From Ophelia neglecta (Eukaryota): a stretch of 64,000 nt of DNA. The notes beneath the pieces were generated by a model that saw only the letters and a program-made list of their open reading frames with translations, did no database searches and had not been told where the DNA came from. The DNA lies in assembly GCA_965285935.1 (NCBI GenBank), contig OZ260661.1:104904001-104968000 (forward strand). Direction: 5' to 3'. The position numbers and the translations under genes are program-made. Below are positions 1 to 64,000 of the stretch, in pieces; position 1 is the stretch's first letter, and the number at the start of each line of letters is the position of its first letter.

Positions 1-240
1 TATCACAAGACAGTAGCCCAAAATGAAATTATGCCTTCAACTAACATCTGAAACATCTTAGACAATACACATGGCCCGGGTAATCTCAACATTTTGCATC
101 ATGATTGGTCAAACAATTGCTTTTATAAGTAGCAATGGAATAAAAGACAACAAAGCAACATCAGGGTGATTGACATTATCCTTGTACTTCAATGAGAGAA
201 TTAAATATTTATTAGATTTAACAATATTTCAAATCCATAC

Positions 241-3200
241 CATACAGAGGAGCTGGTGGCGGTAGATAGTAAGGGTCCCTGTAAGGATCACGGTAGGGAT
301 CTCTATAGGGATCTCTTAATGGATCCCTTAGTGGGTCTCTAAGTGGATCTCTCAGTGGGTCCCTCAAGGGAGGTACTGGATGGCCATATGGATCATAGCG
401 TCTTTCATATGGCCCAAACCTGTATAGAAAGTGGGACACTCAAGTTCTGCACTCTTATCTAGTAACAAACTTAAGTTTTCAAGAAAATAAATCAGAAAGT
501 TTTATTTGTGTTGGGCCTCACCAGAAAACATATATGTAATATAATAACATTTGTTCAAATGACTTTGTTTAAAGAAAAGGTCAAATTAATTCAACTTAAT
601 ATGATACGACTTACCTTAATCGATCTTCATATTGCAGTCTTCTTTCATATGGATCATCATACGGGTCCAACCTGCGTAATGGATCCTCCATCCTCCGTAA
701 TGGATCATCCATCCGATGTAAAGGGTCTTCCATCCTGTAGGCATCCCTGTCAGGAGTGGGGCCTCGCCCATTACCACGCCCTCTTCCTCTGCCACGCCCT
801 CTTCCTCTGCCCATGCTCATTTCATCCTCATGATCTACATAATAATCATCCTCTGGCTCAAAGGGGGGTTCCATTCTTCCTCTTCCCCTGCCCCTACCCC
901 GTAGTGGTGGCCTACCTCTCTCACCTCCTCTGCCTCTACCTCTCTCCCTGCCTCTGCCTCTTCCCCTGAAAGCATCTTCCTGGTAGGCATACATGTCGTG
1001 TTCCTCGTCTTCTTGGGGTCCTTGAAAACCATAGTGCTCATTATCATGATATGGGTCACCATGCTGTTCCTAGAAAAATAATAATGTAAGAACAAATAGT
1101 AAATGTTCATCATGTTTTTTATTTTTTGTAAATGATAATACATTTACATGTTTCGTTTTAAACATTCTACTGTATTTTGGTTTACACACTAATCGTAAGA
1201 TTAGAGCTGCTCCATTAGTTGTAATAAATATTCACTTACATCTGGTTCTCCATAAGGTACCAGCCCACCGGCTGGCCCTGTTGGAGCAGTATCTTCGTTA
1301 GTTCCCAGATCTGTGTTTACATTTCTTAACAGTTTCAGCTCTTCTGCTGCTTTTTTGATGATGTCATGTTCACGGTCAGACAATAACTAAATGAGAGTAA
1401 AAAAAATGTTTCATTCTTGACAGGCTAGTCTTTGCATCAGTCATGGTGACCCCACTTTCTCAACTTTCTTAATTGAAATACATCTAATAGCCAACAGTGA
1501 CAATAAGTAAAGATATGTTCATTTTTAATAATAACAAAATACATTTTCAGTTAGCATTCTATTTTTTCAAAAGTCCTTAAACAGTGTTCTTGTGTACTGG
1601 TCTGTACTGCATACCACTACAGGAAAAATACCTCATGCATGCTATATAGCAGGCAGTATGAGGCCTATATTAAATAATTTAGATTTTTTAGCAAAACAAA
1701 ATATTGAGGGTCCGTAATTGTTCTCAAATTTGAAGAGAATGCCACTTTGTAAGAACACAACTAAAAAATGTTGTTTTCCAACAACTTTTTGAGTATGGAG
1801 TAAAACTGAATTGGACTTTAGTTGGAAGCTCTGAGGGAATTTTGTTGTTGTTGAGGAAATTAACAAAGAAGGAAACAATGCTGTAAGTAGGGATGGGTGG
1901 GGTGGCATGAGTTAAATACTTTATTTAATTGGGTCCTAAATTTCCGGTAGATCAACCTACCGGAGGTCCATCGTCTGCAGATTCATTCTTCACTGGGTGT
2001 TGACCTTGTGGTTCCTGGAGTGAAGGAGAGGATCTAGGTGGAGGTCCTGGTGCCCTGGGGCCAGACTGTTGATGATTTCCAAGTGGCCTTACTTGTGGTG
2101 GCCCTGGATGCTGAGAGGGTCTTACTTGCCTTGGTCTTTGGCCAGCCTGCTGTGGATGCTGAGGAGGCCATCCGTGCGAGGGTCCTGGAGGTCTTTGATT
2201 GGGATCCCCTGCATGCCTGGGTGGCCTTGTTTGTGGGGGTCCTGGATGCCTGGGACCACCATCTTGAGGATGTCGAGGCCTCATTTGTGGTGGTCCTGTT
2301 GGTCTTTGCCCAGGCATTCGAGACCCCCTCGGAGCAAAGTTCATTCCCCTTCCAGCATTAGGGGCCATTGCCCTTGGTCCTGTGTATTGGTTCCCTCCCA
2401 TAGGAGAATCTCTTTGACCCATCTGGGGCATATCAATGGCTGTTTGCTGATCCATCTGTTTTTCTGCACCCCCACTTTGATCTGACATCAAATTATCTTC
2501 CTTTTGCTCATCAGATACATGATGGTCCCCTCCTTTCTTTTGATTAATGTCCTCAACATTCTCATCTTGACAGGCACCACTTTGGTCAGTTTTCTCCATA
2601 TGAACTTTTTCAATATTTGAGTTTTTATCTGATTGATTGTCCTCCATCTTTTTGGATGCATCAATACTAGCAGATTGTGGCCCAGATGGACCAAAATCAA
2701 TATCCATAAGAGAGAGTGGACCTGGCTTATCACCACCTCTATCACTGTCTGGGCCTTGAAATTGACCCCCTCTGCCTCTGAATGCACCCCGACTTCCTCT
2801 AGGGGGCATTGATCCACCCTGCATTGCACCACGCCCTCTGCCAGGGCCAATGAAACTTTCAGGCTGATCATTAAACTCGTCTTGGCCACCAAAATTACCC
2901 ATGTTTCTCAGGTCTTGATCCCCAAAATCATGTTCTGGTTGACCCATGAAACCTCCTCTAAATCCCCCCCTATTGCCTCTGCCCCGGTCAAACCCTCCTC
3001 TATTACCCATCCCTCTTTGGCCCTGTGCACCTCCCCTACCAAAATATTCCATATCTCCTCTGCCACGTCCTCCTCTTCCACGGTGTTCAACCCCTGGTCT
3101 GCCTCTCATTGCGTTTGCACCTCGGCCTATTCTGCCACGGCCTCTTCCCATAAAGGCCTGATCCTGATCAAGAGTATCTTGACTATCAAATGGGTCATTA

Positions 3201-6200
3201 AAAGGAGGGTTGGCTGGTGCCTCCGGTTGGCCTTGATACCCCCCTCTACCTCTATTAAATCCTCCTCGTCCTCTACTCTGCCCAGTCTCATATGTAGAAT
3301 TATCACTTCCCATCATGTTGGCATCCATTCCCTGACTATGATTTCCAAAGCTTCCCCGGCCCCTTTGGTTAAAACCTCCTCGTCCTCTATTTCCAAATCC
3401 CTCATTGGGTGGTGGTTGCTCTTGATCCTGTTTCTTGAAAACCTCTTGTTTTCTTTGATTAATATCTCTTCTTTTATGTTCCATCTGTTCTTGGTAGGTT
3501 TTCCATTGTTGCTCATATTGCATGTACTGATTTTGATCAGGGTGATCTGCAAGAATATATTAGTATTTAAACAATACTTCTAAAAATACAACTTAAGAAA
3601 TACAGTAGGTACAACACAATGCAACTCTAGATTTAATATTACAATTACTGTCACACAAAACACATATATACATTTAATTACAAATCTAGCATAATATTCA
3701 ATTCAGTCAATTATTAAGATGATGAACACAGTGTTTTTTTTATCTCCCAAACTTGGCTGGACTTTGCCAAAGCAATGTAAGTTTACAATGAATAAACTAA
3801 GGCCAGTAGCTCACTCTTGTTTTGTTCTTTCCAATCATCATATTGTTTTAACCAGGTACTATATTGCTGTTCAAACTGTGCTTCTTCCTGTTTCAAAGAC
3901 TGAATTGCATCCTCTGTTCCCTGGCTGGGCTGAAATGGAGGCCCAAACTGTTGACTGATATTTGGCCCTGGTTGGCCAAATCCTTGTTGTACGACATTTG
4001 CACCTGGCTGGCCAAATGCTTGTTGACTGACATTTGCACCTGGCTGGCCAATTCCTTGTTTTGGAAACTCATTTCCAGGGCCGCCTAAAGTAATTCAAAA
4101 TAAGATTAGGCACATACACCCTCATATCCCAATCACACATAAAATGACTATTCCTATTATAATAGCTGTGTTGTGTTATACTCACTGGTACAACATAAAT
4201 AAATTACACATGTATCATTAGTGCACTTATTTGGCACCTAATACATAATAGCAAAGTGAATACTAGCCTACTAGGGATGACACAAAAATATGTTTCTGCT
4301 TATTGATTTCAAATATAAACATTTCAAAGTTGTTTGTCAATTTACTGCCCAAACCTATGATAAGCAGTGCAAGATTCAGTGAAACATAATAACTTGGCTT
4401 ATCATACAGTAAGGTTTCTCTGATGGTTCTCTATAAATATGTTCATAAGTGTCACCATTGATTCCAAGACCAATAGTTAAGTTATTTGCTACCCAAGAAA
4501 TGCTTTATTTTTTGCTGTGTAATAATGATAATTTCCTTCTTTCACATGAGGTTTAATATAAAAAAACTATTTACTTAAGACATGCTTTATTAACTTTAGG
4601 TGGTCTAAAAAATATACCTTGCTGTACTGGTGGTTGAGTGCCACATTGGGCTTGATAAGACATCCAGTTTTGCTGATATTCCTGCCACTGTTTCTGTTGC
4701 TCCTGCCACTGTGCAGCCTGCTTCTGGAGGGCAGATAACTTTTGAAGTTCTTCTTCACTGTTTGCACCTGGGACCTGCAATAGTAAAAACTCACAAGCTA
4801 GAATAAAATTGAAGACAAATCAACAGATTATTGCTATGGCATACGTTCATTCCAAGCTGCTGGAAAAGAAAATGGCAGTTTTATCTCAAATTACTGAAAA
4901 TATTAATACTGGCTTTTCGGTCAACTGTTTTAGTTAGCATCACAGGATCTTTCTCCCTGACTGAAAGCTTAGTTTCCAAATTCTGGGGACCCAATAAAGG
5001 AGTATCCTTTGGGTATTCTTTAAAAAAAAGTCTGCATACTGCTCAGTTTATAGAGATCTGATACTGGTACTTGGGAAACGATACCGATAACAAACCAACA
5101 CTGATATTTCTTGAAAATCTTTGGTTACAAAGGCCAGTGTTTCAAGGAAATTGACCTGTATGCTTGCAATATATCCCATTTTTCAAATCATGAAAAATGC
5201 AACACTTTAGTTAAAACAAACTATACTGAACACAAACAAGAATTTTGTAAATCTACGGTATTTTCTATGTCCTAGATTCTAATTATCTACCTTTCCATCT
5301 AAAGAGTATGGTATCGACTATCGAAAAACCAGTTCAAAGTGATAACAATACTTGAAAGTTTATAAGATACAGACAATATCGGATACAATTATGCATCCCT
5401 ACTTATGAATTTTAGATCTGTCACGCTCAACTCTATCAACGGTCAACATTCTCAAGAAATAACCCATGTTTTTATACTGCTATTTCCAAAGTTTTTCGAT
5501 TGTTAAATCACATGTTGGTTTCATGTCTGTGCATATTTATACCTGAACAAACTGTGCTTACAACGAACACAGCACAATAAAATTAAGGATTGACTGAAGG
5601 TTTCATAACAGAGATGTCTGTTTTGTGTTTTATCACTGTATTCAATGGTATCAATGTGAATCCAACCTCAGAATTGATTTGTGTATAACCTTTGATCCCC
5701 AGGCTGAAAACCTTGGGCTTAAATCCCAAAACATTCATTCCTCTAGACCTTTTTTTTTCTACATTTTGTCAGTTTATTTCACTACCCTTTAAACAGAGCT
5801 ACAGCTTCCGACATAAGTCTTTATACTTACAAACACAATACTAGAATAGATGACAGTCTGATTCATTGCATTTCGTTTGGGAATTATATATACAGACAAA
5901 ATGATGATGCCACAAGTTTAACTCTTTTAGCAACTTAATGTACATTTAATATAGCAAAAATGCATGTACATATTAAGTATGTAATAAAACTGTTTTACAG
6001 CCAATAAAATAATAGCAACAGCGGAGGATAAGGGGTTGTAGCCCCTGGGCCAACTGCTATAATGCTTGGGACCCCTGAATGGATATGTCTGGGAAGGCCA
6101 ATATCCTCCTGACCCCCCCCCCCCCCCCCAGCGTCAATCTTCCACTGAGCAAAACAGTGAGTTAAGGTTCACCTGAACATTATTTGGTTAATTTTTTTTT

Positions 6201-7460
6201 CATTCAGGCTCCAAATAGTTCTCATGCAGAGCATGGGTGAAAGAGGTTTTTGTATGCATTTTTTTCTAATTGTTTGCAGGCGCCAAGAGAACAAGTAATC
6301 ATGTCTAGAGATTCTTTTGGATGGTTTGGATGCGGTTTCCTAATATGTTTGTTTGGAGCTTGTTAGGTTAGTTTACTGTTGACACTGACCAATATATTGG
6401 GGTGTAGTCACTGTCTCTACACTAATCAGGTAATTTAAGGAGGGTCACTGGGGTAAAAAAAAATTGTCAAACATGTATATTTTATTTCATTTTTTTGAAG
6501 CTCTTGTTTGATAGATTGAAAATGTCGAAAGAAAAGCATGGGTAGCGGACCTCGTTTTTTTGCTGTGTCCTGTTGAAAATTCCATGAAAATAGGGGTTCA
6601 GTGCAGGTTTTATAATGGGAGTATATGGGAAAATAGGCCCCATAGTTTTAAAGTGATCAGAAATTGCTTAAAACAGATTCAACAAGTCTGATTTTTTCTT
6701 CTTACTTTGTTGTAGACATATTAATCTTTCAAATGATGTACAATTTTCATAGGCTTACGGCACTAATTTTTTCTGTATTCAACAAAATTCATTGCCAAAA
6801 TGTTATAATATTGAAATTGTGATAGTCAGCGACCTTTAACCTTTGACCTTGACTTTGACAAGATTAGGTCATGATAATACTTGATGCACAATAGTTGGTT
6901 GCCTATATGGGGATACTTTTTTCAAAGCAATGTGCATAATAACTCTAGATATATTTCGTTTTATTTATTTTTTTAATTTTGCTATTTGTATAGGTTACCA
7001 TGGGAACAGGTCTGTTTTTGGGTGCGGCACAATGAAATATTTTCAAATTCTTGCCGATTCCCATGAAAGGAATAATGGCGAATATTTGTGTATTGGTTTT
7101 AACTTTCTGTATGATGTTTCAATTTTTCCCCAAATTTTCCCCCATTTTGCCAATGGTACCCCAGTGACCCTCCTTAAGCCTACTTACGGGAGCATCTTTT
7201 TCGTCCGGTGGCGGCTCAGGTGGTAAAGGAGGTTGATCATTTCCAGGCAGAGGAGGATCAACGGGTGGGGCAGGATTCACGCCTCCAGGAGAACCGGCAG
7301 GAGGGAGAGGTGGTGGAGTTTGGTTAGGAGCGTTGACCGGTATCTGGCTTTGTTGATTGCCAACTTGCTGATAGTATTGTTGCCAGTACACCTGCTGCTG
7401 CATTACTTGAGTCTGTTGAGGGTTGGCATCCTGCCCCCATTGTTGCCAATTACCATACAT
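241..7460 (-). CDS. YLPM1: YLP motif-containing protein 1 (ZAP3)-like, 5' portion, multi-exon; continues beyond the left edge
   Basis: Phase-compatible GT-AG exons on the minus strand: 7460-7188, 4774-4618, 4084-3815, 3546-1961, 1386-1240, 1069-615, 419-~241 (last donor at 245 or 240, ambiguous). The start MYGNW and the motifs LQKQAAQWQEQQ, HPDQNQYMQYEQQWKTYQEQM and LSDREHDIIKKAAEELKLLR resemble recalled vertebrate YLPM1 segments (MYPNW, LQAAAAHWQQHQ, YEKQWKTWQGHM, LSQRQHEIILKAAQELKMLR). Pro-, Gln- and RGG-rich. Confidence 0.85.
270..366 (-). repeat. Coding tandem repeat, 12-nt unit (RDPL/RDPY) in a YLPM1 exon
   Basis: Translation reads LRDPLRDPLRDPLRDPLRDPYRDPYRDPYRDPY. Confidence 0.85.
3950..4060 (-). 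repeat. Coding tandem repeat, ~36-nt unit x3 in a YLPM1 exon
   Basis: Translation reads GQPGANVSQQAF-GQPGANVVQQGF-GQPGPNISQQF. Confidence 0.8.
6439..7173. mobile_element. Non-autonomous DNA transposon with TTAA target-site duplication (TSD), Kolobok-like, in a YLPM1 intron
   Basis: TTAA (6435-6438) + GGAGGGTCACTGGGGTA ... TACCCCAGTGACCCTCC + TTAA (7174-7177): a perfect 17-bp terminal inverted repeat (TIR). RR..YY termini with TTAA fit Kolobok better than piggyBac. Confidence 0.85.
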
Positions 7461-8885
7461 TTCCTTTTATTTTTGTCTGAAACTGATAAAACCTGAGCAA
7501 TTCTGTGATTGATTGTTGAATACACGCTTAGAGAAAATGGCATAATTTGTTTTTCCTGTTCCGTTTGACTACAACGACTACCTGTCTACTGTTTCGCCTC
7601 ACACCTCTTTCGCCAAATTACAGTTTGCCATGGAGTTCGGTCGCCCCATAAGACTGTTCGTCCAGTTCGTATGAACGAATATCACTACCATTCTTATACA
7701 TCAAATGTGCCTTACATAGGCCTATCCAGATCGAAACCGGATCAAACGACAAGCGCGTAACATCTTCACAGTGTGTAGCCTATATGTAATATGCAATTAT
7801 GGAGGGCGTTAATGAAATATCAAGCACACCATCCTAGGGCCCGGGCGGGGAGGCCGGGTAGGGGGTGGGGAGGTTGTGTCTGTGGCCAAACAATTTAAAT
7901 ATTTCCATGTATTTAGAACTACACTCGAAACTCTGAATGGGGATGCTGGACGTAGACGAATGATAAAAAAAACATACTTTATTCAATTCTAGGCGACAGG
8001 CTCAAAGCATCAGAAAACTTCTAACCAAAAAGAAATTGGTCTCGAAAGTCGAATATAATTACATCCCAAACGACTTCTCTATTATGTTCTCCGGCTGTGA
8101 TAAATACTATATCGGTCAAACAACCACTAGTCTAAGAAACAGCTTTACATGCAGAATGCGTCAAAGACCTTCAAACTAAATATAATATGTTTGTTATAAT
8201 TTTACATGCCATTGCAATTTGTTTTTTTTCACTGATTGTAATTTGCAGAATTGTTGCGAGTCTGGAAACAATTCCTATGCCGACAGAAAAAGCTGTAATA
8301 AATAAAGAAACGTACATGGCCTATCCCAATCAATTTATATGCCTGAGGATCTTTTTGCTTCCCAGTAGGCACAACACGTGGAATACCCACGAATATCATG
8401 TGTTGTAAGTTGTAACCACGTGTACAGAACATGGAAATTTTGTTGAAAAAACAGCTTCCAAAAACATGATTGTTACAAGTGAAAACACGTAATTTCCACG
8501 AATCTTTCACGATTTTTCCGCCAAATACATTGAAGCAATGCAAGAAGACCTTGACCGACGTTCAGCATTCAAGGCAGTCGGGTTTCATGGATGGACTTTG
8601 CCATTTGCCAGTGGCTTATCTCTGAAGTACCAATAGCGGGGTTGAAATAGTGCAAAAACGATTATGACTTTCTCCCGACAGTGGGAAGGCAAATAATATA
8701 TTTGCAAAGCTAATATAATATAGCCCGCAATGCCCGCACCGGTAGTACCTGCACCCCCAATCCCGCGCAATGGCAAGCGCGCATTCATAGTCGACATTGA
8801 ACCAGGGCTCGATCTGGGACCATTTCGTGTACTTTCGACTCGCAACAATCCATCTACTATATACATTAACGCATTCAACAGGAAA
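7461..8885. promoter_or_regulatory. Putative bidirectional promoter region between YLPM1 (-) and the crotonase gene (+)
   Basis: Divergent start codons lie ~1.3-1.4 kb apart. CpG is locally enriched, with a GC-rich GGGCGGGG box near 7843. Transcription starts cannot be determined from sequence. Confidence 0.45.
8075..8150 (+). mobile_element. Penelope-like GIY-YIG endonuclease relic
   Basis: Translates FSIMFSGCDKYYIGQTTTSLRNSF, matching the YxIxCxxCxxxYIGQTxxxLxxRF pattern of Penelope GIY-YIG domains. No long ORF. Confidence 0.6.
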
Positions 8886-9164
8886 ATGCTGTCTTTAACA
8901 AGATATAATGGCAGACCTGTTGTCAATATGTTAAAGAAAGCGACCAGCATTCGCTTGCAAAATGGAATTTGCAGCTCAGCCGGTACGGAAAGTACAACGG
9001 ACAAGGTGAAACCGGAAAATTTCAGGAGCGTTCAGTACCATGTTTCAGAAAAGGTTGCCCACATAACATTAAACAGACCACATCGAATGAATGCCATTGA
9101 TGTTCACATGCCGCTGGAATTGGAAGGAGCGGTTGAAATGGCTAATTTGGACCCAGATGTCAAG
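8886..9164 (+). CDS. Crotonase/enoyl-CoA hydratase-family protein, shared exon 1 with an N-terminal mitochondrial-presequence-like leader
   Basis: AAAATG at 8886 (an upstream in-frame ATG at 8730 is possible). A basic, acid-free leader MLSLTRYNGRPVVNMLKKATSIRL precedes the crotonase motif VAHITLNRPHRMNAID. Phase-0 donor AAG|GTAAAC at 9164/9165. Confidence 0.85.
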
Positions 9165-9194
9165 GTAAACACAAGGCCTCCATATACCGTACCA

Positions 9195-9433
9195 TACGGA
9201 TATTGATTACCAGCGGACGTGCGGACGCGGATGCCATGTGTATTTTAGGGTGGCAGGAAGCAAAAAAAAAAAAAAAAGCGTCAGCAAGGCTATGATTAGG
9301 ACTGAGGATTAATTTCATGGTTAGGGGAAGGGTTAGGGACAAGTTTTATAGGTCTAGTGATCTGTTCTAATATCGGGATTTACCTCAGCAAGACTCCGTC
9401 CGCGCCTAGCTCCGCTTTTAATCAAAAGTCCCG
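9195..9433. mobile_element. Small MITE-like element containing TTAGGG-like motifs, in crotonase intron 1
   Basis: Imperfect inverted ends GGATATTGATTACCAGCGGA / TCCGCTTTTAATCAAAAGTCC, flanked by CCGTACCA at 9187-9194 and 9434-9441. Internal GGTTAGGG motifs. Confidence 0.5.
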
Positions 9434-10924
9434 CCGTACCACCATCCTAGTTATACTCATCATTGAAACCCTTGGCATAGTTAAAAAGTTATACTTTAAA
9501 TTTGAAAAATGTTTTATCTAGGGTATGACTCATTGGCAATATCGTCATAACCCGCCCATTTGTTTGGGAGATCTGATCCAGATAAAAAAGATGCTGGATA
9601 AGGCCCAGAAGTAGGCTAAAGTACAGTCACCCCAGAAGGCATTTTTGTGGGCTCCTGGTGACGATTCATTTGAAGCACAGTGAGCCCAAAACGTACAACT
9701 TTAACACCTGCATGGGGATGATTCATTTGTTAAGTTGCAATCGACTCTCTAGATTCGCAGATCTGCACTGGAAACAAAGTGTAAATACAAATGACATTGG
9801 TCCGCAACTCTACAGTAAAGTAGACCAAAGTACACTTGACCAAAGGCACATGCAAGGCGTAATATGTTGAAATCTAGCCAGTAGTTTTGGTGAACTACTA
9901 CTGAAATAAAGTATGGATGAAGAATAAATAATTCTATACAATTTTGCCCCAATAGTGGGCCAAAGTACAGTAAGCCCAAAGGCATTTCTTTGACCTTAAG
10001 TCTTCAATCATATGTTATCTGGTTTCAATCCTCCTAATAGTCTTGGATATCTACTTAAGAATAAAAGTTTAACGGCTAAAAATTAGGTCCACAAATGTGT
10101 CATGACTGCAGGTTGTCAGGAATAGGCCTAGACCTATATTGTACCTTTACAAATGAATCAAACAACTTAACTTCAGGAATTTGGGCAGGAATATAAAACA
10201 AAGTTTGCTAAGCTAAATATTTACATGATATATAGCACTTGGCCTTTAGTTTAGTTCAGAATTGTTTAGGGATTACCAAATTTTGTAGTAAATCAAACAA
10301 AATAGGGATAGTTTTTTTTTTTACTTTGGCAATAAGGGTGATAAAATGGAGCTCATATCTTAGAAACTGCACTGTTTATGATCAAGATTACAATTAAGAT
10401 CTAACCCTGTATAGTTTGATTGCCTCTTGTCGTTTGAAAGAAGAGATAAATCAAATCTTCGTATGAAATCGATGTATCCAATCAATGACTGTGGTCTGGT
10501 TGGGATTCTTATTCAAGTTCACATGCCAATGATATAATATCTTCACTCCTAAGTGCAGCGCCATACCTGAATATGGATTGTGAGGGCATGCACTTGAGTG
10601 ATACTTCCTCGTGAATGTCTCACTCTGGTACCCACCTGGGGTCTTAATAAGGCGTGACTGGATCGGAAAGTTTTTCATCCTGTTTTGTCAATCACCGGGA
10701 AGACAATTCTCATATGTTGCCGTCAGCCATGGGTAGAAAGAAGGTGACAATTTACCTGGGTTCTCTTTCTTTATAGCTGGAGGATTTTGCCATCAAAATT
10801 CGTAAAACTCCATTGGCCAACTTTTTCCAGTGGGGGGGGGGGGGGGGGGGTGATTAGGAAGTCGAATTGACCGATGGTACTTCTTTAAGGAAAATAAAGG
10901 GAAATCATGTCGTTTTTGTTTCAG

Positions 10925-11641
10925 GTTTTATTGATGTCTGGAAAGAAGGTGTTCTGTTCTGGATATGATTTAAAAGAGTATGCTGAGAGTGATAGGGGTT
11001 CGCCTCTGAGTCAGAAGATGCCATGGGATCCATACGAAGATTTCAAATTTATGTCTAGATGTAATAAAGCATGGATGTCACTCTGGAGGAGTGATAAGCC
11101 TGTGATTTGCAAAATTAAAGGGGTAGCTATTGGTGGTGGAAGTGATATGGCCCTTTGTTCAGACGTCATTTTTGCCGACGAGGAAGCAAAAATAGGGTAT
11201 CCTCCATCTAGAGTTTGGGGATGTCCAACGACAGCTATGTGGTTTTATAGGGTTGGAATTGAAAGAGCGAAACGAATAATGTTTACTGGGGAAATAATGA
11301 CAGGAAAAAGAGCAGCAGAAATAGGACTTATAGGAGAAGCTGTTCCAAGTGATAAATTAGACGAGACTGTTCAAATGTTTATCCAGCGCATCATAAATGT
11401 GCCGACCAATCAACTATTCTTCCATAAGCAAGTAATTAATCAAGCTGTGGAACAAATGGGCTTATTCCAGACTCAAAGATTAGCAACATTCATCGATGGA
11501 ATGACCAGACATACACCCGAAGGTGTGGCATTCCAGAAGAGGGCCCAGGAAGTTGGATTTAAAAAGGCGGTTTTTGAACGAGATTCGGGAGTAGATGCTT
11601 CTTGGTCAAACATGAAAACGAATTCAAAGCCTACACTGTGA
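10925..11641 (+). CDS. Crotonase-family terminal exon copy A (C-terminus ...NSKPTL, no PTS1)
   Basis: Phase-0 acceptor TTTCAG|GTT joins exon 1 (DPDVK|VLLMSG). Motifs FCSGYDL, KPVICKIKGVAIGGG and IGYPPSRVWG. The frame is open to TGA at 11641. Confidence 0.88.
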   Translation, partial: VLLMSGKKVFCSGYDLKEYAESDRGSPLSQKMPWDPYEDFKFMSRCNKAWMSLWRSDKPVICKIKGVAIGGGSDMALCSDVIFADEEAKIGYPPSRVWGCPTTAMWFYRVGIERAKRIMFTGEIMTGKRAAEIGLIGEAVPSDKLDETVQMFIQRIINVPTNQLFFHKQVINQAVEQMGLFQTQRLATFIDGMTRHTPEGVAFQKRAQEVGFKKAVFERDSGVDASWSNMKTNSKPTL

Positions 11642-13191
11642 TGTATATTGATGTTGTATAAGATCATTAAAGTTAATAATGTCATGGTCATTTAAATAAT
11701 ATTGAGTCCAAACATTATTGCCGACATTTACGACTTCTATAACCATCTGTTCTGTTTCATATAAATTATAACTATAAACTTATAGACCAATGAGCATTTT
11801 TCTTTGATTTTCTTTTGTTTCGATTTCCAGCCACCCAACGTAACCCAAATTAAATCCTTTATTGCCCACATATCTTTCGCCAGACCATTGAGATAAAAAA
11901 CGAATTGATCAGCTGGTATGATATTCAAGTGCCAAATTAAATGATATTTTTCTCAAAGGTATACTAAATCCATCGATATAAATAAGCCCTTTCTAGCATG
12001 ATGCTCCCCGACGTAACCCTCTTTATGGATATTATGTGAAGAAAGTATATGTTAAAAACTTTTATCGGTGGAAATGGAACGACTTACTAGCTTCCTTTAC
12101 TGTGTTGTGAACTAACAAGCTTCATTAAAAGTGCTGTTGACTTACAGGCATACTTAACTGTGTTGTTTGATGGGTAATAGATGCGGATAACGGGGTCCAA
12201 ACGTATTAAGTTACTTTGATCTATTCCACTCCTCCTTGGGTTACGAGAAATATGTATCCTCTTCATGCTACTGCAACATCGTATGTTGCCCGAGTTCAGT
12301 CACAATGAAAGCGTGGCTAGTCCACTTTACCCTTTAACATTTCAAAGCACTGTTGCCCTCTAGAATCCATTGAATATTTACACCCCTCTTTGGTTATACA
12401 TTTATCAAGATAAACTTTCATATTCTCATATTATTGGAGAGCTTGGTCCAACAAAGACTCTCCTAGGGCACTTTACACCTTCTTCCTACAAAATGTTGTC
12501 CAACATAGACTCCCCTGAAACATATTTTGACTTTGTGTTACATTGACCACAGACTAGTTTGTTTTGTGCGGTGCCTCCGTAATTAAAGCCATTGTCTACT
12601 TATCATTGCAGGTGATACCATTATTAATCTTAAAGTTGATTTCGTTACAAGCTTATTACGGTTAGGGTACTGAGGACTCACGTTTTTGGCCTACATGAAC
12701 GATTCGTAATGATGACGGGTCGTTTTAAGTTATTCTATTTATCAATGATATATTGTTCTGTTCGCCGGGTATCCGTCTCTGTTTTTTAAAGTCATCCCAT
12801 TTAAGTATCTTTCAAAAACCCATTCCTTGGGAATAATGACCAAAAAAGCAATCGCAGTTTAATATTCTAATTCGCACATTATATGGGTTTTATTCAGGTA
12901 AAATGCAAATAGTAATAGTAATGCCACTCGTTTGCATTCGAAATAGGCAGGGAGGGAATATCTAACTTCAAAGACGTCACTTGAACCATACAAATACATC
13001 TATAACGATCAGATAACAACAATGTTGAACTTGCTTGGCTCTTACTCGATATACTCAATACATGTGAATACAATATCATGCAATATTTTGTTGCGTGGAA
13101 TGGTGCTACTGGTTGCCTGAACCAGTTATATATTAGTAGCATTAATTATTTATTCGACATGTATTCAATGTGACAAACATTGTCATTTCAG

Positions 13192-13902
13192 GTTATATTG
13201 TTGTCAGGGAAGAAAGTTTTTTGCTCTGGATATGACCTAAAAGATTATGCCGAAGCTGAAAGGGGAGGAATTGGAAACCAGAAGATGCCATGGGATCCAT
13301 ACGAAGATTTCAAATTTATGTCTAGGTGTAATAGAGCATGGATGTCACTCTGGAGGAGTGATAAGCCTGTGATTTGCAAAATTAAAGGGGTAGCTATTGG
13401 AGGAGGAAGTGATATGGCCCTTTGTTCAGATGTCATTTTTGCAGACGAGGAAGCAAGAATAGGGTATCCTCCTTCTAGAGTTTGGGGATGTCCAACGACA
13501 GCTATGTGGTTTTATAGGGTCGGAATGGAAAGAGCAAAACGAATAATGTTTACTGGGGAAATAATGACAGGAAAAAGAGCAGCAGAAATAGGACTTATAG
13601 GAGAAGCTGTTCCAAGTGATAAATTAGACGAGACTGTTCAAATGTTTATCCAGCGCATCATAAATGTGCCGACCAATCAACTATTCTTCCATAAGCAAGT
13701 AATTAATCAAGCAGTGGAACAAACGGGCTTATTCCAGACTCAAAGATTAGCAACATTCATCGATGGAATGACCAGACATACACCCGAAGGTGTGGCATTC
13801 CAGAAGAGGGCCCAGGAAGTTGGATTTAAAAAGGCGGTGTTTGAACGAGACACAGGCGTAGATGCTACTTGGTCAAATATTGATACAAAATCGAAACTAT
13901 AA
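13192..13902 (+). CDS. Crotonase-family terminal exon copy B (C-terminus ...TKSKL, peroxisomal PTS1)
   Basis: Phase-0 acceptor TTTCAG|GTT; paralogous to copy A; ends AAA TCG AAA CTA TAA. AATAAA at ~14018. Confidence 0.88.
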   Translation, partial: VILLSGKKVFCSGYDLKDYAEAERGGIGNQKMPWDPYEDFKFMSRCNRAWMSLWRSDKPVICKIKGVAIGGGSDMALCSDVIFADEEARIGYPPSRVWGCPTTAMWFYRVGMERAKRIMFTGEIMTGKRAAEIGLIGEAVPSDKLDETVQMFIQRIINVPTNQLFFHKQVINQAVEQTGLFQTQRLATFIDGMTRHTPEGVAFQKRAQEVGFKKAVFERDTGVDATWSNIDTKSKL

Positions 13903-15027
13903 TGGAGCTGCGCATTCTTCTGTGAACTTGATGAATACAAGTTTGATGTTTAGTTTTACATGCCAATGATACAGAACATTTTCTAGTGAATAGTTACTGA
14001 CAGTAGGGCCTATTGCCAATAAAAGAAATAACTTACGTCAAAAGGTCCTGGACCTGGAACAATCTTCTCTTTTTTATTCTGCAAAAGCTCTTCAAAAGTT
14101 TTTGAATTTGTTAAAGTGTTTTTCGGTGTTAATTTTTAATAATCAATGTTAATTGCACGTGGTTTTCTCATTGCTGGATCGACTCAAAAATTGTTGGTAC
14201 AATAAACAAAACTGGTATCTGCATACAATAAAGATACTGAGATAGTAAAATATTGATCAAATTATTATTTAGGTTAATATCAATGCATGCTTATAACTAT
14301 TTACTATTAACACTATTTCATCAAATCCCCACCATCACAATATATTATTGCGTTCACTGCGGGTATGTTTTAATCGAAGGATATCTTCATTAACTTTAAC
14401 ACTGAATCCTTTGTTATGTGTTCTCACTCGTAAAGGCGCTTATTCCCGTTTCAAGTTATATCAATTTTCATTTTTTTGTTATTAAAAGTAACTACAACCT
14501 TATTTACAGTTATGTAACACGGGATTAATGGTTGTGGGCCTGCAGCTGATAGTTTCGGATGATTTCAGACTAATTTATCGGATTAGCCTCGAATAATGAT
14601 TTATCTCAGTTTGCCGTATATTCTTTGAAACCCAAACACGACTGCCCCAATAAAGGCAGAGAAAAAAATCAATATTAACATGAAGGAATGCACAAGCTTT
14701 AGAAACACGTTTGTTTATGGTTTAAGGAATGTCTCAATATTATAATGAGGCATTTTATTCAGTTACAAACCTGTAAAACGCCAATGCAGTTTCTCAAGGT
14801 TCATAATTATTATGTAGTGAACAGAAAACATTCAATGGAACATTAAGCCTGATCCAAAATGACAAAGCTTAGCACTGTGACGGGCAATGCTGTTGTACCT
14901 ATCTGATATGAATAAGGTATTAACAACACCTGAAAGTTTCAATGACTCAACACAGAGTTCAATTCCCTATGGCTGTATATACCTGTGTTTCAATGTAATT
15001 TTAAAATAAAACAAAACACTAGATATA

Positions 15028-15068
15028 TGTCAAAGTTTCGGCAGGCAGGCCTGCCTTCATCTGGACTT
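15028..15068 (-). ncRNA. Degenerate minimal hammerhead-ribozyme motif of the Penelope pseudo-LTR type
   Basis: The minus strand reads GTC CAGATGA A GGCAGG cctg CCTGCC GAAA CTTT GAC. This has the GTC/GAC stem I, a 6-bp stem II and GAAA, but core substitutions relative to CUGAUGA...GAAACGUH. Confidence 0.5.
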
Positions 15069-15932
15069 GGTAATGAAAGGTTATTATCCATACACAGTGC
15101 CTTGGTAACCCTTCCCCTGTGACGCCATTATCATGTAACATCCTATCAACAACCAATACCTTGTCCTAACTACGCATCTCACACATTGGGTGCTAGAGGG
15201 ACCACCCCTTTACTCCATAATAATACTCAGTAACGCTACCGTAATCCACCGAGCAAACATACCCATGCCCCTTCCTCCTGATCCCCATCACTACATTTCA
15301 CCCCCTTTCTAAAAGTCAAATCAAATTATTCTTTAGACTAGTTATTAATTAGGGGAATAGTTTCCTTTATTGTAATTTATTATAGAACCCAATGTTGTCA
15401 GCGACCTACCCAACCCTTACTCCTTCTGGAATATTTGTTTCGGTACAAAAAGAAAACCCCAAACTTGTAGATTGTCATGTGGTAAAACATATGAACTTAT
15501 TCAAACACAAATTAGGATATTACTTCAGTATTTCTTATGTTAACGTTCCTTGCACCCCTCGAATATAATGGCTGCCAAAAATGCACAAGAGACCACATAA
15601 AGACCAGATCATAGCAGGGTCAAAGTCATACACTACCAAAGATCTTTCAGCACTGTTTACGAAAGCTTTACAAGCTGTTAAGAAATGTTGGTAAATGTAT
15701 TGCACTGTAGTCCTTCGTAACTCAGGTGTCTACACGGTACTACTTACTGTAAACGCCAGAGTAAAACTTTCGAAGCGATTCCGTTCTCCATCCGATATTC
15801 TGCTGTCCGTGTTTGTGGCTCTGTCCGCGTGTTTGGGTAGTCGCACTTTGTTACGTTCATGCTTAGTCGACATACTTTGTAAACATGCTGTGGACTATGC
15901 CTTTCCCCTTGGCAATAGTCCGCAATGTGAAA

Positions 15933-18900
15933 ATGGCAACCTTTCTTCGTCCTTTCAGCAGCCAAGTCATGTCCAAGCGATGTATAAAGGTAAGTGGTAT
16001 TATTATAATGATCATACAAGGTTTACCAGGACTACGTTTTTCTGGGCATGATGGGCTTTGTAGGCCAACGAGGTCCACAGGGCTCAGGAGACCATCGGGT
16101 CAGAAAAGCAGGGATTATACTGCAATCACCATAGCTTTGGAGTCAATGATACCAAATGTCTCAGAGTTAAAATATGCACCCTCCCCCCCCCCTCCGCCCC
16201 TCCCGACCAATGCTATCACACCAGTGCCCCCCCCCCCCCCCCCCCGCTATATATAGCCATGTCCCTTATAGCGCCTATATGGTGTTTTGCATTTCTAAAC
16301 TTGTTTATTAGTTTGATGTAGTAGTACACCTGGATTATATAAAGTAGCATAGCAGAGTTTTTTCTTTGACTTACCTTTCTCAAACATTATATATATATAT
16401 AAATGTGCTGATTTTAATAATATTTAAAATATGACACATATTGAAATAAATTGCAATGCATGTCTGTAATCAAAGCTTGACCATTATGTTTTCATTAAAG
16501 AAAAGATACATTGTATTATTATTTATATCCTGATTTGCAGGTCGGAGATACTCTCCCAGATGCAATCTTGTATGAGAACAGCCCTACAAATATTGTTCAT
16601 GTGCGGGACTTATTTGTAGGCAAGAAAGGTGTCTTATTTTCAGTACTTGGGGCTTACAATCCAGGATGTTCCAATGTAAGATTTTCAAAACATATTCTGA
16701 TTCTTAGATTTAAAGAATATTTGGATGAAAAAATAATAATTTTAATGCTACACTATTATTGCATTCAGTTATGTTTAATAATACAGTTTTGTTATAATTT
16801 TATTAATAAATATGCTGTGTTTTTAATGAAAGAAGAAAGTATTTTAATCTTATGCAAATATATTTTATGGAAAAAACTCACAGCTGTCTTTTCTTTTTAC
16901 AGGCTCATATACCAGAATATATACATAATTATGATCAATTCAAGGTAAATATATAATCACAGCGTTTTAGATACCGGTAGTATTGTATATCTTCATGCCT
17001 CCACCCCGAAGGGTCCGGAGGCATTGTTTTCTACTTCTATTTGTCTTTGGCAATTGATTGCATGAGAATTTTTGTCAGAAAAAACATTTATTGAGTAATG
17101 GTTGTGCTTTTATGCTGTGTTAAATGTTGGGCAATTCGCTTTGTGAAGCATGGTTTGCTTTCGCCAAGCAAATCTTTGGGCCAGCAGAAATTTTGTTCTC
17201 ATTTCTTTCCCTGAAGTTCAAAACAATACCAATATGATACCGGTAGTATCGGATACTGGTATGCAGCCCTACATGTGTGCAGATTTGCATTGCATTTGTA
17301 TAGATAAAAGTACATCAGAACCTTTGTAAATAATTGGAGGGCCGATCTCTTTTAAATCCATGTGTCTTGTATAAATTGAACAATGTTAAACTGTTAAATG
17401 GTCAGAGCTTTTGTGGTCTCTTTAAAGTTGCATATTAATTTATATAGGTCTTGAGTCATTTAGTGTTAATGTGTCAGAGTGCTTGAAATATTGATAGTTC
17501 ATTCAATCAGTGACTTCTATAGTAGCACGAATGACATTATACAGGTTATTTAGTTGGACATCATCTCTTTTGTAGGATGCGGGATATAGTGCTCTGGTCT
17601 GTGTGTCTGTTAATGACCCATTTGTCATGGAAGCTTGGGGATGCAAAGTTGATCCGGAAGGAAAGGTTGGTACTGCTCCAGTAAAATCCTGAAGGGCATT
17701 TATTGGCTTTTTTTTGTCAATTTTAAACCCTTAAAAAGCACAGTATAAGAATTACAAAAGACTGTTACATGATACATCTTCAAACCATCAATAGATAGTA
17801 ATAAAACTATACATCTTCTGTCATCCGGTCTTTTAAAGGTGGTTAAGACCAACTAAATAATATCTGCAAAATGCTGGGTCATGGTTAAATATATTAATAC
17901 CAGCAACCCTGTTATCAACAACTTTAAAACGTTAGACATATTTACAAAATGTATGTTGAGTAATTAATGTTTATATAAAAACGGATATACCACAGTGGCT
18001 GATGGCACCATCAATTCCCATGACCAAAATGCCCTTAGTCATCAGTCTAGTTAGGATGTCTAGTAAAGATAAATGCACCATCCAATAATAACCCACTCAC
18101 CAATAAATCACCCAAAAGGCCTATTAGAGCTTCTTAACATTTCTTATTTGTTCATGTCAAGAACTGCTTTACTGGTCTCTGGAGATGATCCCAAATATTT
18201 ACTCTATACATGCAAGGAATAAATAAAATAAAGCTCCCCTCACTTAGAAAAAAATCTTCATCTCCAGTGGCTACCCTGACTAGGTGATCTCTGCAGATGG
18301 ATTCATTGTGAACATCATACCTAGAGAGAAACTCCTAGAGGAGGCAAAAATATCCACTACCAAAACTTGAGTGCCGGAGTACTTCAAATCAGTGGTAATC
18401 ATTAACAACGAAAATATCCTCCTTTGAAAAAGATAAACAGTAAACACTGGCACGCATTAAACTGTTTTACCCCAGTGATTTTTGATGTGGCAGCCCTCTA
18501 CTAGTTCACTCTTCCCATCCTACAGCAAAAGCCGGTAAAAGCCAAATTATCTATTCCACCCTCAAACCCAAGCATTACAGAGGTAACCCATGGACACTGG
18601 TAATTAGAGCAAGTCTCTTTTGCACTAATGCAGATTCCAGCATTTTTATTAAACCTTCCCTACCCTGAATAATAGGTGTATGGCAAAATAATTACTTGCA
18701 CTTTCCTCAACACATCCTAACCATTTACATGTAATTATGAAAATGTAGGTGAAATGTAATTCAAAGGTCACTATCAAAAATTGCCACAGAGCAAAGTAAG
18801 CCTTTGAACAAAAACCACAAGGTTTTTCATCAGTGCAAATTTGTTTTGAGGTGTGTCAGCCTTTTTGTTTCAACACAAAAAGGGTGCCTAACCTGCACAA

Positions 18901-20851
18901 TTTAAGTCCCTAAACAACATTAAATTTCATTATTTTGAAACATTTTCCCTGCCAAAAGGAATATATTTTTGATTTTCATCTCATATTGTTTTGTATCAAC
19001 AAAAAACAAGATGGAAAGGAACAAAACTTTTCAAAAATTCAGATAAGTGCATGGAGGTGTTCCAACCAAAGTCTGTTATTGTTATTTAAAAAAAAACTGA
19101 AACACAGCTGACACCATTGTTCATTAGAAATCAACTGACAAATCTACTTTTCAAATGAGGGATTATGGAAATGTGAAACTAACTGTATCATTTGAAAAAT
19201 TTTGATAGAAGGAGAACAACTAAATATCAGTGGCAAGCCATATAATATGACAGGGTATGTGGGCTGCAAAACTTGAGATGTGATATGTGGCATTAAATGT
19301 TGCAAATGTTACAAATGTGTATGTGTCAAGGAACCTTATACATATAAACATATACATACAAAACAATTTGACAGGCGCATATGAAAAAGGTACTACTTTG
19401 CAGATGTCCCAGAGTATCTTAATGCCAATAGCAATTCAATGTTAGATGTAAAAATAATAGCTCTAGAAGCACAGACATTACGCATAAAATGATAAGAGAC
19501 TAGTTGTTAAAAAAATAAATACAGGTAAAAATGAACTCAATAGATAAATAATAACCTATAAGGTTGAGGATGTTTCTATGTTAAAGTGTCAATATCAGGA
19601 TAACATTTATGTAATGGCCATTATTGTTTTAACAAGTATATATATATATATGGTATGTATGATGTAATTTATATCATACAGTAACTGTCTTGTTTTATGT
19701 TTTTTACAGATAAGAATGCTTGCTGATATGAAACGAGAATTCACAAAGTCAATTGACATGGAATTAAACTGCAAACCTCTTCTTGGAGATGTTCGCTCAA
19801 AAAGGTGAGACAAGGAAAATTAAAAAGGAATGTACATGTGTGAGCAGCAAACCTATACTACTTACTAGTTAGCTCCAGGGAAGTTTGGCTACCCAGGATT
19901 TTGGTATCAAAAAGTCAATTCACCATATATGTTACTCAACCACCTGGGTGAGTGACACTCATGCTTTAGACAATCAGCCAAGAGAAATGATACAATCATA
20001 CAAGCATGGGCGGTGTTGTCTTTTGCATATTTCTGCACTGTATATATATGCTCTGTATTCATTATTAATAATTATACATTCTGCCTCTGTCAGAAAAGTG
20101 ATACTGTAAAAGGTTGACTCTCATCCTGGGATGTTTACCCTTTCTTGCATTTACTGATGCCTAAAAAGTATTTATCATGGGAGTAGGTAGATGGAATAAT
20201 CTGGTCATTGGCTGAGAGCTGAAATTGTGATCCTTATCAAGCATCATAATGATATAAATTTATGTTAAGGCAATCAATGTGCTTTTACACAATACAAAAT
20301 TGTGATATCACACATTGAAGCCACAACAAAGACCATCAGATGCAGTTATGCAGTCACACCACTGAAGTTTGCCAAAAAAAGCATATATCTGTAGCATTGT
20401 GATCTCATTTAACTCATCGTTGAAATCAAGTATATTCTTTAAATGGCTGTATTTGTACAGAAAATTAGTGGCAACAAACACAGAAATATTGTTATTGACT
20501 TTGAATAGTAAAGAACCAGTTAATTCTGGCTAACAATTAAGGTGTCAAGGGCACACTCAGTACCACTCCACATAAGAAATCCTTATGCATACCTTTGAAG
20601 ACATGGCCCTACATTCTTATGGTTTCACTTTTGAAGTTTTTCATTGATAGTAGCTCCAGGAAGCATTGTGTGCGTTTTGTTAATACTACCTAATTCTATT
20701 TTACAGGTACTCCATGCTTGTGGAAGATAACATAATTAAACATATAAGTATGGATCCAGATCACACAGGCCTGGCCTGTCTATTATGTATTCAGAGAATG
20801 AGTGCTCAGAGAATAAACCTGGACAAGAAGAAGACAGGCCAATACTCATAG
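15933..20851 (+). CDS. PRDX5: Peroxiredoxin-5-like protein (atypical 2-Cys class) with a divergent active site
   Basis: Exons 15933-15989, 16541-16675, 16903-16944, 17576-17665, 19710-19804 and 20707-20851 join in frame: ...IKVGDTLP...[23 protein letters not shown]...CVSVNDPFVMEAWG...IRMLAD...RSKRYSMLVED...DPDHTGLAC. An upstream in-frame ATG at ~15885 is possible. May be a paralogue rather than the orthologue. Confidence 0.88.
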
Positions 20852-22960
20852 CATTTCCTTTCGAGTTCTTGTTACTGCAAGTTTGGAAACATGTCATTTT
20901 TTTGTGGAGAACTGGACATATTTTTATCTGTGCTTCCCAGTGTGTCACTTAAAGCTTTCCTAGTACAAAACATACATAGTGCAAGTCTTAGGCCTCCCAT
21001 ATTTTTTTTATACAATTTTAGAGGAAATGTAATGCCCTTGCCATTTTCTGGGAGTAAATTGTGAAGGCAAAGTCTAGGTGCATCTGTGCCTGTCAGTTGA
21101 CCTTTTACCTCTAATGTATGTAAGGTTGAAATGTTTTATTGAACATCTTTTAAGTGGAATATGTGCTGTACTTTGCAAATTATATGCTGTATTTGTTGGC
21201 ATGGGCCAAGATACTAATTTCTCAACTTAAACTGGACTAACACCACACCTTTTTGAGATGTCATACTCCCTGCATCACTTTGTCACAGTAAAACACAAAA
21301 GAATTAGATAATATTAAAGAAAAACTAGTGGCTGGATTTGATTTCTCTGATTTTTTGTGTGGTGGATAAAACATTAATTTTCAGTCAAGTTTACACATTT
21401 CAGTATGTACAATTTCTGAAAAATTCCAAGTTCCTATCCTCTGAACAAAAGGTACCTGCTTTCAGCAACAAAATGAAAGCTATAGCTACCACTAACATGC
21501 TGCCTGTTACATTATGTTTCATTCTTTTTCAAACTGCCTGGTATATAGAGTTGATGGCCACTCATAAATATGTGGAAAACACCAGGAGTCCTATATCTTT
21601 AACAATTAACTAGGAGAACTCAGGCTGGCTAGAAGCCAGTTGCATCGTTACCAGCTTTATGACCACTCGACATGGCTAGGCCCCAATGCAGGAAGATAAG
21701 CATTTAAAAAAAATCTAGCATAATATTGCCATCAAAGCAGCTTTCCTATCGTCTTGCATTAAAATGGGACACATGTCCCTCTGATAGAGCATTTAGTTTG
21801 AGATCATTAATTTAATATCAACACCAAAGATAACTGCCTATTGATATGTTGTCACATGTAGTATTCTTGGAATGGGTTTGACTCCAATTGTTATATCTGA
21901 CACTGTATATATAATAACCTACAGTTGCATTTTGTTTAAGCTTTCAAGTCTGTATGGATATAGCTATAAATTTGGCCGAAAATACTCAACTGGTACTGTT
22001 TTTGTAATACATAAGTTTGATGTAGGGCTGATGCCACAGCCATATGTGCTTATGTTAAACTCTAGGCCATCATTTTTTGTTGGTTTACAAAACGCCCATG
22101 TAAAAATAATGATAAAATAGAATAAAACAGAAGATGTGAAAATCTCTGATTTTCTTATTTTTACTGCATTGGGAAAAACCGGAGGGGACAGATGCTCTAT
22201 TATGGCTATTTTTAGATAATTGCCAGTACAGGGAAGAAGTGGATGGAATTTTTTTCTTCCAAATTGGACCATTTGGCCTTTTTTTTTTTAAAAAAAAAGG
22301 TAACTATATTTCAACTGCAACTGGCAATGTTCAATCATCCTATGATTTGTAATTATATTAGGGGGGCAAAGAATCTGCAAGTCCTGGGCAAGTCATTTTA
22401 CATTTACCTTCAAGTTTTATGAAGGACACCAAATCAAATTGAAGTAGCATATAAATGCACGCTTATCCCCCCTAAGGAACTCCACTACACACTATAAATT
22501 GAATCAGCAATTTAATATCAATTAAAAATACCTCCGCAAAGTTTGGACATGCATAAAAGTTCATCAAACTTTGCATGCACATAGGCCTAGACTGACGGTG
22601 TGAAATATAAATCACGCAAAGCCAACATCATTAATTACAATTTAATTGTATTGTGCTCAGTTACGTGTTTTTTCATGCAGGACCTTCTTGTTGTACAGGT
22701 GGGCGGGAGATGCACGTGTTGACACAACGTCGGTCCGAGGTGCTCAGGTCTTGCTGGGAGTTTCGTTGAAGCTTGCACAATTTCGCTGTCGTATATAAGC
22801 CTACATGTAGAGCACCAATGCGGCATGAAATTTTCTACAAGCCAAGCGCCTGATACATTTATGCACCGTAATTGGAACAACTATATTGATTAAACGTAAC
22901 CAACAAGTTATTTATTATCTTATTTGCTTATTTTAACCTGCGTGGAAGGGAATTGGGCTC

Positions 22961-23338
22961 CCAGGAGGGGGGGGGGGGCACTTGGCTATACCAAGTTGGG
23001 TAGGGATGTGCAGCCCGAGGTCTAGGGGTCATGGTCAACAAGAGAGTAAAATTTAACTTCGAGAGAGAAATTTGAGATAAATTCATTAAAAGCCTCCTAA
23101 TAACCGGGTTAAATAATGAACTCAATACATGTTGTGTTACAAAATGACTTTTATGAGAAGAAATAAATTTGGCCGTGGAATAAGGGTCATTTTGAGAGAA
23201 AAAACAACTTTCAAGCGGTCATCCAGAGAGAAAACGTTGAAAAAAGGGGTCATTGAGAGAGAAAATGTAGGGAAAAAAGGGTCATTTGGGCGGCACATAC
23301 CCGTATACCTACATACAGTAAGTGCCCCCCCCCCCCGG
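22961..23338. mobile_element. MITE with poly-G/poly-C TIRs and a ~10-bp TSD
   Basis: AATTGGGCTC (22951-22960) + CCAGGAG(n)CACTT ... AAGTGC(n)GG + AATTGGGCTC (23339-23348). Confidence 0.8.
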
Positions 23339-24752
23339 AATTGGGCTCCACGGGCTGACACAACGCCGGCCTATGGAGCTCGTCTTGTCCACTCTGTGCT
23401 GTGAATCGTGTTGATGCGTGTACGATTGTTACCCTGTCTTTCGACCGGTGAGACATCGGCATTTCATATAAGTCGAACAATCTGTGCATTTACGCACAAT
23501 ATTTGGAACAATTATCCATGTATAGTAGGCCCCTATGTCATTTCTTTTTCTCTTAAGCAAACGAACTATATCTATCACTGCACTTGAATTCCCAACACCA
23601 CACTTTATGTAATGAAATTATGTTTTGTGAATCACATACTAGTGCGAGCTTTATAATTCTGTATAATGAATTATACGTGTAGCTATTGTCGTTGTTATTT
23701 TCATTATCTTAAAACAAAAATAAAAGACATAGAAACATATAGAGAAAACAAAAATCTGACAGCCCTATTCCAACTGCCCTCTACGTGTTTTATTCACGAA
23801 TAAATATTCATGAATTGACAAGCTAAGCCTTCACTTATTTTAATGCTATTTTAACTATACTAATAATTATTTATTATACATGAGTCCTTGGTAGATTACT
23901 CTTTCATGGACTTTTCATACTTTGTTTTCGCGTGAACAACGATTTGTGAAAGTTTTAATGCCTCTAACGTCATTATTAAACCTATCTTGAAAACAACCAC
24001 CAAAGTGCATGTACTGTACTGATGACCGTACAGCACGTTAAAATTGATACACCTCAGGTCATTTGCACCGCTTAAGTCGGTGGCTGTTCTCAGCGAAACG
24101 AATAGGACAAGGATTTACCATTATGATTTTAAGTGTTAAAAAAGAATCACTGTAAGTTTAAGGTCATATATGGCGCCGTAATAGAGGTGGCGCAATGACC
24201 GCTAACTCATCAGTCCGTGTTCAATTGTCCATCATGGTGTTGTACGCCGGGTAGAGCAGTGTAATTTTTCATTTTTATTTGCTCATTAGATGTAAAGTTG
24301 CCAGTATCTTCTGTTCCTCAACATTTAATCTTCGACTTAAGTTCTGCAGATGACCTAACCGAAGCGGATCGAGGTCTGTACGTTGTCTATATAAAACTCA
24401 CCTGCCGCCAGGTCAATGTTCTAGACGCGCTATAAGGTCATCAGTATCTACAGTCTTGTCACGAACATTAACAATTAAACTCTGGCCCATTTCTTGGCGC
24501 GAACATTTTTATTTACAGTTATGTAGTGTACACCTTAAGGATCAGACCCGTGGATATCAGTTTATAATAATGTACCATAAGGGCTGATGGGCCACTTAAA
24601 TAGTGTGATTATTAACTGTAGCCTGCTTACATATACTGCCGAAATATTACCAAATTAGGTGAGAAGAGAAGCGGCCCAGAATGAAGACCACTGTGACCTG
24701 GGTAGGGCTCGGGTAGGGCCGGGGTAATTCTTAAAAAAAGGGTGTTTCCTAA

Positions 24753-25912
24753 TACCCCAGTCACACAGAGCCATCGGTGAGAGATCGTTAGTTTTTCTAG
24801 CCAGATTAGGGCGGGAACCGATGCAAACCTATTTAGGCGTACCACCGATATCACCTTTTGGTCGCCTGTTTTCCACCTATCAAATTCGATTGGGTAAAGA
24901 TGAGTTTCGTCGGACAAAAACTACTGATTGGGATTTTTAAACGTGTTTAAAATTCTCGATCGGTGAAAATATCTTACAAATAACCGATTAACAACCTGTC
25001 TCCAGCCGATATCACTGATAGGCCACCGATATGGCACCGATGAATTGATACTAACCTCCGATAAAAAAAAGCTGAGAATTAAACTTATTAAAATCAAAAT
25101 CTAAAAAAAAAAGGTTTCACGATTCTGGGAGATAGGCGTTGTAATAGCTCGTCGAACATTTCCGGAGTCATCTTCATATAGTTCTGGAAGGAGCCGATGT
25201 CATCCTGCCTTCGCTCTGCATGAATGGTGTGGTACTGCCCAAACTGAAGTCTTTTTATCCTCGGTTAACCAAGGTCTGGTCTACCATCTCCTTTGCCTCT
25301 CACGGCGCCGCCTTTGCTCGCCTATGGGCTGCTGGGCAACCCGGATGGCATGTCTGACATTGAGAAGGACCTGCTGTTGCAACAACATGCCAAACTGCTG
25401 GATTACCCTTCACTCCTCCATGATTTTAAGCGGCGAAATGTACGATATTCACCAGTTTTCATCACTTATACTTATTTTTTAACTGAACCGACAACATCCT
25501 TAAGAGATATGTAAGCTCTTTAATTATCACCTATATCACCGATCGGCCACCGATTACCACATATATCTCACCGACCATATCAGATGAAAAATGTTTGGTG
25601 ACTATACTGACTTGCTCCCAAACACCGATCGATCGCCGACATACCCGATTTGACACCGACTTACAAGCGATGATAACCGGTCATACCAGCAATGATTTTG
25701 ACCGATCGAACAATTATTTACCACAAATACCCAGTCACACTAACAGCAAGAAATAAAATCACTTATGACAACCGATCAAAACAGCGAGAAATGGAATATC
25801 ATTAGGCCGATTGTGTGCCGATTTAAGCCCGACCGTCTGTGTGACTGGGGCATTAAGCCCGACCGTCTGTGTGACTGGGGCATTAAGCCCGACCGTCTGT
25901 GTGACTGGGGCA
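24753..25912 (-). mobile_element. Internally deleted PIF/Harbinger transposon
   Basis: TAA TSD (24750-24752 and 25913-25915); TIR TACCCCAGTCACACAG / CTGTGTGACTGGGGCA; many subterminal ACCGAT motifs. A broken minus-strand frame at ~25115-25320 reads RRW*TRPWL...QDDIGSFQNYMKMTPEMFDELLQRLSPRI, typical of the N-terminus of Harbinger nucleases. Confidence 0.85.
25823..25912 (+). repeat. Three exact 30-bp tandem copies of the Harbinger right end
   Basis: TTAAGCCCGACCGTCTGTGTGACTGGGGCA x3 with no spacers. Confidence 0.95.
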
Positions 25913-27922
25913 TAAGAGGGCAGTCATGATTTACAACGTGTGTATGATGGGTAAGGGGAGGCGGCTAAAAAAGCACCACCCTCTGATTGAGGGGCCGGGA
26001 ATCAAATGACATGCAAACCCTGCCGTAAAAGCCCGTTGAATGGTCACAAATTGTTGAAAAGTGCCTCGTTATTATAGTTAATATATACCATAAAAAACGG
26101 ATTATTAAAAATTTGACGCTTCACGACTTCATACAATGTCATGTTTTGACATCAATGTTGGAAAAACCTCAGCTCTAGGCTACAGTTGGATTTGTGAAAC
26201 GATATACAGCCGTTGCTCAGTTACCCTTAGATTTGACCATGTTCAGAAAACACCAAGAGTAAATTTTGATAAATTCTACCACTCTGTCACAATTATCATG
26301 ACGGGCAGTAGTCTCCAACTATAAGCAAACAACAGTATAAGTTATGACAAACGCCTACTTACCCATAGGAATGGATTAATTGGCGTTGGCCATTTTTCTC
26401 ATTAGGGTAACAAATCTTTACTCAGATGGTGTCCCATCAGTGAAAAGTATGTGAGAGCTCTTGTGGGAAGAAAAGCAGAATTGCAAGTTGGAAGTTTATT
26501 GCAGTTTTTTCCTCAAATTCTTCGATCGTTTGCCTACTTACAAAAAATAAAATTTGACGAACAATTAAAATTCTCATCCTTATGAATATGAATTGCATAA
26601 GGATAATTTAGCCGGTCACAGATTAACATTTTGTCCTCTAATCGACAATATCCGCTGTATACAGAATTGAGGGATGCAAACCTTTCGTTATATTTTACTG
26701 GCTATATCCGCTACAAGAGACATTCATATTTCTAAAGAAGATTCAGAACGAGTCTATAATCAGCGGTGTATCTAACTTCATTTTTGCTGGTTATGAATGT
26801 AAAACAGGACGCCATAAATTTGATGATATAGGTCACTCTGATTATGTTATTTTGTCATAATATTTCCACATAAATCATTGTCTTCTAAGAACCTTGGGAT
26901 TGTATAGTACTGAAATAAAGTGATTCCTTATTATTGCAAAACTTATTATTGCAAAACAAATTAACAGCTTATTTTGTTTCGCAAGTAAATTGACCGGGAA
27001 ATATAAACCAGTTTGTCGAGTTTTTAAAGATTGAGCACAATTATTCTACGTTTACGCACTTAGGAAGGAATTAAGGATCGAGATTTTTAACCGATATGAG
27101 ACAGGACTTGTTTTTCGAGAACTGTATTTTTTGATAGAGAAAAACATTCCCCCCCCCCCTCCCCCTCCCCCAGTGATATAGGCATATATAATAACCGCAT
27201 CTAATTCCATATCGAAATAAGGTGTCCAACTAAGTCTAATTTCATGCTTGTATACGGATTTACACGAGTGACCCTAAAATTTGAGATAAACCACTCCTCT
27301 ATTCAGGTTCTCGTCGTTTTAGGAGGATCGAGTTCCATAATATCGATCTATGAATATTTGCAGAAAGATTGATATGAATATTCAGCTGGTTGCTATTGCC
27401 GTCCGTCTGTCTCGTTTCCAAGTTTTGCTATATCCGTTCTTTTAGTAGACCACCGACAACAACGCCCCAAGTTTTGATGACGAAAAGTATTGCTTACCAA
27501 CTGATTACATCCTTTTACGACACATTTATAGTACTGGCCTTATTCAAATATGCCCAAAGGTCCTTAATTTGGGAACATAGAATTATTGCCACGGGCACCT
27601 TTGGATAATTATGATATTATTAAATGACAATATTACTCATAAAGAAGAAACAGTTGCAGATGCCCCTAAAATGTTTCCTAGATTTAATGCACACGCTTCA
27701 AACAATCCTTTATAACCGGCAGGTGCTCAATTTGGCTTTCACCCACTGTTCAAAGCGACACATTAGCATCCCAAGAACGTGTTCAATGACTGTAGGCCCC
27801 TGTGCGCATGCGTCGTTGGCGGGTAACTTGAAAAGACCAGGCATAATTTTTCCAGGATTTACTACATTTACCGAATTTGGACAGTGGGTATTTTTTGTAA
27901 TATCCCTCACGAAGTTCCATAG

Positions 27923-29797
27923 ATGAGGTCGGTTCACCTTTTATTGCCACTTTTTTGTTTGTTATCGAGTGGCACGGATATTTTCACCATGCCAGGCGAT
28001 GAAACAAGGAACGAAGATGGCGGACCGGGTATTCTTGAGGCAATCTATAAAAGGCTTGACACCCTGGATTCATTGGCGGTCAGTGTACAGGCCGTTAACA
28101 AAACACTACAAAACCTGGATACCTCTGTGACCAAGCTGTCAAACCGAGTCAATGTTAACGAGCAGGCTTTGGCTAAACTACAGGATGACGCGGAAACATG
28201 TTCCCAGGACAGAGCCACTATTCGTAACGAACTGGAAAAATTGACCGAAAATTTTACGAATTTCCAGGAAGCTGAGGAGGTGTACAAGCTGAAACTCGAG
28301 GTCAATCGCCGTGCCCGAAACCTGGTCATCTATGGCCTGAAAAATAGTAAGATCACTCCCGACGTGGAACTCGCCAAGGATTTCCTAAAAAAGATCGGCT
28401 TCTCCCATAGAGAAATATCTGACTTCGGCCCTAGGTTCGTGAGCAGAGCAAGGGAGGAGAAGGACGGATCACCGAGCGCCCTCGTCATCTCACTCCGACT
28501 CAAAGACCACGTATTCAAGGTCTTCGAAAAGGCCAAGAATACCGACATGGCAGCTAAAGTGAGTAGGGATTTGCCATTTCCGATACGAGCCGCTCGTTCA
28601 CTTCTCCTGCCAAGAGTGTACGACCTGAAGAAGTTATATTCTGATGTTAAACTGGAGTTCCCAGCCAAATTGGAGGTTAACCGTGAGCTTTGGATAGACT
28701 TCTTTCCTGGATATGGCAGAGCTTCAGGAAACTTCGTTATGGACAGGATCAAGAAAATGGACTTCACAGAGATGGATGAAAAAATCGACGCCGCGTTAAA
28801 ACAAGCTGGGAAGGAACCCATTGAAAAGCAGAAGCGGTGGACGGATGGAAAGCCTGAAAGGAAAAGGCGTCGGTCAGATGGCGCAAGCGCAGACGCGGAA
28901 CCTCCTTCAAAACAGGTTGATAACATTGTATCATCTAACATTCCATGTCAAGCCCCATCCGATGAATGTCAAACAATGTCACTACACATAAATAATGTAA
29001 ATGATAGTGCAAACCTCAAAATAGCTGAACCCCAATATGGGCGTAGATGTAAATCTCCATTTGCCTCGAAACCTATAACTCATACAAGTAGTTTTGAACA
29101 TTTCAATCGTTTCTCTTGTCTTGAGCATGAAACTGTAAACCAGGATGAGTTGGGAAAAATAGAAATGAGTGTTGACCCAGATGTAAACTGCCCTAACAAA
29201 CTAAATCTGTCTGATGGTATCCAGAGTGGTAACAAAAAGCCGGTACATTCAACCCCTCATCAAAGTAGAACAAAACCGAAAATTAGCCTTGATGTTTCGG
29301 CAATTTGCCTAGATGGCAGGGATAATAGTGTAAACATACCTGTTGATGATTGTTCCGTGCGCTTAACCGGTCCACCCCCTTTCAAAGTATATGGTGAAAC
29401 GGTAGATGATTCGGTATCAGGCAATAGTACTTTTGACTCCATCTTAAATGAATCGACCAACAACACCGTGATTGAATGTCAAATGCGTTCCCCTGTACCT
29501 AAGAAGCAAAATTCTACCAATGCAAGAAATGCAGTACATCAGCGGAAAATGCTTGAAAATAAAGCAGCGAAAGGTGTTGAGAGACATTATCAAAAACCTA
29601 GCCAACGAAAAAGTGGTCGGGGAGGTAAAACGGTTTTCTCTAAGGGCAGATGTCCAGTACAAAAGCCTTTGAATCCAGCGGAATTTAGGTCGAAAGTCGG
29701 TCGAAGAGCCGAACGAAACCTAAATAGTAAACAAGTTTTGGTACCCCCTTTAGAAGTAAACACTCCAGGGGGGGAACAGCAGGGGACTAGTGAATAG
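27923..29797 (+). CDS. LINE ORF1 protein (coiled coil + RRM-like domain + long disordered tail)
   Basis: 624-aa ORF; the likely start is ACCATG at 27989. A heptad-like region precedes RARNLVIYGL and VSRDLPFPIRAARSLL, as in L1/CR1-type ORF1p. Confidence 0.85.
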   Translation: MRSVHLLLPLFCLLSSGTDIFTMPGDETRNEDGGPGILEAIYKRLDTLDSLAVSVQAVNKTLQNLDTSVTKLSNRVNVNEQALAKLQDDAETCSQDRATIRNELEKLTENFTNFQEAEEVYKLKLEVNRRARNLVIYGLKNSKITPDVELAKDFLKKIGFSHREISDFGPRFVSRAREEKDGSPSALVISLRLKDHVFKVFEKAKNTDMAAKVSRDLPFPIRAARSLLLPRVYDLKKLYSDVKLEFPAKLEVNRELWIDFFPGYGRASGNFVMDRIKKMDFTEMDEKIDAALKQAGKEPIEKQKRWTDGKPERKRRRSDGASADAEPPSKQVDNIVSSNIPCQAPSDECQTMSLHINNVNDSANLKIAEPQYGRRCKSPFASKPITHTSSFEHFNRFSCLEHETVNQDELGKIEMSVDPDVNCPNKLNLSDGIQSGNKKPVHSTPHQSRTKPKISLDVSAICLDGRDNSVNIPVDDCSVRLTGPPPFKVYGETVDDSVSGNSTFDSILNESTNNTVIECQMRSPVPKKQNSTNARNAVHQRKMLENKAAKGVERHYQKPSQRKSGRGGKTVFSKGRCPVQKPLNPAEFRSKVGRRAERNLNSKQVLVPPLEVNTPGGEQQGTSE

Positions 29798-32700
29798 CAA
29801 TCATCGAACCAGGTCGTCACACCATGTCTTACTAATCTTAATGTTACATCATGGAATGTAGGGGGTAGACAAAATCTTTTTGAAGATTCTGATTTTCTCC
29901 AGGAGATAAACAAATCACATATCGTAGCACTTCAAGAGACGTGGGGTGGTGTAAATAAGATCCAGGAATTGCCTGGCTATAAAGCGTTCATTGCTAATAG
30001 GTCAGACCTTCACCCACGTGCGACACGTCCATCGGGGGGCTTGGCTACATATGTGAGTGACGACTTGGAAAGGTGTGTAAGAGAAATCAAAACAATAAAA
30101 GATAACTTCCAATGGCTGGAATTTGATTTTGTACAAATAGGTGAAAACGGCAAGAGGGACATTTGGTTGGTATGTAATTGCTATATCCCACCTGAGAATA
30201 GCATCGGCAAAGATGCTAGGATTGACTTGTTTGAGTCGCTCCTAGGCGATATCATAGAGTTTGAAACGTTGTATGCAGTGCGCAACGTCCACTACATGAT
30301 CCTGGGGGACAATAACTGCAGAATAGGCGGCAGACCTGATTATGTTGTTGATGATTCAAATAAGCATATCCCTGACATAATTGAGTATACATCAGATATA
30401 CAATGGCCCAGGAAATGTCTCGACAAAGGTACCCCTACAGGCGCTCTGTTACAGGAATTCTGTATAACGACAGGTATGAGAGTGTTAAATGGTCGGATTG
30501 GTGGAGACGCGCAAACTGGGACATTTACTTTCTATGGCGGTACTGGCAGGTCAACAGTCGATTATGTCATAATGTTAGAGGGCGACTTGGACAAGGTGGC
30601 CGAGTTTGACATAGGTAAACATTGTCACGTGTCTGATCACTGCCCAATACATACTAGCCTAAACATCAAGGTCTTAAAGCCTGACCCCAGTGAACCACTC
30701 AGCGATTGGAAGTTGAAGTGGGATGGCGCGCTGGTTGATGATATAGTCGCATCAGTAGCCAGTAGGACCGATATGTTCATGTCCATTCTGTCTGATAACC
30801 AGCTAAGCGTAGACACCAAAGTTGACAACATAACTGAATTATTACAAAACATTTGCAAGCCTCTAATCGGCAGGCAGCATACATTTGGCCCTTTTCGTAA
30901 ACGGTCTAAACAATTTTTCTGGGAAGATGACAATTGCTTCCGTAAAAGAGCCCGTTACTTCAAGTGGCGTGACAAGTATGACACAGCAGTGATAAACAAT
31001 GATCCAGCTGCCGAAGAAATTTACACTATTTGTAGGCAGTATAGGAAAGAATTTAGATCGGCTGAGAAGAAATGCCGATATCTAAACAGACTAAAGACGA
31101 CACGTAAAATACTGTCACTGAAAGAAAAAGACTTAAGGAAGTATTGGCGTAGTGTCAACAACATAGGGAGGGTACAATCAAATGACTGTAGGGTCCCCGT
31201 CGGAGATCTGTCTGAACAATTCTCCTCAGTGAATAACCCGACGGACCGTGACTTTTTCACCAGTAGTGCTAGAACCAACGATTACCTGCACAGTGGTGTT
31301 ATCGATCAGACCCTTTATCCTGAACTCGAAAGACCGATCACACTGAGTGAGCTTGAGAAATTTCTCAAAAGTGTGAAATGTGGTAAAGCAACTGGGTGTG
31401 ACAAGCTGCCCAATGAGCTCTTCAAGTTCATTGAACCACTCAAACCAGTCATGGTCGAAGTTTTCAACCTTGTTTTGGACTCAGGTGAATTTCCGCGCTC
31501 ATGGGCTTTGGGAGAAATTAGAGCTATCCACAAAAAAGGTAGCAAATCTGACCCCAAAAATGATCGTCCCATAACCCTGCTGAGCTGCCTTAGTAAAGTA
31601 TTTACTGGTAATTTGAATAGGAGGGTTAATGACAGGGCAGAGGAAAACTTTGTTTTTCATGCAGGTCAGGCGGGCTTCAGAAAAAACCACGGTACCATGG
31701 ATAACCTGTTTGTCCTAAAGGCATTTGGTGAGAGATATAGGCTAAGAAAGAAACAAATGTTCACAGTAATGGTTGACTTTCGGAGGGCCTTTGACCAAGT
31801 AGTTCATAACAATGCTTGGGAGAAATTGGTTCGTTTGGGCATCCGTGGCAAAGTCGTGAAGATCATGATGAACATGTACACGCATGTCAAATCATATGTC
31901 CGTGATGGGTTAGGCACTACAGGTCCGCTCTTTGGAGCATATGTTGGCTTGAGACAGGGAGAGTCCCTTTCCCCAGTAATATTTGCTTTCCTCATAAACG
32001 ACATGGAAAATTTTCTCAGAAATAATCTTCATGAAAACTGTGGTGCCACATGGGATGTCCTGAACATTCTTGCTCTCCTATTCGCAGATGACTGCTGTCT
32101 AGTCTCTGATAATGCCTCTGATTTACAGGATCTCTTAGACTTACTTGGCGAATACTGTAAGACATTGGGTCTTGAGGTAAATAAAGAGAAGACTAAGGTA
32201 TTGATATTTTGCAACAAAAAAGATGATCGTGACTTTAGTTTCTACTTCAACGGACAGAAGCTTGAGGTTGTAGATGAATTCTCTTATCTGGGTCAAACTC
32301 TTACAACAAATGCGACTTGGCAGAGAGCTAAAGAAGTCAACTTGAACAAAGCTCGTAAGTCACTGTATTTACTCCAGAAAAAGATTCACTATCTGAAACT
32401 CCCATTTGCCGATGCTCTGGACCTATTTATGAAATGTGTTGTCCCTGTATTAACCTATGGGTCAGAGTTGTGGGGTGGTGAGACATGTGACGAACTAGAT
32501 AGGTTTACCTTGAGCTTTTGTGAAAAGGCAATTCAGACTTAAACAATGTACTCCCAGCGACTGGATTTACCTTGAAACGGGCATGCCTCCCCTAGAATGC
32601 ATCCGGCATTGTAGAGTAATAGGTTTTTGGGCGTCGCTCATTGACCCTCTCTCTCAGAACAAATTGGCTTCACTCACGTATAGACAAATGAGAAAATCAG

Positions 32701-33323
32701 AAACAAACCTATGGTGTAGGGGGGTTGAAAGGATCCTGACAAAACATGGTTTTGCTTGGGCTTGGAGTAGCGAAAATATCGGTAACAAACAATGGTTTAT
32801 AAATGTCTTCAAAGACATTTGTTACTTAGATGCATTTACTAAATGCTATGAAAACTGTGTTAACTCCAAAAAAGGTATATTGTACTCTGATTTAGCCTGC
32901 AATATTAACTACACCGAAGGTGCACAGTATCTGCACATGCTGACTCCAGGTCACTGTAGTGAATTGGCGAGGTTTAGACTCAGAAACGTGTACACGGCAA
33001 ATGAGACTAGCCAATGGAAAAAGAGTCTGACGTGGGATGGTGCGAACTGTGAATGTTGTGGTTGTATGGACGATGAAAAACATTTTATACTAGGCTGTAA
33101 GCAGTTCGACCACCTCCGTAACCAATATATAGACCCGTATTACACAGAGGGCTCACCCGACCAGAAGGTCGTCGAACTACTGTGTTCTACTGACATTAAT
33201 GTTCTAAATAAGCTGGTTCTTTTCCTGAAAAAAGCCATGGCCGTCAAGAGGGAAACATTCAAGTGTATTCAATCAATGTACGAAATTAAAAATCACGACA
33301 TTGCTAAGACATTTATATCATAA
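29798..33323 (+). CDS. LINE ORF2 (AP endonuclease, reverse transcriptase, C-terminal Cys/His motif), with one frameshift near 32522
   Basis: The frame is open from 29798 directly after the ORF1 stop. APE motifs SWNVGG, LQETW, YIPP, GDNN, STVDY, SDHCP; RT motifs QAGFRK, DFRRAFD, RQGESLSP, FADD, YLG. After a one-base shift it continues KRQFRLK...CECCGCMDDEKHFILGC. Confidence 0.9.
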
Positions 33324-33747
33324 GCCTATGTATTGTACACGCCTATATGTACTTAGCCGTAATGTTTACAGTGTATTTATTTTTGTTATCTTACAGCTAC
33401 GATGATTGTGACAACCCTGGTCCATGTAATGTACAGATATGATGTCTAGATTGCTTAAATATGTAACTGTTCCCGTCTTAAATATGCGACATATGCTCAC
33501 ACGTTCTGTGATCAGATCTGGTTTGTACTTTGGTTATTATTCGCCACCACCTGATGGTTGTATTGTACATAGTTTTGTTCTCTACTTGAGTGTCAAATTG
33601 AACTAGTAACCGAACCTATTTAATTTGTTTACTTAAATCCAAGCAAGTTTAACAATATAAATAATTGGTGTAATAATCTAGGTTGAAACTGTAGCTTGTC
33701 TGAGAGCCTGTTTGGAAAAAACTGAATTAGTTGGTCCAAATAAAAGC

Positions 33748-33777
33748 CATTGTCATTGTCATTGTCATTGTCATTGT
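33748..33777 (+). repeat. (CATTGT)5 microsatellite tail of the LINE
   Basis: Five exact copies just after AATAAA. Confidence 0.9.
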
Positions 33778-34407
33778 AGTAATGAAGAATCACCACGAGG
33801 ATATCGCTATGTTAGGCCTACTGACAAATGTGATTTTTGATTCAACATATTCATGAATATGTTTTAAGATCGACATCAGGGAACAATGACGCATACCTCG
33901 AGTTATAAAACACTCGCACTGTCGCGCACTGTTAAAAAGAATGGGAGTGGATTCCAGGCAACCAATGAAAATCATAAATCATAAATAGTCAATTCATTCG
34001 GTCGGAATTCGTCACCCAGCAGCTGCAGGCCCACAAATAGTAGTCCCCGTTTCCTTTCCGACTGTAAATAAAGAAATTAATAATGTAATAATGTTCACTT
34101 AATTGAAATGACAGTCCATGATAAGTTACGAAATCGGTCAGGTTACATTTCAACGGACCAAAGTATTTGTTCGTAATGCTGAATGTGGCTTATTGTCTTT
34201 TGAATGTCAGACATGCCACTCCCTCCCCTCAAGAATTCGAGCCCAACATTCATAAAATTATATCGCGAGAGGATATATCTGATTTTATAGGCAAGTACGC
34301 AGTTTCTCTACTTGTTTGAAGCATAGACATAAATATGACTAAAACAAATCCATATACACTCCTATGCAAAAGTCAAATGGTTAAGTAATATTGCCTTTTA
34401 TTTACAG

Positions 34408-35191
34408 TTTTTGTTTTTGGAGTGATAAGCATCTTAATTGGAATGGTTTTAATGAATATAAAGGGAAGCATTTTTAAAGTTGTGGCTATTCTTCATATTA
34501 TTGTCTTCACTTTTTATTGTCTTTTTTTAAGTTGAAAAATCTTGTTATTTTCAGTAGAGACATGTTTAAGCAACCTAAGCACGCCATCGGCAATAACTAC
34601 CAATGCTTCAGTAACATTCCCTTACGATTTTTACAACGCCTCTATTATTCCAACTAGTGGACTATTGAAACAGTTAGGGAAATATCTTCGGCGCATATGG
34701 TAGACCTACATTTTTTTTTGGTTCAAAATGCCATTCATATTTCAATTGTAAGATGAAATATTCTTATATTTTAGTCACCAAAATAATGGCAAACTCGCTT
34801 CAACTACTGCATTAATGCAAACAGGAAGTTTCTGTTCTTTTAAACAAGAAATGGGATTCAATATCTATATATTTGCTATGTGGTATACGTTCTTTGGCGT
34901 GGTGGTTGGCCCTATACTTGGTTTGGCCTCAACCCTACTCCCAGGTGAGAGCTGATAAATTGCCGCAATCAGCCAAGTTTACTTAATATCAGAAATAATC
35001 TTGATGATAATGTAGCGCGGTTGCCTTCAATGCGTATTCTCTTTTAATCTTCTGTAGGATTCTCGGCTGACCATGTTGATAGAAAGTATCTCTTGCCCTT
35101 TGTGTCTTCTTTATTGGACTTTTGTAGACATCCTACAAAAATTGCCCTGTGTTTAAACCTGGGCTATGCACATCTACCGAAGACTATATAG
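34408..35191 (+). pseudogene. Decayed 3' fragment of a tandem SLC5 paralogue
   Basis: Exon-like pieces: 34408-34478 (FGVISILIGMVLMNIKGSIFK, cf. exon 10 FGVISILIGFLIMNMKGSIIK); 34849-34944 (cf. exon 14, frameshifted by a ~5-nt deletion); 35058-35191 (FSADHVDRKYLLP, cf. exon 15). Homologues of exon 11 and most of exon 12 are absent. Confidence 0.8.
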
Positions 35192-35302
35192 AACGTTAAG
35201 CCTCATAGATTGACTTGATCATGCACTGAGGTGATGCTTAGGCACATTTTGCCTTTTTAACCGGTTTTTTTTGCGGGGTGACACAACTAAGCAGCATATA
35301 TG

Positions 35303-35391
35303 CTGTTGACTGCAGGCGCCATGTACTAAAGTACATGGCGCCTGCAGTCAACAGGCGCCATGTACTAAAGTACATGGCGCCTGCAGTCAAC
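35303..35391. repeat. Perfect 25-bp-arm inverted repeat overlapped by a 39-bp tandem duplication
   Basis: CTGTTGACTGCAGGCGCCATGTACT-AA-AGTACATGGCGCCTGCAGTCAACAG (35303-35354). The unit at 35313-35351 is repeated exactly at 35352-35390. Confidence 0.95.
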
Positions 35392-35907
35392 AACATTGCA
35401 TACATCTGCACTATAATGCTGTTCTATAAACATAGTGTACATTATAGGCTTTATACTCGCTAATATGGCCTATAATTAAGTAACTAGTGTATCCAGTTCT
35501 TTTCATTAAAAATCATCGGATAATAATAAAGCTGGGGTGGCCGAAACACCTTTATTTTGGGGCATTTATCAGAATCGGTCCTGGTTATTCTGACCAAATA
35601 ACTCAATTAAGCACGTAGCTTAATATAAGATTTCTAGTTTAGAATTAACGCACAGAGGATGCTTAATTTCTACTACAAACGACCAAGTTGTTCCCTGTTC
35701 TTGTTAAATCGCTTTCCCCATTGTCTCCTGTAAATCACCTTAATAGGCCGAGTCGGCAGTCCCTATCGAAATTGCATTTTTCGACGACAGTCTGATATAA
35801 AGCCTATGTCAACATCATATAACTGTTGGGGGCAATCATGATGACACGCATTTGCATTATCAATCCGGTACGAAAAAGCGTGTGTATACAAGTACAAGTG
35901 AGTCTTT

Positions 35908-38900
35908 ATGCCTGATACAGACTTAAGCAAATGTTCTTTAAAGATGGGCGCCACACAGCTGGAAAAACGGTTACATTGGGTCGACTACACGATATTTGCA
36001 GCTACCTTGGTTATTTCTGTAGGGATCGGATTTTTTCATGCTTTTCGTGACAAAGCCAGAACAACCGAGCAGTACTTGGTGGCTGGCAGGAAAGTCCACG
36101 TCATACCTGCCGCCATGTCACTGATGATCACCTTCCTCTCGGCCGTAACGCTTCTTGGTGACGCCGCAGAGACTTACTTCTTTGGAATTCATTATTCTCT
36201 TTACATCATCTGCGCCTTCTTTTCACTCACTATTGTCGCCACTGTTTTTGTTCCTCTGCTTCATCCGTTAGAAATCACTAGTTTACAAAAGGTAGGTGCA
36301 ACTTTATTACTATGTCCTTTATTCGTGTAGATAATATTCCTCAACCTGAAACATGAATTATTATATCTTCTCTTCAACTTAGACCTTACACATTAGCAGT
36401 TAAGCCGCACAAACCATGCATTATCACAAAATCTATTATACCGGCACATACACATGCATAGACCGCTTTCTAGATGTCTGTTTTCACTACGTTATTTAAT
36501 AGACAGCCGGCTGATACCGGTAAACGGTAGAAAAAAACCCAACTTTGACTTGGAGGTCAGTTAAGGACTACTTATCAATTTAGGGGGTCATGCAGGGCGG
36601 GGGTGGACGCGACCCCTGGCGCTAAATAGTGCACGAGGATATTGTCATCTCGCCAAATTAGCAATGGGATGGCCTTTCACATGTGTCTTTCAAGTAAGCG
36701 TCCAGACCTACTGACCTGGTCAACGCAAGTTTAGGTCCAAAGCGCCATTAAAAGAGTCCCTTGCCAATGCAGTTGAAAATAAATTGAAGAACATTTTCCA
36801 AATTTACCGAAAGCAATGGCTTTAATTATTACTTTCCAAAGATGCACGGAAACCACGATTTTTTCATCCCAAGTGCGTCGGACTATTAGCGGTTCTTTCA
36901 AAGATATACTGCCTCCATAGCGGTTATTAGCCTAATTGCCACATTTATAGTGATAATTATTGTAAGCATTATTAATAATTGAAACTAAACAAATATATTT
37001 TTCCTGAAACAGAAATCTAAAACGAATTCATATTGATTGTAAAGATAAAAGCTGACATGTCTCCATCATGGCTGACATTTTGGTTCTTCCTGGGGTGTTT
37101 TTTAGTAGACAATGGATTCTTCTAAAATGACGATTCCCCTTCAAGTTGTCAGTCACGTTACTAAGTAGGCCTACTACAAAACGTATGTATCGGGGTTGGT
37201 TAAAAGCAATGGAATAGTATATCGTCAACATTTATCATACTTGTAATTGGACATCTATTACGGCCTAGGGGAGGGTAGGGTTGGTTGGTTGACCCGATTG
37301 GTATACCAATCGGGGTGAATCGGGTCAACCAACGCAAAGCTCCAAACATATATGTTTGGAGCTTTGCGTGAACCATTATTATCAACATAGAGGCAACATT
37401 AATTATCAGTTTATCATAGATCACTGTGTATATATATACAAGGTAGCTACGCCTAAGGAAATTAAGGTAAACAAACCATTCGGAAGACTTCCTTACTATT
37501 TCAGTCGATCAAATGCTGGAATGATCTAGCACTTACATATCTATATCTGACAATCTTATGAATATTTCATGATGACAAATACAAATACGGGAGTCGATAC
37601 CCGACATACAAAGTAAAATGATACATAAAAACGGCTGTCGATGACCGGCAGACCAAGAAAAATCAGCAAATAACAGTGGAAGAAATTAGCAAATTAACAT
37701 CAGAAAAAAACCCAAGAAATAGGGTAGTTGAATACTTCTTTGTTAATGTCTCTCAAATCATTCGTCACACAAGGGACCAAATAACTTCCAGAATAAATAA
37801 TCTCAGAACATGTTACATGTATGATATTGTTGTATAGTTGCTTTTGTTTTATTCTGTCGTATCGTTTTTTATCGTTGTCATTTTCGCCAGTTTAAACCTC
37901 GGTTCCCATTTTAGCCCTTGAAAGTAATTTGTACACGTTTTATGTTATAGGCCTTTGACTTTTGTTTCTTTGTTATGTCAGCTGAGTCACTTGAAAACAG
38001 GGTAACTGACAAGGCCTTTAACATAAATTGAATAAAGTGCTTAAGGGTATACCGAACCCCTAGTTGATGTAAAGTGTTATAATTGATTTTTGTCGACGAT
38101 TACAATATATACAACAAATTTTTTATAATATATAGTGCCCACTAGGTACCAAGAGGCCTATGAGTGGAAATTTCTGAAAAAAAAATTGAAAATTATGACT
38201 TTGTAGCACTTTTTGTCAGAAAATATAGGTATTTTTTTCAAAGGTTGCCATGAACCACTGAAATTATTTACAAGTTTGACAGTTGTGCCAATGTGTTCCT
38301 AAGAGTGTAAACTAGTAAACGGTCATTCAGATTTTCCAAATTCCTCTCCTAACCAGTGATTTAAATAGGCTTTGTAACTAGTCATCTAATATAGTACTCA
38401 TTATTGGCTATTTCAACTTTGGCGATTGATAACTAATTGATGGAAAATCTTATGAAAAATCTGAATGACCGTTTACTAGATCTAACTCTTGTTGACAAGT
38501 TACCGTTTGCAGATTTTAATTCGGTTAAAGTTTGACGAGGCCAGCGTTGTTTGAAAATGATGAATAGCTTGCAATTTACACCAACTCATCTTCGCGGCTA
38601 ATCAACAAAGAAGGCGCCGGAACACTGTTTTTCTCACTTGGACGCCTGGATTTGGCTTAATGCATTCTCACCTTTTCACTAGCCACTAGGGCAGTATAGT
38701 CCCCTACAATCCCACAAACTGTCATTTTCTTTCTTCCAATCATAAGCGTAATTTTGAGAGTTTAGTCGGTGAGTTTTAGTCGGTTGAAATGTCACTCGTT
38801 CAGTTCCACGTGGTGAGCCACACGGACACATTTTAATTGGCTGTGATGCCGTCGCGTCAGCCCTTATGGGCGGAGCCAAGCAGGGGAGATTAGTGGTATC

Positions 38901-41900
38901 AGTCAGATCATCTGTTTATATAAGTTTAGCGACTTTGTCAAATATAAATCATGCATCATCAGTTGGAATTTAATTAGCGAAAGAATAATATGTGACTTCC
39001 GACATCGATTGATTATTGCATATACCGTGTACTTCATATACAAAATAACTGTGGATGGTGGGATATTCCTAAAGGATGGGACGGAAAAAGAGACCCTTTT
39101 CAAACATTTGTAATTAGATTGCGGCCAATTGTGGGATAAACACTGGTCTGTGCCTGTGGAATGGATTAGCCTTTGTTGAATTTGATATAGTGAAATTCTC
39201 GGCGATAAATATACATCTAGTAAGTTAGGAACGTTTGTTTCACGTTTTATCGCTCACATACATGTACATGCCTTCTGACACACGCTCTATAATAAAGCAC
39301 GTAGACTACATGTACATGAAGCGCAATTATCTGTATTTGTCGTTGTTTTCATCGGGCTCTATGTCAAAGCTTGCTATACATTCTGTAGACCTATTATATA
39401 CTTTTATTGACAAGTTTATTGTCATATGAAAATTCGGACACAGCCTCTTCCTTGGAGCCATTTTACATGAGTTCATATTATGTACAGGTATCCCACCTGT
39501 CATATTATTCAGTTTATCACAACTATCAGTGATCCAGTGAGAGTGGGGAGGAGCCTAATTGCCATTGCCTAATGCTTGGTCATGCATGGCTGATCACTAT
39601 GGTCATGTGGCTAACAATACCATAACATGTCTTGTTTGTAAACAAACAATTAGCTGATGGGCATGAATAAAAATCCCTTTTTGAGTAAAATATAAAATGC
39701 TAAGAATGAAAATAAACACACCAATGGATAGAGCAGATCAAGCTCTATCTAAAACAGTACATTTTCAAAAATCACCCAATTATGAAATTTAACATCCAGT
39801 AGGGGTTCGGTTACCCTTCGCAGCAGAGGCTAATGCTTATCGCATAGCTTCTCCGCATCACCGCTACAGGCGAAGAGAGCGGAGCTGTGTACTCTGCTAC
39901 GAAGGGAAGGGTTCGGTATACCCTTAACTGTTTCATTATTACGGCAGATGTCAAGAGCATTTCAAAGTATATCTAAACTTAACCCAGTCGCCATTGAGTT
40001 ATGGTATATTTATTTAAATGGTCACGGTACAAATGAATGACTGGCAGTGCTTAAAACAACTTTCTCCCTAATACTTATACTACAAAAAAAAGAGGTTTCA
40101 AATTGGGCAACTAAAATGTTCCAAGCTCAGGACCTAAACGTCAACACTGTGAGTTAGCATAGGCCTATTAACCAAAAATTGATACTTGTTCAGTGAATTT
40201 CTCGATACCGCTGTCGCCGATGCACTTGTTGAGATTAATGGTACTTTTAAATCGGCAGAGCTCTGAAAGTTTAAGGCGTCACGGTGGAGGTTATCTCAGG
40301 TGGTCTATATCGCATGGTCAGCAATTTTGAATGTTATCAATAAGGCATCATTGCCAAAATGAATGGGTGGCTGAAAAAAGACTAGTTTTTCATATTTAAA
40401 GAAACAAGTTTGTCTGTCATGTTCGGGCATCCTCTCCTTTGCACTGATGGGTGATGTAAATTCCAGTTTGAAACAATAGCTTTTTGTTTCTCATCAAGTT
40501 GATTTGCCTTTTATCCCCAGAGCGAGATATTTGAAAGGGCGGAATTCTTGTTTTTAAAATGCTTCAGTTTCCAACAAGACCAACGTGGAATGGTTGTTAC
40601 CTCCTGGAAATAATATACCGGTCCCTGGTACCTCCGATTTAAGTGTACTGAAGCCTAATAGGGTAACAGGAGAAAATAGATTAATAACCTCCAAATTATG
40701 TCGGCGCTACTATGTACAGCATTTTGCAATTAGCCAAAATCGCAAGCCCTCAGCTCGACCGTGGGCTTAGTAATAAAAGTAGGTCCCCCTTGATTTTTGT
40801 TCAAAATTACTATCTTCTTTCTGTTAAAATCTGACCATAAACAGTTGAAATATGACTAGAGCATATTTGAAATCTTCAAAATGGCTCTGTGACCTTAGAC
40901 AAATATTAATAATGTTTACTTCGATCGTTAATTCATTTGATATTTCATTACAGTATGTGCTGCTGAGATATAACAGCCGTGCCGCAATGTACACTTCTTA
41001 CGTTTTTCAAATGCTTTTGAATATAATGGTCTGTGGACTATATCTCTTTGGTCCAGCCGTTATGCTGTTTGCAGGTAAGTAGCAATCACGCCATAATAAA
41101 GATAGTTTTGGTATATCCGATTTAGCTCTATACAGAGGTTAACCATGTCATTCGTTGTACTGGCAGTGAACCCTGGAGACAAAAATTAGCCAGAACCTCA
41201 GCGGAATGTCTTGACGGCTTCATTGTCGCTATTTAGGTCTTAGAATTTATTTAAGGAATGCTTTATTGATTAAACTTCAAACTACGATTAAGAATTAATT
41301 CATGAATTGAGAATTTTTGTTTTTAATTGATAGTAACTGGTTTCCCAGTTTGGTCAACGATTCTTGTTCTTGGGCTGGTATCAACCGTGTATTCTACCGT
41401 TGTAAGCATATGTTTTCTATTTGTGTTCTTAGCATTATGATAATTTACTTTTGACTAATTGACTACACATTCACTCATTAAATACCGTAGCTTAGACTTT
41501 TTGAAGTTTTGCGTCTGGAGTAGAAGGGAAAATCTTCCAGGATAATTTCACAAAATGCATCAAACTATGCCACGATAGTTCAAAGGAAACAAGACAAAGG
41601 TTGTATTTCACCCGCTTTGTGGTCCCAAAAAACTAAGGGTGCTTTGGTCATGCCATAATTATTTGGAACAAATTCTCGCGCAAAAGACAACGGTTAGCAT
41701 GTTTCTATATCTATAGATTGCGACAGCTATTTCATTAAATGCATAGGCTATATACAGACTTTTAACGATCTATTATTGTTTTTTGGTTTTGTAACTTATG
41801 TTCATTATTCAATCAATTTATTCGCAGAAATTGACCCTAAATTTATGTATTTGCCCAACCCGATCAGTATTGGCCTACCAAGAATTGGCCCTGAGAAAAT

Positions 41901-44900
41901 GACATATTACTAAGCCATACCATCCGATAAGTTACGACGGCTCCCTTTAATAAATCATTTGCTTTAAATTTAGTATTTAAAGTATGTACATGATTTTTAG
42001 TGTTAGAATATATGGCATTTCCTTTTATAACAGTTATTTAACATAGGTTTACGCTTGTATCAAGCTTGTTATATTGTTATACGATGATAGGGAGGCTTTA
42101 AAGCTGTGATTTGGACTGACGCTTTCCAAACTGTTGTCATTGTTGGGGCGTTGATGGCAATCACAATAAAGGTAATTATGCTTTTATGAATAGATACCAT
42201 TAATTATACCTATAGGAACCTTAATATAATGCTACATTTTTCAAGCATGATTTTGATATAATGGATAACCTTTTTCTATAAATAATTTCAATCAATGGTG
42301 AGAATGGAGACATCTTATAAAAAGAAGCAAGGGTTGGTAATATTTTACCAATGTCTGCTTATAACAGGGAACCAGTGAAGCTGGCGGTGTATCAACAGTA
42401 TGGCGCAGATACCAAGAAGGAGGAAGACTTCATGTTATGTAGGTCTTTAACCGGTCCTGTATATATGCATTGCCATGGTTTTATTCAACTGCATGCAAAT
42501 ATCTCAACATTGCGGTATTTTAAAAATATTTGAAATTTCAGAATATTAATTTTAAATATAACGATCCAATGTTTACCTTTCCCCACCCTTAACCCCATTC
42601 CCTTCAGATAAATCCCCCTAGATCTCCTTGATTTAATCAACATAATGATATCTGCCGGCATTTGTGGGCCGGCAGTGGCCCCTAAACTTGGAGGAGTCCT
42701 CAAATTTGGGTAGCGTCCTGGACTGATATAAAAGATGCCTACCGGTGGCTAAATGAACTAACGAGCATACATGCACTTGATTCTACGGCTTAATATCTGC
42801 CCTTAGGGTCAATATTTCTCAGTAGTTAGCTTTTTTGCAGTTATGAGATGAGCCCCATGAATAGGTTGGATGCAGGCACTATGGTGTTTATTCACATTTT
42901 GTACAGAGTCAGTCTTTATGGCGTGCAACAGAGCGCTGTCCAGAGATTCTGCTCAATGGCGAGCCTCAAAGATGCTAAAAGGTAGGTGAGATCGTTTTCT
43001 TCAATATAAATAGGGCGCAGAGGTTCCTCGGGGGTGGGGGGGGGGGGACTGCATGCTAGCTGTGTACACCCATCGCGTCCAAAAAGGTAGAAAAATATGT
43101 TTTTCGAAACAAAATGCGGTCCCAAGGAAAGAAAAATAAACATGGTTTATAGATATGCTTTAGGGGAAGGCCCCGAGTGTTGGATGTTTCTGGGCTGGTT
43201 TGGAAAAGATTATTATATACTCGTCAATGGCAAATCCAAGCGACTGAGATACTGGAGACCGGAGATTAGGAAGGCACTTGGTGGGTGCCCAGAACAAGTA
43301 CTTCTGTTTATCGGTGTTTAATTAAAGATATTTACATCGCAGAGGCATTTCGCAACTCGCGTTAAGATCAAGGACACGTTCAGAACTTGAGATATGAGTT
43401 TTACAGAAATGTGAGTGTCATCAGGGTATAGGCCTATATGAATGCGGAAACCATAGCCTTCTGTCTCGTGGGCAACTCAACAGGAATGATGTTTATATAA
43501 ACAAGGACCGATCCTTGTGTCACACTCCATAGAAGAAGAACTGCAAGCACCTCTCTAGTTGAGAGCTAAGCCATCGACACCAACCATCGACTAAATACAG
43601 TCGAAGAGAACGTCAAGGTCAGAGGGCTGAACTTACAGACCTAATATAAAGCTGAATAAACCTGTCAGTTTTGTTCTGGCTATAATTATCTCACTCTATG
43701 CATACTATGCAATAGCCTGAAAACATACAGCAATAAGATAATAACAGTAAAAGTAAAAAGTGAAGTTTATACTAGTCCCAATTAAATGACAATATTCCCT
43801 TATTATTGTTAAACCCCTTACAGAGACTCTAAACACATTTAGGTCCTTCGATCTGACAAAACGGGTAACATGGGAGAAAGAAGCCCGCTTAAGAAAAATC
43901 CTGTGGGGGACCAATGACAAATGGGACAAGTTATATCTTTTGTCAACTGCTTTTCTTTTATAAAAACTGTCATTAGTTGTTTCTTCACATCTTTTATGAT
44001 GTTCATATATTTCATGAAATTTAACAAGGAAAAATGAACCAAACATATTTGAAAAAAGTCCTTTTCCATGTAAAGCCCCGATGGCTTAATTTGTACCAAA
44101 ATTGGGACCGCAGCATTTCGGAAACCTGGTGTTTCCGGCACGGGGGTGGGGGTGGGGTGGCTTTTACCCATGGGAACCATTTACCAGGCCTATCTCATAG
44201 ATATTTCTAAATTGCGTTGGCTCAAAATGTGGAAGGCGCTCCAGGTCGCCATTTAGGCACACTAATCATGGCCTATATTTGTCAAGGTACCCGTAAGCTA
44301 GTGTGTTGTTTCTAGGTATCTATTAGAAAAATGAAACCTCAATGAACTTAGCCGACTGTCCACCCTGCAGTTCACGAGCTAAACAGAGATGAACATATCA
44401 TGTTGTAAAACTTGTAAAAAGAGTGGTTGCAAAAATCACTGAGCTTTAAAATTTCCACTGGCTGCATATGAGTATCGCATTTTAGGTGTGTTCTATTGGT
44501 GATGCCCATGTTAAGCGTTGTGGCTTTGCTGACTGGCTACGCTGGAGTTGTCGCTTTCGGTTACTATTCAATAAAAGGGTGCGACCCGTACCGGGCAGGA
44601 TATATCAACAATCCAAATCAGGTGGGCTATTCAATCGTTTTTATTTCTTTTTTAAATCTATAAACACAAATATAAATATATATTTTGATAGTGGTTAAGA
44701 CCATATTCAATATCTATTAATTTCCAATATACTGAGCCTAGGGATTCGTTTTATATCAGATGTTTATAATTGTACAGCCATTGTTTTTTTAGATCCTGCC
44801 TTTCTTTGTTATGGACGTGTTAGGACTCCCCGGAATGCCTGGGCTTTTTATTGCATGTATTTTTTGTGGGAGCCTAAGGTTTTTGTGTTGTTTTTTTTTA

Positions 44901-47900
44901 AATATAAATTCGATTACATTTTAACCTTTGATGCGAAATTATGGTATGATAATCGCCTTTACAATTAACACGAAATGTGTTCTATGGGTTATTGGACATC
45001 GACTGGTATACCATTTTAAAGACCATTACTTAAATACCCCTAGCCAACTTAAAAAAAATCATCACTAAGTTCTACAAAACTCTGAATAGTGAAACTAGCA
45101 CTAGAACCATATTGACACTTATATCATTGTTCGGGAGAATATTGGGGAAAATCCAGCCCTTCTAAGCGCCGACACACTACCACATTTTGCTTACACCTAT
45201 AACCTTTGATTAGAACAACATCCGCGACGCTCACCCCATCAAAAATAGTGCAAATATATGATCCAGGATATGAGAACTTCAAATTGAATTAAAAATCCGA
45301 TTCAAACTTTTGGTTTCTCCTTGATAGTGCCTTTTTCGCCTATAGTGTATAGTTGTACCACCCCTTAGATCAGGGTACACGTAGCTTCTTAATTCCACCG
45401 GTGGCGGTGATCGAAGAACAACATTACGGATTCTTCGACACTAAACTCATTAGACCTGCTTTATTTCATTATTGCATGCACTTTGTTAACTATCTTATCT
45501 TCATCAAAGCATTTATGTGTACTTGCATATCCTCTAGTTCTCTTTCTTCTGGCTACAATTGCGTGGCAGCCATGACATGGGAAGATATTCTAAAGGACCG
45601 GCCATATTTCTCTAGGCTCAATGACAGGAGAAAAACATTTATCACAAAATCAATTGGTAATTTGCATTAACTTTTTTAAATCTGAGAACTATAATCAACA
45701 AACTAAAGGGGACCAACACCTATACTTTGATTGATCAGTACCAACGCATGCTATAGAATAAATGCATATAGCTCCAAATGCATCCTTTATTATGACATTT
45801 TTTAAATTCGCAATAATTGGTTAACAAATCCCCATCTTACATTTGTATTTCAGTATCAATTTTTGGAGTGATAAGCATTCTCATTGGCTTCCTCATAATG
45901 AACATGAAGGGGAGCATTATCAAGGTAACATTACTATATGAAACATTGTCAAATTCAGGATATATATAAATTTTGAATGCATAAAGCACAATATTTGAGT
46001 TTGTTCGCAAATTTCTTTGATTAAGATGAGTTCGGTATATGCGGAGGAGAGAAAAATTGTGTCCTGGTGTATTTTTGAGAAAATTCATATAATATATAGT
46101 AATTTTGAAAGACCCTGCCCTGTTGGATGCTCACTCCGATACTTATTGGTAGTAAAGAACAAACCTAAGTCAGCAGTAAGAGTTAATACGCCTAACATCA
46201 TTATTATGAGCGATAACATTCAATTTTCTACCTTTGCCTATAAGGATTTTTAACTTTGAAAACTGGACATTTTTTACTAGAAAAACTTTATTTCATTTCG
46301 AATTTCAAAAAAATTACATTGGTGCGATGTATGCAACATTTCTTTTGTATTTCCTGTAATTTTCATGTCAATTGCACCGACGGTCTTGGGGCTAACTTTG
46401 CAACAATGACGTTGGGGTTTCACCTTTGACCATTATTTACTTTTAAGCAGGAATTAAATTTCGAACATATAAGGTTATTCAGTTGTCCCTGAAAGAGTGA
46501 ATAATTCATCTTCTTTGCTTGAGACTTTTCCAAAATCCAGAATTTGTCGCCCAAATTAGCCAATTTCGCGATCAGGGATGATTTTAGTTCAATCTGATTA
46601 ACAGCTTTCAGCAGATACTTATTCCATTAACATGTTGCCAAACCCAATAAGCAGCATGTTGTTTTTTGTTATGGGGGTTTATCCAAATCATTTTGGTTAT
46701 ACATGTACATACGTGTAATCCTCAGTAACTGCCATAAAACGACAGGGTTACAAAATGAGACGGACATGTGTCAAAAAGCGATAAAAAAGCATTTCATTTT
46801 GCTGAGAAATTAAGGAAATTATGAAAAGTGAATGTATAACTGGTGAGTAATCCTGCTAAATATTAATTTTGATGTGGTACAAGCTTTACCTCTCGCCCTA
46901 AAGGCGTCTTTACCCATTCCGTTGCCCTTACAGCGGTGATAGTGTTCGCTACTTGTTCTCTCCGTTACCTAAACTGTCAAGTGTAATGACATAGTCAAAT
47001 TGGAAGATTCGAATTAAATTCAGCTTTAATAATTCAAAAAATGTAACTAAGACCAAGTCTTTAATATAATGATTGTATATTTCTCCCTTCTGAGTCAATC
47101 TTGTACCATCAATATTGTAACGGGGGACGGTAACGGAGTAGACAATTCAACTCTTAAAAGATCACATTTCTAAAATCTCTACAACATTAATCTTTGCAAA
47201 GCAATTTATCGTCATAACCATGCCTGCCAATGCAGCTTCAACAAAGCCTTTATCATAAATTCTCATAGTATTGTGTTATTAAAGTAGTCGAGCAAAGCTA
47301 TTAACTAATATGGCCACATCTTTTAGAAAATAAACTTTGCGAAGAAGTGAAATATTGCTTTTACATGGCTATGGCACAAATGTATCCTGAGGTTGATAAT
47401 AATACCTGCCGCGTACTGATAATATTTGGCCAACGCCGTAACATGATTTAACTGGAATACTTAATCATTATAAAGGAAGATAATTACGTTATATATATAG
47501 GGGGTAATGTGGGGAATTTCGATCAGTTCGTTTCTGTCAGCACTTTGTCGGTGTATATCTAACCAATGAACTCAAGATATAATACAAGTTAATATGCCAA
47601 ATAACACCTAAAAGTTTGTTATTAATGAAAAATATGACATGTTCATTATATTTTGATTAGTATTTGCAGAAAATTAATTTTCGTCAAAAAAGTTGGTCGC
47701 AGGTAATTTCGATCAAATTGAGGGGAAATTCGACCACACATGAATTTCGATTGGGATCTATTTATTGCCGAATATGGGCATTATTTTAGTTGGTGATTAG
47801 CTAGTAATTTACTTTATTAATTATTTATATCTATTTATTTCATTATTCATTGGAATACTCTAAAGTCGATAGTTATTTTTCTAAGAAATGAACGACTCGC

Positions 47901-50900
47901 ACAGTTTCAAACAAACAAACAAACAAACAACCGTAATTTAATCAATTCGTTTTGAAGGCTCCAAAATTATGTTGAATGTATATTATCTTGAAAAGCTATG
48001 TTCTATTTCAGCTATCAGATTTATTTTCGCAGTGAAAGTTCTCCACTTTGGGTGATCGAAATTACCGCACGTATTTTTGACAACAGGGGGGGGGGGGGGA
48101 ATTCGATCACAACATTTTCGCTGTTATTTCGTGGAATTGAGTGATAAAACAAGTAGGCCTATTTGTTATTTATTTATGATTTCAGACAATTGTTTTACAA
48201 TTTAAACCTAATATGACGTGGATTAAATATCACATTAAGTAGAAACCTTCCTAATAAGTCGACCAGTACTACGCGTGCCCGCCAGCCATTCAATCTGAAA
48301 ACCCACTCTGAGCGACGCAGATCTGCTCTTAGCCTATGGCATGCCGTATATTTAACCTTCATCTTGTGAGGGACCCTCTATTGATCAAAGCCATATTAAG
48401 CAGTATTTAAACTAGAACAGCAATAGCAAAACACGTAAAGTGGGGGTCTAAGCATTTTTATTGCAACAGTGCAACAAAAGCTCCCCGTCAGTTTTGATCG
48501 AATTTCCCCCTGTGATCGAATTTGCCCTCATTTCCCCTATATATTTCAGATGACATTCACTATTATAGGCCCAATGTTCACAGGAAGTTTGTTAATTGTA
48601 TGCCTGGGCGCGTGTTTTCCCAGATTCAACGGAAAGGTATTTTAGTAAATTGGTCTTAATTTTGCACTTATACACAATACTTAACTGGCACATGCACCAG
48701 GCAAACACAAGGAGAAGGCACGGTTATTTTTTAATAATACTCAAGATCTTTTGTTTGGCCGAGCTTGACGTTTAATTTTTTTAATATGCTGTTTTGTTTT
48801 TATGTCTACTTTTATAAATTATAGAGCGTTACATTCGGAAGTGTTTCGGGATTTTTGATGGCGTTCTGGTTGGCTGTGGGCGCGCAGACGATTCCATCTC
48901 AACACGCCCCCCTTCCTACCACAGTGGACAATTGTTCGTCTCCATACAGGTATTCAGATCAATTTGTAAATCAATTTATAGCCACTATTTTATTTATTTT
49001 ATGCACATTACAAAACAAAACTTTTCTTAGGTTATTAACCAGGCGGAGACCAGATATCAGTGCCTATGGTCCCTTAAAATAACTCACAGTCATCAAGGGT
49101 GGCAAGCTAAGTAGGCATTCAAATAACTAAATGAAAGAAAATTTTACTTATTTAAGATGCGTGTGCAAGTGGATAATAACTACATTGTGGCATGAGATGG
49201 CTAGTCAGAGGCGGTTTGGTTATTTATTCAGGTATACGAGGGCAGCAGGTATAGGTTATCGCACCAATGTGAGTTTAACTACAGAGCTTTGTAAGATACG
49301 TTCTGTGCATGGATATCTTTTAGGAATACGAAGGAGAAATTTATCTGCGTATCTAGTACCATAAAAATATAAAAATACAGTTCAGAGTAGAACTTAAACA
49401 TAGAGGACGCCATGCTGACATTTGAACATTTTTTGCATCACCGTATAAAACTTCATGCCTATGTAAGCAAAACAAAGGCAGGATTTTTATCGACCATGGT
49501 ACGGTTAATTGAGGTTGGGGTTATTGACTGGACTCGTGACGTTTATTGGTCTTTAATGGGTCACGAGTAAAATATCCAAACACGCTTAAAAGCTACTAAA
49601 ATTGTTTTGAAAACTAAATTAAACGCTTCGATAAGTATAGATAAACCAATCGTATAGTATCAGTTATGGCCCTGCGGTAAGATTTTTCGTATTCGGAACA
49701 TTACGTCCAAACTCTCATATTCTTCTACTGGTATAGAATTAAGTATTGATAGCTTTTTTTTCAATTGAGCCCTTTTTATGATATGACGTTTCACTGCAAG
49801 CTCAAAAGTATAAACCGTTCACCTTGCTCCTATGAAATACTTTAAACTCTTATTAATTTTCTTCAGGTTTAGAGAAGGCTTTAACCTTGACCCGATCGAA
49901 CAATGTTTCAATTTCACTATTAAGTGTTCAAATCTTATCGACAAAATTTTTAAAAGAGATAAAGAAATTCATTGTAATCAACGGCAAAAGGATCAAAAAC
50001 ACTGTTTGCTTTCGACCGCTTATATGGAGCCATGTTATTCTTAGCATACCTAGGACGAGTGGCTTAACGATACATTGCAGTTTAATCCATGCATGCATGA
50101 GAGTAGCAACTTATAATGTGCTATGAATAATTGACTTGCACTAATAAATGCAAGAATCGTAGAAGCGATGATCGACTTAGGGAGTGAGTAACACCAGATT
50201 TATTTACAATCCAGCAGACGATGACAAAAATTACATACTTATAAACAGGGAAAAACATAAAGCTTCATGTTCTAACCACATGGTTTATTATAAGCAGCCT
50301 CAAATATCAAACATCACTAGATGGTTGCTTCAAATACGCATATAAGGCGGAGTAATACACGATTCGTCTTAAACATGTAGTCTGCTGTGTTCTTAAAATT
50401 ACAGTCTCAGTTTTAACATAGATATGTATAATCCATATGTGTATTCTCTATATCTATGGTTTTAAGTTCTCTGGCATTTATTGTGCAAATCCTTGCGGTG
50501 CATCTGACCATGATATTATATACGCGGTTAGGTAAGCGAAAGTAACCAAAGGACCCCATAAACCGTTAAAGCTCGAAGATCGAAACAGTTGAATGAGGAA
50601 ACCTTTTAATATGAGGGTGCCGTATTCCGTTGTCGGAACTCCCTGTTGAGTAGCCAGGGGGTTTATAAAACATGATCAGTAACCATACTGTGATAAAGTT
50701 GCTTGTTATGTTTAGGTTTTTGTATTTTCTATAGTTGATTTCATTCACTGGCTAATGTTAGACCATTTTTTTATACCGTGCAAATATCCCGTCTCTATAG
50801 GCCTTTTCAGTTTTATTTGCACGTGCCAGGCTCTCGGAGTCAGCAAGTTTCCCGCAGGTCACGAGTGACGTTTGTCGTACGACGTTCCTTGGTGCATAAT

Positions 50901-52891
50901 GACGAAGAGTTTAAAGCACTTGCTTCTTATGGACTATATACACAACTAAAATTTATAACATTTGCTGAACTATTTCACGAATCTCATATTTTCTTTCAAT
51001 GTACAGGTTCTTTCGGAGGTTACTCACCAATTGTAACACAAGTAAAACATGTGGTATAGATAAAGTCTGTGAGAGGATTTTGAGCTATGCTGCTCAAGAG
51101 CTTGAACACCCCTTGAGCGATATTGTAGTTTTTAAACTCAATTCAGGAGATGCTTAAGTGTTAGCAATTCATAAAAAAAGGTGACAAATAAGACCCTTTA
51201 AAATTAGACCTATCTCTGTTTGTCGCTGGCTTTGCAGGTTTTTGACAAATTACTACATGAGCAATTATATAATCATATATGTGCTAATAACTTGTTGAAT
51301 GCGTGGACCTGTCAATCTTGCTTTAGGCCCCGTCAGCCTACTAACACAACCGTTAATGATGCCATATGATAACTGAGATTGAAGGAAGTGTTTTGAAGAT
51401 GGTGTCTTATTTTAAATATCTTGGTATATTGTTCTATACCAAACTTTCAACTGGAACTTTCGCACTGATACGAGTTAGTGCAAGGTTGTCTCAAAGGATA
51501 TGTATAATAAATCGCTTTGGCAGATAAGTTCCAGTCCTGATGTCGCTTCTAGGCTTTTTAAGGCAAAAATCAAAGCAATTATCCATTCTTGAGGTTTATT
51601 CTGGGAATAATTTTATAAAGAGTAACTTGATCAGGTGTTAGTAAGATCACAGAATAGGGCAGGAAGAGCAACAGGTAGATGTCACAGACTACACCTTTTA
51701 GTGACATGCATAACGCCCTGCAGGGTTCGCTCACATGTGAGCAAAGATGTAATTAAATAATAAGTGAACCGACACGGTGTAACGTAGTGTCCAAAACTTG
51801 TATAACTATGTGTTTGTTGTACGAAAGGGGCCAAAATGAAAAGAAATGTTCATAATTTCTATTTATATCATAGATGTCATATAGATTCATTTAGCTATCC
51901 CGCATAAATTTATCTAAATAAAAAAATAACAAACAAATATATTACTTTTTTCAGGAACGAAACCACATTGTGGTCGACGACCATAGACGGTTATCGAACA
52001 ACTACTGCCACGTTTGATCAAACAGTAAATCTCAACACATACCCCGGCTTAGGTGTTAGTGAAGTACCAGCGAATCCTTCTAATGCACTGTAAGGCAAAT
52101 ATTCCTTTTCAGCAAAATGCTACGTCAATGTCTACGCCCATATACATCCTTATTTAAGTTGTCATTAGGGGCAAATTGTAAATTCACTGCCACTGTGTCA
52201 CATGCCATTTCTATCTTAACAAAACTGAAACCTTTTTAATGAAACGTACAGAAAGTTTACGGAATACTATTTTTGTTACTCTTAACATGAACACCAAACC
52301 TTTCTAATTTGTCATTATTGGTCTTAGAACCACGGCGTATCAATCTTGCCTGAACATAATCCTATTCAGAGCGATTTATTCGAACACATTGTTATAAATA
52401 TTTTTGTAAGAAGTTCTCACGCGAATCATGATCACAATATTGAAGTTACCCCTCTTATATCCAGACAGGGGATTCAGCATATGTACAAGATATCTTCTAT
52501 GTGGTTCATGTTCTTCGGAGTATTGGTCGGAACTGTGTTCGGTCTGCTATCAACTCTAATTCCAGGTAAAACAAATGCTACCTCCATACAATACAACATT
52601 GGCTTATTTCTTCCTAAAGCAAAGCTCACGTCAAGCATTTCAAAATGATGGAATAATATGCCATGTATGTATATAGCCTGTAGTAACTTTCCATCTTTGC
52701 TAGGTTTCTCCGCTGATCATGTTGACAATAAATATCTATTTCCGTGTGCACGCTATCTATGGAAGTATGGTAAAAAGGAACATGCCTACCAAAAAGCGAA
52801 TATAGGGGACTGGCAAAACGGCACTGACGATAGAATGACGAAGAGCGATGACATGCCTGAAAAAACAACTATGTACCTAACTCAAGTGTGA
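35908..52891 (+). CDS. Sodium:solute symporter, SLC5A8/SLC5A12/SLC5A6 (SMCT/SMVT)-like, 15 exons
   Basis: Exons 35908-36291, 40954-41074, 41334-41401, 42091-42171, 42368-42438, 42841-42981, 44486-44621, 44793-44878, 45538-45656, 45854-45924, 48550-48636, 48825-48949, 51955-52089, 52465-52565 and 52704-52891 are phase-compatible. Motifs DYTIF, YLVAGR, GGFKAVIWTDAFQ, QSAVQRF, GCDP, PGMPGLFIA, GSLSSLSSG. The C-terminal TQV is a PDZ-type motif. An alternative start at 35943 is possible. Confidence 0.88.
38045..39923. mobile_element. Non-autonomous DNA transposon with TTAA TSD (Kolobok-like) in SLC5 intron 1
   Basis: TTAA + GGGTATACCGAACCC ... GGGTTCGGTATACCC + TTAA (39924-39927). Internal inverted pair CTAGTAAACGGTCATTCAGATTTT (~38312-38335) / AAAATCTGAATGACCGTTTACTAG (~38456-38479). 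Confidence 0.85.
39812..39908. mobile_element. 97-bp MITE nested inside the right TIR of the Kolobok-like element
   Basis: 9-bp TSD GGGTTCGGT (39803-39811 and 39909-39917); TIR TACCCTTCGCAGCAGAG / CTCTGCTACGAAGGGAA (15/17 match). Confidence 0.85.
43340..43560 (-). mobile_element. Degenerate CR1/L2-type RT fragment
   Basis: The minus strand gives YGVTQGSVL followed by a broken DDT-like motif, with stops and frameshifts. Confidence 0.5.
47500..48537. mobile_element. ~1-kb MITE with TA TSD (Tc1/mariner-pogo-like) at the 3' end of SLC5 intron 10
   Basis: TA + GGGGGTAATGTGGGGAATTTCGATCA ... TGATCGAATTTGCCCTCATTTCCCC + TA. Repeated internal AATTTCGATCA motifs. Confidence 0.8.
51150..51760 (+). 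mobile_element. Degenerate CR1/L2-type LINE ORF2 fragment
   Basis: Broken frames read IHKKG..., RPIS, FDKLLHEQLYNHICANNLL, QSCFRP and FKYLGI. Confidence 0.6.
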
Positions 52892-53779
52892 TTTGAAATT
52901 GGAAAAATTAATGTTAATCGTTATTTGTTAAAAACCAATAAGTTGGTAATAGATTCTTTTGAGTTTGTAATTTACGCAAATGTGCGCCGGGGAATAAGGA
53001 TATCTATATTTCACAATACACTCGTTTCTATCATGGCATTGAGGCTTGAAAAAATATACCGAGATTGGTTCTTCTGAACTCGTATACCTTTAAGAATATA
53101 ACTTTAAACATATTCTTTAGGAGACAAAAGCATATTCTGGATAAATATCAGTAGTTATCTTGTAGTTTGATATTAATAAATAACCAAACCGTTTTGATCG
53201 GCGTTGCCTTTAAATCTGAGGCTATGTTCCCGAATTTCATTGATTTGTTTCTGGGACGTATTAAAGATCATATTTATAACTGAATATAATCAAGACATAA
53301 TTTATCTCCTGAAACAATACCACATGCATGTAAGGCCTTGAAAGTTCATCACTTTTTCTTTAATATTGTTTATATACGGAGGCAAATTTGAATACACTAT
53401 TTACACAAAGTTAGCAGACCCCCGCCGAGATTTCGTCACTTGAAAAAAATATCTGTATGCTATTACAATAAACATGAATAAAATATAAGAGTATGACGTT
53501 GGATCTTCAACAGATCTTCAGGAGGGGAAGTTTTTGGATCTTGAGCTAATCTTCGTTAAAACAGTTAGATCATCAGCATATCCAAATGTTCCAAAGAACT
53601 TAGTACCAATACAACAACCGTATAGTAGAATAACTCCGCCTTAGTTTACTGAGGCAGAAATCCTGAAATATATACGTTCTACATTTTGTTAATGAGACTC
53701 CATGGTCTTCTAGGAGTCGTTCAATTCAATCTATTGGGCTCTATTAACGCGTTCCAAACTTTAATATTGAATCACTCTT

Positions 53780-54160
53780 ATAAAGAAATATTTTGAAAAA
53801 TTTTTATAAACGGTATAACTGTGATCAAGTTTGCTATTTTATAATACTATGCAGCCAAATACTTCTTTAAAAATATTGGTTGAAATATGTCCATGTTTAA
53901 GTGAAACAAGGCTTTATTGGCCCCAATTTTTGACGAGCTGTTTTTACGCAATTCTGATTTTCATACCTACCACACCCGACAGAGGGATAAATTACATGTT
54001 ACTCTTAGTAAAAAGGCTTCTGTTTCTATAACAGTTAAGTTGAGAGGTAAACTGATTTGGAATTTTGTGTCTTGCAATGTTGATTGGAAACTGAAGTTGG
54101 AGGCTAGTTCCAGTCTGTACAAAATGAACAATAACGGTATAAAAAAAATTAATTAAATAG
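53780..54160 (+). mobile_element. Degenerate LINE ORF2 C-terminal fragment (L2/Crack/Daphne-like)
   Basis: FDELFLRNSDFHTYHTRQRDKLHV...RGKLIWN matches the HxYxTR...LH...G..IWN end of such ORF2 proteins. Confidence 0.55.
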
Positions 54161-55993
54161 GACAACATATGTTTCGGTGCGATTAATGGCAATGGTATTT
54201 AAAACAATTAGATTACTTGAATTTTACTTTTGAAACTCGGAATTCGTTTAACTGGTCAATCTAAAAGCTGTGGAAATTCGAACAAGGATCTGGCCATTCT
54301 GCTGGCCAGAGCTGCCAATGTTTGTTATTGACATTACTCGATGCCAAATGCAATTAATGCAAACTTAAGGCAATTAAGTTACTTAAATGTTACTATTATC
54401 TTTATATTTTTCAACACCATGGTAAAACAGTTTGTTTTTGTTAGAGTGTATAATTGAGAGGCTAAAAAAATATATACTTAAAAAAGAAGAATACAAACAA
54501 CTTGAAAGAAGTTTGATTACATGATATTCTGCACACATCAGGTAGTCATTGTAAATGCATAAATTAATGGTAATATTTTTATAAGCACCTTCTGTGTTTA
54601 CATTTTTTTGAAATAATGTGTCGTTTGTTCTAATAATTTTATGAAACATATGTCTAGCTGCTCGTGGTTTACTGACTAGGTCAAGAAGTTTCAATTTGTG
54701 TCGCTTCATGAATAAGATGGGATCTATAGATTTATAATAAGTGACAGAAGGATAGCATGTAGGTCAGACACTACTTTTGCCACAACACACTTCATATTTA
54801 CTATTGCCCCTTAGGGCTGAAAGGAAGATTTAGTGGTTTTCCATTCAACATGCAGGTCAAGGTTAAATGTAAAACCACACTTTTTATACCTTCACAGAAA
54901 CATCTACATATATAAATGATATTTATGTTGCAGGCCCTGGTGATGATAATTTAAGGGCTTCCTGTCAAATTTAAGAAGTTGGGCATCATATACCATCCAT
55001 TTCTATAATTATTTTCATTGTCATATTAATTAAAACGATTCAGTTTTCTTCCAAAGGCAGATCAGTTCAGGGTGAAGTAAAATTGCTTCATCCTAGTTAA
55101 TATTGGCGCCTCATCTATACTACTTTAATTTTGTCAGTTGTTTAAATTTTATACCTGGAGTATTTACAGTATTAAGCCATTTAAAAGTATCCCTAACAGT
55201 GTTTCAGTCCCCACCATGTCAATAGGGAAAAGAAACTGAAGCAACAGTTGGGCTAACAGGCTGCCTCCAGGGCAAATAAACATCAGACGTTTTCAACATA
55301 AAAGTTTGGGTTAATAACACTTGTGCCTGCAACATGTTATTAGGTACTGTTATGAAGCAGATGCATAGATATCTTCCATCACCAGTGTAGAATTAGCATT
55401 AGTTGGAAAATATTGTAGGTTATAAACTGTGACAATGACATTATAGGTTCGTGATGGAGCCATCCAAGTCCTTTTTGGTTGGATTTGGCTTCTCCCTGCT
55501 GCTGGCATACGTTCAACCTGCTAATCAGATAAAAGAATTTATCAAAATCAAAGATAAAGTGTTATGTCAGAGTTTTTTTATTTCATAAAAAAAGTTCACA
55601 TGATTTTACATGTAATGACGCTGAGTCGCCATCATTGCATAATTATAAAATAAAGCAATGCTAAAAAGCAATCAGTAACTTGTATAAACAAATTTAAATT
55701 GTAATAACAACAGCTTGGCAAATTATTGCATGATATTTGCCATATTTCAGTCTTAGTTGTACATATTCTATGGTAAACTTAGCCATACATGTTAGTCTAG
55801 CTAGGAGGGTTTCTTGTGTACTGGTACATTATTTATGTACATCAAAATAATTGAGGTATTCTAGCTTTTACCAATAAAAAGATTTATAATAGCAAAATGA
55901 CTTTGAAACAGAAGAAACAGAAATTGAAGCTGTATATTTCTAAATAAATTCAAGAATTAATATGCTATTCCTATTTAACATTAAATATGAGGT

Positions 55994-58900
55994 TTATGGT
56001 GTAAAAAAGTAGGCCAGTTCTTCCTCTTCTCGGCTCGCCTGATCTGCCCCGTCATCCTCCCTCTTTTTAAGCTGGGGTGGTTCTGACCTGGCCACTAGCT
56101 TCCTCCCAGTCTGAAAGTTAGAAATGTTCAGAATATGGTAGCAATCACCGGTTTACAATTCTATCTTGTGCTGTGCTCTTCATTCATGAAATATTCCTTT
56201 ATTAGAGATTGTGCTTTGTTTTTTAATGATCATCAGCAAAATATGGTATACCAGGTATGAACTACATGCAAATTTCTTTTCTTGGATTATTAAAGGAATC
56301 AACAGTATTTTTGAATATATTATATATCCAATATATATATCCAATATTGCACTTAGATTTAAAAACAAAATCTGTCATACCTTTTTCTTGGGATCAGCCT
56401 TCGCTCTCTCCAGGGCTTGTCTCACTCTCTCTTCCTGGTGTAATCTTTGCCTCTCAATTTCTTCTTCACGCTTCTTCAACCTTCGTTCCTTCTCTTTGGC
56501 CTGTATTTTTGATACAAAATTGATATGTATTTGTGCATCAAAGAACAAAATAGATGAATGTACACAATAGGAGCTAGTCATCATTTGAAAGGTAAAAGTG
56601 TGCATTACTAGAAAAACTGAAAGTCAAAAACAAATAATCTTTATCTTTTTTGGTTCAAAACGGGAAAAGATGGTATCCGGTTTTTCTAGCCCTTATATAC
56701 AGGTATTGCATCCACTTGCCAGAGTTTACCTCTGGCACATGTACACTTTTTATTCTACTTGCAAATTTAACAAAATTATAACTGTCAAAAGGACGTTGAC
56801 CTTGGTTTTAACTTATGACTAGTCTTGTACCTTTAAATCCAACAATTACTATGACTGTGCAATGTGGGAAATACACAAAGGAATAAAAGAGATATACCAG
56901 ATAATCCAATGTAATAAGGCATACATATATATATAAATTGATTATGCAGACAATTCTAGGAAAAAGTGTATAATTAATATGTCTCCTGGTTGTTTTGGCC
57001 TTGGCACATTGCGTACAGTTACCTTTTCAGCAGCTTCCACTTTGTCTTGAGGCATCATCTCTATCTGCTCAAATAACTCTTCCAGTCTATTTTCTATATT
57101 AGTAAGCATCTGCAGGGTGCTAAAATGAAGAAAAATAATTCTCCTTTCTGAAGAAATGAATTTAAATTATGAGCTACATGAGTACCATTTATACTGGTTA
57201 TAGGCTGATACCAGTTTGTGCAAAGCTATCCATGGATCAAAGGACTCACTCAATGCACATGCATGTACCGGCTCCGACTATGATTACCTAGTAGTACATT
57301 AAAATTTCGTTCATTATAACCAATACACACTGTAAATATATGTATAAATGTGATCCTGGATGAAGCTTATGCTGTTGGCATATAGTGACTGTACGGCATA
57401 TTTTACTAATTAGTGAATTCATATAGTGGCAGATGATTGCACAAAAATGGTTCTACTCTTTAAAGGCCCCCAAAGAAATAATTGCCCTCTTTTTCTTCTT
57501 AGTGCAACATATTCATTACCCATTGGTCGCAATTATGACATTTGTATAAATTCTTTACATTTCTAATGATTCAGGCCGTATGCTGCTTAGCTGGCACAAA
57601 AGGTTTCATCCAATGTCCACATAATATAAAAAATTCAGGGTAGGTTATGTTGCATTTTTCTCCAGGAGAGCTAGCTTTTTGAAGCAACCCCCTCTATTTA
57701 TGCATGCCTCATGGGCATATCACTCACTAGGGGTGCTACCCTCAGAGCAACCCCAAATTCTGAAAACTGATAAATATCCATAAATTTCACCTTGTCTTAC
57801 ACCCAAGAATACACGCATATTACCCAATATATTTTATAATCAATGCATCAGCCGATTTTGCCACAATCTAAATTTGCCTGACGCAATATATTTATAGAAC
57901 TAAATTCATCTACATACAAGATCCCTACGCAATAATAATAAGTGTAGTATAGCCTAAAATGACAGTATCTCAGAGTGATGGCTTTCCAAAACATTTCCAA
58001 ATTCAATAAAGATAACAAATATGAAAATAAAAGCCACAAATCTTAAAATAGAAATCCTATTAATATGAGAGTCTGCAATGGATACTGCTGAAATGCTATT
58101 AATTTTTTTTCTCCAAATGGATGTGTAAAACATTTAACACAGTCCCAATGTATTGAGTGTAAATGTGTTTAGTATGTAATTCTATGGCACAATGTGGTTC
58201 TTTGATGAGATTTAAAGAAACAATTTTTAATCTAGAGAACAAGTTAATGGACATGGTCATGAAACCAATAACCACTCCAGTACATAGTAAAAGATAGCTA
58301 GCATGGAACTAGCCATTACTGTCAAGTGCACAGGCTTTTGGATGACGATCCACATGCTGTAATTACATTATTCGAATTGCTATTGAATGTCATAGTCAAA
58401 CATGCAGGTGGCACGACAATTGTCTGAAAAATGGCTCCAAGTCTGAGTGTGAGCCTGACAGGCCCAGATTTTCAAATGTAAATGACAATATAAGCATGCA
58501 AGGAAATTTCCTGACTATAAAAGCCTATGTCAACATGATTTGTACAGCTTAAATTGTTCACATTTTTTTTATATTTCTCTTTGTGACCACATATCAGGCG
58601 ACCTACACCCTTCTAGTGAGTGTCACTGATTTTTGATAATTCACAACACACATTCAGAGTATGAACTGAGTTTAGAGATCTCAATTAGATCAATCACGCT
58701 ATCATTTTAACTTCTCCAATTCCAAATCAACCAGAGAATAAAATGACAGTGACATGACATTGTGAGTTTGGTGACCACTTTAGTGATGTCATATCCTGTG
58801 TTTGACAATACCAGGTTATACCTATTCAGGGCATCCAGTGAAGATCTGTATCTCACTTTAGGTATTCTAGATCAACAGGAAAAAAGTCTTGAGTGACATG

Positions 58901-61900
58901 ATTGCATCATACAAAAAATACAGTCAATGAATATACATGTATATGTATATATTTTCATTGCCAAGTTAGTATAGCCATGTATACCTGGTGAAAGAGCTAT
59001 TGACCATTGCAGACAACTATGTAGTGACAAGTACATGCATGAAAAAATGCATACATAATTATATGTAAGCATTTATAACCTACAATAATGATTGGTAGTC
59101 CAGGGTGTTCTAAGGAAAATGAATGTCTTGATTCAAACTTAAAAAGTTGGTAGTTGCAATCAAGTAATCTTTTAAAAAAAAGTATGTTTCAACTAAGACA
59201 ACATTAAGAGTAATAATATAAAGTTATTTTAAATAGAGACGTAAAAAAAATAAAAGAAAGGGGCCATGAAACACGCACATCGACATCAGTGGACATGCTC
59301 ATACTGCTAACACTGATCTATCACAAAACATAATGAATGAAGAGAACGGTAGAGGATTGAGACAAGCTTGGTCAGTGCTAGTATTTAACAAGCAATAAAA
59401 TGTGTGACATATAATTATGTCAGTTTTAGCAAAATAATTCACAAACAAGGAAGAGTAATGGCTCAGAGGAGTGAGAAGAGTGTAATCCAAGGCAATTAGA
59501 AGAAAAGAACATAAAGTATCCAAGAGTTGGGTGTTTTTTTCAACCAAACTTTGAAGATACTCATGCATGTGAAATATATGCAGAACAAAAAAGTAAGATT
59601 TGAAAATCATTGAAATAGTGTGTGTGTGTGCTAGCCTCTAAACAGAAACAACATTGATAGACAGTAGACAAGCATGTACAGTATACATGTATATAAATTG
59701 GAAAATTTAAACTTAAATATCAAGCTATTTAAATAAGTGTGTTAATAATTAAAACTATTAAAGAATATTATATTTCACCTGTTTATGATTAAAGTAAACA
59801 CTCACACAACATTTGTATTGATATTGATAAAGTGAATCAATGAGGATATATAAACATTCCAATCTGACATGTTTAAGCTCCCTTAAATAAAATCACTTTT
59901 GCTGTGTAAAGTTTAGTGGCTGTACCACAAGACCAGATGGCTATTAATTCTAGCCACATCAAACCACAGGCACTCAAATATACTGATACTGCTGCCCTTT
60001 CGGGGGGGGGGGGGGGGGGTGTTTGTCTACTTCTCAGCCTGCAACCTGCACTACTTCCAGTGTAACAGTATGTATTTAGATTCCATATTATAGGGTTACA
60101 GTGAAAACAGTATATGTGCCTGGGAGGAAACGGTGAAAATGTAGCAGTATAATAGAGTGCCTGTGCCAAGAACCAAGACCATTTACATTAATTCTGATTG
60201 GAATCGAATATCAACATTTAACTCTACTTTATATTTATAATAATATTTGTAATGATGTTTATACAGTATCCATTATATACATTTGCAACTAGTACACATA
60301 TAGTACACTATAATACAGATATAATACAGCAATGAGATTGTACAGCAAGAACTGAATGCACATGTCTTAAAGAAGACAAGTATTTCAGTTGTTGGCTCAA
60401 GTGGTCATATACCCTGCTAACAGATGGATATTTGTAAAATGATACTTTACGATACATACAACAGTCATTTCTGTTCACTGTGAGCAGGGTAAAAATATTA
60501 AAGCCATTAATAGAATTAGTATCATCTGTTATGTATAAATATACAACCAACAAGTTATATGTACAGCCATGTCTTGTGAATGACCTCAGTGTTTTCAGTT
60601 TTGAGTTTGTCCACTAACCTGATGTTTGCTTCATTGTCCCCGATACAGCTCCGATACACATCTTCTACTTTCCTGTTTAATGCATCCAACATCTTCTGTT
60701 GATCTTCAGCTTTGAATTCACCATAAGAGAACATTCTGAAAGTGAAAAATATAATAGAAAACATCACTCCTTGACTCCATTGACATTTGCATATTTTATT
60801 TTTTTTAAATCTATGAAGAGTCAAGGTGAATCTGGTATTAAAATATCTATCTTAATCTCAGGATGAATGAATCCAATAAAATGGCACTAAGAATAAACTG
60901 AATTTTCCTGATAGCAGGAAAGCATCCATGCCAATAGCAAATTTCCAATCGCAAACAAATTATTGCTCCTAGCTGTTTCTGTTTGAATGCATATGACAAT
61001 CACATGCCTAAATGTCCCCGCTGACCATCAAACAAACCAAACTCATTGGGGAATCAAATTAATCTAAAATGTTTGTAACCCTTTTGTCCTGTGTTTAATA
61101 GAAGCTGTATATTCAAACTACATCACTAGGGCAGTAACTTTTACACTGTCAATTTGACAAATATCATTAACACAGTTCAGTAAATTTATGTAGACAATTG
61201 TTTAGTTAATTATTTCTTAAAAATAAATTATTCGAGCAGATTGTAAGCAGTTGCTCTGATAAATTTCAATTGAGACGACGATCATGTTTCTTGGTTTGGC
61301 TGCAGGAATAAGAACACAGAACTGCTGTCCAAAACTCAGACCACATTTATTTCTTTAATATTTTTATATATTTATACCGAGAGTGTAGTTATATACCATA
61401 TGAAAGTTACCCTGGCTTATACAATACAACTATCTTAAGATTGATAGTTACAAACTTTTTATATATAATAGTAGTAAACCACATTGGTGGCTAACCGATG
61501 GCCAAAATCATCTCGTTTTTTTGGTGGGAATTTGTCATCTTTTACATGCAAATGACAATGAGGTCCCCTTGCCTACGTATGGGCGTCTGCATGTTTGCAG
61601 GTGGAATATTGGGTGAAGCTGATAGTATTCAACTATCAGATAGCAGTCACCACTTCTGATACTTCAGACATTTGTTAACCCATGGCAATTTGTACTCAAA
61701 CATATTTATTTATAATAGTCCCTTTAAAGTGGTCAAAACACAACAAGTTTACTGCACTTTCCTTGGACACTGAATATCATAACACGTACATGCCAGTGAT
61801 TAAGGAAAAACAAACAATACAGGTAATTTGAATGCGTCACTTCAGACAGAAAAAAAAACATAAAATTGCCTTTCAGGTAGAGCCCATGCAGCCAGGACAT

Positions 61901-64000
61901 TTGCATTCTGGTATTTGCTTTAACTGGTATACCTACTACTTTTTTTCTCATCTGCTGAGGGAGAACGAAGTGTTGCTGGTTCCACAACAACAAACAAACT
62001 ATCAATTTTTATATGTGAAAGCTTTGCTGCTATCAATTTGAATTACTACCCGTTACTTACTCTGTGAGATCATCCAGTATTCTAACATTGCAAAAGTGTT
62101 AAGTAGCAAAATAAAAATAATTGTTAGTTGTGGCATTTTATAACCAAAATTTGAAGTTACCCATAATTGAAACAGTTTAATCAAAAGCAAGAATTAGCAT
62201 AATAAATATAATTATCCTGAACCAAAGCAGACTAAAATGGAAAATCCTAAAGCCATTTCAGCTACAGCATAAAGGGCAATAAGAATGTATGATCTTCAGA
62301 TGGAGAGTACACACTACCCAGTATGTATGCCAGGATGTTTTTGGAGACAGATATCACAGGTACAAATTTACTTTTTATGAATACATGTATTAACAAAGGA
62401 TGAGTACTTGCATACATTGCCAGTGGATGAAAACATATTTTATTATTACATGTGTGACTAATATTAAATCAGTACAAATATAATAAGAGAACTGTATTGA
62501 ATAAACAAACAATGGCTATCATTATATAAGTTTTTTTAAACAAATCATTACATTTTTTAGTTGTATTAATGAAAATCAACATTAACCATGGCTATTCATA
62601 TACATACATGTATATATGTTACCGTATATGGGTATACAACAATTAATTGCTTGTCACTATATAAGGATAGCAATGAAATGATTACCGGTAATTAAGAATT
62701 AGCCAGGGATTATTAGCACTGAAAATGGATAATTATTGACTTTAGCAACTCATGTTTTCCAGACATTTGGAAAAATTATTTTCTAGTAAAACAGTCAATG
62801 AATTTTGCTGTCAAATCATTCTTTGAAGTGTTCATTTGTTAGATAGTGATGATAGAAGGGCAGACAATACGAGAGAGATGATCGCTAAAAAGCACACCAA
62901 TGGCTTCTATAATAATGGGGGTCTAAATTCAACCAAAGGTTATGTTATTACTAACTGTGGGCATGTAAATTATTAATGACTTTGGCGTTGTTATTATTTC
63001 ATGTCTTTGAGTATCATTATAGGTTATTATTATCAGTTACTAGGGCATTACCAGTAGTATAACTTCATTTTGTATAGACGGAAAAAAATTCCTGTCTACC
63101 ATGCTCTCATGGAAGATAGATAGGCATTTTTTCCCATCTTTATATATGTGGTGCCTCTTGTCTACTTTATCTATTAATAATAAGGGCAATTTCTTTCTCA
63201 CTCATAGTGTACCTCCATGAATGATTCTCAGACCTCCATAGTCTTAAGCACCCCCAAAAAGCTTCACATTGGGCAACCAAATGTAAGATTCAAAACTATT
63301 CAACCTTTTTTTTTGCAAAGTCAATCAAACTAAAACCAGTCAATATGCTACAATGTATTCATAATACATTTAAGCCTCCTATCTAATATAAAGGAGCAGT
63401 AAATGCCTAATTTAAAATAAAACAGGTACAACTAACTACCATTTTGGTCACTTTCTTTTACCGACTTTGCTTTACAGCATTCAGTAAGCAGTCAATCATT
63501 GTTTCCTACAACCACTTTCACAATTTGATTTTTTTAAACAGGCGTTGACTTTTCAAATCTTTTGGAATTCTGTGAAAATATACTGGCAGTAGATATGTTT
63601 CTTTTGTATCCATCCCAATAACATAGGGGGAATAGGATTATAGGAGCCACATTGACAAAACTAAAAAAGAAACTTATACTATTACAAGAGTATGGTGCAT
63701 AACTTACCTTGCTTTTACTTCCAACTCCTTTGCCTTTTCTTCTTCTTTCTGAATTGAATTGTTTAGTTTGTCTATCTGCTCTTTCAATATTTCTGTTTCT
63801 TTCTCCCTAGAAAATATATTTCGCTACAAATAAACAAATGCACACTGACCTAAAATGCAAATGGATTTTCTTTTCCAATGTCACGAGAAATATTCACAAT
63901 TTATTTAGTACAAGGACATAGGGACTCACATCTTTTTCTTTGTATTTTTGATAATTTGCTTCATTTCTTCGAGAGCTTCTTCTGTTTCTTGGCTGTTTTG
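55994..64000 (-). CDS. CFAP100: Cilia- and flagella-associated protein 100 (CCDC37), 3' exons; the gene extends beyond the right edge
   Basis: Minus-strand exons >64000-63930, 63806-63708, 60735-60619, 57119-57023, 56500-56381 and 56110-55994 join to ...LNRKVEDVYRSCIGDNEANISTLQMLTNIENRLEELFE...AKEKERRLKKREE...KKTGRKLVARSEPP...EEEELAYFFTP*, matching the recalled CCDC37 C-terminus. Confidence 0.88.

What the first reader, a model, noticed from the sequence alone, without database searches (positions are those of the whole stretch)
8886..13902. One crotonase gene with two duplicated last exons: a possible splice switch adding a peroxisomal -SKL signal
Seen: one exon 1 (phase-0 donor) is followed by two intact ~715-nt exons, each with a TTTCAG|GTT acceptor and its own stop. 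Copy A ends NSKPTL and copy B ends TKSKL. No second exon-1 homologue (ITLNRP motif) is visible between 11641 and 13191. Established: C-terminal SKL is the canonical PTS1, favoured by upstream basic residues, and the exon-1 leader has mitochondrial-presequence composition. Inference: mutually exclusive terminal exons covering most of the enzyme give mitochondrial versus peroxisomal (or dual-targeted) isoforms, i.e. dual targeting by duplication of a whole catalytic exon.
Basis: partly seen in the sequence, partly recalled or inferred. Interest (0 to 1): 0.8.

Follow-up and report, generated by a model that had tools for sequence, protein, structure and literature searches.

The report
Crotonase gene with two last exons
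An invertebrate enoyl-CoA-hydratase-like gene has one first exon but two old, intact, selectively maintained copies of its large last exon; one copy keeps the family's ancestral peroxisomal -SKL tail and the other has lost it, so the gene probably makes two differently targeted enzyme forms, though no transcript data could be checked.

Summary
The anatomy is real. Exon 1 (8886-9164, phase-0 GT donor) is the only exon-1 homologue in all 64 kb. It is followed by two same-strand copies of a ~238-codon last exon, A (10925-11641) and B (13192-13902). Similarity starts exactly at a shared TTTCAG|GTT acceptor and stops at the stop codons.

The protein is a PRK08272-type crotonase. The duplication is old. 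Third-codon positions at both exon ends are about 50% different, as much as between species, and the flanks do not align. The central 570 nt are 97.5% identical, which points to gene conversion. The unconverted ends and the centre both show purifying selection (omega ~0.1), and a model with one copy neutral is rejected.

Copy B keeps -SKL. Copy A lost it through a two-codon insertion (SK-PT-L) and is the more derived copy.

The best reading is alternative 3' terminal exons sharing exon 1: leader-only (A) versus leader plus PTS1 (B). Splicing, polyadenylation and localisation are inferred, not shown. The kind is known, both as duplicated 3' coding exons and as splice-dependent PTS1, so this would be a new variant.

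The parts
8886..9164 (+). Exon 1: 93 codons. It encodes a ~40-residue basic leader plus the first strand and helix region of the crotonase domain (AHITLNRP...), and ends in a phase-0 GT donor at 9165.
   Evidence: PRK08272 profile positions 5-59. It is the only exon-1 homologue in the window. The MLS start is conserved in L001 and L003.
9165..10924 (+). Intron from exon 1 to copy A (1760 nt). It contains an A16 run and a G22 run.
   Evidence: It shares no repeats with the rest of the window.
10925..11641 (+). Terminal exon copy A: 238 codons plus TGA, ending NSKPTL with no PTS1. This is the more derived copy.
   Evidence: 293 bits to NF006128. It has the longer branch in the tree, and in the 5' end 36 homologues are closer to B, 5 are closer to A and 10 tie.
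11630..11635 (+). Two extra codons (Pro-Thr) in copy A, between the Lys and Leu codons of what is -SKL in copy B and in the relatives. They destroy the PTS1.
   Evidence: Alignments, and C-termini of homologues. That this is an insertion in A is an inference from the outgroups.
11012..11581 (+). Copy A side of the gene-conversion tract: 14 differences over the 558 aligned central positions, against ~30% and 23% divergence at the two exon ends.
   Evidence: D1; heterogeneity chi-square 104, p 3e-23.
11666..11671 (+). ATTAAA hexamer 25 nt after the stop codon of copy A. It is a candidate poly(A) signal.
   Evidence: This is a motif match only.
11642..13191 (+). Spacer between the copies, which would be intronic for a B transcript. 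It has no exon-1 homologue, and only 10-27-codon ATG ORFs that end in weak in-phase GT sites.
   Evidence: The match at 11862-11887 is at chance level.
13192..13902 (+). Terminal exon copy B: 236 codons plus TAA, ending TKSKL. The SKL codons are 13891-13899. This is the ancestral-type copy.
   Evidence: 295 bits. It is closer to the outgroups than A.
13279..13848 (+). Copy B side of the gene-conversion tract.
14018..14023 (+). AATAAA hexamer 116 nt after the stop codon of copy B. It is a candidate poly(A) signal.
   Evidence: This is a motif match only.

Best explanation
This is one transcription unit of a PRK08272-type crotonase (an enoyl-CoA hydratase/isomerase superfamily enzyme, substrate unknown) with two alternative 3' terminal exons that arose by an old tandem duplication of the large last exon. 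Exon 1 supplies the basic N-terminal leader and the first strand and helix region of the fold. It is spliced either to copy A, followed by cleavage and polyadenylation shortly after A, or, when A is skipped, to copy B.

The ancestral protein, still seen in single-copy relatives, carries both a mitochondrial-type leader and a C-terminal PTS1 (-SKL). Isoform B keeps both signals. Isoform A lost the PTS1 through a two-codon insertion and carries the leader only. Recurrent gene conversion keeps the catalytic core of the two exons nearly identical, while the two ends stay different, including a loop after the FCSGYDL motif and the C-terminal signal.

Shown: the anatomy, family membership, age of the duplication, the conversion tract, purifying selection on both copies, the ancestral status of -SKL, and absence of the duplication in the sampled relatives.

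Inferred: use of both junctions, the poly(A) sites, and the organelle destinations.
For: - There is a single exon 1 in 64 kb.
- Both copies keep the same acceptor context and phase and a full open reading frame.
- Third-position divergence between A and B is 15/30 at the 5' end and 11/20 at the 3' end, equal to between-species values of 0.5-0.85. In the centre it is 11/186.
- First plus second positions differ at only 12/60 and 3/40 sites at the two ends (Fisher p 0.0065 and 1e-4). A model in which one copy drifted neutrally predicts at least 30% and is rejected (p 4e-4).
- Nei-Gojobori omega is about 0.1 in all three segments.
- Since the last conversion, the centre shows 10 synonymous against 4 replacement codon changes. 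Full neutrality has p 2e-4, and one neutral copy has p 0.008.
- The FCSGYDL oxyanion-hole stretch has six silent differences and no replacement.
- Any exon-1 relic in the spacer has decayed to chance level. B has therefore lacked its own recognisable exon 1 for about as long as silent sites took to saturate, yet it stayed constrained.
- -SKL is ancestral: 35 of 53 animal-like hits end in SKL and 37 of 53 fit [SAC][KRH][LM]. The syntenic single-copy loci L001 and L003 end in SKL and start with basic MLS... leaders.
- A poly(A)-type hexamer follows each copy.
- Duplicated 3' coding exons used through alternative poly(A) are a documented class (PMC8373072). Splice-dependent presence of PTS1 is also documented (PMC3798809).
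Against: - There is no transcript, junction or poly(A) evidence. The species is not in the searched collections.
- The unconverted ends total only 53 codons, so the selection tests rest on small counts.
- Gene conversion could keep the centre of an unused copy intact.
- The arrangement was not found in the relatives examined. L001 and L003 have DNA. For the P0004 and P0011 loci only gene lists are available. There is therefore no cross-species conservation of the two-exon layout.
- Copy A lies first and has the better polypyrimidine tract, so B might be used rarely.
- Copy B has Thr at a Met that is conserved in nearly all homologues seen.
- No targeting predictor was run. Mitochondrial import of the leader is judged from composition only.
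Confidence: 0.6

Rival explanations
1. Only one copy is expressed, most simply exon 1 plus A. The other is an orphaned partial gene copy. It would have become non-functional recently, for example after a clean deletion of its own exon 1 and promoter, and it looks intact because gene conversion refreshes its centre.
For: No second exon 1 is present. A conversion tract covers 78% of the exon. Copy B carries Met-to-Thr at a conserved site. No relative shows the layout.
Against: The non-converted ends of both copies show omega ~0.1 despite saturated silent divergence. The one-copy-neutral model is rejected at the ends (p 4e-4) and in the centre (p 0.008). B, the copy without an exon 1 directly upstream of it, is the more conservative copy and keeps the ancestral SKL. 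Only a very recent loss of function would escape these tests.
Confidence: 0.2
2. Copy B is a separate gene with its own promoter and a short, non-homologous first exon in the spacer or in A's 3' region. It would give an N-terminally different or truncated protein that has a PTS1 and no leader.
For: Leader-less isoforms are annotated in relatives: Ptychodera X3 and X4, and Patiria X2. The spacer holds a few ATG ORFs with in-phase GT sites.
Against: Those ORFs are only 10-27 codons long with poor donors and no homology. Such a protein would lack the segment matching profile positions 5-59 of the crotonase domain, which by general knowledge of the fold includes core strands. No exon-1-like sequence occurs anywhere in 64 kb.
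Confidence: 0.12
3. The second copy is an assembly or haplotype artefact.
For: The central 570 nt are 97.5% identical.
Against: The exon ends differ by 23-30%. The introns and 3' flanks are unalignable. The C-termini differ by an indel. The window has no N. Haplotype duplicates would also be similar in their flanks.
Confidence: 0.03

Closest known systems
Tandemly duplicated 3' coding exons used through alternative polyadenylation (homologous C-terminal substitutions, e.g. GNAO1, FBLN1; PMC8373072)
   Same: Homologous terminal coding exons lie in tandem. Each has its own stop, and both would be joined to the same upstream exon. The isoforms would be identical except for a homologous region.
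   Different: Here the duplicated exon encodes about 72% of the protein, nearly the whole catalytic domain. A conversion tract homogenises its core. The main difference is a targeting signal. Usage is not demonstrated, and the layout was not found in the related species sampled.
Splice-dependent presence or absence of PTS1 (pumpkin hydroxypyruvate reductase, Yarrowia malate dehydrogenase, Ustilago GAPDH, Aspergillus PGK; review PMC3798809)
   Same: One gene would give isoforms with and without a C-terminal PTS1.
   Different: The known cases change a few C-terminal residues through alternative splice sites or small exons, and the partner compartment is the cytosol. Here a whole duplicated catalytic exon would be swapped, and the other signal is an N-terminal leader.
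Proteins with competing N-terminal mitochondrial and C-terminal PTS1 signals (e.g. HMG-CoA lyase; PMC3798809)
   Same: The single-copy relatives and isoform B combine a basic leader with -SKL.
   Different: The window's lineage adds a second form without the PTS1. This would separate part of the pool from the competition between signals.
Strict mutually exclusive internal exons from tandem exon duplication (Dscam, tropomyosin; also the Ptychodera flava orthologue, locus L002)
   Same: The origin is exon duplication, and only one of two homologous exons is included.
   Different: A and B are terminal exons with stop codons. Exclusivity would come from the choice of splice acceptor and poly(A) site, not from internal exon pairing or steric rules.

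Membership tests
Crotonase / enoyl-CoA hydratase-isomerase superfamily (Pfam PF00378), NCBIfam subfamily NF006128 (PRK08272) | Profile match above the curated cut-off. | tested here: met
   PF00378 gives 95.6 and 99.1 bits against a cut-off of 27 for exons 2A and 2B. NF006128 gives 293 and 295 bits against a cut-off of 257 for exon 2 alone. Exon 1 continues the same profile at positions 5-59. The nearest solved structure is 3njb, E 7e-55.
Crotonase / enoyl-CoA hydratase-isomerase superfamily | Catalytic activity and substrate. | not testable with these tools
   The subfamily has no assigned substrate in the libraries used. The conserved FCSGYDL and GGGSD motifs are present in both copies. The catalytic residues were not mapped.
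PTS1-bearing peroxisomal matrix proteins | C-terminal tripeptide matching [SAC][KRH][LM]. | tested here: met
   Copy B ends in SKL. Copy A ends in PTL and does not meet the rule.
PTS1-bearing peroxisomal matrix proteins | The signal is conserved among orthologues. | tested here: met
   37 of 53 animal-like homologues fit the motif and 35 are exactly SKL. They span molluscs, annelids, echinoderms, hemichordates and amphioxus.
PTS1-bearing peroxisomal matrix proteins | PEX5-dependent import into peroxisomes. | not testable with these tools
   This needs localisation or binding experiments.
Mitochondrial presequence proteins | N-terminal basic, hydroxylated, acid-poor leader ahead of the mature domain. 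| tested here: inconclusive
   The first 38 residues hold 5 K/R, 1 D/E and 10 S/T, with a peak helical hydrophobic moment of 0.72. Similar leaders occur in L001 and L003. No dedicated predictor was available, and import was not tested.
Alternative 3' terminal exons from tandem exon duplication | Two homologous exons in tandem on one strand, in the same phase, each with its own stop codon, downstream of a single shared exon. | tested here: met
Alternative 3' terminal exons from tandem exon duplication | Both splice junctions and both poly(A) sites observed in transcripts. | not testable with these tools
   No transcript data are available for this species. Only ATTAAA and AATAAA hexamers were found after the stops.
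Alternative 3' terminal exons from tandem exon duplication | Both copies maintained by selection. | tested here: met
   Omega is ~0.1 in the converted and unconverted parts, and the one-copy-neutral models are rejected. The counts are small.
Alternative 3' terminal exons from tandem exon duplication | The arrangement is conserved in related species. | tested here: not met
   L001 and L003 have one exon 1 and one exon 2 within +-10 kb. The gene lists for the P0004 and P0011 loci show one ECH exon-2 ORF.
Strict mutually exclusive internal exons | Both alternative exons are internal and flanked by constitutive exons. | tested here: not met
   Both copies end in stop codons, and no downstream coding exon of this gene exists.

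The most novel reading that the evidence does not exclude
An ancestral enzyme carrying two competing targeting signals (a mitochondrial-type leader and a PTS1) was split into two isoforms without duplicating the whole gene. Only its 238-codon catalytic last exon was duplicated, or only that exon survived. The copies are used as alternative terminal exons. Gene conversion keeps their catalytic cores identical, while selection shields the ends from conversion, including the destroyed PTS1 in one copy.
Probability: 0.4. Interest if true: 0.6.

Novelty: new variant of a known kind. Interest (0 to 1): 0.45.

Why it matters
If both junctions are used, this is a compact natural example of how dual organelle targeting can be partitioned at the exon level. 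It would show subfunctionalisation of a targeting signal by duplication of a terminal exon that holds most of the enzyme. The mosaic of converted core and protected ends would mark where the functional difference lies.

It also corrects the direction of the story: the peroxisomal signal is old and widespread in this little-studied animal crotonase family, and what is new is a form without it. For annotation, it warns that the second copy should not be called a pseudogene or a separate truncated gene by default.

Tried and rejected
- **Second exon 1.** tblastn with word size 2, local DNA alignment with window controls and a profile HMM on all six frames find only a 26-nt 81% match at 11862-11887 (reading IAHISFARPLR then a stop). 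Its score lies inside the control distribution, so it is not accepted as a relic. Some controls overlapped exon 1 itself; this inflated the control maxima but does not change the conclusion.
- **Short repeats linking exon 1, intron 1 and the spacer** (D3 and I5). They have mixed orientation, with 11-nt exact cores at most, and are treated as chance.
- **RNA pairing between intron 1 and the spacer that could loop out copy A.** The first script timed out. The rerun gave -508 kcal/mol, weaker than the mean of -532 for 23 other window pieces. The method is crude, and no signal was seen.
- **Interspersed repeats in intron 1 or the spacer shared with the rest of the window.** None at E 1e-4.
- **Alternative first exons in the spacer.** Only 10-27-codon ORFs.
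- **Locus look-ups.** P0019, P0033 and P0044 were not on record. The P0004 and P0011 loci came back without DNA.
- **Haplotype or assembly artefact.** Rejected on the divergence pattern.
- Under the operators' rule, the joined exon 1 plus exon 2A and exon 1 plus exon 2B protein models were not built, searched or folded, and all searches were exon by exon by reference. The large representative-protein search, structure prediction and fold search were not used because the family scans and the word search settled the family. The species was not identified. The tree places the gene next to the L001 organism and near Capitella-type sequences, which is only a weak hint of an annelid or another lophotrochozoan.
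Full report
**Observation**

- An ATG at 8886 opens 93 codons that end at 9164, followed by GTAAAC, a phase-0 donor.
- Two long exons follow on the same strand. Copy A is 10925-11641: 238 codons plus TGA, ending NSKPTL. Copy B is 13192-13902: 236 codons plus TAA, ending TKSKL.
- Both are preceded by TTTCAG and begin GTT.
- In a DNA alignment with 200 nt of flank on each side, similarity starts at the acceptor and ends at the stop codon. Upstream and downstream sequences do not align.
- The window has no N.

**Family**

- Pfam ECH_1 matches both copies, at 95.6 and 99.1 bits against a cut-off of 27.
- NCBIfam NF006128 (PRK08272, a crotonase subfamily) matches exon 1 at profile positions 5-59 and each exon 2 at positions 60-298. 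Exon 2 alone scores 293-295 bits against a cut-off of 257. The exon 1 to exon 2 junction is therefore seamless in the domain.
- The nearest solved structure is a mycobacterial enoyl-CoA hydratase, 3njb (E 7e-55). No substrate is assigned to the subfamily.
- Everything was done exon by exon, by reference.

**One exon 1 only**

- tblastn of exon 1 against the whole window finds only itself; the next hit has E=2.
- A profile HMM of the exon-1-equivalent region from 88 homologues, run against all six-frame fragments of the 64 kb, hits only 8724-9203 (E 1e-24). The next hit has E=1.3.
- The best spacer candidate is 11862-11887: 21 of 26 nt identical to the AHITLNRP-coding part, followed by a stop. 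It scores 27, against a control mean of 22.6 and a control maximum of 34. It stays at chance level under other scoring schemes and in the profile search. I do not accept it as a relic.
- The spacer offers only 10-27-codon ATG ORFs with weak in-phase GT sites.

**Age of the duplication and gene conversion**

- Divergence is strongly mosaic. There are 27 differences in the first 90 aligned nt, 14 in the central 558, and 14 in the last 60 (chi-square 104, p 3e-23).
- Third-codon positions differ at 15/30 (5' end), 11/186 (centre) and 11/20 (3' end). The end values equal those between the window and two other species (0.50-0.85).
- So the duplication is old. Silent sites are saturated, which also explains why the flanks do not align. 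The central ~570 nt (11012-11581 in A, 13279-13848 in B) were homogenised much later by gene conversion.

**Selection**

- Nei-Gojobori estimates give dN/dS of 0.205/2.08 (5' end), 0.009/0.084 (centre) and 0.13/1.09 (3' end). Omega is about 0.1 throughout.
- At the unconverted ends, first plus second codon positions differ at 12/60 and 3/40 sites, against 15/30 and 11/20 at third positions (Fisher p 0.0065 and 1e-4).
- If one copy had drifted neutrally for its half of the divergence, at least ~30% of first and second positions should differ. The observed value is 15/100 (p 4e-4).
- In the centre there are 10 synonymous and 4 replacement codon changes since the last conversion. Full neutrality has p 2e-4, and one neutral copy has p 0.008.
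- The stretch around FCSGYDL has six silent differences and no replacement.
- These counts are small, but they agree: both copies have been translated and constrained for most of their history. Only a very recent loss of function in one copy would escape detection.

**Which copy is ancestral**

- A word search with copy B returned homologues from chiton, annelids, brachiopod, priapulid, springtail, echinoderms, hemichordates and amphioxus at 59-82% identity, then bacterial proteins at ~58-61%.
- Nothing above 82% was found, so the window's species is not in that collection.
- Of the 53 best, animal-like hits, 35 end in SKL and 37 fit [SAC][KRH][LM]. Most exceptions are near-variants (PKL, SKI) or clearly different tails.
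- The best hit's locus (L001) is syntenic with the window on both sides. It holds one exon 1, a 297-nt intron at the same position, and one exon 2 ending DSKL.
- A second species (L003) has the same two-exon, single-copy layout ending KSKL.
- Gene lists for two further loci also show a single exon-2 ORF.
- The exon 1 of both relatives begins MLS... with a basic, acid-poor leader like the window's.
- The ancestral state is therefore a leader plus -SKL on one polypeptide. Copy B keeps that state.
- Copy A has two extra codons (Pro-Thr, 11630-11635) between the Lys and Leu of the former SKL. It has replaced a conserved Gly in the loop before QKMPWDPY. It has the longer branch in the tree. In the 5' end, 5 homologues are closer to A, 36 are closer to B and 10 tie.
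- The distance from B's stop to the next syntenic block (~2.6 kb) matches that in L001 (~2.7 kb). This is a weak hint that B sits in the original position.

**Mechanism proposed**

- Copy B has no exon 1 of its own, and none has been recognisable for about as long as silent sites took to saturate. Yet B remained constrained in the parts that conversion does not reach.
- The simplest account is that exon 1 is shared. It would splice to A with polyadenylation soon after (ATTAAA at 11666), or skip A and splice to B (AATAAA at 14018).
- This corresponds to the documented class of tandemly duplicated 3' coding exons used through alternative poly(A) (PMC8373072).
- The predicted outcome is one form with the leader only (A) and one with the leader plus PTS1 (B). 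This would partly separate the pools of a protein whose single-copy relatives carry competing signals. Competing signals and splice-dependent PTS1 are both reviewed in PMC3798809.
- That conversion stops short of both ends fits selection against erasing the differences there. This step is inference.
- The mitochondrial nature of the leader rests on composition only: 5 K/R, 1 D/E and 10 S/T in 38 residues.

**Rivals**

- **A recently orphaned or silent copy kept intact by conversion (confidence 0.2).** It is disfavoured by the selection tests and by B being the conservative copy.
- **A separate B gene with a short non-homologous first exon (0.12).** It lacks any supporting ORF and would drop part of the fold. 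However, leader-less isoforms are annotated in other phyla.
- **An assembly or haplotype artefact (0.03).** It is excluded by 23-30% divergence at the exon ends and unalignable flanks.

**Novelty and verdict**

- The components are known kinds. The combination would be a new variant: a terminal exon encoding ~72% of a crotonase, duplicated, partly homogenised by conversion, and differing in a PTS1.
The splice-switch idea is strengthened indirectly but remains unproven.
- The direction of change is corrected: a signal was lost in A, not added in B.

**Side observation that bears on plausibility**

- In Ptychodera flava (locus L002) the orthologous multi-exon gene has two homologous internal exons only 52 nt apart (19189-19342 and 19395-19555).
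- NCBI isoforms X1 and X2 differ exactly there, and X3 and X4 lack the leader.
- Exon duplication with alternative use, and alternative N-termini, thus recur in this family. Those isoforms are database predictions that I could not verify.

Noticed in passing
L002:19189-19555 (Ptychodera flava, GCA_041260155.1 CM083798.1): The hemichordate orthologue has two homologous internal exons (19189-19342 and 19395-19555) separated by only 52 nt. NCBI isoforms X1 and X2 (P0124 and P0033) differ exactly in that segment, and X3 and X4 lack the N-terminal leader. This looks like mutually exclusive use of a tandemly duplicated exon in the same gene family.
   Followed up: partly
L002:18561-24340 and 29102-33783; proteins P0033, P0044, P0050: The tandem Ptychodera paralogues share an identical block of about 60 residues (from MLFTGDLIDG to QKQVINQA) while differing by 30-40% elsewhere. 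This suggests gene conversion between crotonase copies there too.
   Followed up: no
window:16511-16948 (+): An ORF fragment has a weak Redoxin hit (E 9e-4) and a peroxiredoxin-5-like motif (recognised from memory). It lies in a block syntenic with L001 13418-14842. In mammals PRDX5 is itself dually targeted to mitochondria and peroxisomes (own knowledge).
   Followed up: no
window:27923-33323 (+): A LINE-like retrotransposon, with a 624-codon ORF1 followed by an 857-codon ORF that has a reverse-transcriptase domain (PF00078, E 1e-30).
   Followed up: no
window:1952-3523 (-): A 523-codon ORF rich in RGG and proline repeats. It has no Pfam hit and lies in a block syntenic with L001 5558-8476.
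   Followed up: no
window:35908-36330 (+): An exon-like ORF matching the start of the sodium:solute symporter family (PF00474, E 5e-6).
   Followed up: no
window:8730-8885 (+): An in-frame upstream ATG at 8730 would add 52 residues ahead of the MLS start. The extension is not conserved in L001 or L003, where the ORFs also begin MLS. The true start needs 5'-end data.
   Followed up: partly
window:9262-9277 and 10833-10854: Intron 1 contains an A16 run and a G22 run. The G run lies 70 nt upstream of copy A's acceptor.
   Followed up: no
proteins P0053-P0120: The animal members of this crotonase subfamily are 58-61% identical to bacterial proteins (Chloroflexota, Desulfobacterales and others). 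That is unusually close for an animal-bacterium pair. In a quick tree the animal sequences form one clade.
   Followed up: partly

Follow-up and report, generated by a model that had tools for sequence, protein, structure and literature searches.

We found that a group of LINEs in the genome of Ophelia neglecta very probably makes its ORF2 protein only as a fusion to ORF1p, by programmed stop-codon readthrough. In these elements, ORF1 and an AUG-less ORF2 lie in one frame across a stop with the context AA-UAR-CARYYA. Because the frame is shared and its one stop lies in a leaky signal of the tobacco mosaic virus (TMV) type, the copying enzyme is likely to come from ribosomes that occasionally pass the stop.

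The window (64,000 nucleotides of contig OZ260661.1) contains a young, full-length LINE copy of about 6 kb on the + strand (27791..33777). Other copies align with it at 99.3-99.6% identity, with limits at 27798-27802 (5') and 33775-33777 (3'). There was no clear target-site duplication around 27791..33777. In contigs of two of three runs (DNA-like, one sample), 27790 was joined to 33775, indicating an empty allele; the runs share one sample, possibly the source of the assembly itself, and so are not independent of each other. The hallmarks of a LINE were present: dispersed insertions, 5'-truncated copies and a 3' simple-repeat tail, read here as AATAAA followed by (CATTGT)5 (33739..33777, + strand). 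At the 5' end is the palindrome GCGCATGC (27804..27811, + strand), a candidate internal promoter site. It occurs only once in the whole window and is common to many families (10/20 checked); in F01, F05 and F09 it falls at the 5' limit of the alignment.

ORF1 resembles the ORF1p of human L1. Its frame is open from 27923 to 29797, which amounts to 624 codons if counted from the first ATG and 602 if counted from the one at 27989. The first ATG has a weak context and precedes a 22-codon hydrophobic leader (27923..27988, + strand), and a similar leader of 22-24 codons was found in 5/5 clade families whose 5' end is intact. Pfam recognized none of the ORF1s of these families, and the ORF1 core was absent from the 175 other proteins compared. 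However, the main ORF1 (27989..29794, + strand) gave a profile match to human L1 ORF1p (2ykp/2yko, E 1.7e-5), and the top 11 Foldseek matches to its structure model (pLDDT 82) were all human L1 ORF1p (best E 4.3e-7). Judged by these matches and the model, ORF1 is a member of the L1-like ORF1p class, with coiled coil, RRM and CTD. A long tail of low complexity comes after the CTD.

ORF2 (29798..33323, + strand) matched the Pfam families PF03372 (APE endonuclease) and PF00078 (reverse transcriptase, about 31526-32302) and ends in a CX2CX7HX4C motif. Its best PDB matches were L1 ORF2p and then R2. By these matches the element is an APE-type non-LTR retrotransposon whose ORF2 encodes an APE endonuclease and a non-LTR reverse transcriptase. 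The window copy is broken near 32516 by a private frameshift of one base, and it has further private changes; it is therefore unable to make the full fusion. The ~1,800-aa fusion proposed in an earlier note on this DNA is thus out of reach for this copy but would be open to its family: in two near-identical copies ORF2 is open over 1,174 codons, so that the predicted fusion measures about 1,777-1,799 aa.

The two reading frames are separated by one stop codon. ORF1 ends AGT GAA TAG (29795-29797). As the earlier note had read it, this frame goes on with CAA TCA TCG AAC; it is stop-free for 914 codons. The candidate readthrough signal, AA-TAG-CAATCA, comprises 5' adenines, stop and CARYYA (29793..29803, + strand). 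In the linker between the stop and the catalytic Asn20 of ORF2 (29798..29857, + strand), the window family has neither an in-frame AUG nor a near-cognate start. An in-frame ATG appears first at codon 167 (HYMILGD), which lies, as claimed, downstream of conserved catalytic residues of the endonuclease. The ORF track supplied with the sequence starts ORF2 at a TTG (29969) that is codon 58, already past Asn20 and Glu47. The ATG at 29824, which had been flagged as a possible ORF2 start, lies outside the ORF2 frame in each of the four near-identical copies and opens merely ATG TCT TAC TAA. Stop-start coupling of the SART1 type would call for an AUG that is in frame with ORF2 and overlaps or adjoins the end of ORF1, and there is none.

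The stop and its context were conserved among related families. In a tree of the endonuclease, 15 families fell on one side of a branch (SH-aLRT 99); F02 and L419 are on long branches in this tree, from broken frames. Twelve of the 15 were grouped likewise in a reverse transcriptase tree (SH-aLRT 97), in which the rows of F21, and possibly of other decayed copies, may derive from neighboring elements; this was the reason for building the endonuclease tree. The 15 families share a stop with a CARYYA-type context, although their endonucleases are as little as 33% identical in amino acids. The stop was mostly UAG (UAA in two families) and was retained in 38/40 junction-covering copies. CARYYA was exact in 12/15 families, and the other three had CGGTTA, CAATTT and CAATCC. 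Tallied by column over 14 families, the consensus is AA-UAR-CARYYA, with A at -2 in 13/14 and at -1 in 14/14. A separate, ORF1-based search found one new family with TAG CAGTCA and four more in-frame families.

Pairwise identity was 0.93 at -2/-1 and 0.79 at +4..+9, compared to 0.28 and 0.31 in the flanks. The second codon after the stop encodes Ser in 8 families, Leu in 5, Pro in 1 and Phe in 1. Position +9 was A in 13/15 families, whereas A-ending codons make up 22-36% of those for the same residues elsewhere in ORF2. Because the bases are held while the encoded residues differ, the family alignment shows conservation at the nucleotide level, exactly from -2 to +9. By its bases, AA-UAR-CARYYA is the type I (TMV) readthrough signal, including its 5' adenines.

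This conservation is not readily attributed to chance. TAR followed by CARYYA occurs at 16/4,955 TAR triplets of the window, CARYYA at 40/21,330 in-frame hexamers of these elements and at 0/16 ORF2 terminal stops. A single match at a junction would thus be expected about once in 300-500, but a match kept across families is far beyond chance. The clade families are related, so their counts are not independent events.

The most serious alternative is that ribosomes terminate at the ORF1 stop and reinitiate beside it at a non-AUG codon, giving free ORF2p. The motif would then be a restart signal that merely resembles that of TMV. For mammalian L1, initiation without an AUG is regarded as likely (PMC5009743, PMC5972666), and F06, F24 and F26 have an in-frame AUG ahead of the catalytic Asn. 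Within the clade such an AUG, 3-4 codons ahead of the Asn and a possible start, was limited to F06 and F24; 13/15 families have none. Reinitiation needs no common frame, yet the ORF1 core was open to the stop of the endonuclease frame in 19/22 resolvable families, with a +1 shift in three and a -1 shift in none. (This count left out eight families without an intact ORF1 in any copy, two of which were later resolved by the ORF1-based search.) The three +1 families are compatible with reinitiation. However, the catalytic Asn lies at codon 16-27 over the 15 families, with seven distinct values, so that linkers differ by whole codons only. In addition, the window family lacks a near-cognate start ahead of Asn20, and the conserved stretch coincides with the known readthrough window. 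Based on these results we regard reinitiation as unlikely.

Still less probable is removal of the stop by RNA processing, with TAG as a 3' splice acceptor or with A-to-I editing to a Trp codon. In outside contigs, all 19 AUG-less in-frame clusters had TAG, and 16 had TAG-G, compatible with a YAG acceptor followed by G. However, a pyrimidine tract was absent, with mean values of 0.41-0.49 across the groups, and no stop-spliced copy was noticed among those inspected. UAG is a favored ADAR triplet. In the 13 non-CARYYA families of this genome the long-range duplex of the stop region was slightly better than in controls (-25.3 vs -22.0 kcal/mol; p 0.007 without a GC correction), but in the CARYYA clade it was no better, and the stop region was predicted to be paired less often than in controls (0.39 vs 0.57, p 0.001). 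Neither process fits the families with in-frame TAA (F05, F13, F11, F12, F29 and L433) or TGA (L414 and L429), which indicate that the property of being a stop is kept and AG is not.

A chance nonsense mutation in a single-ORF element, or a host code reading UAG as sense, has almost no probability left and is largely refuted by these comparisons: sense codons occur in just 2/40 copies (AAG in L040, TCG in L017) and one F25 copy has frames fused by deletion, but the stop is common to 15 divergent families, TAG is present in 3/4 near-identical copies while the AAG copy is 5'-truncated at window position 28896 with other private changes, and 16 full-length ORF2s (18,459 codons) contain no internal TAG or TAA and end in TAA, TGA or TAG.

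Under readthrough, most ribosomes would halt at the ORF1 stop and release ORF1p. A few percent would instead place a near-cognate amino acid at the stop and proceed into the endonuclease and reverse transcriptase. As in gag-pol, one RNA would thus yield ORF1p in large number and the fusion protein only rarely. By its coiled coil the fusion would enter ORF1p trimers, and the low-complexity tail of ORF1 would act as a flexible spacer.

A similar readthrough signal serves SIRE-type copia elements. In TMV, the type I signal is UAG CAR YYA, and no 3' structure is expected; the motif is active in plants, in mammals and in yeast, and in plants and yeast it works with any of the three stops (PMC13517186). 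Two adenines at -2/-1 promote readthrough (PMC7764779). The LINEs likewise have a stop followed by CARYYA. No excess of 3' structure was predicted in any family group. Unlike in TMV, the putative signal here lies in an animal non-LTR retrotransposon. For animal viruses, the part of the review available lists types II and III only (PMC13517186). In gammaretroviruses, gag-pol uses type III readthrough, UAG GGA GGU CAG with a pseudoknot (PMC13517186, same part). The proposed fusion would similarly join a structural protein to a polymerase at a set ratio, but these LINEs have neither protease nor LTRs.

Readthrough has been proposed once before for LINEs. The earlier note held that characterized LINEs typically express ORF2 by reinitiation or coupling. 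This is borne out by human L1 and silkworm SART1, bicistronic APE-type LINEs like those described here, which have an ORF2 AUG and make free ORF2p by reinitiation or UAAUG coupling (PMC5972666 and PMC3708506). One caveat is that readthrough was already proposed for Paramecium Group 3 non-LTR elements, where a single stop divides the shared frame of ORF1 and ORF2 in 12 consensus sequences (Guerin et al. 2017, PMC5405496). Their sister groups are +1 shifted, as are three families here. Group 3, however, is ciliate-specific and has a zinc-finger ORF1, unlike the L1-type ORF1 and defined, conserved signal of our elements; the available part of that paper describes no readthrough signal or test. 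A full-text literature search, which does not reach Repbase entries, found this Paramecium proposal as the only one of readthrough in LINEs; for animal LINEs it turned up no description of a type I signal.

We take RTEX or Proto2, clades of the RTE group, as candidate labels for these LINEs. Features in common with those clades are an APE-RT ORF2 that ends in a CCHC-type motif, a long ORF1 and a tail of microsatellite repeats (PMC10294476). The part of this bivalve survey available holds nothing on the ORF1-ORF2 junction, and the RTEX label is absent from the gastropod supplement. The reverse transcriptase tree sets the elements apart from two proteins judged RTE-like by eye.

Related sequences were found in contigs probably of marine-animal DNA. 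CARYYA was found in 0/52 outside clusters, so its conservation across the 15 families has been shown in one genome only. The non-CARYYA families of this genome had TAG-G in 8/13 cases and G at +4 in 9/13. The wider relatives, with UAG-G in 16/19 AUG-less outside clusters, share an in-frame UAG followed by G with gammaretroviruses. The UAG-G families showed no significant general excess of local 3' structure (z -0.40, p 0.07; pseudoknots lie outside the model). The junction of L138, one of the wider relatives, reads TAG GGA GGG CAA GGA, four outside loci have UGA-CU at the junction, and 7/7 distant loci have a small GGC-N6-GCC hairpin. Long fused relatives did not appear in a search at E 1e-20, although this negative carries little weight. 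Viral contigs contained no relative, and a motif scan gave 120 loci, none with the endonuclease. The type I signal appears to be derived, within the clade of this genome, from a wider in-frame UAG-G junction. We lean slightly toward the broader notion that readthrough is a widespread, overlooked ORF2 route in marine-animal LINEs, in which an ancestral in-frame UAG-G junction spans several lineages that swap viral-type signals (type I AA-UAR-CARYYA, UGA-CU and +1 shifty stops).

How ORF2 is translated from a bicistronic LINE RNA is unsettled, and the cases studied, L1 and SART1, yield free ORF2p. Since the signal of this clade is defined, spans 11 bases and can be mutated, a short reporter could directly test a third route. 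If readthrough is confirmed, a type I signal, listed for plant viruses only in a 2026 review, would work in an animal mobile element, and ORF2 starts would be expected to be mis-annotated in many invertebrate LINE libraries. The ratio of ORF1p to reverse transcriptase would be fixed, as in retroviruses, and the reverse transcriptase would be tethered to its RNA chaperone. If the broader notion is also correct, such marine-animal LINEs would work with a Gag-Pol-like ORF1-ORF2 fusion and not with free ORF2p.

We found that the window contains a LINE element (~27791-33777), possibly of an RTEX- or Proto2-like clade, ending in AATAAA and (CATTGT)5. The open frame of ORF1 runs from 27923 (second ATG at 27989) to a TAG at 29795-29797, and ORF1p is L1-type by profile match (E 1.7e-5) and by predicted fold. 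As an earlier note had described, this single TAG is followed in the same frame by ORF2, which continues CAA TCA TCG AAC into an APE endonuclease and reverse transcriptase (RT). That note had also placed the first in-frame ATG of ORF2 behind essential motifs. We located it at codon 167, downstream of Asn20, Gly80 and Tyr129. Across the 23 families compared these residues did not vary and Glu47 hardly did, which argues that the stretch before this ATG is selected as protein. There were no near-cognate start codons among the first 20 ORF2 codons of the window copy, and the ATG at 29824 is out of frame and meets a stop three codons later.

Intron-split genes and the LINE content point to an animal host. 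Four more copies of the element lie in its 762 Mb genome, 99.3-99.6% identical, and two of these are 5'-truncated. A frameshift near 32516 is private to the window copy; ORF2 is open over 1,174 codons in two copies of the element. An empty allele of the insertion was seen in DNA contigs, possibly from the assembly's own sample. A short way downstream of the LINE, an exon at 35902-36330 resembles, by eye, an SLC5 sodium-solute symporter. Two near-identical exons (10898-11641 and 13174-13902), also judged by eye, resemble enoyl-CoA hydratase/isomerase and suggest tandem duplication or alternative exons.

The in-frame stop junction is a real, conserved feature. The possibility that the family consensus has a sense codon was not borne out: Four near-identical copies span the junction; three have TAG, and the fourth, with AAG, is missing the folded portion of ORF1. 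A search with the endonuclease returned 133 matches. The 108 stretches that we analysed (100 fetched, 7 earlier loci and the window) were mostly picked because they cover the endonuclease start, and fell into 30 LINE families. Eight were too decayed for scoring of the ORF1 frame. In the 22 with an ORF1 core open up to the junction, ORF2 was in frame in 19, +1 in three and -1 in none (binomial p 4e-7 for 19/22 against one third, the families being related and not independent). An independent ORF1-based search (102 matches, 40 new loci fetched) resolved families F17 and F21, and yielded four extra in-frame families whose ORF1 is intact and two whose ORF1 is broken, one of the latter with the junction AA TAG CAG TCA. 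Within the CARYYA clade described below, the stop was retained in 38/40 junction-covering copies. The +1 families (F15, L066; F22, L112; F25, L081) have no AUG ahead of the catalytic Asn. Their ORF1s end in GGA TAA, GCC TAG and ACC TAG, the F22 junction reads TAG CAA TGA, and all three are candidate +1 shifty stops.

Fifteen families form a clade with the type I (TMV-type) stop context UAR-CARYYA. They lie on one side of a branch in an endonuclease tree (SH-aLRT 99; 65 rows, quick search), as do 12 of the 15 in an RT tree (support 97). Exact CARYYA was found in 12/15 (TAG CAATCA, TAG CAATTA, TAG CAACCA, TAG CAGTCA, TAA CAATTA and TAA CAATCA); three junctions depart from it (TAG CGGTTA, TAG CAATTT and TAG CAATCC). 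The background was 40/21,330 hexamers, and CARYYA followed none of 16 ORF2 terminal stops. Before the stop, A occupies -2 in 13/14 clade families and -1 in 14/14. Pairwise identity was 0.93 at -2/-1 and 0.79 at +4..+9, compared to 0.28 and 0.31 in the flanks. The second codon after the stop encodes Ser, Leu, Pro or Phe and ends in A in 13/15 families; elsewhere, 22-36% of codons for these residues do. Because the residue changes while the final A stays, the constraint acts on the RNA. The distance from stop to catalytic Asn is 16, 19, 20, 21, 22, 24 or 27 codons. No excess of 3' RNA structure was found downstream of the junction, and pairing in the region of the stop was lower than in controls. 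The type I readthrough signal, UAG CAR YYA, is described as structure-independent and active in mammals and yeast (PMC13517186), and two adenines 5' of the stop as favouring readthrough (PMC7764779). The clade junction closely matches this signal in stop context and 5' adenines.

In each of the five clade families whose 5' end is intact (window 27923-27988, L049, L052, L056 and L060), a further in-frame ATG, in weak context, lies 22-24 codons upstream of the main one of ORF1. The leader that it opens is hydrophobic and signal-peptide-like (mean Kyte-Doolittle 1.65-2.6), and is missing from most other families, one F11 copy excepted. Through leaky scanning, an ORF1p isoform targeted to membranes could arise. 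The motif GCGCATGC (window 27804-27811) occurs at the 5' end in 10/20 families checked, and TCACGTGAC in three others. These candidate internal promoters resemble NRF1/Ewg and E-box sites.

In thirteen other families of this genome the in-frame stop is not followed by CARYYA; nine of them have G at +4. From other contigs we collected 148 loci, 77 of which reached across the endonuclease start; scoring was possible for 70 and gave 52 clusters. An in-frame stop without AUG was found in 19 (all TAG, 16 TAG-G); the others were in frame with a linker AUG (9), had their own AUG (18), were in another frame (1) or were unresolved (5). For 10 of the outside loci we could confirm that an L1-type ORF1 core lies in frame. 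None of the 52 clusters has CARYYA, so the signal is established in one genome only. UAG-G is a type III context, normally structure-dependent; general 3' structure was not found in the UAG-G families (p 0.07), and readthrough in these wider relatives is therefore less certain.

A distant lineage in MAG contigs (L249, L252-L255, L258 and L260) has 600-740 open ORF1 codons, ORF2 in frame across TAG-G, and long linkers containing AUGs. GGC-N6-GCC, a small hairpin whose outer pair varies, stands at +10 in 7/7. Four loci (L165, L175, L196 and L204) have in-frame TGA-CT junctions, a type II-like context, with linker AUGs in all four and 460-496 open codons upstream in three. Eukaryotic-type LINE ORF2 in many contigs filed as bacterial MAGs (L214-L285) is probably host DNA contamination.

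We found no report of a type I signal in a LINE in the openly accessible full-text literature. SIRE1 is a parallel. Studied LINEs are described as expressing ORF2 by reinitiation, UAAUG coupling or 2A peptides (PMC5972666; PMC3708506). In Paramecium, readthrough has been proposed for Group 3 elements (in-frame stop in 12 consensus sequences; PMC5405496), for which we came across no signal or test.

From the sequence comparisons, an ORF1-ORF2 fusion is very probably made by stop-codon readthrough. L1 offers a precedent for AUG-independent reinitiation, and the AUGs of F06, F24 and F26 agree with it, but this route predicts neither the shared frame nor the conserved motif, and we consider it improbable. 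Removal of the stop by splicing or A-to-I editing is less probable still: own-genome non-CARYYA families gave a weak, GC-uncorrected duplex signal, but TAA and TGA variants of the stop exist, a pyrimidine tract is absent and the stop is unpaired. A chance nonsense codon or reassigned code is all but ruled out. We propose that the shared frame, the lack of an initiation codon for ORF2 and the precise span of the conserved bases arise because the junction stop is read through, which would produce ORF1 and ORF2 as one fusion protein.
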